DNA of 62,932 nt, filler included, from Hyphochytrium catenoides (GCA_900088475.1; 11 parts of 11 records of this genome joined end to end with filler, not necessarily neighbours in it), one strand, 5' to 3'. Numbered from the whole stretch's first letter, positions 1-62,932 are shown. Translations and numbers: made by a program. Notes: a model not told the origin generated them from the letters alone.

Positions 1-256
1 GGGAAGAGAGAACCAAGAACAAGAGCAGAAAGAAAAAAGAAGAAAGAGGAGGGGGAGAGAGAGAGAGAGAAAGAGAGAGAGAGTCCTCGACACGGGCTGA
101 ACTTATAGTCTGTTTTATCAAAGGAGTGAACCGTCACTCCTACGCCGCTACCTTATAATCTTTTACTATCTTAAGAATGACGAAGTGCACTAGCGGCCCA
201 GAATCTAAGAAAACTGGCTCCTCCAGACTCCTGTAGCTTAAGGCTCCCTCAGAAGA

Positions 257-292
<36 letters not shown>

Positions 293-683
293 GAATGACT
301 TCCTTCTCTGCCCGCATGTCCTCTTCTCTAATTAGTTGGCTTGCTCGTCTACTTCCAGGGTTTCAGGAGATTGCTGATCGACGACGACGAAAGACCGAAA
401 GGATAGAGAGAGAGAGAAGTCTAAGGTTAGAAAGAGAGAGGGAGAGGGAGTGGACAAGGAGCAGTGAGTATGATGATAGAAACGGAAGAGGGACAGCGCA
501 TCATCTGCGTTCCACAAGGATCCAAAGACTTTTCTAACAAGGAAAAATGGGGAAAGATCAGGAGGAAGAAAGAGAAGAGGGAACAACATCATCGAGGAGA
601 GGGAAAGCATCTCGGACGGAAGAAGGTCAGTCGACGACAAGCAGTTCAAATGAGAGAGTGAGAGAGCAAACGAGAGAACGAGA

Positions 684-728
<45 letters not shown>

Positions 729-2053
729 AGACCCGTATCAGTTCTCGCACAGACTGGTCGTTAGCGGTCAACTGGTCGTTACAGCCGTTTTCTCTTTCTG
801 TCCCTCACCTTCCTTCACAGAAGTCATCGAACCGCCGCTGTGTAAAGCCTTGGCTCTCTCTCTCTCTCTCTCGTTCTCTCTCTCTCTCTCACTCTCTCTC
901 GTTCTCTCACTCTCTCGCTCTCTCTCCCTCGTTCTCTCTCTCTCTCTCACTCTCTCTCTTTCTCTCACTCTCTCGCTCTCTCTCCTCTCTCTCTCTCTCG
1001 CTCTCATCAGCTGTTCCCCTGGACCCCCTGCTGCTCTCCTCTATTGAGTTTACTCTGATAGGCAGTCTCTCTCTCTCTCTCTCTCTCTTCTCTTTCTCTC
1101 CTTTTTTCTCTCTCTCTCTTACTACTCCTCCGTCCGAATTCTTTCTCTATTCCTTCCTCCCCTTATCTCAGTCTCTCTCGTTCTCCTTGTTCCCTCACTC
1201 TATTATGTTCTCTGTCTCTCTCTTTGTTCCTTCCCCTTGCTCGCTACCCATCGTCTTCCTAATTGATGTCTGGTGAACCAGAATTTCCCTCCGCTGCCTC
1301 TTCTTTTCCATCCCAGTGTCGCCGTGCGTCCGGCGGCGGCGGCAGGATAGTGATGAAGAGAGAGAGAGAAAGAGAGAGAAGACCAGGTGTGTTCGACAAC
1401 GGAGGGAAGAGACAAAGACAGAGAGAGCACAACAGGGAAAAAAAGAGAAGAGAGAGCTCAGGAAGCGCTCCGAAGAAGAACAATCAAGCTATCTCCTCTG
1501 TCTCATTATTCGACAGACTAGAGGCTGAAGGTCTTCTTCTCTTCTCTCTATAGACGTCCTCCCGCACTAACTTTACCTCTTCTCCTGCTGGTCGTGCCGT
1601 CTCTCTCTCTCTCTCTTTCAATTTTGTTTCTCCTTCTCTCTCGTTTTCTGTCTCTCTTCCATATGTCAAGATTAGCTTCTTAAGAAGACAAGAAGAGAAT
1701 GAGACCCAGAAGAAGAAGAAGAAAGCCGCCCCTCCTGCTTAAGCCTACTTTTTTCTTTGTGTTCTCTCTCTCTCCCATTGACCGGAGGAGCCAGAAAGGA
1801 ACGGGGAAGTGCCACTAAGAAGAAGGAATAGAAGCAAAGAGAGAAGAGGTTCGTCTCTTCCGCGCTCCTCTCTCCTTCCCAATCCTCCTTCACCTCCCAC
1901 CCCGTTTCCAGATCTATTGCTGCGCGACGTCAACCCTGTTCTTTCCTACCAAGAAAAAGAGAGGGAAGACAGAGTAAGAGAGAGAGAGAGAGAGAAGAGA
2001 GAAGAGATGTTCTGAGTCAATCATCTGCGCTGCAGCAGCAAGAAGAAGGAACC

Positions 2054-2814
2054 ATGAAGGCTGGTCCTTCACTGTCTCTCTCCCAGAAAGATCTTTGTCT
2101 CTCTTCTTCCCCTTCTCGTCTAATACCTGAAGACCGCTCCCCGCCTCCAAATCCTCCGAGCAAGATGCCTTCTCTCTCCTCTCTCTCTTCGTCTGTCTCT
2201 TCTTCTCTCCCTGTCTCTTCTTCTTCTTCTTCTTCTCGGTACATCTGGCAGGTCCGTCCTCTCCCTGAGTATATGGAACCAACCCTGGACATGACTGATC
2301 TTCTCATCGTCCACGCCTGTCCTCTAAAGAGAGTAGCTTCTGGCTTTCCCTCTTTCAGAAAGAGCCGTCTCTTTCGGTCTCTCTCTCTCCTCATGTTGCT
2401 CCAGTACTTTGGAGGCCTAGCGGCGGCCTCTATCGCGATTATGGCAGAAGAAGAGGGCCTGGCAGGGACGTGCGGCATCGTGTCAGCGGTGTCTTTCTCT
2501 CTCTTCTTTCTCTGGAACATGATGGAGTTCCACTATCATTTGCTGAAGAAAAGATTTGCACAATTTGTACGAACGCCTCTCTCTTTGTCTTTCGCTCTCT
2601 CTCTCTCACACACAGAGACAACGGACATGAGTCTCTCTCTCTCTCTTTTTCTCTCTCTTATCCGCCTTCTCTTCTTTTTCTCTTTTCCCCTCCTTCTCAA
2701 TCTCATCTGGACTTCTTTGGCTCTCTTCTTGAGGCTGTCGTCTAACTCTCACTTTCTCTCTCTCTCCTCTCATTCACTCACTCTCTTCCCCTTTCTCCCC
2801 GACCCTCTCCTCTC

Positions 2815-2851
<37 letters not shown>

Positions 2852-3310
2852 CTCTGTCACTCTCTCTCTCTCTCTTTCTCTCTTTCTCTCTCTCTCTGCC
2901 CCTGTTTGTTCTTCTCAGGACTCATGGTTCTACATCCTGCAGTGTCTGCCCGCTCTGTACATCTTCTCCCAGGCGATCGACTCTTCCCAGAGCCGCAGAT
3001 CTGTGGGACTGCTGGCGGGGCTGGTGGTCGGGGCGCTGCACCCCGTGACAGTCGACGCGCAGCCTCAGAATGTGTCCACCAAGGGGAAAATCAAGCTCAC
3101 TCTCGTCATTGGAGTTATCGCTCTCTCTCTCATGTTCTGGTACGATGATGATAGAGCAAGGGAAGAAAAAAGAGGAACAATAGGGACGACAGTTTAGAGA
3201 CAGACAAGAGAGAGATGATACGATAGTTGGCGAGAGTGACAGCAATGCGCGACCCATAATACAGTGACAAAAAAGAGAGACGGAGAGGGGAGAGAGAGAG
3301 AGAGACTGCG

Positions 3311-3368
<58 letters not shown>

Positions 3369-5382
3369 CCACCTTTGCCTTGCCAAAGGAGAACCACGCC
3401 TGTACATAGCGAAGAGGTGGCTTCTCTCGTTCTTTTCTTTCAATCTTCGGACTCTCCCTGTGCCACCTTCACTATGGATTGCAGCTCTTCTCCTTCGCTT
3501 CTTCTCGCCTGTCATCGTCGTAATGACTTGTTCTCCCGGTCAATTCCTCTTCCTCACCGCATCATCCTCTGCTCTTTTTGTCTCTCTGTCTCTCTCTGTC
3601 TCTCTCTTTTTCCCCCAGGATGGCCTTCAAGCTGTACACTGCTCCCTATCCCGGCGTCCAGCTCACAGAGGTTACTCTGCATCATCTCCCTATTCGGCCC
3701 TGGGTCATGGCCGCGGACTCGATCATGGTCCTGATCGTGTTAGACATACAGATCCTTGGAAGAATGTTCATGAAGCTGAGGAAGACAGCAGGCAACTCCT
3801 CACCTTTCGCTTGTCTCCGCTGGCCGCTGCAGCTCTATCAGGAAGGCTGGCAGAACAGGAGAACAAAGAAGAAGAGAAGAGAGAGCGGAGAGGAGAAGAA
3901 GAAGAGAAAGAGACAAGGAGGAGGAAGCACTGTCCTTTCTTCGGCCGTCCTCCCGTCTCTCCTTTCTTCTTCTTCGAAGATTCGTCCCGCGGAGACCCAG
4001 AAGCGAGAAAGTGACCTAATCACATCCGTGCCTGAGCTGCCAAGCAAAGAAGTGATCGTTGAGACGAGTGCGGCCGAGGAGGAAGAGGAGAAGAAAGACT
4101 CGGAAGAGAAACAAAAAGAGGAAGTAGTTGTTGAGAGAAAGCAGCAAGAAGCGGAGGAGGGTCAAGGAAGAGAGAAGAAGAAGAGAAAGAGAAGAAGGTA
4201 TACTTTGTCCATCACGCTCCTTGCGTTCTCTTTATCTAGCTCTCTCTCCTCCTGTCTCTGTCTCTCTTTCCCTGCTCTTTCTCTTCCTATTGTTAACCGA
4301 GTTTTCTCTCTCCGACCGTACAGGCTTCGTCTGTTCATTCGGCCTACTCAGCCTATCTTCTCAGTGGATGTCCGGATGGATCTTCTCTACTTTCTTCTCT
4401 CTCGCTGCTCTTATACGCCAGAGAGGATTGCACACCTGACCGCGCTAAGGAACGGGATCACGAACCACTGGCTCTACCCTCTCTCCTGTCTCTTGGGCAT
4501 GACCCTGCATTTTCTCTCTATTCTTCTTCATGCTCATCTCTCTGTCTTTGTCTCAATCTTCTTCCTAAACCTGGTGGGGAACCTTCTCTTTCTCTCGCGA
4601 GTCTCTCCTGTGCTACTGATCATGCTGTGGACCAACTTTGATTTCCTTCTCCTGCTGTTCAACGGCTTGGAATATATGCTGTTCAGCGCTGAGCTGCTAG
4701 AGTGGGACAGGAGGTAAGAAGGCAGTAACCAGCTCTTTATTGCTCTTAGCTATCGCTTCTCTTTTCTCTCTCTCTCTCTCTCTTTCTATCCTTCTTCTGA
4801 TGTTGATATTTTGCCTCTAATCATGCTGTTAGATAACTTCCGTCTCTTTCCCTTGTCTTGTCATCTTCTGCCGCCGTCTCTCCTTTGCAGCAGTCAACCA
4901 CTCCTCTTCTCTCTCTCTCTCTCTCTCCCTCTCGTCATCATCGGGTCTATCTTCGTGGAACGCCAGCTCATCTCTCACTGTCTCGTCTTCAATGTAGGTC
5001 TCTCTCTTTCCTTTCTCTCGTCTTGTCCACACTATCCACGCTGACAGCGCAAGACACAACCATCATCCGCCCAGACATCAGGAAGAACCTTGCTACTGCC
5101 TTTGGCGTCACCATGGCGCTCATTCTGATAGCCAGCGGCATCTATCTCATGTTTCTTCCCAACCCAACGACCAGCGTGCTCTTCAGTCTCTCTCCAGCTG
5201 CCTCTTCGTCTTCGTCAGCACTGTCTCGTTCTCCTCTCTCCCTCGCCCTCGATTCTCTTCTGACGCTGGCGGTTTACTCGTTGCGGAGCTGCGTCAACTC
5301 CTACCTCTACCCCGACTTATTGGTCAGTATCTCGTCAACTGTGGAGTATAGAACGGTTGTGGAAGAGTATGATGGCGACTAA
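2054..5382 (+). CDS. Multi-pass membrane protein with two tandem homologous hydrophobic domains (uncharacterised); exons 2054-2566, 2919-3139, 3619-4713, 4998-5382
   Basis: GT-AG junctions join four ORF pieces in frame (...KRFAQF|DSWFYIL...LSLMF(W)|MAFKLY...EWDR(R)|SLSFLSL...EEYDGD*). Many hydrophobic segments; the two halves are separated by a charged linker. Confidence 0.7.
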
Positions 5383-6119
5383 CAATGCAAGCGGAAGACC
5401 AAGAGAGAGAGAGAGAGACAGAGAGAGACAGAGTGTCAGAGAGAGAGAGGGTAAGTAGAGGCGTCCCGCAAAGATAGAGAGAGATAGAGAGGAGACGGCG
5501 AAAGCAGAGGAGAGGATGGCCAATCTATGCCAGTTTCTGGCAGAAGAGAGAGTTCAGCTCGGAGAGCGATCACTACTCGTTGTAAGTAAGAAGAGGATAA
5601 TAGACAAGCTTCTTGGTCTCTCTTGTCTTGGTGCCTCTTCTTACTCCTCCTGCGTGCTCTGTGGCCCCTGATGGAGCTTGACCTAGCTTTACATGCAGCA
5701 GGTTCCGCTCTCCTTGCCTGTGGCTGTGCTAATAGAGGTCTCTGCTTTTTCTACATTGGAGCAGCATCTCTAGTGCCACACTTCCATTTTTATCATCAAG
5801 AGACAGAGACTTGCTCTTCTTGCTCTTCAAGACGGTGGCCTTCCCTTCCATCACGAAGGATGAGACATCAAGGCTGCCAAGGGAGCCTGGATGTGAGCGA
5901 GGGCATGGCCCTAATAACCCCCAAGAGCGGCAGGGCAAGCACGAGAAATCCGGAAAGATCCTTTCGTTCGCTCGCCAAGAGAAGAGAGACATCAATTGGG
6001 TGGAGGGAGAGTGTCGTGTCTTTTGGTGTGTGAGGTGGTTCTGGCTGTTGAACTCTCTTGCAGAGTGAGAGAGAGTGACTCAAGCATTGAAAAGAGGTGA
6101 GAGGGAGAGAAAAAGTGTG

Positions 6120-6153
<34 letters not shown>

Positions 6154-6927
6154 GGAGAGAGAGAAAGAGAGAGAGGGGGATAGAGAGAAAAAGAGAGAGG
6201 GGGATAGAGAGAAAGAGAGAAAGAGAGAANNNNNNNNNNNNNNNNNNNNNNNNNNNNNNNNNNNNNNNNNNNNNNNNNNNNNNNNNNNNNNGAGAGAGTG
6301 ACAAGCTAGGAGGCCAAAGATCCATCAATCAGATCCTTTTCATCTCCCAGATGACCGTTACCGGATTAACTTCAATACACCAAAGTCTATCATCTGGGGA
6401 TTCGTGATACCAACTCTCCTGCTGTCCTGATAGTGAATGATTCGAATTATCATTCTAAATAACTGTGACCATCTGGTAGGAGAGAGTCAGATTGGAGACA
6501 GGACATCACCGTGGATTCTGATCGGTGATGAAACATTCATTAGCTTTCCATTTGCAATGTTCCTGAGTAAAGCCTATAAATTACGTTAATCCTTCCATAC
6601 CTTCACGAAACATGATGGAAATGTTTCCAGCCATAAGAATTTGATCAGAGCAAATGACCCCTCTGCTCCCCCACCCACTCAATCAAATGCCAAGCACGGC
6701 AAGAAATTTCCTACAGGATGGGTGGGCGCTATGTTTGTTAGTACCTATCTTGGGCTAATCCGACCATTCCTTAACCGCTATGTGCAGCCTCCTCAGACTC
6801 TTGGTATACTAATAAACTTAATCGTACGCCGCCCTAGCTTTCTGATGTTTGTTCATCGTGTAAGAAAGGCCCAAGAGATATATATACACCACTCTGTGTC
6901 ATCCACCCCGCTCTCTCTCTCTCTCTC

Positions 6928-7027
6928 NNNNNNNNNNNNNNNNNNNNNNNNNNNNNNNNNNNNNNNNNNNNTTAATTAATTAANNNNNNNNNNNNNNNNN
7001 NNNNNNNNNNNNNNNNNNNNNNNNNNN
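6928..7027. other. Artificial 100-nt contig linker (N-TTAATTAATTAA-N); recurs at about 10267, 12242, 15838, 34606, 37543, 52092, 55558, 60499, 61650
   Basis: Identical six-frame-stop 12-mer flanked by N runs, 10 occurrences. Confidence 0.97.
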
Positions 7028-7287
7028 GAGAGAGAGAGAAAGGGTCGGTTAGGAAGAGGAAGGGTGGGAAGAGAGAACGAGAGAGATGATAACGTCGTCA
7101 GAACTTGAAAGAGAAAGAGTCAAACCCAGGAAGAGAAGTAGGGAGAGGGAGAAAGATGCAGGAGATGGTGAACGGGAATGATGAAAAGAGAGAAGAGCGC
7201 AACCTGAGAAAGAGAGAGAGAAAGAGGAAAGAGGAAACAGAGTTAAAAGAGAGAGAGAGAGAGGGACACAGAGAGAGACGCGTGCAC

Positions 7288-7543
7288 CTGAAGCAAAGAT
7301 CGCTATATCCTCTCTCTGCTCCTCCTCTGAGCACCCGAGAGAGAGAGAGAGAGGGCAGTTCATAGATATAAATGTTAGGCTTCAGCCCTTTCTCTCCCAC
7401 GGCCAGCCAGCGGCCCGAGGGATGAACCCGAACAGCGCCAATTCCTCTCCCATCGATGCCAAAGACATAGCGGACAGCGAGAGAACGGAGATCTGATGAA
7501 AGAGAGAGAGAGACAGAGAGACAGAGAGAGAGAGAGAGAGAGA

Positions 7544-7595
<52 letters not shown>

Positions 7596-8135
7596 GGGAG
7601 GAGGAGAGAAAGAGAGACAGATGGAGTCAACAATTCATCATGGTAAGAGAGAAAGAAAAAGAGAGCCAATGTTAGAGTGTCGGATGTGATAAAAAGAGAG
7701 AGGAAAAGAAAAGAGTCAAGGGTGGATAATGAAGAGAGAACGAGAGAGGATATAGGAGTATGAGAGAGAGAGAGAGAGCCAGAAAGGGAGAGAACCGAGA
7801 AGGAAGAGAGAGTCGAGAGCAAGCATGCACAGAGCAAGTAAATGAATAGAAGAGGAGCACAACGACAGAATAGAACATCGGCAAATTCTGCGGGAGCCGA
7901 AACTCTAGCGTGACCGTGTATGAGAAGAGAGACAGCGATTGAAAGAGAGAGTAAACGCGAGAAAGAAAAAAGGATTGAGAAAAAGGGGCAAGGGATAGTG
8001 AATGTGAAGAGAGAGAGAGAGTGTATGAGAGAGAGAGAAAGAGAACGAGAGAAGAACGTCAAGGATCAAGAGGAGAGAGAAGCAGTAGAGTGTGATGCAA
8101 GGACACACACAGACAGGAGAGAGAGAGAGACAAAA

Positions 8136-8173
<38 letters not shown>

Positions 8174-8430
8174 CGAAAGTAGCTCTTTCAGTGCCAGCAC
8201 GGACCGAGGATCTGGACAGCGTTCCCTGCGACACTGACGAGCGTGTTCTCATCCAGAAGATGAAGATTGTTCCTCCGCTGACAGTCCAGGCCGAAGCTGT
8301 GATAGAGCGCGGCGCAGGAGCGAGGCAGCTCCCCAAAGTCCAGCGCACGGACCAGCTCTGAGAGCTGCGGAGCGCCAGGAGAAGAAGGAGAGGAGAGAGA
8401 GAGAGAGTGCGGCTCCTGGGGCTCCGTCAT
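7288..8430 (-). CDS. CFAP44: Cilia- and flagella-associated protein 44 (WDR52), 5' exons 8430-8205 and 7492-7288; truncated by contig end
   Basis: Spliced translation LYHSFGLDCQRRNNLHLLDENTLVSVAGNAVQIL|DLRSLAVRYVFGIDGRGIGAVRVHPSGRWLAVGEKGLKPNIYIYELPSLSLSRVLRGGAERGYSDLCF matches the conserved CFAP44 N-terminal WD40 region; GT-AG boundaries. Confidence 0.88.
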
Positions 8431-10234
8431 TCCTTCTCTCTCTCTCTTTTGTTCTTTCTATCTGTCTCTTATGCTCCTCTCGCTCTCACTCTCGGTAGCT
8501 TGAATCACTCGGTCTTCCTTATGTCGAATCTCTTTCTCTCTCTTCTTGGTTTCTTCTCTATTTCTTCGTTATGTCCCTCTCTTTCTTCTCCGTCTATGTG
8601 ATGCGTCTCTCTCTCTCTTTCTATAGGTCCGCTTCTGGCGTGAGAGCAGGGACGTGTCAGCTTCTCAAGGTTCTGAGAGATGCTCACTCGAGGGGGAGAA
8701 AGTAGAGAAGAGAGAGAGAAAAGTTTGATGGAGAGAGAGGCAGTGATGAAGAGAAGGGACGAAAGATAATAGGCAAGGGAAGGAGGATGGAGCTATCTTC
8801 AGTCTTCTAGAGAGGAGACCAAGGGAAAGAGAGACTAGCAGAGAGAGAACCATAGGAGGGAAACTGAGGAAGAGGGAAGGCAGAGGAGAGGAAAAAGGAA
8901 GACAAAGAGGAAGAGAGAGGAAGAGAGAGAAGGGAGGAAGAGTCGGGAAAGACAGAGCGAGGAAGGGGAGAAAGAGGGAGATATAGTTCTGTCATAAAGA
9001 AGTACGAAAAGTAGAGGAGACACAGACAGAGGAAGAGAGTGAGAGAAGGCCGAGAGAAGAGAGAGCGAAAAGAAGGGAGAGAAGACAAAGGAAGCCACAG
9101 AGAGGCATGGATGGAAGGAAAAAGACAGAGAGAAAGACAGGGACAGAGAAAGAGAGTGCCGTGAGAAACAGACAGACAGAGAGACAGACAGAGAGACAGA
9201 GAGAGAGAGAGGGAGACAGAGAGAGCGCGAGAGAGAGACAGACTGACGGGGTGAGTGTGAGAGAGAGAGAGAGAGAGAGANNNNNNNNNNNNNNNNNNNN
9301 NNNNNNNNNNNNNNNNAGAGAGAGAGAGGACAAGAGCACAGCCGCCCAGTCGTCCGTTATGCATGACAACATTAGGAATTACCCTTGACTTACAGTAAGA
9401 GCGCCGCTTCATAACCTGTACACCAATCCCTACATTATCCCGTATCCACCGCTGTTTATCAGGGATAGACGGGTGTATGCGTGTATCCTTTGAAGGAAAG
9501 TGGAGACTCTGTCTGGAGCTTTTGAAGATTTTATAAAAGTCTCCAGAGCTCTGTCTGGAGATGCAGATTATCGGGAACTCTGTCTGGAAGTGGAAGACTG
9601 TCACGAGGTCTGTCTGAAGATATCCCATTGGTAGGGTCTCCGATTCCGAAGACTACTATCGCATTCACTCTCTTTGAACCCATGATATGATATGAGATCG
9701 TTTTTGGCGCTCTGCTTAGGACGCACCGGAACGTCTGAAGCTCTCACTGAACTTAACATCTTTCCTTTGGAGGTCTATCTAAGACTAGCTACGAGATCCT
9801 TGAGATTCCTTCTCAGACTATTTATAAGCTGAAGGCTTCCTAGACCTTCGTCATAGAGAGAGACAGCACGAGATGAGGTAGGCTGCTATACATACTTCAT
9901 CTCTCGCCAAGGTAATGTTCGAGGAGGAATACCATAGCATTGGGTAGGAAAGAGTTCAGGGCTAGCGGAGGGAGAAAGACAAAGAGAGACGCGAGGAAAT
10001 GAGGTCAAAGAGACATTCTTCAATCTCTCTTTTCCCTCTGCCTCTCTTTATCTGTCACGGGCCCCTGGCACCTTCTCTCGCCCTTTCTCCTGCCCTTCTC
10101 TCCTTGCCCTGCTGAGGCATTGCAGCCACCGCCATCTCTGTTTATAACGAGATTCTTTCTATCTTCAACTCCATAAACTTCATAAATATACCTCCCCGCT
10201 TTCGCTCTCTCTTCTCCCTTCCTCCTCTCCATGC

Positions 10235-10266
<32 letters not shown>

Positions 10267-10578
10267 NNNNNNNNNNNNNNNNNNNNNNNNNNNNNNNNNN
10301 NNNNNNNNNNTTAATTAATTAANNNNNNNNNNNNNNNNNNNNNNNNNNNNNNNNNNNNNNNNNNNNAGTTACGATAAGAGATAGCGACACAGCGGGAGAG
10401 AGAAAGAGAGAGAGAGAAGGAAAGAGAGGAAGTGTGAGAGAGAAGGAATGAGAAAAGGTCATTGACATGTGGAGACGTCATACTCTCTATTTCACTTGCT
10501 CTCCATCTCATCCTGAGCTGGCTTGAAGTCTTTCTCACAATGTTCTCTGACTTGCATTTTTGCTTGCTCTTCTAATAG

Positions 10579-11985
10579 AAAGAGGAAATGAAAGCGCGGG
10601 TGCAAGACAGAATTGATCTTCTATTGGAAGAAGTACTGCGACGGGTGATCCGTAAGAAGAGAGAGATAGAAAAGAGAGGAGTCTTCCAAGGGGAGACCAA
10701 TGCAGCCAGAATCCAGGCTATGCTTCTCGTGGAGATGCAGAGAAGGTCTTCTCTTCCCTGTTATCTTACTCTTTCTTCTAGAGCTCCCCGCTGTCTCTCC
10801 CTCTTTCTCTCTCTCTCTCTCTCTGTCTCCCTTCCAGTTTCTTTCTTCCAGTATTTGCATTGCTCTAAATAGATGTTTCTTTTCTCTACAGAGCATTTGT
10901 TCTCTCGCTAACTGCACATGGTTCTCGTGAATTCTCTCTCACACTCTTCTTCTCTCCTTCTCTTTCCGGCTGCTCTTTCTCCTCTCTCCCTTCTGCGCTC
11001 TCGGGCTGGTGCGGCACTTTCCATTAATTAACTTCTTGTCTCTTCCTAACGAAAGCATCAAAGTCGGGGACATCCAAGATGAGGTTCTTCAAGAACTGCA
11101 AGCAGAAGCCCAAGGAGCGCCAAAGTATTAGAATTAGAGCAGTTCTGTTGCCTCTCTGTCCTTCTCTTCTTTTTCTCTCCATTGTCCATTACACTCTCTA
11201 CTTTCAAGCTGCTCTCTCTCTCTCTCTCTCTCTTCTTTGTTCGCCACTCTACTTGTGCCTTCTTCTTCTTCTGTCTCTCTTTTCTCTCTCCCTTCGCTTT
11301 CTCTCTCTTTTTCCATTCTCTCTCTCTCTTCTCCCCCTATTGCTCAAAATATTGCCTTGTTTGTCGTGTTCACTTAATCCTCAGCTTTCTATTTCTCCTC
11401 CACTTTTTCCCTCTTCTCTATCTTCTTACATCTGTTTCTCTAGGCACTCCGTCCTTGGCCGTGCGGCGATGCTGAGTATGTCTGAAGATTTGCAGAAGCA
11501 ACTGACAAGAAAAAAAGTTTCTCACACTCGAGAAAGTATGATCGCCATCCTAGATAAGGAGAGAGAGCTTGCCAAGGTATAAAGCGGTGGCGGTGATCGA
11601 CAGAGCATGAGAGAGAGAGACAGAGAGCAATTGAGAGAAAGAAAGAATGAGAAACACATTGGGAGAAAGAGAGGCGAGAAAGAGTGTAGGTGAAAGGAAG
11701 AAAGAAGAGAGGAGAGAAAGAGATGAGGAGCCATGTTCTCAGAAGATAAAGTATTCCAAGGTTGGAACGAAGAAGTGAGATGAGGAGAGGCGAGAGGAAG
11801 AAAAGAGAGAACGTCAGATTGAAAAGGATACCAAGGATAGAGAGGAAGAGGGGAGGACGTAGCTTCTGCGTGAAGTTCTCGTTATGTGTGTCTCTCCTTA
11901 CCCTTCTCTCTCTCTCTCTTCTCTTTTTCCGCTATTGCTGTGTAGGGAACAGGGGTTGAGGAACCACCTGAGCGGAGAGATCCAT
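10579..11985 (+). CDS. Short exons of an unidentified helical/coiled-coil protein (partial)
   Basis: Exon-like pieces (KEEMKARVQDRIDLLLEEVLRR; HSVLGRAAMLSMSEDLQKQLTRKKVSHTRESMIAILDKERELAK) bounded by AG/GT and microsatellite-rich introns. Confidence 0.4.
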
Positions 11986-12208
11986 CACTGAGGAAGAGAG
12001 AAGAAGAGGAAAGAAACGGGGAGCGGTAAACTCTAAGACCCTTCTTTTCCCATCAACATTCGGTTTGATAAAGGTCTGACCGGCAGGAAAGAGAAAGGGG
12101 AGAGACAGATCGACGAGCAGCGGACAGTGAGTGAGGCAATGAGGATTAGAGCTCTCGGTACTGCACAGAGAACGAAGGTAGACTTTAGCAAGGTAAGTAT
12201 CTTTACCC

Positions 12209-12241
<33 letters not shown>

Positions 12242-12540
12242 NNNNNNNNNNNNNNNNNNNNNNNNNNNNNNNNNNNNNNNNNNNNTTAATTAATTAANNN
12301 NNNNNNNNNNNNNNNNNNNNNNNNNNNNNNNNNNNNNNNNNAGAGAGAGAGAGAGGAAGTCAGCACCCGAGGAGAAGAGTGAGATTGACGAGAAATCGAT
12401 AGCAGCAGAAGAAGAGCTAGAAGACAGACCATGTTAGGAAGAAACAGTTAGCCAAAAGGAAGAGAGAGAGAGAGAAGAGAGCGAGGAGAGAGGAAGAGAG
12501 AGAAAGAAGAGAAAGAGAGAGAAGGGAGGGGGTGACGTAC

Positions 12541-12907
12541 CATTGACTCCTAGGTTAGCTAAGGCTTTGGCTGCTTGTCTCTGTACATGCTCGTTCGCTC
12601 CGTCCAAGAGAGAGATCAACATCTCAATCCCACCATCATTCGCCATGCGGACCTGGTTCTCAGCTGAAAAGAGAGAGAGAGAGAGAGAGAGAGAAACAGA
12701 GAGAGAGAGAAACAGAGAGAGAGAGAGGGAGAGAGAGAGAGAGAGAGAAGGACGAGAGATCATAAGGGAAAGAGGGACAGATAGAGAAAAAGAACCAACG
12801 TGGACAAGAAAGAGTAATCCAAACTGACTGAGCAAGAAGAAAGAGAGACACATAGGAAGCTGAAAGAGAAAAGAGGAAATGAAAGCGAAACCTCATGATA
12901 CAAATAT

Positions 12908-12939
<32 letters not shown>

Positions 12940-13248
12940 GAGAGGGAGAGAGAGAGGGAGAGAGAGAGAAAGAGAGAGAAAGAGAGTGAGAGAAAGAGAG
13001 TGAGACAAAGAGAGTGAGAGAAAGAGAGAGGGAGAAAGAGAGAGAGAGAGACAAAAAGAGAGTGAGAAAGAGACAAAACGAGAGAAAAAGAGAAAGAGAA
13101 AAAGAGAGAGAGAGACAGACACTGACAATTGACGGAGAGGTTTGCTAGGGCGTGAGCCGCAAGTCGTTGGACTTCCGTATCGGAAGATTTGGTGAGAGGA
13201 AGAAGCAGCTTCAACCCTTCCAACTCCACGATCTGGACCTGACGATCA

Positions 13249-13308
<60 letters not shown>

Positions 13309-13519
13309 CGTGAAATAGTCAGAAACTGTGGTTACTCTTGTGGCTTTTCTCCCGTCCGTCACTCACTCTCTCTCCTTACCCTCGATCGCTCTCTGCTATC
13401 TTCTCCTTGGCCCATTCCCTTCTTCCTCTCCTCTTTCTTAGCTCTCTCTCTCTCTGTCTCTGTCTCTCTGTCTGTCTCTCTCCTTATCTCTTCCAACCCC
13501 TACCCTTTTTCTCTCTTCT

Positions 13520-13555
<36 letters not shown>

Positions 13556-13624
13556 CTCTCTCGCTTGAACCTCCAACTCTTTAATATATTCGCGCTTGCA
13601 CTCTCACACCCTTACCTCTCTCCA

Positions 13625-13679
<55 letters not shown>

Positions 13680-14569
13680 CCCTTTCGATATCAATCCTTT
13701 CTCTTTTCTTTACTGACAAATCTCCCTTGCTTCTAGTGAGCTCGAACTAGTCACGATGAGGAAGGTTGACGGTGATCAAGACTCACTACGCATCCTGTCC
13801 CTCAATTACTGCTCTCTCAACCCTGTTCGTTGCCATGGCAGCCCCTTTCTCTCTAACTCGTACGGAAGAAACCATTTAGCGAGTAATTAGACATACTCAT
13901 TTGTATATGCATCTCTATCATCCTCNNNNNNNNNNNNNNNNNNNNNNNNNNNNNNNNNNNNNNNNNNNNNNNNNNNNNNNNNNNNNNNNNNNNNNNNNNN
14001 NNNNNNNNNNNNNNNNNNNNNNNNNNNNNNNNNNNNNNNNNNNNNNNNNNNNNNNNNNNNNNNNNNNNNNNNNNNNNNNNNNNNNNNNNNNNNNNNNNNN
14101 NNNNNNNNNNNNNNNNNNNNNNNNNNNNNNNNNNNNNNNNNNNNNNNNNNNNNNNNNNNNNNNNNNNNNNNNNNNNNNNNNNNNNNNNNNNNNNNNNNNN
14201 NNNNNNNNNNNNNNNNNNNNNNNNNNNNNNNNNNNNNNNNNNNNNNNNNNNNNNNNNNNNNNNNNNNNNNNNNNNNNNNNNNNNNNNNNNNNNNNGGAGG
14301 AGAGACGACGGAGGACGAGAGAAAGAGAAGCACGACAGCGAGAGAAGTCAAAGAGAGAGAGAGAGAGACAGAGAGAGAGACAGAGACAGAGAGAGAGAGA
14401 GAGAGAGAGGACCGCATGCAAGGGAGAAAGAGACGCCAACGTTCAGACTGTAAAGTCCGTAGTGAGGAGAAAGAGAAAATCAATCTTCCAGGAGACAAGA
14501 GACAGTCGCGACAGGTCAGGTAGAAAAGAAAGAACTACACAGAAGGGAGAGAGAAAAAGGGAGAAAGGG

Positions 14570-14621
<52 letters not shown>

Positions 14622-14734
14622 GGAGAGAGAAAGGGAGAGAACGAGAGAGAGAGAGAGAGTTCACCTGACTCTCCGTGCTTGAGAGCCTCAGGCGTGGTCC
14701 CCTCCGCCAGCGCTTTCGACGCCTCTGCTCCCAT
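12541..14734 (-). CDS. Armadillo-repeat protein, Vac8-like (partial); exons 13249-13127 and 12663-12541, plus probable first exon 14734-14665
   Basis: Two ARM repeats, each one 123-nt exon: DRQVQIVELEGLKLLLPLTKSSDTEVQRLAAHALANLSVN and ENQVRMANDGGIEMLISLLDGANEHVQRQAAKALANLGVN. An upstream exon starts MGAEASK; an N gap lies between. Confidence 0.8.
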
Positions 14735-15295
14735 CTTTCCTACTATAATTTACTGGAGCCGCTGCCTGGAGGAAGCAGTATATTCAATTTCTCTCTTTCC
14801 TGCTCTCTCTCTCTCTCTCTTTTTCTCTCTCTCTCTCTCTCTCTGTCTCTCCCCCTCTCTCTCTCTCTAGCTTGCTCTTTCTCTCTCTTCCTCATTTTCT
14901 CTCACTGCGTGTGTGCAGCTTTGCCTTTCTGGCTTCAAGCGGATGCAGGGAATGCCTTGTGCCTTTCTCTCTTTCTTTCTTCTCTCTCTCTCTCTTTCCT
15001 TTCTCTCTTCCTCACTGTCACCTGTGTATTCCTAAGTTCAGCGTGGAGGCAGGGCAACAGCCCTCAGGACATGTTGTGCGCTGTCCACGTCCTGCCGCCG
15101 TAAAGAGAAAGAAGAATGAGAGAGACAGAGAAAGAGAGAGAGAAAGGGAGACACAAAGAGAGAGAAAAAGAGAGAACGTGAAGAGAAAGACTTGGCCACC
15201 GCCTTAGATCTCTCCGCTGTGAGACAATGGCTTTTGCCTGCCCTAAAAGGAGGAAGAGAGAGATTGGTGAGAAAGAGTGCAAAGTAGAAAGAGAA

Positions 15296-15328
<33 letters not shown>

Positions 15329-16107
15329 AAAAGAGAGAGAGAGACAGAGAGAGAGAGAGACAGTGATGACAGAGAAGCAGCAGTTATTATCGGAGAAGGA
15401 GTTCGCTTCATACCTGTTGGCAGTCTCTTCCCCTCTCTCTCTCTTTCCCTAGGACTTGATAGTACTTTCTGGGGTGTCTGTCGCTCTCTCGTTTCTCTCT
15501 TGGGCTTGACGTCTCTCTTCTCTCGTTCTCTCTTTCTTCCAGAAGCCGTGGCTGGCTGTGTTTCAGTGTTCCTTCAGACAGAGCCTGTGCAAAGTTGCTT
15601 GCAAACTCTCTCTCTCTCTTTCTCTCTCTCTCCCTTTTTTTTGGAAGCTTATCCAAGTGAATTACTGAGCCTCCGTGATGTCTTTCTCTTTTTCTCTTCT
15701 TGTCTCTCTTTTCTAAAACTCCAGACGGTGCCGCCTCTTTTGAAGTTACTAAAGGGTTGCCTTTAGTTCCGGTTGGCGTTTGTTTCGCGTTCTTCAATGA
15801 CCTCTCTCTCTTCTTTCTCTCTCTCTCTCTCTCTCTCNNNNNNNNNNNNNNNNNNNNNNNNNNNNNNNNNNNNNNNNNNNNTTAATTAATTAANNNNNNN
15901 NNNNNNNNNNNNNNNNNNNNNNNNNNNNNNNNNNNNNTATCCAGCAGCTGGAAGGAGTGGGAAGGACGTAGCAATTATCACTTCCTAGTTGGCACTGTCA
16001 GAGGCCTGGGAATTCTTACTGCATCTCTCTCTCTCTTTTCTTCCTTTGTCTCCTCTCACTTTGACTGACTCTATCTGTCTCTTGGCACTCGTACATCCCT
16101 ATATCAG

Positions 16108-16777
16108 GTGTGCTTGGTATCTTCTGGGCCGGACATCATGTTCAAGCCCAAGCAGGTGGTCCACATAACTCCTGCTGCTCCTTCAAATAATCCACAGTGG
16201 GAAGAGGGTGCCGCCTTCGCTGCAGAGATCAAACCAGCAGAACTGTATGGGAAGAGTGTCTGGAACGGACCGCTAGGTGAGAGCAGATGTTCCCCGGTCT
16301 CTGGCTCTTCAGCACTCCCCACTCCATGAGCTAACCGCTGCTGCACTTATCTGTATCCGTGGTTCTCACTCTGTGTGCCTTGCCTCGCTTATTTAGATCT
16401 CCTCTCGAATTAATATATTTTGCTTGTCTTGGCGCTGTCTAGGGGATGTCCTGTTCATGGTGTACACCAGTGCGAATGGAGCTCCTTCCATCTTTATCGG
16501 CCAGGCTGTAATCGGAGTGGCCTCTCTCATTGACGTGGAAAGAGCAGAGATAGTTGGAGGAGCACAGAGCGTCTTCACGGAGTAAGACTATTGATAATGA
16601 CCTGCGGGCTCTCTTACTACTGCCGGTTGCTGTCTTAACGCTTCTTCACTGTTTGATCGATCGTCTAGCCAAGCCCCAGAGCTATCACTGACGTTTTTCT
16701 CAATATATCTTCTTCGTTTTATCGTCTTTGCGCCATCTCTACATCCGCCTCAGCAGCGTACCTCTGGCGTCTCTTTC

Positions 16778-16817
<40 letters not shown>

Positions 16818-19800
16818 GTCTGTGTCCGTCTGTCTGTCTGTGTCTCTCTGTTATCCTCTTCTGTCTCCCGTAGCTCACACCTCACGTGCCTGGCGCTACC
16901 TAGCTCTCACCTTTTTTCTCTCTTCCTCATTCATTTACCCTACCCGCCAACAGCTGGGTGCCCCTTCAGAACCGAGACTGTACAAGGGCAGCTGGGGGAC
17001 ATCTAGAAGTTAATCTGCAGATGATTCTCCCGATAGCAGCCCGAAGCATCTCTCCAAGAAAGCTTTTACACCGCAGGGAAGGCAGAGATATAAGTGCACA
17101 AGATGGGGACATTCAAGAGAGTGGGATAGAAAACTTGGCTGAAACTGTGCTAGAACGGCCGAGGAGTGCTCAAATGTCAGAGCTAGATAAACAGAAGAAA
17201 GAGAGAGAAGGGGCCAGGCCCCAGTCTTCCTACGATCGCAACAGGAGGAAGCTCCAAGATAGAATCTCAGAAGAGAATGCAAGAAACCAGAAGAAGCTAC
17301 AAGCCATAACGGGCAAGCAGTTAGGGGCCAAGCGAGGAAAAAAGGTGCCTCAATACACGTCTCCCGCTATCATTCTTTATCGATGCTCAGTCTTCTAGAG
17401 AGTTTGGTTACGTCTGGGTCTTTGCTTTCCGCTTTCACCTCGAACCCTTTCTGTGTCAACTCCGTCCCCTCCTGTCCACAGTCCTGCTTAGGTTATTTTT
17501 CCTTCTTCCAATGACGCCCGCCTCTTACCACGCCCTTTCTCTGTTTTTTCCACACTATGGCTGTTCCTCGCAGCCATCACCCTCCGCTTTTAACCCTGTC
17601 ACAGCCCAAGGCTCGAAAAAGAAGTACCTCGAAGAAAGGAGAAAGGAGAAGGAAAAGAAAGAGAATGACCTCTTAAGCAAGAAGCTCCAGCAGTACTCGC
17701 TTAAGAAAAAGATTGCCTTCACTGATATAGAGGTGAGCCTTGTCCTGCTGAGAGCTGTCAGCAGACTAGTGTCCTCTTCCTATCATTATTTTGTCTATGT
17801 GTGACCACTACAGCGACCTTTCGCAGAGTCATCGCCTAACTCCTGACACTTCTCGCTTCTTCTCTGCCTTGACGCGTTGGCTGTGGTCTTCAGATCAAGG
17901 AAAGACAGGTGGAGGTGGAGCGATTGGAGTCCATGCGATCAGCCAAGGCGGAACAGGAAGCGCGCAATAGATACAACCGACAAATTCTACTTATGGGTAA
18001 GGTGTATGCTTGTCTCCTGAGGAACCGATCGATTCTTATCCTGGCTTTCTTTCCGTATACCTGCTGCTTATAATCTATCTTCTCTGTCTTTTTATGTGTG
18101 TCTCTCTCCCTTCATCGACTTCTCGCATCCCTCCGCCTTGCCCTTTGTTTCTTCTTGCTCTTTTGCTGCTTACTCCTTTTGGCCGTCGGATCAACCTTCA
18201 GCTCTATGACTCGATTGACTGTATCACTTCCTCTTTCCCATTTTACCTTCAAATAGAGGAGCAAGAAAGGCTGGAGAAAGAGGTGGGCGGGCTAACAGCG
18301 GAGCTAGATGAAGCCACAATCGAGAACAAGAGACAGGAGGTCATCAATGGTAGGAAGCGAAGGATGCTTGGAAGATAGAAAGGCGAATGAGAGAGCAAAG
18401 GGAGAGAGAGACGGTAGAGCACCAAAAACGGAGAGCCCCGAGGATTGTTGGGAGTACGATTGCACCTAGATCATACTATGCCATAGTCTGAGGCTGCTCA
18501 GGCTAATTCGCCTCTTGTCTGTACACCTCAGCCAAGCTAAAGAAGAAGACCACTTCAGTTTGGACGCCTCAACCGACGCCAATGGAGGTAGGTCTCTGTG
18601 TGCCGTCCTAGTTCGCACACATCCGTCATTTCTCCGCTAACCACTGCTTCTTAAGGCATAATGTTTAACCCAGATGGGCTGTTTCTATTTGTCTCTCTGA
18701 CACGTAACCTCGCTACCTCCTTCAAAGCGTACTTGTCTTCCTCTTTTCCTCTCGACTTCGGTTGCTTCCTCCATTGAATGCTGAATGCAATGCTGAATGC
18801 AATTCCAGGGCAATGGATTGCTGAGTAGAAGACCGGGTAGCGCAGGAATCACTGAAGATGGAGGTAGAAGAAGTGACTGGACTTTGCGGCTCAGTTTCTC
18901 TCCCTCTCAACTTTCTCCCTTGCTTTGGCTGTTGGCTTGCTCATATCGGTCTTAGTCCCATGATCTGCTGAACCTCATTATCCTGCCAGACGAGCCAACG
19001 GAGTGTAAATTGATGCGGGAAAGACTGAGAGTCATAGAAAAGCAACACGAGATTCTCAGCAAGGCAAAGGAGGAGAAGGAGGAAGCGAGAAAGATCCTGG
19101 AGGACGAGGTGCTAAGTATGGAGGCCGAGTTGACAAAGATCCGCGATAGGCTGATGAGAGCGAGGAGTAGAAGTGAATGGATCAAGCGTAAGAGACATGC
19201 CGTCGTTGCTCTTCCAAACATGCCCTTGCTATTGCATCTCCACACCTCACATTAACAACATTGTGCATGACCATACATTGTGCATGACCTCCATTCTCTC
19301 AGTACCTGGCTTTTCTGGACCGTAGATCTCTCGAACTGCTATTCTTCCTCATCCTCCTTTTTTATGGACTACCATCACTGACTGTCTTATCTAGCAGAGA
19401 AAGGCCACAGTTTGATGCTTACCGAAGAAGAGTTAAGAGCATCATCAGACGCCACGAGGAGAGCTCTCTCTTCTTCCCTTCATCGTACAGAAGAAGAACA
19501 ACGGAATCTAGATCGGGCGGAAGAGATGAGACACAAGCTCCAAGCTGAGATCAGAATGCTTGAGATGAGCAAGGAGAAGTATAGCCAAGACGAAGAGTCC
19601 AGACTAGCCCGCCTGATGGCAGAGAAGGTAAGGGATACTCGAACAAAGAACGGACAGCGAAAGACCGAAGAGAAGAATACTTCTTCAGCGACATCCCGCA
19701 GTGGAGCGAGAGGAGCAGTAGAGCTATGTATTCCCAGTATTGTCCGGGGCTACATCGCTCGACCGTGTCTCCAAGCTCTAGTCTTTACTTCCTGATTATC

Positions 19801-20010
19801 ACCCTTTCCTTCCCGCAGGACGTTATTCTGCAAAAGGTAGTGAAGAAGAAGGATAAGATCAACATATGCCGGGCTCAGTTGGAGACTTTGAAGCAGGAGT
19901 ATGAAGACTTCTTCAAGGATAATAGCTTCGAAGAGCTCTCAAGGGTGGTCCGAGAGCTTCAAAGGACGGTCCTCCTGTGTCAAAGGGAACAGCGCTCCGC
20001 TGGCAACTGA
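16108..20010 (+). CDS. C2-like domain followed by long coiled-coil region; multi-exon, 5'-partial
   Basis: Exons with C2-like motifs (SNNPQWEEGAAF; GDVLFMVYTS...IFIGQAVIGV; LPLQNRD...GHLEVNLQM), then E/K/R/L-rich heptad exons (18256-, 19010-, 19412-, 19820-) with GT-AG junctions. Confidence 0.6.
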
Positions 20011-21844
20011 GCAGAGGGGCCGATGTTTCCCCGCGGTCCCCTTAAATGTCTTAGTCTTCTAGTTGTCCAACTCTATTATCTCTTCCCAGTAGTTTTAGCC
20101 TGCTAGTTAGAAGGATAACTCTACGCCACGCAATCTGTTTGTACACGCAGTGACCAACTCTAGATAGCGCATATTTACATCTCTACCTCTGCCACTATTT
20201 CTCCGTTCTTTCTCATCGAGGCATACTTGATGTTCTAGAGCTAGCCTAGAATGTAACAGGCCCCGTACATCCCTATAGTTCCAACTTATAACGCCCATAT
20301 CCAAGCCACAACTCCTTATCGTTGCATCGCCTGCCCCTTACAATTTGAACCGGAGAAGAGACCAACCTTGCACGGCGCCGTTGTGCAAGAGGCTGGCTAG
20401 CCCTAGGTGAAGGACGAAGGACGAACATCACCATAGCAAAACGGATCCAGCGCAGCTTCAAGCTTTAGCTCCATGAGGAACTACTCATCAGGAGCCGCCC
20501 ACATTGGTCCTAGGAATCCTTCAGAAACCGAAACTTGGATCCATTTCTGTGCCTCTGTCATTGCCCTGTACGCACTGTTATACAGCCGTTCGTCTCTTTG
20601 TAAGCGTTGTACGCGACAGGTGAAGTTTGTAAAAGGATAGAGCCGTTCCCTACATAAAGTGGGTTATTCGCTCCCCATCCACCTTCTTTATCCCTATTAT
20701 TCAGTCTTTCTTCATCATCTCCAATTGCTCAAGGCCTACCCGCCCCATCCACCCTACCACACACTGTCTCGTCCTTCGATCTCCTTCCAAAGCGAGTCCA
20801 CAACTGCCACAGAACAACCAGCGGATCTTGGTGTCGGAGTTTCTGGCTTGGACCTTGTGGTGACACTGTGAGGGAACACCGTTATTCTCCCACCCATCCT
20901 CATCCACTCTTTTTTCAAGTTGAATGCCTGTCTTTGTGACCACCTCTCCACACCCAACCCCAATGACCAAAGGAGGCGGCGGCGGAATGGGACGATCCCC
21001 GGCCGAAAATAGTATGAGTCCAGACTCCAAAAAGTGTCTGAATCGGGTAATAGACTCCATTTATTCGAAATAAAAGGCGTTCGTTCTTTTAGGCCAGGGG
21101 TCGTGGTTCAAAATCCAACCTAAAAGTACCGTTTGCGGTAGAAATATAGCCCTAACGGCTATGTACACGGCTCTCTTCATACCCCGGCCAGCCGCCTTCT
21201 GGTGGAAGGTTGGCCCTGAGACACCAAGGAAGAGCGCGATGGAGCCGGTGCGTTTCTATGTCGAGGGCCGCTGAAGACAGGAAACTCTGTCTTGTTCTGT
21301 CTCAACCTTCAAAACGCCACTTGACTTTCACAGTTCAAACCTCAAAGCCCTTGAGAGATAAAAACTGCATTGCACTGCAGCAGAAAGCAAAGAGACAGAG
21401 AGCAGCAACGTTCTCTGCTCATTTGAACTTCCCCTGATTTTTGAATCAGTTGTCCCCCTCTTCCTAGGGGTTGAAGAGGGCAAAATCCGGCTTGACGCTG
21501 GTTGCTTTTGAGCAGTCATCTCTTGGCAGAAGAAGCAAGCCGCCTCTAGACCAGACCTGTCTGGCAGCTAGACAAGCAAAGAGCACATCAGCAGCTCTCA
21601 AGCAGCAGCTGGAGACAAGGAGAGATCGCCACGGCAGACCAACAACAACGAGACGAGCTTTTATTTAGCTCAATCTCATTGATATTTCCCGTTTCGTTCA
21701 TTGCACGTGGAGAGCGAGCTTCCAAAAGCGAACGGACGATATCTTTCGCCCTTCCCATCGCTAGACGTTCGAAGCCAAGAGGCCGACACTGATCGTAACA
21801 TACCCCGGGAGGGGCCGAAGATTAACTAGTCTGGCGACTACTAG

Positions 21845-22624
21845 ATGACTTCATTGCTTCTACTACTCGACAGCATGGCAAAAAAGACGACCGATCCAAC
21901 CCAGCAGACAGGCACTCCTGAGAAGAAGAGAGTCAAAAAGGCAAAGGGCACCGGCAAAACCAAGAAGAAGAAGAATGGCGTGCGGACCAAGACGGGTCCT
22001 AAGTGCTCGGTTGCGGGTTGTCAGAAGTACAGAGTCGCGCAAGGCCTATGTATCGCGCATGGTGCCATCACCCGACGATGCTCGGAGCCTGGCTGCGACA
22101 AGCATGTCAAGGCGCAAGGTCTCTGCGTCACACACGGCGCCAAATTCAAAAGATGCTCTTTCAAGGATTGTACAAAGTACAGAGTAAGACAGGGCCTCTG
22201 CATTGCGCACGGCGCAAAGCTTGCAACTACTTGCTCGGTGGAAGGCTGTGAGGGTAAGGTAAAGGGTCAGGGCCTTTGTGCAGAACACGGTGGTAAGAGC
22301 AAGCCAAGGTGCAAGGTGGAAGGCTGCCTGAAGCAGGCCATCAACAAAGGCCTCTGCATGGGTCATCGCGCAACCAAGATTAGCCCCTGTACCATGGCTG
22401 GTTGTACAAAGCGCGCTCTTAAGGGCGGCCTTTGCATTGCACACAGCGATCCATCTGTCGTGAAGCGTCTGCAATGTTCTGAGCCAGGCTGCAAGAAGTG
22501 GAAAGTTGCTCAGGGCCGCTGCATTGCTCACGGGGCACAGGTAAAGCGTTGCCTGGTCCCTGGCTGTGGCAAGCATCGGCAGAAGGAGGGCTATTGCGTG
22601 GCACATTGGCGCCAGGAGGAGTAA
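21845..22624 (+). CDS. WRKY19-like zinc-finger repeat protein (8 x C-x4-C-x9-C-x2-H); intronless, basic NLS-like N-terminus
   Basis: Eight repeats such as CSEPGCDKHVKAQGLCVTHG; KKRVKKAKG...KKKK upstream. Confidence 0.9.
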   Translation: MTSLLLLLDSMAKKTTDPTQQTGTPEKKRVKKAKGTGKTKKKKNGVRTKTGPKCSVAGCQKYRVAQGLCIAHGAITRRCSEPGCDKHVKAQGLCVTHGAKFKRCSFKDCTKYRVRQGLCIAHGAKLATTCSVEGCEGKVKGQGLCAEHGGKSKPRCKVEGCLKQAINKGLCMGHRATKISPCTMAGCTKRALKGGLCIAHSDPSVVKRLQCSEPGCKKWKVAQGRCIAHGAQVKRCLVPGCGKHRQKEGYCVAHWRQEE

Positions 22625-23146
22625 GTAATACGCTAGTCTTTGTATGAAATAAGAGTAATCTTTTAACTTTATATGGAACCAAAAGAAAAAGCTGCTGTTT
22701 TTGTCCTCATCGCCATCAACACCTTCTGCCCGATTCAGTATCCTTTATCGATGAGGCTCCAACAAAAGACTAGTGGCTCATCCAGCTCCACGTTTTCAAA
22801 GTTGAATTGTATTTTACAGCTCATCCATGCATTCTCTTCCTACACTTTGCCTGCGGCAGCCTTGCACTAGTGCAGCTTTGACGGCTCTAGAGTAGTGCAA
22901 AGGAGGTCCCAACAACTGGGCCTTAGGCCTAACGTAGCCCAGTAAGCGGGGCATAAAGAGCGTTCGGAAATGCTTGGCTGTTTGTGTACATCCATCAACC
23001 ATCCCTCCCGTCCTTCACCTCCGCCTCGCTATAGAGGTCCCTCACCTTAAAATTCTTTAGGACTATTAGGAAGGAATGGGGCTAAGCTATCCGCGGCATA
23101 CAGATAATAAATATTGAGTGTGGACGACAACAGAGAGCTGGACAAC

Positions 23147-26010
23147 TTAGTCCCAGGCAAAATCGCGCCCGACGAGCTCATAGAGTCGCTGGTTGTACGG
23201 CTTAAAGAATTCCATCAGCTCGCTTCTCAGCGTCTCAGACAGTGGAGAGTACTGCCGCGTGTTCTTTGGTGCCGTGTCATCGAGCACGTGGTGTGGGAGG
23301 CCCAGAAACTCAAAGACCCGGTTCACGGTCGCCTGCGAGACACACCAATAGTTAAAAATAAGACGAAGTCGACCTTGCTGGTGGGACAAAGATAGGTGGG
23401 CCGACTCGCAGAAGAATCTCAGTTCCAAAGAAGAAGACATTGAGTACAGAGGTAAGCACCACTCAAAACAATACTGCGAAGGAGTGATAACGGCCGTTCA
23501 CTTCTGGGTGACCCAAGTAGAATGACAACTATCAGTTGCTTATGGCGGAACAAGCATCTTCAAAAACTAGTACCTGAGTCTTCTCCGCACCCTTCATGTC
23601 GTCAAGACTGAGAATCATGACTTGATCACGAGGGTATGCAGCTAGCCACTGCTCTATCTGAAAGGCATACAAGCCCCTCCCTAAGAAGGAGTGCCCTCCA
23701 TGTCCCTGAGGGCGTGAGGCTAGGAAGGCGCTCTCAAAATGCTTCACAGACACTTCCGGTGTGATATCCAGTTCATGCAACTCGTCCAGCTCCTCCTCTA
23801 CTACCTGCTGAAAGGTCTTCTTCCCAAGTGCATGATGTCCCCTGTACAAAGAAACAGGACGTAAGAAGGAGAAGCTAAGAAGAAGGAGGAGCTCTCCACC
23901 GCTCGCATCTTCAAACCCGTAAACAGTTTATCCCCTCAACGCAAAAGTACTTCCATGATCATCTCCAGACTCATCGGCTGTTAAGCATCTTCGTCGACTC
24001 GCGATTGATTCTATATAATTTGAGCACCTTCTCTCCTTGTCAAGTCCACGCACCTATTTCTTAGCTGGGCATGGCTGCCTTCAGGATCTGCCGTCATGTT
24101 GTAGTGAGAGAAGGCCCTAGAGACCGGATCTCGCAGAACTATGATAATCTTGGCCTTAGGTGCCAGCAGCTGACCGAGAAGAACCAAAGTGTGAGCATCG
24201 AGAGAGGACAAAAGGTGGCAGTAGTTGGCTGAACAGTATAAAGCGAAGCTCCAGAGGAACAAAGCGCGCTAGAAGAGGTGCTCACCTTGGCCCTTGTGAT
24301 GACCTTAGAACCTCCCAGTAGGTAGCTTGGCGTCGCTTCCCCCGTCATGATGCTGGGATGGTCCAGCAACTGCTCTTCAAAGAAGAAATTATTATAGAAA
24401 GCTTTGTGAGCTCGGACATTCTCTTCCTTATCCAGGCTCCCCAGCTTATCATTCCATCGCCAATCGAAGTAATGCGACTCCTTTCTCCTGGCTTTCAAAA
24501 CCAACGGGTGTTGGCAGATAAAGTCGTAGAGGCTGGAAGTGCCGGCCTTCTGTGCCCCAACAATAAGAAAGGAGGGGAATTCCCTCGTTCCTCTCTCGCT
24601 CTTTAAGTCGACAGACCTCCTTGTCTGCATCAGTACGTCCGTCGGCTGAAGCTTGAGAGTCCTCAAAGGAAAGCCATCCTCAACATAGTCAAAGATAAGG
24701 TGCACACGCGGAGTATCGCTACCATTATAAACCTAGGTCGGAATAAGAGGAAGGCGTTGAGCTGCCACATTGCTCTGACGCCGACGGAATCCCGCCACTT
24801 GTCGAACCTATCCCCTTGAGGCCTTTGTGATTGCCTTCTTTCTCTGACCTCCGACTGCTGTTTCCTCCCAAAATCTATACCTTTCTACCGCTCCACCTTT
24901 ATTCTCTTTCCTCCGATTTGCTTCTTCTTCAATACTTTCCCTTGACAGAAGATAGGGCTTCTTACCATATGCTTGGCACGGTTATTGAGCTCGATAATTC
25001 TTCCCGTTTCAAAGCGTACCCTTGTTAGCTCTTTCTCGCATGCACCGACCTGCACATCGCGTACACTGGTGAGCACGGAAAGGGGAGAAGCTACCTCTCT
25101 CTCTCCTTCTCCTCCGCGCCATATTGGCCATTCTCCTACTTTAAGGGCTTGAGCTATTCTGTGGACCATCCTCACCCAACTCTTCTCTTTTGTGCTAAAC
25201 CTATCTTCTGTGCCATGTAACTCACCTTGAACTCCACCAGATTATTTGTCACAATAGGGACGTGGATGCGGTGAGTCTTGGAGACCCATAGACCCGTATC
25301 ATGATGCACTGGTATCAGATTCTTGGGCGGCATCATTGCAAAAAGGCAGCGAACAATCTGAAGGGCAATGAAGAGTCAGAGGTAAAGGACAAGTCAGAAA
25401 TTAACAAATAGAGAGACAGAGAAGGAATTGGCCAAGAGCCAAGAGCCATCGCCACCGTCTCACCCTATTCTCCGCTATCCCAAGCTGCTGGAAGATCGGA
25501 GATAGGTGTTCTCGCCACTTCGCCCACCAGGGCAGCTGGAAAACTCTCTGCAGATAGTCATCACTGAAGATCAGCACAATCTTTCCCACGCCCCACATGT
25601 CATGTCCCGCCCGCTTCATCTCGATGTTGCCGCGCTGTTTCTTAGGGTCCCAGATGTCATCGCCACCCTCCTCGATCAGTGCCAAAATCTTCGAGATGTC
25701 AACGGAGCCTCGATCGACCACAAGAGATAGCTTGAAGACCTCTTCTCGAGCGAGCTCACAAAGAGGAGCCTCTTTCTCGCTGCAAAAGAGGTCCATGATA
25801 AAGAGATGATGAGGCAAAGAGTGGACGAAGAGACAAGTGTGAGAAGTGCGAAGCATGTTAACTCAAACTCAGCAGATAAGGACAGACCAGCAATGGAGAG
25901 AGAATAAGGAGGACAGACCACGGAGGCCAGAAATATTGTCAATATAACCTGAGGTGGATGACTCCTGGCCCAGGTGTTGGGGCCTCTTCCTCTTCTGCCA
26001 TGGGAGACAT
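23147..26010 (-). CDS. Fusion protein: aspartyl/asparaginyl beta-hydroxylase-type 2OG-Fe(II) oxygenase + PAPS sulfotransferase (heparan-sulfate 3-O/N-sulfotransferase-like); about 8 exons
   Basis: IPVHHDTG...RIHVPIVTN...ELNNRAKHMVYNGSDTPRVHLIFD (HxD...H triad, 2OG-binding R). Exon 24732-24286 runs directly into FPSFLIVGAQKAGTSSL (5'-PSB); LRDPVSRAFSHY (3'-PB); C-terminal FFKPYNQRLYELVGRDFAWD*. Confidence 0.9.
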
Positions 26011-26432
26011 GCTTAGGCCGAGCTGCTAATGATTGGATGACCTAGACAGAGCCGCAGAGGTCTAAAGCTCAGTGCAACAGCACCAACTTAGAGAGACGAA
26101 AGCTTTTGATCCCGTTCGCGTCCAGAACAAGCACCAAAGAATGTCCTTGTACCGAGAAGACCAGGAGTGAGACGGCAATCGAGGCAGCCTTTGAAGCGCC
26201 ACCGCTTGCTGATGCGTTCTCTAAGTTTGATAAGAGGACGAGGCAGCAGGATAATCACTCAGATTCCATCATGTTCTTCATGATAGCGGTTGAGAGACAG
26301 CTGTAGTTCCATGTAGTTTGAGAGAACTTGACAAAGAGCCAGAATGGAGAGAGAGAGAGAGAGAGAGAGAGAAGGAGAGAGAAAGAGAGAGAGAGAGGGA
26401 GAGAGAGAGGAGAGGAGAGAGAGAGAGAGAGT

Positions 26433-26477
<45 letters not shown>

Positions 26478-27239
26478 GCTGACAAATAGAGAGAGCGAGA
26501 GAAGACAAGGGAGAGAACAAGTGGGAGGAAGGGGAGTGAGGCTAAGGAACTGGGAGACAAAGAAAGAGCCAGAGTGGAGAGAGAGAGGACGAGAGAAAAG
26601 CACAAAGAGGCAGCTAGAGAGAGAGAGCTGGAGAGAGAGAGAGAGAGAGAGAGAGCTAGAGAGAGAGAGGGAGAGAGAGAGAGAGAGACACTTTGAATCA
26701 GCCACCATCCGCTTGAGTGAACCTTCAACTCTTCTGCCAAAGAGACAGCATTGGGTTGGTGCCTTTTACAACCTCATCCGAACCTGACCGCTGACCATCA
26801 GAAAAACATCACTCCTAACACCTGGGGGAGGTCTAAATATATCCTTTCAAGTTCTGTATTTCTGTACAACTGAAAGTGGACCAGAAATAAGAGATCATGA
26901 CAGCGAGAGGAGGTCTGATTATCATTGATGATTATTATTTGAATGATTTCATGTGATTTGGCGCCATTTGTTTGGGAGTTTTCGTGGCGATTTTGTGAGT
27001 CTTCGTAATAATAAGAAGCAAAAAATCTCTTGAAGACCATGACGGTTCCTATGAAGACTTTCGTCAAGCAATACACCGAGAAAGGGCCGCGCAATAGCTC
27101 TGCTGGAGTCTACACCAGTAGAAGAGGTGGTGGATTGTGGCTGCGCGTTTTAGAATTGCAAGGCGAATTGCTGCGCTGACTTTGTCCCAGTGTGACAGGT
27201 TCGAGCCATTAGGATTGGGATCGAGCCATTAGGAGTGGG

Positions 27240-27752
27240 ATGGCTCATAAGCATGGCCTCATCTGCTTTATTGACGAGCTTCTCTCTAATATGGAGCTTC
27301 AACAGGCCACAGTCCGAACGATAGGGACGTAAGTATAAGGTGTCTCTCCATTCATGCTATTAAATACTGACTCCTAGACCCAGCCTTATTCGCTACGATG
27401 CGCAGGCAAATACGGCTGTCATCAAAGATAAAGGTCTTGATCTGACGATTGATGTTACCTTCCTCGGAGTCTTCCCTTTTCTGGAAGGATCGCTGTATCA
27501 GTTCATTGGAGAGACCCAACGGCTGGTGAGTGGTCACCTGGTGAGTTGTCGTCTTTCCCTTCTTTCCTCTGACTCCTTCTTTCAATGCAGGTGACCGGAG
27601 AGATCGTATTGAAGGCAAGGGTAGGGAGAAATGTCGACGGGTTAGATATGGACATGTTTAGGAAGGCGCTTGAGATTAGGCGCAAATTTCTGCGGGACGA
27701 GAGGTATCGGCCAATAAACCATGGGGGACAGCCTGTCCCAAGCTTTGTATAG
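27240..27752 (+). CDS. TEN1: CST complex subunit TEN1 (telomere OB-fold protein); exons 27240-27328, 27378/27384-27525 (or -27540), 27591-27752
   Basis: Spliced product ...ATVRTIGTLIRYDAQANTAVIKDKGLDLTIDV...GSLYQFIGE...IVLKARVGRNVDGLDMDMFRKALEIRRKFL carries the TEN1 signatures GSxYQFIGE and ARVGRNVDG; absent from the ORF track. Confidence 0.9.
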
Positions 27753-28029
27753 AATGTCGCATCGTTGTTTGCTATTGACGTTTGACCGAGTTTCTGAAGT
27801 AGAGGTTGGCAAGAGAAGGGGTTGAATCCCATCCAGTTACTGCGTCATGTCTCTCATAATGCGACAGACGTCCACCGCCATTGTCTGCAGAGAGTAGTCC
27901 TCGCTGCTTCGTACTTCAACTTGGTCTTCGTTCCGTCTATCGATCACAATTCACGAGGGAAGGCAACCGAGGCCAACGTAACGAAGGTAAAAAGAGGCAA
28001 AGTCTGATCTTAATAATTGCAGCGCCTTT

Positions 28030-31000
28030 AATTTGGCAGTGATGGAGGGAAACCGCAATAAATAGAGGCGCAGATGCGGAAGCTATTGAGGAACAACCTT
28101 GCAGCTCTTTAAAGGAGGTGGGAAGCGAACAGAGTTAGAAGGGGGGAAGAAGATAGGCTCTACGAGGCGGGGAAACGAGCGCGGTCTAGGTTCATACCTG
28201 CTGGTCGCAAGGTGAGTGATCATATCCATTAGGCCTTTCTCTCGACTCAGAGCAGCAACATAGGCATTCGGAGCTCTTGATCGGAGGGCGTAGCTGCACC
28301 GTGGAGATTGGTAAGCGCAAGGCGTGCGAGAAGCAATGACGGAAGGTCTCAGAGCGGAGAAGTACCGAATCACCCTAAGGAGTCGAGTCCGGGTCGCCTC
28401 GGAGCCCCCTTCCATCGCATAAAGTAGGTTCCTGTCACAGCGACATCAATTGACGGCAGTAAAGAAACCCATGCTGTGACTAGGGACTTCTCTGCTCTAT
28501 TCACACAATCCGTTCACTTCTATGTGTCATTGCTGAGCAGCTGACCTTAGATTGCCCTTGGTGCTCTGCACTCGACGAAGATCGTCCGCCTTGACCTCAA
28601 ATATGGCGCTAAACATCTTTTCAGGATATAGCTAGAGAGGAGGAAGCATGAGATAGCTATCCGCGGTAGTCAAAAGAGCGTCAATAGAGGAATTCCTTAA
28701 TAGGCAGACGTGGGTTGAAAGACAAGCAGGACATACACAACGCGAACCCTTGGCGGTTCCTCTAGATGTGGAAGCAGGTGGTGTCTCTGAAGTACTGACT
28801 AGTTGGATCTTTCCTCACCTGAGTAAGAATCAGAATACATTTGCTGGCCACTTCATAAAGCACATCTCGGTCGACATACATCTCTTCATCAAGGTAAGCC
28901 TCCTCGTCTGACGAGAGAAGGAACATTAAAGTTTTTAGCTAATGGCACCAGAGGTGTGAGGTCCGTGAGGACTATAGCGAAAGAGCTCAAGAGAGAGGCA
29001 ACAGCTTTGATGTACCTTTCCATGTCGCTAAGCGCAGAATGGTGGGAAGTGACTTAATCACTTTCTCGCCCTCCTTCCGGAGAGCTTCCACTTCCACACT
29101 GGTCCTCCGTTGAACAGAGCGCATTCCCCAACTCTCTTCTGGGCTTTCTCCCTCATAATCCTCCTCTTTCTCCTCTTCAAGCTTCTCAGCTATTTTATAC
29201 ATACAGAAGTAGAGTGTCCCCAACAGCAATGACGCACAGCTCCCAAGCTCATGCTCCTAGCAAGGGACATGGAATGGAGAGAGTGATGCAAATTGAATCA
29301 GTAGCCGCAACCAGAACCGTGGCCCATAATCGTCTAATCTCCCCTATCTCCTTCTCCAGTCTGTACAAGCCCTGTTCCCTTACAGGTTAGCTTCCTACCA
29401 GAGAGTATTCGAGAGCCGATTGAAGAGCCTCAATGAGCTGGTATCCGAAGAGTTCCCTGATACTCAGCTCATCGGACTCTACAATCATGTTCACCACTTC
29501 GACACCTATAAAAGAGGTAGACACAACGGCAATCTGTAAGAAGCAAGAAGAAAACAGAACGTCGCCAAGGGCGAAAGACAGCCATGATTCCATTGTCAGT
29601 AAGGTCAACAAATGAGGATGCGAGGCAGCGTCGTCGGTTCTTATATGAAGTCCTACACTGCAGGGATAGTCGTTGTTGGTTGTCAGTCCCGCTGTCCTTG
29701 ACCTTGGGTTCTGACAGCATATCCTCCACATCAACTAGGGTTGTTGGGGCAGCAAGGGAGAAGAGGGAACAAAGCTTAGACGTCCAGCAACATAGGCAGG
29801 CCGCAAGTGATGTAGAAGCAGAGAAGCAAAACTTCATGACCGGATGCTCTCAACCTACCCACTAAAAGCCCTCGGCTGCCTTCTGAGGGCATGGCCAGAA
29901 GGCCAATGACTTTTGGCACTAACCCAAGTCGATTAATCAGGGTAACGTAGGCAGAGGAACGGCTGATAATGCAGGAGAGAACACGAAGAGCCAATTGCTG
30001 GATACTCTGAACGTCATCAAGTAGAGACGGGAAGACCGAAAGCAGGTTCTGTACAGAGAAAGGAAGGGGAAGGTCAAGGGGAAGGTCAAGAAGGTGGTGA
30101 GAGCACTGGGTGCGAGCAAGCAGTCTCGAATGTTAGGACTGCAAGGAGACATAAAGACAAACCGCCTTCCTAAGCATTCAAATCAGGCTTAGTAACAGAG
30201 CAAGCGCACGATGGACTAACTGCATTGTCACAAAAGAAACGAGGAGAACTGCGATTGCGGATGTAGCTTCATCACCTGTACAATAAAGGTGTCGATTGCG
30301 CTTTCCCTTCCACTTTCATCTCCCTCATCGGTCTCGTCCTCCATTGTCTGCAATACCTGCCTCAGTACCTAGAGCATGTGTCAGTGGCAAAGCCTCGGCA
30401 GCACTCACAAGAGGAAATAGATGCTTAAGGTTAAGGGGGAAGCGGTAAACCTGAAAAAGAGTTCGGACCAGGGAGAAACAGTGGTCGGAGGTCAGTTCTC
30501 GGCAAGGAAGGAGAAGAGGAAGATCAAATTCAGCTTCGGAAGCTGCTTGCTTGCCTGAAGTGATAGAAGGCGGACACTGATGGAATCATCTGAGAGTGAT
30601 CGCCCAAGCGAGGGTAATAGCGATTGACAGACTTCCTGTGGGTCCATAGGAAAGACCTCAGGGCTGCCCGTCAGGCAGATCGCCAGCGGGTAGACAACTT
30701 CCAGCTAGCACAGGAGAGATGCAAAATGAACGGATAGTGGTGTGAGCTCTAGGAAGGCCACCTAAAAGTAGGACTAAATAGAAAACGGGGTCCCGTGCTG
30801 GGTCTATGAGGATAACAGTAGAAGGGCATCTTCCACGTGTTATCTTCGGACGTCTGGCCGTACTATCACCTTCCTTTGTCGCCCTACCTGTTCCGGGCCC
30901 ATTGGCTGCTTCAACACTGTCATTAGAGATTGAACCAGAACTTCGGACACTGTCTTTCCTGTCTCCCCGAACGTGATACTGGCACAAACCTGTTTAAACC

Positions 31001-34000
31001 GGGAGTTGGAGAAAACCTGGACTGCGGATGTAAGGACCGCTGCAGTCAACTCTGCAAATATTAGGTGGCAAGTTAGAGATAGAGGTGTACATAACCTACT
31101 TGAGAACTGAAGAATATTCTCCATAGGAAGACACGTCTGGAGGACGAATCAGGAAAAGCCGCGTACCACATGGGTCAGATTGCGGAGGAGCAGTGAGTTA
31201 GAGAATAAGCCCTGAGCACATCTGAGAGCACTCAGGGCATCATATCGCTATAAATAGGCAGACCTATATTTCCCGACTGGAAGTCCACCGCGGAGCTACA
31301 TATTATGTGAAGGACAGTCAACACCAGCAGGGACAGGGATCGATCAATAAGCTCCAACGCATCTGCCCGCTGGTTCAAGGACGAAGACAGATTTCCTTTC
31401 GTAAAAAGGACCCTATCCAGCATAGGCAATACTCTACAAAAAGCAGATCCTTAGCAAAATAGAAGAAAGAGGTACAGCAGAACGAAAACAGCTGAGACAA
31501 GACAAAGTGTTAATGCGGAAGCCAACCGTGCGGGGGAACGGCCCATACACTAAGAATTAGGAAACGGGAAGTCAGTCAGACGCACCTCGGCTCTGATAGG
31601 ATTGATAATGCCTGAACATCTACTTGACAGCAGAGCGACAAGCAGAGAGCACATTTGGAGTACACTCCGCAACTGCTAGTCCTATCCATNNNNNNNNNNN
31701 NNNNNNNNNNNNNNNNNNNNNNNNNNNNNNNNNNNNNNNNNNNNNNNNNNNNNNNNNNNNNNNNNNTTGCGAATACGCTCAAGTCAGCTGATATGGGCTG
31801 AAGAGCACTGAGAGGAGTTGATAGAGCGGACAAGAACGGGGGGATATGTGTGGAAACAAGAACCAAACCGACATAGCTAGTAGGAAGGAAAATGGCGATG
31901 GAGATGGACGGACCCTAGGGCAATTAAAATCCACCCGACTGATACCTATCCCGCCATGCGGTGCCCACTCTACCTACCACTAGCTGGCGGCTTTCTACTG
32001 TTCGTTCCTCCATTGATCCGCCTCTCTCTGCCTCGTACAGCAGTACATTAACAAGGTTGAGCAGGGGTTGATGTGTCTGGCTTTCTGTATCAGGAGCACG
32101 AAGGAGGCGCCGGGCTGTGCTTGCAAACCTTTGAATTCTACCTTCGAATATCCGAAGAATCTATGGGCGAGCAGAAAGCCAAGGCACTTGGTTATACTTG
32201 AGCATAAGCAGAAAAGCGGTGGTGGACGACGTAAGAGTTAGGTATAGTGCCCGTAACAGGAAAAGAGTTACAAAGGTTTAGGCACAGGTAGACCATCGAA
32301 GGCTCAGAGGCTGCCTTTAGACTCATAATCTTCAATAAGTACGTGGATGGCGACAGGGAGGAAAGTTATACCAATTCTACACCGTTAGGACTCTGGGCTG
32401 CTTCCTTTCTATGACCCAGGGTGAAAGCTAGAGCGCTGATTGCTGTAGCTTGAAGAGATTCCTCTGGCAGTAGCAAAGGAGGGTTAAAGGGCGCTGGGCT
32501 GACAACCCTAAATATTCCCCTGTGCGGTCTCTGGTGTATAACATTACTCTCCAGTGTCTCTCTATGACCTTCGTTCCTCCTTGATCTCTTCCACTCTCTC
32601 TCTCTCTCTTACTCTCTACTTCTATCTCTCTCTCTTCATCTAGTGCTTCTAGTTGACATCTCTTTGGGAGTTTGCTATCGGCACTATGCGCTTACTTTCT
32701 GTAGAGAAGATAATATCCGCTAGAAGCCTCGGCAAGTCATCAATACTAGAAAGGAGCGCACCGATGGCACTCTCCCCCTGCGAGAGAATGTTCTCCACTG
32801 TCTTCGCAGCATAATGGCGGACTACTTCATCTTCGTCTCCTGACAGGCACGAGAGAAGAACACTGGTCGCCTCCTCGGTTGCGGGACTTTCCTCTAACAT
32901 GTATGAGAAAAAGGTAGAAAAGAGTATGTGAAGAATTGGCAAAATCGACCAAAGACATGATGGAGAGAAAGGTTGAAGTGCATACTAAGGGAGCCTGGCG
33001 CAAGCGAAACCTTTTATGAGGGTAAGCAACAGAGGAAGAAGACCCAAGGAAAGCATCAAACACTAAGATCGCGTTACCCTCCGGCTTGTCGGTGGCAAAG
33101 TAGAATAATAGCTCGCCAAGAGCACTGACAGCGCGCCTCCTGATCTGCACCTCCTGGTATGATTGTGGTAAGAAGAAGAGCCGTCTAATCTAGATCTGTC
33201 CAACCTAAGAGTCACTTTTCCTTTTGACATCTCTTCTTCGCCTCCGCTATCTTATGTCTAGAGTCATCTGTGGCCGTCTGACTCTTACCCGATCTTTGAT
33301 GCATGCTAACAATGTCTTGACCATGCTCTCCCCACATCCAGTAGGGGAGACGTAGAGAGCATGGCGAAGAAGCACAGCTACGATTAAGAGGAGGACGGAT
33401 CGGAGCGAGCTGGAAGAAACCCTTATGGAACATTGAGTGGGAATCAGAACTAGCACGTGAATAAGGGAAACACCTGAGGACGGAAGCAGACGGGCTGCCA
33501 AGACCAAGCTGCTTCGATCCATTAAAGTGAAGTGCAGGAGCTCATGACGTACGTAATGGACGGCTTAAAGTCAGACAGGTAAAGAGAGAACGAGGCGATA
33601 AAAGTAGTAGCGAGAGTCTGAGCTTGCAAAGTAGGACTGAAGTCTCTTACAGATTCATCATCTCTTCAATGGCTGTCATCATAGAGGAATTGATAATCAC
33701 CTCTGCCAGTTTATGGTGGAGTGAGAGCCCGTATAGATAGCTACGGGAAGAGGGAGGGAAGGCGGTAACAGTAACATATTACTTCCACGAGCCTTGGCAA
33801 ACAATAAACTCAATAAGCTCAATGAAGAGACCCACAAGCAGATATAATTCGAGGCAGTATAGCTTGACGAAGATGGAAGTTCAGTACACTGAAAACACCC
33901 GCACCTTAGAGCGTTGAGCTTCTTTCTTCCCGATATGGATGCACTCGCTAGCACCTACAAGAAGAGCGGAAGAGACCATTAAGATCTATCGAGAACTTGT

Positions 34001-34244
34001 TCAACCGAGGACACGGCCGCGAGCCAGGAGTGCTAACTAACTAAGAATAACTTTATGCACAAATCCATACCGTGTAAATTTTGCTGAGAAATTCATTCCT
34101 GGCTGCTTTGCCCATTGCAGCGACTTTCTTTGCCTCCAAAGCCTCAAAAGGGAGAGTCGAGGGGTCGACAGCCGGTTTTCTGATGTTTTCTATAGATGAG
34201 TTTAGGATAATTGGCCGAAGGACATAATCTGCAGACACGAACAA
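28030..34244 (-). CDS. ULK4: ULK4/RUNKEL-type pseudokinase, C-terminal ARM/HEAT region (kinase domain lies off-contig); many exons, ends approximate
   Basis: Exons DYVLRPIILNSSIE...DPSTLPFEAL, VLLRHALYVSP, IRRRAVSALGELLFYFAT, DEDEVVRHYAAKTVENILSQ match ULK4/RUNKEL motifs as I recall them. Confidence 0.82.
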
Positions 34245-35366
34245 AAGCTACGGGCAAAGTGAGTACAGAGAACATCAGTGAAACAGCGGGATAGCCGTCG
34301 TATGGAGGAGAATTCAGAGCCCCTTAACCGGCACACAGGCACTTTTCCTCAAAATTATCCCTCTCAGGACCACCGCCAAATTAGCTTCTAAGATCAGAAT
34401 GTCCCTTGCTCTCTACTGACTCGATAGCAATCTTAAAGGGTCCACCTCCGCCTCCAACGATCCCAACACCGTCAGTGGAACCCACCATCGACTCTCGTCC
34501 CTCTGTTCTCGTAGTTGTAGCTCTCCCTCAACATCCTACACGGCTCCCAGTCTTTTATGTCATACGTACCGGTCCGCAAGATCCCATACTACTCGTGGAA
34601 AATTTNNNNNNNNNNNNNNNNNNNNNNNNNNNNNNNNNNNNNNNNNNNNTTAATTAATTAANNNNNNNNNNNNNNNNNNNNNNNNNNNNNNNNNNNNNNN
34701 NNNNNCCATCGCCGCGGGTGTGGAAGAAGACAGCGCAATCATGGAGATGAGGGCAAGGCTGCAAGCACTCTCTTAAGAAGGATCGCCGGCGGAGAGACGA
34801 AGACTCTAATGAGCAGGAAGTGATACCTGACTCTTGGGTTATTACGGAGAGGGAGAAAGAGAGAAAGAAACCAGGGGAAGGGGAGAGAGAGAACTTCTTG
34901 CGATTCTTAAAGGTAGTAAACAACTCAGGCCCAGGATGAGTTAGAAAAACTGCGATAGAAAAGGCAGCTCAATGATAGAGATTCGCCTCATCAGCTATAT
35001 GCTGGGCTGATGCGTGGGGCGGGTGCATCCCCTTAGAGACAACCTAGGCGCCTAAAGTACTGAGGGTAAAGCCAAGCAAGAGAGCAGGAAAGGCTATAGG
35101 GAGAATGGGAGATTCAGGCATGTGGCGCTTGACGGGGAGAACAAGAGAAGCGAGAGAGAGGGCGGGAGAAAGGAGACCCTTTGATCTGGCTTTCCTGTAT
35201 GCTACTAACTATTTAACAATGTAACGCGTGGAAGAGGCCACTGACGGCTGACGTTGCTCACTTTATGGCAAAATAGGAGGACAACGGGAGGGTGGCAGAA
35301 AGAAGAACGAGAGAGAGAGAGAGGACCAGCGCAATAGATATATAACAGATGCATGAGCAGGCAGCT

Positions 35367-37237
35367 CTATCCCTGCAAAGTCCGGTAGCTCTCGATGGTT
35401 GCATAGAGCTCTGGCGTCCAGCCAAACGCCTTGACAAGCGCTGGGATGCTTCCTGCTAACCGCCTGGCGACCTCCTTAGCGCCATCATCGCCGATGCCAT
35501 TGTCCGCAATGTTAAGCTCCTTCACGGTCAGGTCATTGTGTGCTAATCCGTGGGCAACTTCGACTGCTCCGCGCTTGCCCAGGTTGTTCCTTCTAATGTT
35601 TAGCTTGATGATGGTGCGGTTCGTGGATAGGAGCTTGGCCAGTGACTGGGCACCACCGACACCGAAGCTGTTAAAGCTGCAGAGAAGAGCCAAAGAAGTA
35701 GCAATTGAGAGGGAAGGCAAAAAGGGAGTGAGTGAGAGAGAGAGAGAGAGGAGAAAGAGAGAGAGAAAAAGAAGAGTGACTGGAAGCGTTTGAGTACTGG
35801 AAGACTACCCAAGGGCATTGAAGAGCTGTTGAAAGCCAGCAGGATGCAAGCGGGAGCTGGGAGAGAGGGAGAACGATGCGGCTGGTGTCCCTTCCGCGGG
35901 ACAGATCGGGAATCCTTTGTAAGAGTGAGGGAGCGAGAGCCGGAAAGAGAGAAAGCAAGGATAAAGCTTACGTTCAAGAGCGAGAGCAGAGAGAGAAAGT
36001 GGCACCAAAGCAGAAGGAGACAAGGACAGAGAAGAGACAGAAGAACACCGAGCAAATGCCTTTGGCCTTCGCATACCTCATGTTGAGCTCTGTGAGGCGG
36101 CAGTTGAGCACCAAGACATCAAAGATTCTTCTTGCTCCCAACTCTTTCAAGTCATTTCCTGCCAAGTTTAAGCTCCGCAGAGAAGGGTTTGTCCGGAGAG
36201 CTGAAGAGAGGAGAGAGGCTCCTTCTCTCTCTCCTACACAGTTCCACGAGAGATCAAGAGACGTGATAGAGCAGCTCTTCCCCATCAATGCAGGAGAGAG
36301 AACCTTGACACCTGAGAGTCCCTTCAGACCCGCGAATGAGAGATCAAACGTGCTGATTCCTTCTGCGACCATCATGAAGAGGCGAAGTGACTCCGCCGCT
36401 AGTAAGAGACAGAAGATGGGAAGCGGATCAGCAGCAGGGAGGAGTTTGGTGGCAAGAGAGCGGAGAAGCAGGAAAGACGAAGAAGCCATGGCAATGGAGG
36501 GAAGCGTAGCAGAGAGAGACGCAGGAAAAAGACAGACAGATGGATAGAAAAGAGATAGGCGTAGAGCGGAAGCGGCACAAAGAAAGAGAGAGGACTCTCC
36601 GCGCAAAAACCTTACAATCCAAGACAGAGCAGATCGGAATGACAGTTGAAAATGGGAGAGAGAGAGAGAGAGAGAGAGAAAGAGACAGAGAAGAAAAAAC
36701 AAAGGAGGGGAGAGTGAGAGAGAAAGAGAGAAAGAGAGACGAAACCTCTTCAGGTGTGACAGGGCAGCTTATAAATAACTTCAGGGGAACACCAAGAGGA
36801 AGGAGCAGTACGCTGACCTTCGCTCGAGATCTTCTTATGTCCCTTGAGTCTGAAGGCGTAGGTTGTCTCTCTCTCTAGACTCGATGTACTGACGCTTCTG
36901 CTCTGTCTTACTTTTCTTTTCTTGTTCTCTTCATCTCTCTGTTTCTCTCTCTCTTCCGGTGCTTGACGGTGGATCTCTTCTCTTCTTTCTAGGACAAAGG
37001 CCCCTTGAAACTCTGGCCTCTGGAAGAAGATCTGCGCTATTTCTCTCTGGAGATAGCGCGGCCGCAGGTTTGAGTGGATGAAGTTATGAGGATCTTTCAC
37101 CTCGCTTGAGGCCAGGAACGCGATCACAGCTTGGGCAGAGAGAGAGAGAAGCGACAACGGGAACGAGAGTCTCTTTTCTCTCCTTAACTTGGCCCTTCTT
37201 CGCCCTATGAAGCCGCGATAGACACGCTGTATTATCG
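35367..37237 (-). CDS. IQ-motif + RNI-like (NLRC3-type) leucine-rich-repeat protein, 5'-partial
   Basis: AIIQRVYRGFIGRR (IQ motif); 28-aa LRRs SITSLDLSWNCVG, SLRSLNLAGNDLKELGA, TIIKLNIRRNNLGKRGA, VKELNIADNGIGDDGA. Confidence 0.82.
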
Positions 37238-37500
37238 CTAAATGATGCCAGAAGCAGGAAAGAGTGAGTAAGAGAGGAGAAGACAGAGGATGAGACCCAA
37301 AGAAGAGAAGGAGAGAAAGGGGAGGAAAGGGAGAGGAGAGAGACACCGGACGAGTGCTTATGCTCGCTTCTCTATTGTCAGCATCGTGTGCTCTCTCTTC
37401 CTACATTTCTCTATTGTCGTCCTTTGCTGTCTCTTCAGCAAGCTCTTCTTTTTTGCTGGGCACAGTTTGTTTCTCCTATTTTTCCTCTCTGGTGCATTTC

Positions 37501-37542
<42 letters not shown>

Positions 37543-37991
37543 NNNNNNNNNNNNNNNNNNNNNNNNNNNNNNNNNNNNNNNNNNNNTTAATTAATTAANN
37601 NNNNNNNNNNNNNNNNNNNNNNNNNNNNNNNNNNNNNNNNNNTTTGTCCTCGTAGTTCTATGGTACTGTGGTGAGGAAGGTGGAGAGGTACTCGTAGCAG
37701 AAAGCGTCAGCCAGAGGATGGGTGGGCACATGGGCGATTCTCACTTTTCGATTGCCAGACCCCAACGCATGAGTTCAAACCTCTGCTCGCCTCTCTCCCT
37801 CTTACCTCTCTCTTTCTGGATTCTTGTCTCTCTCTTCCATCTCTCTCTCACTCTCTCTCTCTCTCTCTGTCTCACGCTCTCTTTGTCTCTCCCTCTCTCT
37901 CAGAGTCTCTCTTTCTGTCTCTCTCTCTGTCGCTCTCTCTGTCGCTCTCTCTCTCTGTTTCTCCCACTCTCTCTCTCTCACTCTCTCTCGC

Positions 37992-38051
<60 letters not shown>

Positions 38052-39046
38052 CCTTTCTCTCTCTCCCTTTTTACAGCCAAGCACATACATTCGAAGATAG
38101 GAAGGGAAGAGACAAGAGGGCAGCCGCTACCGTTACAAAGGCGCCACCGGCACCTTGTGAATCCAGCATTCATGGCTCCAGAGCTACCCCAGGACATCTG
38201 GAACCACAAAGATCTGATGGGCATCCGAATCCCTACCTTTTAAAGGCCTTTATAGTGAGTGAGTGAGTGAGTGATAGCACAAAGGAAGCTGCCATCGGCC
38301 CGTGCCGTAGAAGACAGGAGACTATCAGAACGCCACGCGACGAAGAGTTCTTGTCTTGCTAGAAGCGCAGATCGGCACGAAAACGGCTCTTTTTAGTCGC
38401 TCAAGAGGCTCGTAGCTCCCAGCAACAGAGAGAAAGAGGAAGGAACAGCTTACAGAGGAGGTCAAGCGAGAGCCTCACCTCATCTCCACCCCCTCCACGA
38501 TAGTATCCCTTTCTCTCCTATCTCCTTAACCCCGCCGCCGTCTCTTGTTCACCGAGTAGCTCGTTCGTTCTTTGTTCCTCTCCAGTTCTTCATAGAACCG
38601 AACGCTGGGACTGGCAGGTCCCTTGTGCCCGTACCTCAAAATTGAGGCAAAGCATCTTCCTCCCTTCCATCCATCCATCACGTCGACCACCATGCCAGTG
38701 CGGTCGCTGTAAAATACAGTGAGAGAGGAAGACGGGTGGAGAAAGGCTTTTTCCACACGTGCTCTAAGGCAAGGCTCACACGCCACAAGGGATGCAACAA
38801 CAAGTGCTACTGCCCCCAGGCTGTTCCGCTGAGGTGCGTCGGAGAAAGAGGAAGTGGTGCTAGATAATCTGAGCACTATTAAGGAAAGAGCAGGGTAAAG
38901 GAGCATCGCAGGATGAGATTACAGGCAGCTACTGAAGCAGTGAGGGACAAGTGAAATGATCTGCCCGACGAGCAGCATCCTATCCCTGTCAGACAACAAA
39001 TAACAGAGCGACTGAGGCAAGCAACTTCTTACCTGGCTTCCTCTCC

Positions 39047-39841
39047 ATGCTCTCTCCTGTTGTTGTGAAGGGTTTGTCGCGAGCTCAAGCCCGGGAGATC
39101 CGCGAGCGGGAAGGTCCTCATAAGGTCTCGCCACCGCTGAACTGTCCTAGGCAAGGCTTTCTTCTCTCTTAAAGTGGTTCTTCGCAATGTCATGAAGTGG
39201 AACAGTTATTACCTTTTGCTTCCCTTGTCCCACATCATCTGACTCTATCCGCTCCTGGTCGGCTGATCCTTTTCTCTCTAGATGGCTATGTTGCATCCTT
39301 CCCTGTTTGACGCGCAACAAGGCAATGAGAGCGTATCATGACTGCTACCCAGTAGAAGCCCGCGTACTGCGGGAGGGTAAAGAGATCGTGATGGACCCGA
39401 GCAGCGTAGTGCGCGGAGATATTATTCTTCTTTCTCCTGGGGATGTTGTGCCAGCTGATATTCGGCTCATCGACGCCACGGAAGATCTTCTCGTGAGTCT
39501 ATCTTAGAACAGTGTTTCGCCCCTTCTTATTCCTCTCCTGCCTTCTTAGTTCTCGATTTTTTCGCCTCCTAGATCCTCAGCTCCTTATGACGCTAACTGC
39601 AGGCATTGTTGCTATGTAGGTCGATGTCTCTCCTTTAACAGAGGCTTCTCAGCCTCTCTATGGACGAGTGGGCATGGAGGTGTTAATGCCTTCTGTGGTG
39701 GAGCAAGGCAGTGGAAGAGGTGTGACGGTCCGGACAGGCAGACACACGCGCTGGAGTTATGCCATCAGTAAGGGAGAGTGGCCCAGACAGACCTTTGAGA
39801 GCCAGAATCAGCCGTTCCTCGGCATCAAGGAGAAAGCCTGA
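39047..39841 (+). CDS. P-type ATPase-derived protein of about 178 aa: cation-ATPase N-terminal motif + actuator domain only; exons 39047-39150, 39282-39492, 39620-39841
   Basis: GLSRAQAREIREREGPHKVSPP...; ARVLREGKEIVMDPSSVVRGDIILLSPGDVVPADIRLI; VDVSPLTEAS; VEQGSGRGVTVRTG; stop at 39839-41. One GC-AG and one GT-AG intron keep the frame; start codon uncertain. Confidence 0.75.
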
Positions 39842-41282
39842 TGAGGAGAGAACATCAAGAGATAAGGAGTATTGCCTGATTCGCCCTTCCACTCTCTGGT
39901 GTTTGGGGAAACATCCTGTGCCTGAGAAATCTCCTCAGTAATTGGAGTCAGGAGGGTCCCTCATTTGGCTCCCGCTCCTCTACGGACGGAAATGGTAATG
40001 GCGGGGCCGGATAGCTCACGTCGGCCCTTCGCAGATGGCTACTGGCAAGAGCTTGCAGCCAAATCAGCAGAGCTGGTGCGAGAGGTAGGGCAGCAGGCCG
40101 CTAGAGCTAGACAGGAAGCTGCTCATGCTCACGGACGCGCTCAGCAAACGGCTTTCTCTGTGCTTGTTCCACGTCCTCTTGGTGGCCCTCTGCTTCATGG
40201 CTATGGACGTAGACAAGAGTGTTAGCTCGCCTGAGCTGTCCTTCCCAGTTCTCTGCCTTACTTTCCACACACCCGCTTGACCCACGTATAACTTCGTCCC
40301 CGCCGAGAGTGGGGAGGGAGGGGGAAAGAAAACTCGTGGAATTGAGGGTATGTTGAAGCGTCAGCCTCTTATGCTAGTAGTAACTATTACATAAGCCTAA
40401 CGAGGGGTCATCTGTCATCTTGTCCTGCCAATCACTACCACGATACTACTTCTATCCTTCCGAGACAGCGCCTTGTAGGCTAATAGTGAGCAAGAAGCTC
40501 GTCTGTGAGTTCCCATCCATCTCCCTGCCATGCGAGCTCTTCGCCACTTCACAAACAAGCTCCTAGAAATTGTTGTCGGACAATTGTGCTCCCTTCTGCT
40601 GGTGAGCTCGAATGAGTATATGGGTCCAGAATATTCCCGTCCACAGAAGCTGAACTCGACAGAAATATATTTAAGCTAAATCCTTTCTCACCACCTTACT
40701 CTGACTGTTAGCCACATGTCCCAAGACCGGTATGAGCTGCTGCTTCTCCCTCTCAAAGGCTCGTTTTGGGAGCCTCCTCAGGTCTCTTGCGGTGATGCTT
40801 CCTAGACAGAGATCATCTCAAACTCAAAGAGCGTCCTATTCCATCCCTTTTCGAGGTATGCATCGCTCATAGCATGAAGGAACGTCTTTCTCATCGGAAA
40901 ATCATTCTCATCGGCGCTCTTCCTACTGATAACTCTCTGCAATCTTGTGGGGAGGATGACTACTGAGGAAGTTGAAAGGTTTAAGGAAACGAGGAAGTGC
41001 CCCTTACACCGCACCAACTTCTCCCTTCCTTACTTGCCCTTCCCATGCTCTCCAATATGCAAGTGCGCTCTCGCACCATATAGTTCCAGCAGATGGTGGC
41101 AAGGTCAAGGTGGGCAGCAGAACAGGTGATGAGTAACGGATGGAGCGCGATGATACAAGCGGCGCCATCCGCGGCCGGCCGGATTATTACGAGAAGAAAA
41201 AGCTTCAAACTCCGTGCAATCAAGCTTGGCCCAGTAAGTAGTAAAAAATAATGCCTTCAGGGCAAAAAGTTGAGAGCTTATC

Positions 41283-41355
41283 TGCTCGAACTGGGGATCG
41301 AACCCAGGACCTCCGGATTATGAGACCGACGCTCTACCAACTGAGCCATTCGAGC
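41283..41355 (-). tRNA. tRNA-Met (CAT), elongator type
   Basis: GCTCGAATGGCTCAGTTGGTAGAGCGTCGGTCTCATAATCCGGAGGTCCTGGGTTCGATCCCCAGTTCGAGCA folds as a cloverleaf; G1-C72, U31-U39, GTTCG T-loop; no intron. Confidence 0.96.
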
Positions 41356-41819
41356 CCTCAAGTTGGAATCTTAAAGCAAAGTTTTATCCTTGAACCAGAA
41401 GTCCGTAGTAGTCGTTACCGGCGCTCAAAGGACAGCTTCAACTTCGCCAACGAACATCATCTCCTTTCCTTCCTTCTCTCCCTTCCCTGACCGCGCTCCC
41501 ACATCCTCCTCCCCCCTCGGCTCAACACGCCACTCGTATCTTCCCCATCAACGCAACGCTGCGGTGAAGGACCTTGCGATCCTTTGCTAAAGGATATGAC
41601 GCTGCTGCGACGGTCTGGTCGGCTGCCTATCTCCTTTCTCTATCGTATAAGGGCCGCTCGTCTATACACTCTGTCGGGCCTTGTCCAGGCCTCCTTCGGT
41701 TCACAAACCCGCTGGAGAGTTGATATATAGAGGAAGATATAGAGAGACAACAAAGCGGAAGATCAAAGAGGGTAAAGAAGGTAAGGGGACGGGAGGAAAG
41801 CTGAGCGGACGGACGGAAG

Positions 41820-43766
41820 ATGGCATTTAAGACCCCAAGTCTTTCCTCGGCACTCTTCTCTCTCGCAGTGTTATTTTCGCTCTCCCTCTCGCTAGCCTTG
41901 GAGCACAGTGCCTCCTCTTACTATGAGCACGCAGTCTCTCTTCTCGATAAAGGCGACCTTCTCGCCGCTATCTCAGCTTTCCAACAAGTCAAGATCTTAG
42001 AACAGCATCCCTCTCCGGAGACAGAGTTTAGCTTGGCGTGGACGTTCAGCCAGCTGGAAGGAGAGACAGAGAAAGAAAGAGCCATAGAACACTATCGCCG
42101 TGCCTTACGCATTGATCCGGGTCACTGGCGAAGCTCCTATAATCTCGCGTTCCTTCTTTGCGAGCGAGGAGAGTACAATGCTTCTCTCTCGCTGTACCAA
42201 CACGCCACGTGGATGGCGCCACACATGGAGGAAATAGCTAGCGATAGATGCTACTGCGTTTCTCAGGCACGCGGAGAGATAGCGGCAATAGAATGCATCA
42301 ACGAGGCATTAGGACAGAACCCAAACTCCCTCATGCTCAAAGCAAACTTAGGCGTTTTGCTCATGGAGAGTGGCGGTGCGCTAAGTCGAGAGGGAGAGCC
42401 CATGGCAGAGAGGCTGCTGAGAGATGCATGTGCTCGAGGTGGTGAGTCAGAGTTCTGCTACTCTCTTGGCATCTGCATACAGAACTACGGCTGTCATGTC
42501 GGAGAAAGAGAAGTCCAGGCGTACGGATGGGACTCCTCCTGCAGCCCGTCTCTCTTCTTTGAGCGAGCTCAAAACGCATTCACGCAGAGATTCCTACAGC
42601 AAGGAAAGCCTCTCAGAATCGTCTACGACCCGCAAAAGGAGATAGACATTGAGACGAAGGAGCTTTTTTCTTGGCACCCACGCCTATTCACTGAGGAGTT
42701 CTATGAGGTCACTGAGGATGGAATTTCTTTCAAACGAGAACTCCACGTGGAGAATGGGCCGATCTTCCGCTTTGAGGTGACGAATGTGACGATAGTAGGT
42801 AATTATAGAGAAGCAATGGCTTATGATGCTGCCGGACATAGAGTGTTCTCTCTTCTCCACGGCGTCTCCCTGCCAGTCCATCGCGTCCCCTTCCAAAAGG
42901 CTAGCCAGCGGACTACACTACTCTCGAGGTGCGCCACTATTCTCCAGACAGCCCGAAAGAACTACTATCACAATCTCTTCGAGATGCTTCCCAGGCTTTA
43001 CCTTCTCCGCTCTCTTCTGTTGCAAGACATCGCACTTTCTCTCCTTCTCCCTGCGGAGAACAAGCCCTTCTGGACCTTCGTATTGCGCACCTTGGGCCTA
43101 GAGAGCCTCTTGAAAGAGAATCGGGTGCACTACTTCGACGGGAGTGTCGCATACCAGGTGGAAAGGCTTATCCTCGTCGACTGGCAGCGGACAGTAGTGA
43201 AGTCCCTCTACCAGCGGCAACACACGGCGGAGATTTTCCTTCCTCCTCGCGTCCTACTGGAGAACGTCCGGAGCTCCTTCACTCCCGTCGGCCTCCCTCA
43301 ACCTGCCAGGAACCTTGTGATATGGGTATCTCGTAGCAAGGACGCGAAAAGCAGGAAGGCCGTAAATGAGGCTGAGGTGATAGAAACGGTTAGAACATCT
43401 CTCTGTCCTGGGGAGGAGCTGGTTGTCTTCGACTCTTCTGACTACAGCCCTCACAAGGCTGCCCTGTTATTTCAAAGAGCAGCGACCATTGTGGCGGTGC
43501 ACGGAGCTGGCTTGGCAAATATGATGTTCGCCTCAGCCGGGGCACTAGTGGTAGAGATTGCGTTACATGAGGGCAATCATCGGATGTTCTACCTCCACAG
43601 TGCGGCTGCGCTCAGGCACAAGATGGTGGTAGTCAACGGCACCCAAAGCGGGCAGTTCTCCTCAGACATCAAGGTTCCGCTTACAGGATTGACGGCTGCG
43701 TTGAGGTCATTCAAGACTTGTGGACTGAACCAGCGAGGGAGCGGGGCGATAGCTGAAGTATCATAG
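41820..43766 (+). CDS. Signal peptide + TPR repeats + glycosyltransferase family 61 (DUF563) domain; intronless
   Basis: Hydrophobic N-terminus; TPRs (AIEHYRRALRIDPGHWRSSYNLA); GT61 motifs NYYHNLFEMLPRL, WVSR...SRKAVNEAEV, LFQRAATIVAVHGAGLANMMF...VVEI. Confidence 0.92.
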   Translation: MAFKTPSLSSALFSLAVLFSLSLSLALEHSASSYYEHAVSLLDKGDLLAAISAFQQVKILEQHPSPETEFSLAWTFSQLEGETEKERAIEHYRRALRIDPGHWRSSYNLAFLLCERGEYNASLSLYQHATWMAPHMEEIASDRCYCVSQARGEIAAIECINEALGQNPNSLMLKANLGVLLMESGGALSREGEPMAERLLRDACARGGESEFCYSLGICIQNYGCHVGEREVQAYGWDSSCSPSLFFERAQNAFTQRFLQQGKPLRIVYDPQKEIDIETKELFSWHPRLFTEEFYEVTEDGISFKRELHVENGPIFRFEVTNVTIVGNYREAMAYDAAGHRVFSLLHGVSLPVHRVPFQKASQRTTLLSRCATILQTARKNYYHNLFEMLPRLYLLRSLLLQDIALSLLLPAENKPFWTFVLRTLGLESLLKENRVHYFDGSVAYQVERLILVDWQRTVVKSLYQRQHTAEIFLPPRVLLENVRSSFTPVGLPQPARNLVIWVSRSKDAKSRKAVNEAEVIETVRTSLCPGEELVVFDSSDYSPHKAALLFQRAATIVAVHGAGLANMMFASAGALVVEIALHEGNHRMFYLHSAAALRHKMVVVNGTQSGQFSSDIKVPLTGLTAALRSFKTCGLNQRGSGAIAEVS

Positions 43767-45174
43767 TGCTAGGGTGAGGGGCGAGGATCTTGAGAGGGTA
43801 ATGGATAGGGTGAAAAGCCTATATGAGGACAAGCAGCGAAGAGGTAGTAGGGACAGGATAAAGAAGATGGGCCTGAGCCAAGTCAGAGATGTTTAGATGA
43901 GATATAGAAGAAGTGTATGTAAAAGAGATGGTGTTTGTCTGCAACTCCATCCTTCCAGTCGCTCTTGCGACCAACTGCTGCCATTCAGCGGAGCTAAACC
44001 CCTGCCGTCATGATGACCCGGTATCTAAGAATATTCTGAACGAGCTTGCTCCTCTTAGCGGCGTCAGTGCTAAGAAGTCCGTCGATCTCGGTGGACTGTG
44101 GCTCAGTGCTAGTCCTTATTTACTCTACTGAGTACAGATAGGACAGGTTGTTAGGGCTGGAGAAGAGACATTAGGTTTCACTCTCTCGTCCTCTTTTTCT
44201 TGTACCTTTGGCATCATAGCTCCTGCAGTTATTCCTGAGTAACCTTCCCTCTCCTGCTTTGACGATTCCCTTGCTTTTCCTTCTCCTTAATTCACGAAGG
44301 TCGATCTGCTGTGTCCCTCTTCTTTCCAGAAAGAGGGCTCCAGCCCTCTTCTTCACTTCTCTTTCGTTCTCAGAATAAAACAACGACTTGTCGTCTCTGT
44401 CAGCCATACATATAATTATAGGCGCCTGACCCTCTGCGTACCTCCTTCCCGGTGGCGGTGCTCGTGCTTGCAGGTCCCCTTGCCCTTCTCGTTGGTGATG
44501 AGCCTTTTGGTTTCTTTCCTTCATTTTCACTCCCTTTCGATGATCCAGGTTTTCCTTTCATTTCTTTCAACCCATCAATCATCTCTCCGTCTGCAGCCTT
44601 GCCCCAGCGTCTTCTTGGATTGCTGGTCTTACGCCCTCACCACCAACAGTTAGTACTCTTCTAACCACTACTGCCCCCATCACCTTTCCATATCCATCAA
44701 GGAATAGAGCCATCAATCTGCTCGCTGGCAGCAAGGCGGTGTTAGTGTCACCAGAATTAGAGTGCGGCGGCATTGCGCCACGAGAAGGCCCGGGACAGAG
44801 GACATTGGGTCAAGCGAATGAAGTTTATTGTTTACCTAGGTCAATGGTCTTTGAAGCAGCAGCAGGATGAGGAATCAGGACTGCTAATGACAAGCCGGAA
44901 ATTTCTCAGAATGATTCTTCTCAACTTCTCTTCTACATCTTGATCCTTCTTCCTTCTCCTCCTTCTGTCGCCTTATTTCTCTGCCCGCAACCGCTTTGAC
45001 TCTGGTCTCAGCCACCATCACCTCACCACCATGCATATTCTTGCGGCTGACCCATCATACTGCCAGGCCATACCTGCTGCTGCTTGTTGCGGTTGTCTTT
45101 AAGCGCACACCCACCTCCTGTCTCATGATGCGGCTCCCTCTCGGACGTCTTCTATTGTCCTTCATAGCAATAGT

Positions 45175-45295
45175 AAGAAGGGAGAACTGGCAGGACAAGA
45201 AGAGAATGGGCCGGGGAGTGCTACAGAAGAAAGGGAAAGGACCAAAACCTCCCCACCAGCCCTTTCTCTTCTTGTCCTGCCAGTTCTCCCTTCTT
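45175..45295. repeat. Perfect 32-bp inverted repeat (arms 45175-45206 and 45264-45295, 57-nt spacer)
   Basis: AAGAAGGGAGAACTGGCAGGACAAGAAGAGAA and its exact reverse complement. Confidence 0.9.
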
Positions 45296-47911
45296 TTCAA
45301 CTCTGGAATATTATTAGAGGTTGGGAACTAGGAATCTCCCCTCCTTCGGTTCAGTACTTTCCTCCTTCCTGCTACTGCTGGTGCCTCTGCCACCACCAGC
45401 TGCACTACCTACAGCCGTCGTTCAGTCTCTAGGAATAATATTGGTCTGCTGCTCTCCTCCCTAATGAGTTGTCTGGATCTTCCTCCGTTTCGCTTACAAG
45501 GAAGCTTCCTTAGTTGTCCGTGGATGATTGCGTGTTGTGTGTGATCAAGTTGATGGAGGTGAGCTACTCTTCTCCTAGCCCACTCCCACCGTGGGGCGAC
45601 CCCCAGTGCCCNNNNNNNNNNNNNNNNNNNNNNNCCCCCCATTATTTTTTTCCTTTTCTCTTCTTCTTCCTTCTTCTCTAACTTTGTTTCTCCAAGAACA
45701 ACAATTGTCCCTCCTTCTTCTGGATACTTCTTCTACGATGTGATCAAATGCTGGCCGCTCCACAGCAGCAGCAGCAGAGTCGATGACAAGTAGCGGTTTG
45801 TGGTGGAGGACGGGAAGGGAGGAGGGTTGTTCCTCCACCACCAGCTTGATAAGAAGTGGAAGAAGAAGAAGAATAATGCTCTGGAGTAGTCTCTTGCCTA
45901 CTAAGAAGAGAGCAATCAAACCGACAGGACAGACGACGACAGCCACGGGGGAAAGTTCCTGTTCCTCACCCGCTTCAAAGATAAGAGAACTAGCAGAGGA
46001 TGGACGAGGAAACGACAAGCAACAACAGTGTCATTGTGAAGTGGAGTGAGGAAGAAGTATAAAGGGCGAAAGATGATGAGCCTCCTTCCTGGTCATGGAC
46101 TTCACGTCTTTTCCTCCTCCGAGCTAGACTGTATGTAGCCTCCTCTTCCTCCTCCTCAGTTGGTCCTTCCCAGGCCTTTAAAGAGCCGGCACTCATCCTC
46201 CCTGCACCTACTCCTCCTGTGCCTGTGTCAAGCCTCCCACCTCAAGCCCACTCCAATCCCCATCCTCTTATCGCGTCAGTATCCATCCTCTGTCTTTTGG
46301 TCCTCGCTCAATCCTGCCATCAATGTAGGATCTCCTCTCTTCTGCTTCCGCTCTCTAGTCATCCCTATCTTTCTATTACACCACTGTCGATAAATAGCAT
46401 GATGCTAGCTAAACATTTCTTCTTCCTCTTTACGAGTACAGCCACCGGTCACCTGGCTCTTCACCTGGTGTCCAACTCCCTACCCTTTCTTGTTCTCTCT
46501 GTTCATCACTCCTCTCCGTCTTATTACCGCATTTGTTTGTGGAAGAAGTGAGTAGTAGGATTGGTGTATCATCTTATCCAGTACTGCCTCGCTTCCACGA
46601 GTATCTCCATAATAGATACTAATAATCCTCCGTGGCACCGCACCACTGCCCACCGTCACACCAGTATCATCTCCATCTTCTAGCCCTTCCTTCTCTGTTT
46701 CTCACGCTGTACTTCCTCTTTTTAGAAAATAAACCAAGGACTGCGGAGGGCAGTAGGAGGCGATGATGAGAAGGGAAAGGGGGAGAGGGGAAGAGTTAGC
46801 TGGAATGACGCGGAGTTGGCTCTTCCATCATCATACAATTTGCTACGTATTGAACCTGGATCCTTCCCTGTCCCTGCAACTCATCATCGTTGACAGGAAG
46901 CCCTGACGAAGAGAAAAAGAAGGTTCCCCGTTCACTTCTACCTTCTTCTTCTTCCCACACTTTGCTGCTGTACTTCATCTGCCGCCCCCTTTTTCTCACA
47001 TTCTTCCCTCAAGAGGGCTCACCACCATGATGGTGTCTTTCTGTACCTTCGTGGTTCCCTCACCACCGAGGATCAGCAGCAGCAGCTTCATTCTAAATAA
47101 TATGGTCACTGAAAAGATTAGTCACGATCGTACTGCTGCTTCGTCTCCTGAGAGTTGCCCTCTCGTTTCTGCTTCCATCGGCGGTGTGTTGAAGAGAAGG
47201 AACTTGATTTTCATCTCTGAGCGTTTAACCTATTACTATTGGGAGGCGAGACGGCCAGGAGGAGAAGAGAAGTTCCTCAACAAGTGACCCTGTCAAGTCA
47301 ATGGTGTTAGTGGTGTAGGATCAGATCATCAACACAGTCTCAGAAAAGAGCTAGTTCCTCTCCTCTGATTGTTAGGTTGTACATCATGATGATTTTTTAT
47401 GACTTAGAGCAGCAGTATGACTGTCCAGCAGCGTTGCCTACAATCACGCTTTTCTCTCCACCCGCAGCTGTGCTACACCGCTGGATAAAGAAGATATTCT
47501 TCACAGGCTGCGATCTTATTCCATCTGTAGGAACTGACAACTTCTTTCCTCGCTCAATCTTCCTTCTGGTGCATATTCTCTCGTCTGACTCCACACTGGT
47601 CCTCCTCCTTCCGCTGCTCTAAAGCTTCTCCCACCGTATCCCATGCTCTTCTTTCCTTCTTTCCCTTGAGAAGGCGACCCTTGATGCGGCACCTAGTAGC
47701 TTGCTCTTTGGGCCAGTTCTCGGTCTCCTTCGTTGTTCACAACATCTTTCGCTATGCGTAGGAGCATTAATCGGACACCTCATCATCACCGCCGGCGATC
47801 CGCCTCCTTGACTTAATATAACTCCCTGCCTCGCGCTCTGCTGCAAAGAGGATTAAGAGGAACCCAATAAAGAAAGGCGAGGGCCTAGAAAGATTGAAAA
47901 CAGCCACAGGG

Positions 47912-50020
47912 ATGGCAGGCGATCTACTCGGGCCGTCCGAACGGCTTTCTAATGCAGTACTGGTCCCCGAGCCACATTCCGTCACCCTTCCCTCCTGCCG
48001 TCAAGCCGTAAACCCTGTTCTGCCTCCTCCCACCTTCATTGCATCACCCTCTAAGAGCCCCGAAGCCGATGTGGGAGAGAAGGGCCAAGAAGAGCTGGGA
48101 GGAGACATTTATCACATCTCCTTCAATCCCCAGCAGGGCGTTCCTAACCTCTTCACAAGGCGATTCCTCGGCATCCTGGCGGAATATCTTCTTTGGGGCT
48201 TGGTGTACGGAACGACGACCTCCATTCTCTACCCAGTCCTTGTCGTGAAGAATCTGGAGGAACCCAACTTCCTGACTGCGGCCTATGCAATGGTGATGAT
48301 CTTCTATACCTATAAAGTGTTCTACGGACTGCTGGCCGACTGCGTTCCCATTGCAGGCATGAAGCGCAAGCCGTATATTATTCTAGGTTGGCTCCTGTCG
48401 GCCGGGTTGTTCATGGGCCTGGCTCTGCAAGGAAAAGATGTTTCGTCAGTGTCTCTGGTGCTCTTTCTGGCCCTCGCAAACTTCGCTTACGTTCTCTCTG
48501 ATACTGTGTCGGATGGTATGGTGGTGTGGATTGCCCACCGAGAGCCACTGGAGAAGAGAGGAAAGGCTCAGACTTTGGTATATCTCTTTCTTATGGCTGG
48601 CCGGACCTTGGGGGCTCTATTGGTTGGCTTTTTTTTCTCTGGTCCCACGACCACCTGCCCAGGATACGAACCAGATCCTACCCAGCCCTGCACCAGCGAC
48701 CGCTCCATCATTCAGAGAACCGAATGGGGACGCCTTCCTCCATCTCGTCTCCCTTTTGACTGGTGCCACCGTGTCTGTAGCAGTGCTCTTTTTACTTTCG
48801 AGATATCTCTCTCCCAGTTGGCCTGGATACTAGCTGCAACTCAGCTCATGCTACTGCCGTCTTTCTACTTCTTCATCTATGATGAACCCGCCGTAAGAAA
48901 GAAAGTCAAAGACGTACTTCAAGGCTTCTGGGATGCCCTGCAACGACGAGCAGTGTGGCAACTGTCGTTTTACCTCCTCTTCTCTCATCTTCTCTTTGGC
49001 ATCACCAACAATGCGCAGACAAATACTCTGCACATCTGGCTGCGTCTCTCTCCTTTGCAAAAGAGTCTTCTGGATGTCTTCGAGAACCTGATCTTCATTT
49101 CCGGCATACTTCTAATCCGCCAATACTTCTTGAATGTCAGCTGGCACCGACTGGTGATTGTTGGCTCCCTTCTCCAGGTTTCTCTGTCGTCCCTCTATCT
49201 CCTTATTGTGTTCAAGATTTGGCGAAACCCATGGTTCTACATCGTATCAGATGTCTCGGTCACCTTTACTGGTACTCTCAACCACATGGTTGGCACGTTG
49301 TGCATTGCTGAGGTCTGCCCACAAGGCTATGAGGCAGCAGGCTACGCGATGGTTAGTGCCGCTAACAATCTCGTCCGCCCTCTTTCGGCTGTCCTCTCTA
49401 ATCAAGTCTCTTCCCTCTTTTCCCTCTCAAACGCTGATTTGAGGCGAGACGATAAAGATGTGCATATGCAGTACTTCTATTGCTGGTTGCTCACTGTGGC
49501 CATCAACCTTTCCAGTCTTCTGGTACTTCCTCTACTGCCGAACCAAAAAAAGGAGGCCAGGGAGCTCTATGCAAGTGGAGATTCGTCTTCCTTCTGGCGG
49601 ATGGTTCTCCTCTCCTCGTATGCGGTTTGTATGGTGTACGGGACAGTCTCAAACCTTCTCGCCCTCTTTCCTGAGATCAAGTGCCATAAAGTGCTTGGAG
49701 GGAGCGGATGTGTCTCATCTTCCCAGCACCAAACCGGAGTAGCAAAGGGAGGAGAGGGAGGAGGGGCAATGTCATCGCCTTCTTCTTCACAGTCTTCCAC
49801 ACCGTCTTCCTCTGCCGTCAGGCCAAGCATCGCCACGCCCCCTCCCGCGGTAGTTGCAGCTGAGTCTAACCTGGGAGTCGGGATCCTACTGGCTGTGGTG
49901 TTCACCTTTATCGTTCTCTGCACGTTGGCACTGGGCTACCGCCAGCATCTATCAAGAGCTTATCGGTGGCTAAGGACCAGGACTAGGAGAAGCACTCCTT
50001 CTTCAAGTGGAACCCAATAA
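47912..50020 (+). CDS. BT1 / folate-biopterin transporter family (MFS); intronless
   Basis: YKVFYGLLADCVPIAGMKRKPYIILGW, DTVSDGMVV...REPLEKRGKAQT, RNPWFY, AEVCPQGYEAAGYAMV, LPLLPNQK; 12 or more hydrophobic segments. Confidence 0.93.
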   Translation: MAGDLLGPSERLSNAVLVPEPHSVTLPSCRQAVNPVLPPPTFIASPSKSPEADVGEKGQEELGGDIYHISFNPQQGVPNLFTRRFLGILAEYLLWGLVYGTTTSILYPVLVVKNLEEPNFLTAAYAMVMIFYTYKVFYGLLADCVPIAGMKRKPYIILGWLLSAGLFMGLALQGKDVSSVSLVLFLALANFAYVLSDTVSDGMVVWIAHREPLEKRGKAQTLVYLFLMAGRTLGALLVGFFFSGPTTTCPGYEPDPTQPCTSDRSIIQRTEWGRLPPSRLPFDWCHRVCSSALFTFEISLSQLAWILAATQLMLLPSFYFFIYDEPAVRKKVKDVLQGFWDALQRRAVWQLSFYLLFSHLLFGITNNAQTNTLHIWLRLSPLQKSLLDVFENLIFISGILLIRQYFLNVSWHRLVIVGSLLQVSLSSLYLLIVFKIWRNPWFYIVSDVSVTFTGTLNHMVGTLCIAEVCPQGYEAAGYAMVSAANNLVRPLSAVLSNQVSSLFSLSNADLRRDDKDVHMQYFYCWLLTVAINLSSLLVLPLLPNQKKEARELYASGDSSSFWRMVLLSSYAVCMVYGTVSNLLALFPEIKCHKVLGGSGCVSSSQHQTGVAKGGEGGGAMSSPSSSQSSTPSSSAVRPSIATPPPAVVAAESNLGVGILLAVVFTFIVLCTLALGYRQHLSRAYRWLRTRTRRSTPSSSGTQ

Positions 50021-50781
50021 TTAGTAGCGCGGAAATAGTGGTAATTCTTCTAAAGGAGGAAGTTGCTGCGAATCAGAGATATGCATTTAGAGAGGAGTGA
50101 ACTGGACAAATAACTTCGCTCATATACCGTCCCACCGAACACAGTTCAATAACTTCTAGTTCTTCTCTCTTGAGGGGTCGCCGAAGAAAGCAACTTGAAA
50201 GATTCAATCATCGACGTAAACCACCCTTCATACGAAACTACTACAAGCTCTATTGAGGGCTAAGACAAAATGAAGGCAAATCGTAAAAGCGAATAAATGG
50301 CCTATTCCACCAAGGCAAATAATAATCCATACGTGATTGTCTTACGGGGCGGAGTCCGCTATTTCTTCTATCCAAATCCCTTCTCACAAAACAACTAAAA
50401 GCTTGCCCTGCCCTAAACGCCCAAGAGTTGTTCACTTGGACTTCCGCAGGTCAACTTTTAGTTAAGATAAGTGAGAGTTGGTGCCAAGGGGTTATTTGAC
50501 GCAGGAAAGCTAATGACGCGAGCATAATTTGCGAGTTCAATGCCAATCATTGCGAATTTGATTTTCCCACGAGGGTGTGAACTTGAGACAACTCGAGTTT
50601 TCGCGCCAACTGTCAAGCGATCGCACATTATGTAGTTGTCGCCTTCCTTGTAGCTCCATATATCTGCCAGCTTCACTTTCTTGGAGGCGTAAACCTTTTT
50701 CCATCGCTGCGTGATCGCTTTCGAAGAAACTCTCGTCGTCGGCGCCTTGCGCGGTTGGGCTTATTACTTCGCTCCTTCAAA

Positions 50782-52049
50782 ATGCCTTCGTCGTACGAGT
50801 ACTGGTGGGAATCTCAGAGGAAGAGTGGTGGGCCCATAACCTGATGAATTTTACAGAGATGGGTGGCAATGCCTGAAGCCTCTGTATGAGCACAATCTAG
50901 ATGCAATGATAACAAAGGGACTTGGTATTGATGTTTGTGGAGATTTCTCTGAATCGTGACTCAGTCCTGAGAGCCTGGTGTGGACTCGAGATCTTTTGCT
51001 CGGCCCAGCTTCCCTCANNNNNNNNNNNNNNNNNNNNNNNNNNNNNNNNNNNNNNNNNNNNNNNNNNGGTGTACCCGTAACGTCTATGTCCCTGAGAGCT
51101 AGGTGTGTATAGAGAGTGACTACTGTACTAATGACAACGAACAGTAGCACTCAACAGGAAGACCCCCATAAAGTCCTCCTTGGAGGAAAGCTTAAGCGGC
51201 CGCGACTGCAGGCGTTACACTCTGGCAAATTCTGGCGCTGTGAGGTGACCTATTATCCTAGATCGGGGACCAAGGGTGAGCGAAGATGGAGTTCAACGCA
51301 TCGCTCACGAGAAGAAGCTGCTGTAGCTATGGAGAGCTTTTTAGAGACTTTCAACGTTCCTAGGAGGCTACCCTCGGGCACAACGAGAGCTTCAATCCCT
51401 CCTCGTCCGTCTTTAAGGGAAACAGCCATCGGACGGAAGAAGACGGCTGATGTTGCCAGAGAGGCTGCTACCACGTCGGCTGTCTTTGCCACGAAACCGA
51501 CAGTATCGAAGCCGGATGCCTACAAAAGAGTGAAAAGGGAGCTGAGATGGCCTCGATTGACTTTGCTACATTATTGGCAGACCCATAAGGACTTAAAGCA
51601 CGTACGGAAGCTGGAAGATATTCCCAGGCGTAGACTACGGCTCCATTGTGAGTTCGGAGCAGGAGGTTCTACGCTGGCGGCGCTGAGCAGTGTCGAGTTG
51701 GATCACTTGCGCTATCTGATGTTAAAGGCGGACCTCCTGCGACGACAAAGGGCAGAAGATGCGAAGCACAAAGCTGAGGAACTGATGAGCCGCGCAACAA
51801 GTAAGCGGCAAAGCCTACGAACTCCTTCTTATCAGCGCGGAATCAAACGAGGAGGGAGACGCGATGCGGTATTGGTTCAAATACGGGCGAGATTCAAGCC
51901 CTTCAGGAGATGATAATACTAATAAGAAAAGTGAGTGCCTTTGTGGGGTTCCTTCTGACGCCGCCAGTCCCACTCAACTACAACGGGTCGCTCTCCAGGC
52001 AACGCTGGTAGCTCAACTACCATGGGAAATTGCCACTGTTGAACTGTGA
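50782..52049 (+). pseudogene. ORF with N-terminal AP2-like DNA-binding motif, interrupted after codon 10 by an LTR insertion; probably transposon-borne
   Basis: Removing 50812-51156 and one GGAA copy restores MPSSYEYWWEDPHKVLLGGKLKRP...; contains GKFWRCEVTYY...RRWSSTHRSREEAAVAMESF; frame break near 51900. Confidence 0.55.
50842..51156 (-). mobile_element. LTR family A copy (Copia-type PBS adjacent), internal N gap
   Basis: Minus strand starts TGTTGAGTGCTAC and ends TTCATCA, followed by GGTTATGGGCCC; homologous to 57637-57980 and 54043-54244. Confidence 0.9.
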
Positions 52050-52191
52050 TCGACGCTGAAACCAAAAAGTGTACAGCGGATGACGCAGAGGNNNNNNNNN
52101 NNNNNNNNNNNNNNNNNNNNNNNNNNNNNNNNNNNTTAATTAATTAANNNNNNNNNNNNNNNNNNNNNNNNNNNNNNNNNNNNNNNNNNNN

Positions 52192-54042
52192 GAACTGTGA
52201 GCCTTTTAGAGCTCTTGTCAGCTTCTGCTCTCAACAGATCCATCTGGATACGCGAATAGTTCGGGGTTTGACTTGGGTTCAAGGCTAAGACCAGTAAGGG
52301 CTGCTACGTGTTCTCCTATTATGTTACGTTGGCAGCCGCTATCCACCAGAGCTTGTAAGGTCACTCCATTGATGCACACCGGCAACAAGATCAAGCCAGC
52401 TCTAGTTGGTGCTTCTGTGGTGGTAGCGGTGAGCTTCAGATGGGATACGACAGCGGTGGGTGTTGTTCTTGGTGTCAGGGGCATTTTTGTTATTATGTCG
52501 AGAGCACAAGGGTTGGCGAAGGTGACACGACGGGGCCGAGAGGTCGGCTGAACTTCAAGAGAGCAACGGGGTTCAGGGTTTTCAGGGTTCAAGGAATGTT
52601 GTGGGCAGGGATCAGGCATCAACGAACGTGTAGAAAGACTACTTTCATTAATGTTACTAGTGCTTGTTCCAGGGTATAGCCCACTCAACCCTGGAACGAC
52701 CCATTTGGGCCGCTCCCACGATCTTTTCTTGGCGCCGAGAATCGGGGGCAGTCGCGACTAATGTGGCCCGGCTCCCTGCATCGGAAGCAGCCTCCTCCGG
52801 TCCGGAACAGCCTCTCTCTTTCTGCCGGGTTGGGAGGGGCTAGACGGAAAACAGCGTTTATTCCAGTGATCATCAGATCCGCCTCGTTTTGGTCTCGTTG
52901 AGCTGGCTCCTCCACTGGCACCCACTCTCTGAATGGTTGGGCAATTCCCGCGACAAGGTGGGGTTGTTGGCGCGGTAGCGATGCTTCCACCACAAGGGCC
53001 AGTCGTTGCGCCTCGGCTACCGCTGAGGGCTCCAATACCTCCACCAAGGGACGGATGTGGCGGGGAAGCGAGTGAAGGTAGAGAGATAGCTTCTCTTCCC
53101 CAGTCATCCCGGGTACCAGGGTGGTGAGATCGTTGAACTGGGTGGTCAGTTGCCCCATGTTCAGCCTCTGTTGCCCGAGAGCGTAGAGGCGCGTCCGAGC
53201 CGCAGCTACCTCATTGGGTGGGGCATGTGCCCGGATAAGCCGTGCCCGAAAGTCCTCCCAGTGCCTGATAGGCCGTTCACTGCCACTGGCCGCTCCCGTC
53301 ACCAAGTTTCTTCACCACGTTGCAGCCGGACCGGTCAGCAACAAAGATGCAAAGGGTACCTGTGCTATGGCTGGAATACGAGCCAGCTCAAAATACGTGT
53401 CCAACTGATGAAGGAGCCATGAGTGCACATCAATGCCGTCGCGAGCTCGGTTCCCAGCGAAGCGTTGTGGTTGAACGAGGCGTAGGGCAGCGCTGTTAAC
53501 AAAAGTGTCTTCGGTGGGCGCGGCGGAGGAGAGAGGCGGTTGCGAAGGGCGGCAGCGGGAAGCAGGGGCACGTCTTGTAATGGGCACCGCTGCTTGTGTC
53601 CTCCTAGTAGGTTCCTGATGACCCGACGTTTCTAGTATCCCTCGGGCGTTCTCCCGTTAGTTCCTCTACTTCCTCCACCTCGTCCTCCTTTTCTTCCTCC
53701 ACCTCATCCTCCTTTTCTTCCTCAAGATCGTCCTCTTCTTCGCCTTCTACCTCGTCCACTAACTCCTCCTCCTCTTCTTTGGCTTGCTTCTTGTTTTGTC
53801 GCGTTTGTGGCCCCATGGTGGCGTCGAGGGAAGGGGTGCGCCTCCGCGTGCAAAGCTACCAAATGTAAGGAAGGGGACTGTGGTCTAAGGGGATAATCTA
53901 TTAATGAATAATGATTAGTAGTAGCGGCACTCTTATAAGCCTAACCAAGAGGCCTTTCCATATACTGCTCCTCTCTTTCGGACACTGCGTCCTCACCTTA
54001 GAGTGCTCCCTCCTAGTGTCAGTACTCTTGCCACTACCCACA
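52192..54042 (-). mobile_element. Ty3/Gypsy LTR retrotransposon, 5' part: LTR 54042-53864, PBS 53861-53850, degenerate gag 53816-52685, protease 52688-52218
   Basis: TG...CA LTR; PBS TGGTAGCTTTGC; gag (LLTGPAATW*RNL, HWEDFRARL), zinc knuckle CFRCREPGHISRDC; protease ALVDSGCQRNII; frameshift and premature stop in gag. Confidence 0.9.
52666..52709 (-). promoter_or_regulatory. Putative -1 programmed ribosomal frameshift signal (C_CCA_AAT + 10-bp stem-loop)
   Basis: In-frame X_XXY_YYZ heptamer, 5-nt spacer, GTTCCAGGGT/ACCCTGGAAC stem; the -1 frame is open into the protease ORF. Confidence 0.75.
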
Positions 54043-54244
54043 GGAGCAGCACAGTAGAGAGAGATGATGAGGGAAGCTGGGCCGAGCAAAAGATCTCGAG
54101 TCCAGACCAGGCTCTCAGGACTGAGTGATCATTCAGAGAAATCTTCATCACACATCAATACCAAGTCCCTTTGTTATCGTTTCATCTAGATTGTGCTCAT
54201 ACAGAATCTTCAGGCATTGCCACCCAGCTCTGTAAAGTTCATCA
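54043..54244 (+). mobile_element. LTR family A, 3' part (interrupted by the Gypsy element)
   Basis: Aligns with about 57772-57980; ends GTTCATCA. Confidence 0.85.
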
Positions 54245-54459
54245 CCTTTTTGGTAACATAAGATATTTAGGCATAGTAATGTTGCATCTAAAACAATCCA
54301 TCTGGAAAGATAATCCGTGTTCTGAGCATAAACCGTAGATATAGACAGGGACAGCCTGCTAGTTTCATATTTCGGCTTCTCTGGAAGTTCAAAGCTGGAA
54401 ATAGGCCGGCTAAACTTGCCAACGCGCACTCCACATAGCTGTGCCCTCAGACTCCAGCA
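54245..54459 (-). mobile_element. LTR family C, 5' part (cut by LTR A)
   Basis: Reverse complement TGCTGGAGTCTGAGGGCACAGCTATGTGG... is homologous to 58792 onward. Confidence 0.7.
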
Positions 54460-55657
54460 GCTACTCCTCCCCACCAGCTCCACCTCCCTTGCTTGGGTGA
54501 AGAGTCGAAGCTGAACATACAGCGCCACCCGCATGTTGTAGACCCGACGAAAGAGAATACTTTAGTATTGGGTTTCCATTGCACAAAATTCTTTGATCTG
54601 CGAGTCCATCGAAGTTGGCGAGATACAATTCGTCAGCCGCCTTAATCAGAGCGCCTTTCCCCAGAATACTCAAATTAGGTATTGCTTAAGTGCTAGGTAG
54701 AGTCCGTGGACAATGTTATCGGCGCAAAAAGCTGTTCTTAATTGGAGTCGTTCGCAAAGAATTCTTCTTTGTCACTTGGAAACTTGAAGTTAGTTGTCTT
54801 CGTTTTCCTGTTTTAAAAAGAGATCTGTTTAGAATGGTGGTTTAAGATGCTTCCTTGTTGAAAAACTGGTCCTGCTCTTCTATTGCTCTTAGTATGGCCC
54901 AACTGCTTCACGATAACAGATCTTCTTCTTTTATTTTTTTTCATGAGAAGGATTTCATGGGCCTTCTTCGAAGGTTCAGAAAGTTTTCCTTCTACGAGGG
55001 TCCTTTCCACAAAGACAATCAATGACAAGCGTCTTGCTGCCTGAGGTCTCAGCATTCTTGGAAGGATGATGGCTGCGCATACCGGTTGATGGGGACACCG
55101 GCCGCTTGTCGCAGATTGCATTGCTTAAGGATGAACCTTGGTGCGCCTTGTTGTGGAGGTCTTCTCAATAGTGGGATGATTTCTAGTAGAATGTAGTATG
55201 TAAAAAAAGAGTCAGTGGGTTTAGCTATGTCTTCGCTTTGGCTGCCAGCAGGCCTAAGCTCTGACATAGCTTTGCAGAGGAAGACTTCTAAGGCGATTCT
55301 AAGGACTCTTCTCTTAGATCGAACCATTTGACTGATTAACATTGTTAGCAGAAGCAAACCGATCTCAGGGAGAGCAGAGAGTGACAGAGGGAGAGACGGG
55401 ATAAAACTAGGAATGATGAGAGCAGCCTCCTTCGTAGTAAGCGCTACGCTTAGCCAACCATTGGCGCAGGAGACTCGGACTACCCATTCTCGTCAGCAAG
55501 TTCCTCTAAACACTGTAAATCGACAGAGTTGTAGTTGGGATGTGTTGATGGTGTACTNNNNNNNNNNNNNNNNNNNNNNNNNNNNNNNNNNNNNNNNNNN
55601 NTTAATTAATTAANNNNNNNNNNNNNNNNNNNNNNNNNNNNNNNNNNNNNNNNNNNN

Positions 55658-58138
55658 TAGACCACATAACCTAAATAAGAGTGTCTTCAAATCCCATACA
55701 TTATAACACATAGTAGCGATGACCTTCCAAGCTTGGCACGCTGACAACTCCGACTTCTGTGTGTACAAGCTCTAGTGGCTGAGTAGTTTGTCCACTGGCT
55801 TTCATCGGAAACCGCTGCCTGGTAAGTTTTCTGATCGCACAGTCTTGACAGAAGTCCATTTAAGAGTTGCTTGAGAGTGAATGCCCTTGGCAGACTTAGC
55901 CAGTAGACGGACATCCGGCACGTTAAGATGTCCTAAGCGTCTGTGCCACAGAGTCACGGAGACTCCTTTTGCGGGCTGAGCGGTTAAAGTGGTGCATAAG
56001 GAGTAGTGGTTATCCTTTTGGTGCACAGGCTCGATGGCAGTGCCAGTGGCATAGAAGAGGTTGCCAATCTGTGTACCGATGTGGGAAACAGGTGGGTCAC
56101 TAGAGTACTTCCACCACCAATCCTGTTGGTCTTCTGGAGCAGGATAATAGACGTTCCCTTTATCTTGAAAAAGGATATGACCACCCTTTTTGGGCTCTTG
56201 AGAGACCGAGAGCAAATGTTTGGGGAAGCCAGGAACATAAAGTACGTCAGTGAGAGCTAAGACGTTCCCATTTTGTAGCCGGAGATCGATTCTGCCTTTA
56301 CCGACTGCACACAAGGGCCGTTTGTCCGCAGTGTATAGCGTGACGGGTTCGATTTCTTGATAGTCGCGGAACCAGCTCTTTTCACCATTGATGTGATCAG
56401 ACGCACCACTATAGATTATTCATTGTTGGGTTCGTGAGCAGGTGAGGACAGTCGTGGTAGAAGATGTGATATTTGCGTTTTTGCGTAGTTAGAATCCTAG
56501 AGTGCATTTATTACTTTAGCTCTGTCATCTGCGTCAAGTGTGTAAGCAAGGGCAATAATAGAGGAGGTAAACTGTTTTGTGCCCCGTCCCTCCTTAACGG
56601 AATTTCCAGTTTCTTGGACGACGGTGCGCATTGGACTCCAACTCCCAGCAGTCTTCTGACCTATGAGTCTTGCGTCTGCAGTGTTGGCACGGTGTGCGTG
56701 GTGTCTGCGGGCTGCTGTACGAGGTAGCGGACTACGTTTTCCTTCGCCCATTGCTTCCTTACGCTGGATTTCTTGGATGAGGATCTCGTTGATATCCTCA
56801 GCCTTCATCTCTCCCATGCCGCGAACATGAATCGCTTGACCGTAGACTCGCTCGAAGGATTTCAAGGAGACTCTTCAAGATCGCTGCGATGTGCAGCTTC
56901 TCGATGAAGTCTTCTGGCTGCATCATGTCTTCAATTGCGGGCGGTACAATGGCGGGCAATGCTGTCGAGGTGTCTTCGCATGTCATCTCCTTCATTGAAA
57001 GTTGATGACAGAAAAGAAATGAGCGAGGCTACAGTGTTGTTTGAGTTGCGGCTCTCGTACTCGTCTTGTAGCAGAATACATGCCTCCCTTGCAGTGGCTT
57101 TGCGCGGAACAATATGGACGATGTCGTCCGACAGAGCGAGGATAATCTCAGCCTTGGCTCTGCGATCCGCCTTCAGCCACTTTTCTCGCGCATCATCCTT
57201 TAGATCCTTTGAAGATTCAGTTCCTTCGATGTGATGAAACAAAAAAATCAAGCTTGTCAAGGAGCGCTTCCATCTTGGTGCTCCAAGCTGGGTAGTTGTC
57301 GTTGCCCTTGAGCTTGGTGATTGAACCTGACGAGACTCCATTTTTCTGGTCCATCCTGGGGAAAAAAGATGTTTGGACACTTTTGGCCAAGTGGTTGATA
57401 GTTTAGACACTTTTGGTTCTGTCTACTTGGATGGTTGACTTTCCACTTCGCAAGTTCCAGAAGGTTGGCAGGTTGACAGTTTGCTAGGTGTTGCTTGCGT
57501 TGTGTGGAGCCCGATAACCTCTATGTTGACTTGCGGGGTACTTGGGAAATTGGAAAGTGAGATTAGAATGAAGTGGGGGCCGGACCACAGGAGGCGGCCG
57601 TACTGGCATCCGAGGATTTGGATGCCTCACAGCCACTGTTGAGTGCTACCAATGTTCGTTGTCAGTAGTACAGTAGTCACTCTCTATACACACCTAGCTC
57701 TCAGGGACATAGACGTTACGTACACCTGTGTTATGGGAAAGAGAGATGTGAGAAGAAATCCTGAAGGACGCTGGAGCGGCACAGGAGGAGAGAGCGAAGA
57801 TGAGGGAAGCTGGACCGAGCAAAAGATCTTGAGACCAGACCAGACAGACTCACGACTCAGTCATTTTCAGAGAGAACTCTCAATCACATATCAATACCAA
57901 GTCCCTTTGTTATCATTTCATATAGATTGTGCTCATGCAGAAGCTTCAGGCATTGCCACCCAGCTCTGTAAAGTTCATCACCACTCATTTAGATGGTGGT
58001 CTATCGCCATACATAATACTAGCAGCTAGCTGTGCTAACTTGTAATGGCGATATCTCAGCAACTAGAAAGAGTTAGAAGCTGAGATTGGACATTATAATG
58101 ACCGTCATCTATACTACCGGATCCTACATCCAATAACA
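55658..58138 (-). mobile_element. Ty1/Copia LTR retrotransposon, degenerate 5' part: LTR B 58138-57524, PBS about 57519-57506, gag, zinc knuckle, protease, GAG-pre-integrase
   Basis: TGTTA...CAACA LTR; GGTTATCGGGC PBS; UBN2-type gag (WLKADRRAKAEIILALSD); CQHCRRKTHRSEDC; mutated protease site *IIYSGASDH; LTDVLYVPGFPKHLLSVSQ; LWHRRLGHLN; several frameshifts. Confidence 0.9.
57637..57980 (+). mobile_element. Solo LTR family A (344 bp) nested in LTR B, TSD CCAC
   Basis: TGTTG...TCA termini; CCAC at 57633-36 and 57981-84. Confidence 0.88.
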
Positions 58139-58791
58139 TGCTGGACCGCCTGTATGACTTGAAGGAGGTACACTTCCAAGCCTACGGAAGAGGAGGGAAA
58201 GGTGGCGGCGCCAACGAGACTCCCTCGCCAAACGCCACCCATCACCTCAATGCGCTCCGTTCAATGGAGTTGAGCCAGAAAAACAGGGCACAACTGAGGA
58301 GGCTTTTGGGAGAACAGCCGGCTGGTGACGGCTGCTCAGGTCGTCCCCAGAAGCCCAACGTCCCCTTGTGCTTGGTTTTGCAAAGCCTGGGCACCGCGCC
58401 GACACCGACGACCGTCCTAATAAACCTCTTGATGTAAACGCGGACGATGCGGACTATTGGGCGGTGTGGAAGGAGCGCTATGCCGCCTGGAAGAGATCTC
58501 TGAGAGGAGGCCGTCCGGCCAAGCAATGAAGCCTCCGTGCCATGGGGACAAAAGATGGGAGCCCCGATGGTACACGAGCAGCTTCAATTCCCTTCGGTGA
58601 TGCAGTCAGCTGACAAACAAGTCTCTTCCTCCTCTTCAGAGGTGACGATCGTGGATTTCAACAAGCACTTCTGCTGAGGACATCAACACGAACCCTGCTA
58701 GTAGCGAGCTAGAGTTTACAGAAGAAGATGCATTCACCATTGCGGATGGGAAAGCATTCTTTAAGGAGAAGGAGGTCAAAGTCCTTCTCAT

Positions 58792-59115
58792 TGTTGGAGT
58801 CTGAGGGCACAGCTATGTGGCCTACAAGCTGGCAAGCTTAACTACCCAAGTTTCAGCTCCAAACTCCCAGTAGAAGCCGAGATATGAAGTAAAGGAAATG
58901 TCCCTGTTTTTATCTATGGCTTATGGTCAGTACCCCAGGATACCTCCAGGACTGATTATTCTAGACAGGGATATCTCTATAACTCCATATCTTAGGGTTT
59001 ATTAGGAATAGTTGGCATAGTCAGAATAGCTCTAGTTTATGGGACCCCAGTTGGGCTTATAAGTAGAGCACTCTCATCTAATGACATTGTCCGATCATCC
59101 CATACAAATCCAACA
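58792..59115 (+). mobile_element. Solo LTR family C (324 bp), TSD CTCAT/CTCAA
   Basis: TGTTGGA...TCCAACA inverted termini; near-identical 5-bp flanks; second copy at 54245-54459. Confidence 0.8.
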
Positions 59116-59374
59116 CTCAACACCATCAAAAAGCAGGATAGCGACAGGACAGCGGAGCCAGAGACGATGACGGAAGGGCCTACAGACGAGGACCAATGGT
59201 TTAATGCTCTACCATCTAGGTCCTCTTCGGGATTGCCTTTCGACCCTAGGGAGCTGCTATTCATCACGGTCCAGCTCAACGGGTGGAAACACTTAGCGAT
59301 GGTGGACTCTGGCTGCTCGAGAAGCTACCTAGACGTGGCGACCGCAAGATTGTTCTCGATACCAGTGGAGAAGC

Positions 59375-59845
59375 TGTCGCCAAGTTTAGCTGAGTGCTCG
59401 TTGAAAGGTAGTGTGGGACTTGTGCTCTTCGTAGGAGATTGATGAATGACTTAGTTGATCGAAGGTAACCAAGTGCTCATCAAGCTCTTGTCTAGTGGCT
59501 TCTAGAGCTAACTAGCTAAACTACGTAAGTCGCTAACAACCTACTACTGAACTCCTGAGCTAGTTCCTATATCCAAGTTCTACGATGAAAGAGCAACACA
59601 TGCAAAGAAGATAGAAGTATAAAAGGGAGTGAGAGAGAAAGACTTCAGAAGAGACACGAAGAAAGAAAGGCCTTCAAGAGCTTCGGTCCTTGTGTCCAGT
59701 GAGAAGTTCAGAGCGCCATCAGAACTTCCATCTGCAGAGTCTAACGCAGAAGACCAGCACGGTCTAGTGCAGAGACAGTGCGCGGGCGAGAGACTTCCCG
59801 TGCAGCGTCCGAAGGTCAGCAGTAACTTCCAATACTCTTTACACA
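59375..59845. mobile_element. Insertion of about 470 bp splitting the Gypsy protease; probable solo LTR, boundaries approximate
   Basis: Protease halves lie on either side; starts TG, contains TATAAAA at about 59619, candidate CA end; no clean TSD. Confidence 0.45.
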
Positions 59846-60598
59846 AGGAGGGCGATGTAGGTTCTGGTGAGACGTGAGACTTTTACGCTTAACCAGGGGG
59901 CCGAGGCTGAATTCTCAGTACGCTTCCGAGTGGGAGGCGCTCCAGGTTGCAAGCATTGTAGATCTCGTACTACATCCGCAGTAGCCCCGAAGACCTCGTC
60001 CCGATCGTAATGGGCATGCAGTGGCTGGAGGATAATGGAGTTACTCTGGACTGCGAAGGATAATCACTCACGATCAAGGAACGCACGGTAAAAAGGGTAG
60101 ACCCTTCTTACGACTCTAACAACGTGATATCCTTCACCCATGGACCGCCACGAGGAGCCGAAGTTATTTCTGTTATCCATGCGCCCCATTAAGGAGGATG
60201 CAAAAACACAGAGTTGCAGTCACCTAAAGCGAAGGAAGTGATGGCCGAGTTTAAGGAGCTCTTTCCCCGACAACTTGCAATTATGAGGCACCTAAGGAGG
60301 AGGCGGCTCTGTACGCTCAGTACTCTCATCTCTTCCCCGAAGGACCCCTGCCACCCGAGCTACCTCCGGAGCGAGTGGTCGATTGTACCATCCCCATCAC
60401 TCCAGGATCAAAGCCACATTTCCGCCCTGCATACAAGCTTGGACTCGAAGAATGTTGGATTATATGGGATGATTGGACAATGTCATTAGATGAGAGTGNN
60501 NNNNNNNNNNNNNNNNNNNNNNNNNNNNNNNNNNNNNNNNNNTTAATTAATTAANNNNNNNNNNNNNNNNNNNNNNNNNNNNNNNNNNNNNNNNNNNN

Positions 60599-61649
60599 GG
60601 TTTTGGTAAGAAGAAGCGGCGGCCACTTCCCAAGAAGAAAGTCGTGGAGGATGACGCGCAGCGGAAAGAGAGAGAAAGGATGGAAAGGAGGAACGCCGCG
60701 GCTGCCAGACTGTTGGAAAGACAGAAGAAGATGCAGGAACAGAGAGCAAAAGTGAGGCTCTCCGTTGTCTTTCTCTTCAGTTTCCCTTGCTATCTTACCT
60801 ATCTACACTCCAGCCTTCTCTCTCTCTCGCTCGCTCTTGTCTCTCCCTGTCTCTGTCTCAAATGCTCTGATTTACTCCGCTGGTTCTGTCTCCTGCCCTC
60901 TCTTCCTCTTTCTTTCTTTACGATATGCAGCTAATCCCAACCTCTACTAAAGCACTCGTCTCCTTCTCTCACAAACGGCAGGCCAAGGCTCAGAGAAAGG
61001 CTCAGAGTCTGGAAGAGAAAGAGAAGGAAACAGCACAACGAAAGCTTATCTCTTCCCCTTCCGCTTCTCCTGTCACATCTCTCTCTCTTCCGGTGAAGCC
61101 CATAAACGAACTGAAACTAGAAGCCAAGCAGAGGAAAGAGGATCAGCTTCTTCCCTCGGAAGTGACGCCGCCAGTGACTGTAGAGAGAGAGGGAGAGAGA
61201 GAGACGGATCAAGGTGGAAAGAGGAAGGAAGCCCTTCCTCAGTCTCTTCTTCTCCCCAAAACTCTCTCCTCATCTTCAGCTGCCTCCCCTGTCGATCACA
61301 GTCTCGATTCCTCTAGACGAACGACATCAGCCCGCCAAGCTGAAGGGAAAGAGAAGACTATACCAGGAGAGGAAGAGAGAGAGACGAAGAGAGAAGAGAC
61401 AGTGATTGTTACCCAGAAAGAGCCCAAAGCGATAGAAGAGAAGAACCAAACTGCACTCTCCTCCGCTGCAGATGCTCCTTCTGCTCCTTCCGCTCTTCCG
61501 CGTCTCTCTCCCCTAGAGGAAGATAAGGAACTGCAGAAGCTCCCTCTCCCGGCATCTCTTTCTGCTATTGAAGTTGAGGTTCCGGCGCCGTCTCTCTCTC
61601 TTCCCACAGCAGCCTCCGCTGTCCCTGATCCCTCTCTCTCTCTCCTTTC
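60599..61649 (+). CDS. Fragment of a low-complexity coiled-coil then S/P/E-rich protein
   Basis: Exon ...ERMERRNAAAARLLERQKKMQEQRAK|GT, then a long open frame to the contig end. Confidence 0.45.
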
Positions 61650-62932
61650 NNNNNNNNNNNNNNNNNNNNNNNNNNNNNNNNNNNNNNNNNNNNTTAATTA
61701 ATTAANNNNNNNNNNNNNNNNNNNNNNNNNNNNNNNNNNNNNNNNNNNNCCTAACAATAATGAGTCTACACCACCGCCACCACATAGTCGATCTCTGCCA
61801 TGTTTGATAATATCACCCAACAGTTCTGCAATCTTGTTGTCTTTATCGTCGTTGTATACAAGTCAGTCTTCCTCGCTCATCACCGCAATTAAGGCGAATT
61901 CATATCGGGAAGGAACAGAATGAACTCACAATAATCTAAGGGTGATGGAATCTACGGGACCGTACCTACCCAAGCTCTTCATCGTGAAGGATATATCCCT
62001 GATGAATTCTGGACCCATGATATATGTCAGGGAGGGCTGATGGCCAAGGGACACGCCAAGAGACACGATAGTTAGCTCCAGGACCTGCCATCTCTGACGC
62101 AAAAAATTGGATATCAAAAATCTTTTTTGCCTATCATGCATCGTCGCAGGAAGAATCTTCTTCGAAGCACTTGCCACCTCAGTGTGACTCTACTCTCGGT
62201 CAGCTCTCGATACCTCTTCTCAATAATAGGACAACAGGAACGGGGAAGAAAGCGGAATGCGGCTAGGACAATGGCCTCTAGTATCTTGACTAAGGTCAGC
62301 TTCCTCCAGCGGAAGCCATAAAGCTTCAGTCTCAGAGCTCTACCGGGTCAGGCTTACACTCAGCGAGCAAAGCCGCAAAGTAATAACCTGTATAATAGCC
62401 CATTGGGCCTACTAGCTAACAATAACGAGCAACAACGCCGCCAAGGCATAATCTTGTATAGCCCATTGGGTCTGGTACTAGTAGCTTTTACCTAAGTAGT
62501 GTCTGGTGGACGCAGCAGTGACAGACCCTATCCATGATAATGAATAATTGCTGAGGAGTTTCAGTCAGAAATGCAGCTCTTCCACCAAGGGAATTTTTTA
62601 TAAAAAGGAGATGGTTGATCCACCACTGGCCTTAGTTTGCTTCTCCCCGAAGAGTTGGTTGTCGCCTTAGGCTTGCGACGCTTCAGCTCTCACGCCGTTT
62701 GTTCATGCAGCAATGGATATGATGAGCTCGGTGTTGTTCATCACCAACAATGGCATCGCAGCACTGCTGCCAACCCCCAACCCCCAACCATTATCGTCGA
62801 CGAGAGCTCTCTAATCTCTGGTTCGCTTGGCTCTCCCACTCATTCTTACTCTATCGCGATGGGTGAACTACTTGTCCTCTCTCTCCTCCCTCTCTGTCTC
62901 TTTGTCTCTCTCCCTCTCTTCTTTCTCTCTCT

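What the first reader, a model, noticed from the sequence alone, without database searches (positions are those of the whole stretch)
39047..39841. Stand-alone P-type ATPase actuator-domain protein: no TM helices, no P/N domain, TGES replaced by TEAS
Seen: a three-exon frame with no internal stops encodes the cation-ATPase N-terminal helix motif joined directly to the A domain. The TM1-TM2 hairpin is replaced by a short Cys-rich segment (CPRWLCCILPCL), the TGES phosphatase loop reads LTEAS, and the protein stops (KGEWPR...KEKA*) where TM3 should start. No DKTGT exon is visible downstream on this contig. Precise removal of the membrane hairpin with intact splicing fits an evolved small protein better than random decay. 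Inference: a possibly S-acylated peripheral regulator or decoy of P2-type pumps; I know of no described protein of this kind.
Basis: partly seen in the sequence, partly recalled or inferred. Interest (0 to 1): 0.72.

Follow-up and report, generated by a model that had tools for sequence, protein, structure and literature searches.

The report
Free-standing sodium-pump actuator-domain protein
This gene encodes a small protein made only of the "actuator" domain of a sodium-pump-type ATPase, with the membrane hairpin swapped for a short cysteine-rich stretch; it belongs to a conserved, expressed and apparently unstudied protein family found across stramenopiles (diatoms, golden and brown-lineage algae, water moulds).

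Summary
Exons 39047-39150, 39282-39492 and 39620-39841 (+) give an open 178-aa frame: the N-terminal helix of a Na,K-ATPase-type (P2C) pump, a CPRWLCCILPCL stretch, then the A-domain barrel, with a stop about 20 residues after GEWP.

It is not a decayed fragment. An exhaustive protein search with exon 2 returned mostly short proteins (88-330 aa) among its best hits. They share the CPxW-CCLLPC motif, the missing M1-M2 hairpin and the end after WP. Named members are all stramenopiles: diatoms, raphidophytes, pelagophytes, a chrysophyte, a labyrinthulid and oomycetes. Several are complete ORFs in MMETSP transcriptomes. The Hondaea gene is one intronless ORF. Three close orthologues give dN/dS 0.11-0.13.

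The window protein scores 175 bits (E 6e-56) against the family profile, and homology confirms both splice junctions. No P/N-domain or membrane exon lies elsewhere in the 14.4-kb piece.

The catalytic Glu of TGES is not conserved in the family, so this is a non-catalytic domain paralogue. Tethering by a lipidated or hydrophobic M1-remnant helix, and action on pumps, are inferred only. No RNA data exist for this organism, and I found no paper describing the family.

The parts
39047..39150 (+).
   Evidence: Translation. All 15 PDB hits are Na,K/H,K-ATPase alpha at the homologous place. Family profile hit E 2.4e-7 on this stop-to-stop piece.
39151..39281 (+). Intron 1, 131 nt, GC-AG (donor AG|GCAAGG, pyrimidine-rich 3' end)
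   Evidence: The junction rebuilds CP-R-WLCC with exactly one residue between P and W, as in the family consensus cP.W.CCLLPC.
39282..39492 (+). Coding exon 2: Cys-rich M1 remnant, M2-stalk remnant (TRNKAMRAYHDC) and first half of the A-domain barrel (GD...GDVVPAD)
   Evidence: Pfam E1-E2_ATPase 38.5 bits. Na,K-ATPase alpha3 145-198. Family profile 102 bits.
39143..39309 (+). Family hallmark motif CPRWLCCILPCL (codons 39143-39150 and 39282-39309, split by intron 1); it stands where M1-M2 lies in pumps
   Evidence: W[LVIM]CC[LI]LP[CW][LI] is present in most of the short hits. The C, C, L, P, C columns are 93-100% conserved in 181 relatives. Predicted as a helix with lower pLDDT (about 80) in the P0018 model.
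39493..39619 (+). Intron 2, 127 nt, GT-AG
   Evidence: The junction TEDLL|VDVSPLT aligns almost without gap (one position) to the family profile.
39620..39841 (+). Coding exon 3: second half of the A-domain barrel, last helix, GEWP, 18-residue tail, stop TGA (39839-39841) followed by a second TGA
   Evidence: Pfam E1-E2_ATPase E 0.018. Family profile E 4e-8. WP lies 121 residues after CC, as in the relatives (120-135).
39638..39649 (+). TEAS at the TGES (dephosphorylation loop) position; 39642 A>G (Glu to Gly, giving TGAS) is seen in one contig of run X1
   Evidence: In the family this site reads T 105, G 151, E 56, S 15 of 181.
39779..39784 (+). WP, the family's C-terminal hallmark just before the point where M3 would begin
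   Evidence: P about 90% conserved; W more than 50% conserved across the 181 rows and nearly invariant in the 26-member alignment A1.
38913..38939 (+). Possible alternative first coding exon (MRLQAATEA). It would be spliced by a 131-nt GT-AG intron (38940-39070) onto 39071 (GLSRAQ...). Under this model the ATG at 39047 lies in the pyrimidine tract of that intron.
   Evidence: 178.4 vs 175.6 bits against the family profile. The intron has the same length as intron 1. Not decidable without RNA.

Best explanation
This is a real protein-coding gene for a member of a conserved family of small proteins (about 170-330 aa) that arose from a Na,K-ATPase-type (P2C) pump gene, probably early in the stramenopiles.

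Shown. The family keeps only the two pieces that form the actuator (A) domain: the N-terminal helical segment and the M2-M3 loop barrel. The roughly 55-60 residues of the M1-M2 membrane hairpin are replaced by an almost invariant CPxW-CCLLPC-L stretch. The protein ends just after a conserved WP, where M3 would start. It has no phosphorylation (P), nucleotide-binding (N) or membrane domain, so it cannot pump. The Glu of the TGES loop is not conserved, so it is a non-catalytic domain paralogue.

Inferred mechanism. The Cys-rich hydrophobic helix is the interfacial start of M1. It acts as an in-plane, probably multiply S-acylated, membrane anchor that holds the A domain at the cytoplasmic membrane face in the same geometry as in a pump. 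From there the protein acts through protein-protein contacts. The most plausible target is the P/N headpiece of P2-type pumps, on which it would act as a trans modulator or brake. Alternatively it is a membrane scaffold that has taken on another partner.

The confidence given is for the shown part (real gene, member of this family, not a pump). The inferred anchoring and the pump-directed action are much less certain.
For: Architecture and origin:
- for the window copy.
- The family profile A1 matches Na,K-ATPase alpha at E 1.7e-36 in two stretches (profile 8-58 = alpha3 30-80; 66-183 = alpha3 143-260). This leaves alpha3 81-142 replaced by 7 profile positions. The next subfamilies are far weaker: MgtA 2e-22, SERCA 4e-21.
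- AlphaFold2 model of member P0018: pLDDT 89, pTM 0.85. Its best Foldseek matches are sodium and proton pumps, TMq 0.68-0.72.

Family reality:
- The exhaustive HMMER search with exon 2 gave 799 hits. The best roughly 110 are nearly all short proteins aligned from query residue 1.
- The motif is present in most of them.
- 201 proteins hit the profile in the word search. Named species are Heterosigma, Fibrocapsa, Thalassiosira, Stephanodiscus, Epithemia, Chromulina, Chrysophaeum, Aureoumbra, Hondaea, Pythium, Globisporangium and Lagenidium.
- MMETSP transcripts are marked 'type:complete'.
- The Hondaea gene is one intronless 320-aa ORF, and the Pythium core lies in one exon.
- dN/dS is 0.11-0.13 among three orthologues.
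- The tree largely follows stramenopile classes.

This copy:
- 175 bits, E 6e-56 against a profile built without it.
- It keeps 16/18 columns conserved at 90% or more, but only 8/48 of the least conserved columns.
- Splice junctions are validated by homology.
- DNA contigs of two runs confirm the frame, with 2 synonymous and 1 non-synonymous difference.
- No TM segment. No further pump exon in the piece.
Against: - No RNA data exist for this organism. Expression, the GC-AG intron, and the 5' and 3' ends of this copy are unverified.
- The copy is among the most divergent members: branch 1.17 against a median of 0.25, and third lowest of 181 in keeping conserved columns. Relaxed constraint or recent inactivation cannot be excluded.
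- Nothing here tests S-acylation, membrane binding or any partner. Four Cys in a short stretch could also bind a metal.
- A free domain would have to compete with a pump's own covalently attached A domain. That argues against simple competitive inhibition.
Confidence: 0.8

Rival explanations
1. This particular copy is a recently inactivated or decaying member of the family (a unitary or duplicate pseudogene) that still happens to have an open frame.
For: Long terminal branch of 1.17. Only 26/31 of the columns conserved at 80% or more are kept, third lowest of 181. Losses include the near-invariant Asn (now His), the Gly of TG (now Glu) and another Gly (now Pro). Exon 3 alone is barely recognised by Pfam or PDB searches. 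There is no expression evidence.
Against: The 537-nt frame is open across three exons, with intact splice signals and a double stop. Substitutions are concentrated in the family's variable columns: 89% identity to consensus in the most conserved class against 17% in the least. Two of three coding differences between assemblies are synonymous, and no indel lies in the CDS, while one indel and six substitutions lie in the flanks and intron. The sequence still scores E 6e-56 end to end.
Confidence: 0.12
2. The three exons are the 5' part of an ordinary full-length P-type pump gene whose later exons were missed.
For: Only about 12 kb downstream is available. The stop could in principle be bypassed by an unseen donor.
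Against: There is no P-, N- or membrane-domain similarity anywhere in 37643-52091 on either strand, using five pumps that carry DKTGT (four of them also GDG) and the family profile. A tRNA-Met gene and an unrelated GT61 gene follow. The M1-M2 hairpin is missing inside exon 2, which would disable any pump. More than 180 relatives end at the same point, including an intronless ORF.
Confidence: 0.02
3. The family is real but does not act on pumps. The lipid- or helix-anchored A-domain barrel has been re-used as a membrane scaffold or adaptor for an unrelated partner. One example would be another HAD-fold phosphatase, since the pump P domain has that fold. Alternatively the Cys cluster binds a metal.
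For: The catalytic Glu and Ser of TGES are free to vary: E in 56 and S in 15 of 181. The strongest family-specific constraint lies in the Cys-rich helix and the C-terminal WP, not in the pump-contact loop. Diatom members carry an extra acidic tail with a conserved EE-G-[IV]-S-L motif, which suggests other interactions. No conserved gene neighbourhood with pumps was seen.
Against: [VIL]-T-G and a Pro five residues later (as in TGESEP) are still kept in most members. This suggests that the loop which docks on the phosphorylation site retains its shape. The only known function of this fold is within pumps (textbook knowledge).
Confidence: 0.3

Closest known systems
A (actuator) domain of Na+,K+-/H+,K+-ATPase alpha subunits (P2C P-type ATPases)
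   Same: Clear sequence homology of both halves of the domain: the N-terminal GL...G.N..PP..P.W helix, and the barrel with GD...GD.VPAD, TG and G..T. Same predicted fold.
   Different: No M1-M2 hairpin, no M3-M10, no P domain (DKTGT) and no N domain. The Glu/Ser of TGES are not conserved. There is a family-specific CCLLPC motif and a WP end. It is a separate gene product of about 180-330 aa.
Database entries of the same family, e.g. Hondaea fermentalgiana GBG29915.1 ('Sodium/potassium-transporting ATPase subunit alpha-1'), UniProt 'P-type ATPase A domain-containing protein' of Pythium oligandrum, Aureoumbra, Chrysophaeum and Stephanodiscus, and Fibrocapsa A0A7S2USP6
   Same: Same architecture, motif and end point. 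33-48% identity to the window protein.
   Different: The window copy is more divergent (CCILPC, TE for TG, His for the conserved Asn), has a short TGES-distal loop and has its own intron positions. None of these entries carries a curated function.
Small stand-alone homologues of a pump domain: Atx1/CopZ copper chaperones versus the N-terminal metal-binding domains of P1B ATPases (from general knowledge, not tested here)
   Same: Precedent for a pump's cytoplasmic domain existing as a separate small protein that interacts with the pump.
   Different: A different domain and fold, a soluble protein, and a known ligand (Cu). No such precedent is known to me for the A domain.
Multiply palmitoylated cysteine clusters of peripheral membrane proteins (SNAP-25, cysteine-string protein, GAP-43) (from general knowledge, not tested here)
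   Same: Several Cys embedded in a short hydrophobic stretch of a protein that has no TM helix.
   Different: No sequence homology. Acylation of CCLLPC is only inferred.
Single-pass pump regulators phospholamban, sarcolipin and FXYD proteins (from general knowledge)
   Same: Small proteins that modulate P2 pumps; this is the functional analogy proposed.
   Different: Those are TM peptides that bind the membrane domain. This protein is a cytoplasmic-domain paralogue without a TM helix.

Membership tests
Stramenopile short A-domain proteins with the CCLLPC motif (unnamed family defined here) | N-terminal pump helix with GL ... G.N..pP..cP.W | tested here: met
   GLSRAQAREIREREGPHKVSPPLNCPRW is present. 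The only deviation is His for the 97%-conserved Asn.
Stramenopile short A-domain proteins with the CCLLPC motif (unnamed family defined here) | CPxW-CCLLPC-[LI] in place of the M1-M2 hairpin | tested here: met
   CPRWLCCILPCL. The Ile-for-Leu variant also occurs in P0012, P0029, P0091 and P0122. The gap against Na,K-ATPase is about 55 residues.
Stramenopile short A-domain proteins with the CCLLPC motif (unnamed family defined here) | A-domain barrel followed by ...lI....WP and an end before M3 | tested here: met
   AISKGEWPR plus 17 residues, then the stop. WP lies 121 residues after CC, against a family range of about 120-135.
Stramenopile short A-domain proteins with the CCLLPC motif (unnamed family defined here) | Full-length match to a family profile built without the candidate | tested here: met
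   175.6 bits, E 6e-56, profile positions 31-207 of 227.
Stramenopile short A-domain proteins with the CCLLPC motif (unnamed family defined here) | Host is a stramenopile | tested here: inconclusive
   The organism is coded. The candidate groups weakly with the oomycete and labyrinthulid members. The nearest Atlas clusters of the neighbouring BT1 transporter are Oomycota. No close proteome is in the databases.
Functional P-type ATPase (pump), subfamily P2C | Phosphorylated Asp in DKTGT (P domain) and an N domain | tested here: not met
   Absent from the protein and from the whole 14.4-kb piece.
Functional P-type ATPase (pump), subfamily P2C | Membrane domain (M1-M10) | tested here: not met
   No hydrophobic segment of TM length; maximum KD19 is 1.16. 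M1-M2 are deleted and the protein ends before M3.
Functional P-type ATPase (pump), subfamily P2C | TGES dephosphorylation loop in the A domain | tested here: not met
   It reads TEAS (TGAS in one contig). In the family, Glu is kept in only 56 of 181.
Pfam PF00122 E1-E2_ATPase (A-domain region) | Score above the gathering threshold | tested here: met
   Exon 2 alone scores 38.5 bits against a cut-off of 28.1. Exon 3 adds 15 bits.
S-acylated peripheral membrane proteins | Thioester-linked fatty acid on the Cys cluster; membrane association dependent on it | not testable with these tools
   Only the sequence context (four Cys in a hydrophobic, Pro-flanked stretch, with no TM helix) is available.

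The most novel reading that the evidence does not exclude
Stramenopiles carry a dedicated, lipid-anchored, catalytically dead copy of the pump actuator domain. It docks in trans on the P/N headpiece of Na+/K+-type (or other P2) pumps and sets their activity. This would be a mode of P-type ATPase regulation by a domain mimic, with no described counterpart in animals, plants or fungi.
Probability: 0.25. Interest if true: 0.85.

Novelty: new variant of a known kind. Interest (0 to 1): 0.66.

Why it matters
P-type pumps are among the best studied membrane enzymes. Their A domain is known only as a part of the pump that is mechanically coupled to M1-M3. Here the A domain has been cut out precisely, given what looks like a lipid or in-plane anchor, and then kept under purifying selection across diatoms, other ochrophytes, labyrinthulids and oomycetes. 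That is unexpected.

The family is directly testable in tractable organisms such as Phaeodactylum, Thalassiosira and Phytophthora. If it acts on pumps, it would be a new principle of pump regulation in ecologically and agriculturally important organisms. If it does not, it shows that the A-domain fold can serve another function.

It also corrects database labels. Several members are named 'Na+/K+-ATPase alpha-1' or 'magnesium-transporting ATPase', although they cannot transport anything.

Tried and rejected
- RNA evidence: the look-up of sequencing runs gave only DNA-type contig runs of the same organism, and no RNA run. Read laying was used only to confirm the DNA.
- Organism identification failed. 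The exact look-up of the neighbouring GT61 protein found nothing. Its word search found only TPR look-alikes at 27-30% identity. The only lead is the Oomycota-like BT1 neighbour.
- The joined 178-aa protein has no reference. I did not type it into any remote tool. Remote searches used the exons separately or family members. The joined protein was analysed only in local scripts. Its own structure was therefore not predicted; member P0018 was folded instead.
- P0008 and P0113, long proteins with 6-7 'stretches', turned out to be unrelated tandem-repeat proteins and were dropped.
- Search for an upstream exon encoding the poorly conserved first roughly 30 family positions: nothing significant. 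Only the short alternative exon emerged.
- Conserved gene neighbourhood: none between Pythium, Hondaea, the freshwater contigs and this window.
- dN/dS for the window copy itself is not possible. The nearest relative is at most 48% identical, and only over a fragment.
- Literature: five searches and two papers checked. None mentions a free-standing A domain or the CCLLPC motif. The library is partial, so this is absence in that library only.

Full report
**What is in the sequence.** The piece (37643-52091) is eukaryotic DNA of about 51% G+C with CT microsatellites.
- exon 1, 39047-39150
- exon 2, 39282-39492
- exon 3, 39620-39841

They are joined by a 131-nt GC-AG intron and a 127-nt GT-AG intron. 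Together they give a 537-nt open frame of 178 aa that ends in TGA TGA.

Exon 2 passes the Pfam gathering score for E1-E2_ATPase (38.5 against 28.1 bits). Exon 3 continues the same model weakly. Against solved structures, the best matches of exon 2, and all 15 of exon 1, are Na,K- or H,K-ATPase alpha chains:
- exon 1 residues 7-34 match alpha3 residues 50-77
- exon 2 residues 12-65 match alpha3 residues 145-198

Thirteen residues of the candidate therefore stand where 68 residues stand in the pump. The M1-M2 hairpin is missing, and CPRWLCCILPCL is there instead. No 19-residue window is hydrophobic enough for a TM helix (maximum 1.16). LTEAS occupies the TGES position. The protein stops about 20 residues after GEWP, which is where M3 would begin.

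**Is it the start of a larger pump gene?** No. Five pump proteins that carry DKTGT (four of them also GDG) hit only exons 1 and 2 in the whole piece, on both strands (tblastn, E up to 1). A profile of the short family hits only the three exons. Downstream lie a tRNA-Met gene (41283-41355, minus strand) and an unrelated GT61/TPR gene.

**The decisive result: a large family of short relatives.** The exhaustive HMMER search of 1.84 billion representative proteins with exon 2 gave 799 hits. The best 110 or so are almost all short proteins of 88-330 aa that align from the first residue of the query, so they include the Cys-rich junction. Ordinary pumps appear only from E of about 1e-6.

The retrieved sequences share these features:
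- GL...G.N..pP..CPxW-CCLLPC-[LI]
- a short M2-stalk remnant
- the A-domain barrel
- ...lI....WP, followed by the end, or in one subgroup by an acidic tail

A profile of 26 complete members (A1) found 201 proteins in the word-indexed database. The named ones come from:
- raphidophytes: Heterosigma, Fibrocapsa
- diatoms: Thalassiosira, Stephanodiscus, Epithemia
- a chrysophyte: Chromulina
- pelagophytes: Chrysophaeum, Aureoumbra
- a labyrinthulid: Hondaea
- oomycetes: Pythium oligandrum, Globisporangium ultimum, Lagenidium giganteum

All of these are stramenopiles. An ESM-Atlas cluster of 57 such proteins is mostly Oomycota.

Several members are MMETSP transcripts called as complete ORFs, so the short form is expressed. 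The Hondaea gene is a single intronless 320-aa ORF, and the Pythium core lies in one exon. The truncated architecture is therefore encoded as such and is not a gene-model artefact. Three close orthologues on freshwater metagenome contigs give dN/dS of 0.11-0.13. A FastTree of 182 members largely follows stramenopile classes, which fits old vertical inheritance.

**Origin of the family.** Profile A1 matches Na,K-ATPase alpha chains at E 1.7e-36, in two separate stretches: profile 8-58 with alpha3 30-80, and profile 66-183 with alpha3 143-260. Alpha3 residues 81-142 are thus replaced by seven profile positions. The next subfamilies score far lower: MgtA 2e-22, plasma-membrane H+-ATPase 2e-21, SERCA 4e-21. 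The family therefore derives from a P2C-type pump.

An AlphaFold2 model of member P0018 is confident (pLDDT 89, pTM 0.85). It shows the N-terminal helices, a helix over WLCCLLPCL with somewhat lower confidence, and the barrel. Its best Foldseek matches are sodium and proton pumps, TMq 0.68-0.72.

**Is the window copy a good member?** Yes, but it is a divergent one.
- Against a profile built without it, the joined protein scores 175.6 bits (E 6e-56) over positions 31-207 of 227.
- Both splice junctions are confirmed by homology. CP-R-WLCC has the single residue the consensus requires, and TEDLL|VDVS aligns with a single one-position gap.
- Agreement with the family consensus falls steadily with column conservation. 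It is 16/18 at 90% or more, 10/13 at 80-90%, 20/33 at 50-80%, 16/51 at 30-50% and 8/48 below 30%. That is the signature of selection rather than uniform decay.
- On the other side, it keeps only 26 of the 31 best-conserved columns, third lowest of 181, and sits on a long branch of 1.17.
- DNA contigs of two runs of the same organism reproduce the locus. Differences from the window are two synonymous sites (39363, 39483), one intronic site, five flanking sites and one flanking 1-nt deletion.
- One further A>G difference at 39642 changes TEAS to TGAS, the family's usual TG. It is seen in a single 61-nt contig of one run.

I put the chance that this copy is an inactive relic at about 0.12. The 5' end is open. 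A 27-nt exon (38913-38939, MRLQAATEA) with a 131-nt GT-AG intron ending at 39070 fits slightly better than the ATG at 39047.

**How it probably works.** Shown:
- It is an A domain without any part that could bind ATP, be phosphorylated or cross the membrane.
- At the TGES site the family keeps [VIL]-T-G and often the Pro of TGESEP. Glu is kept in only 56 of 181 members and Ser in 15 of 181. The water-activating residue of the dephosphorylation step is therefore dispensable.
- The strongest family-specific constraints are the Cys-rich helix and the terminal WP.

Inferred from textbook pump structure: the retained P.W... stretch corresponds to the interfacial beginning of M1, and the following residues correspond to the cytoplasmic end of M2. 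A hydrophobic, Pro-flanked helix with four Cys in a protein without a TM helix is the typical context of multiple S-acylation. So the protein is most likely held flat on the cytoplasmic face of a membrane, with its A domain in pump-like orientation.

What it does there is open. The leading idea is docking on the P/N headpiece of P2 pumps as a non-catalytic modulator. I give that about one chance in four as stated in the novel case. The main alternative is a scaffold for another partner. None of this was testable here.

**Known or new.** Members are in public databases under automatic or misleading names. Five full-text searches, two papers on P-type ATPase and Na,K-ATPase evolution, and a search for the motif itself found no description of a free-standing A domain. 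I rate it a new variant of a known kind: a pump-domain paralogue family that is real, conserved and uncharacterised. The window adds a divergent member from an unidentified, probably heterotrophic, stramenopile-like organism.

**Limits.**
- No RNA data exist for this organism.
- The joined protein could be analysed only locally, because it has no reference.
- The organism is not identified.
- The FastTree has weak deep support.
- The absence from the literature holds only for the library that was searched.

Noticed in passing
window 39642: A>G difference in one 61-nt contig (depth 8.6) of run X1 changes the Glu of TEAS to Gly. This restores the family's usual TG. It may be an allele of a diploid, or a strain difference.
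   Followed up: partly
   Followed up: partly
window 41283-41355 (-): tRNA-Met (CAT) gene between the A-domain gene and the next protein gene.
   Followed up: no
window 41820-43766 (+): Intronless 648-aa ORF with a signal-peptide-like start, TPR repeats and a glycosyltransferase-61 domain. There is no close relative in the 5.8-billion-protein word search (only TPR hits at 27-30% identity), so the organism's lineage is poorly sampled.
   Followed up: partly
window 47894-50020 (+): 708-aa ORF of the BT1 (folate/biopterin transporter) family. Its nearest ESM-Atlas clusters are oomycete BT1 proteins (score 0.98-0.99), a lead to the host lineage.
   Followed up: partly
window 45175-45295: Inverted repeat with 40-nt arms, 95% complementary, 41 nt apart, in an otherwise unassigned region.
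   Followed up: no
window 37800-38105: About 300 nt of CT-rich microsatellite or degenerate 8-14-nt repeat, 1 kb upstream of the gene. ORFs listed there are artefacts of the repeat.
   Followed up: no
window about 45600 and about 51070: Runs of N (read as X in ORF translations), i.e. assembly gaps inside the piece.
   Followed up: no
family members P0055, P0086, P0102, P0117 and others (23 of 182): A subgroup that includes the named diatom sequences carries an acidic C-terminal tail ending in a conserved EE-x-G-[IV]-S-L-[IL]-x-R-like motif after WP/FP. This may be a sorting or interaction signal. The named diatom sequences fall into both halves of that subgroup, which may mean two paralogues.
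   Followed up: partly
L003 1667-2266, L004 433-1032, L005 1573-2172: Three freshwater-metagenome orthologues (199 aa, intronless). L003 and L004 have a SANT_DAMP1-like gene downstream on the minus strand; the corresponding L005 gene touches the contig end and has no Pfam record. dN/dS is 0.11-0.13.
   Followed up: yes
ESM Atlas clusters: Bacterial (mostly Bacillota) clusters of 193-241-aa proteins with Cation_ATPase_N plus E1-E2_ATPase also exist. Whether they are truncated pump genes that retain M1-M2 or independent short forms was not examined.
   Followed up: no
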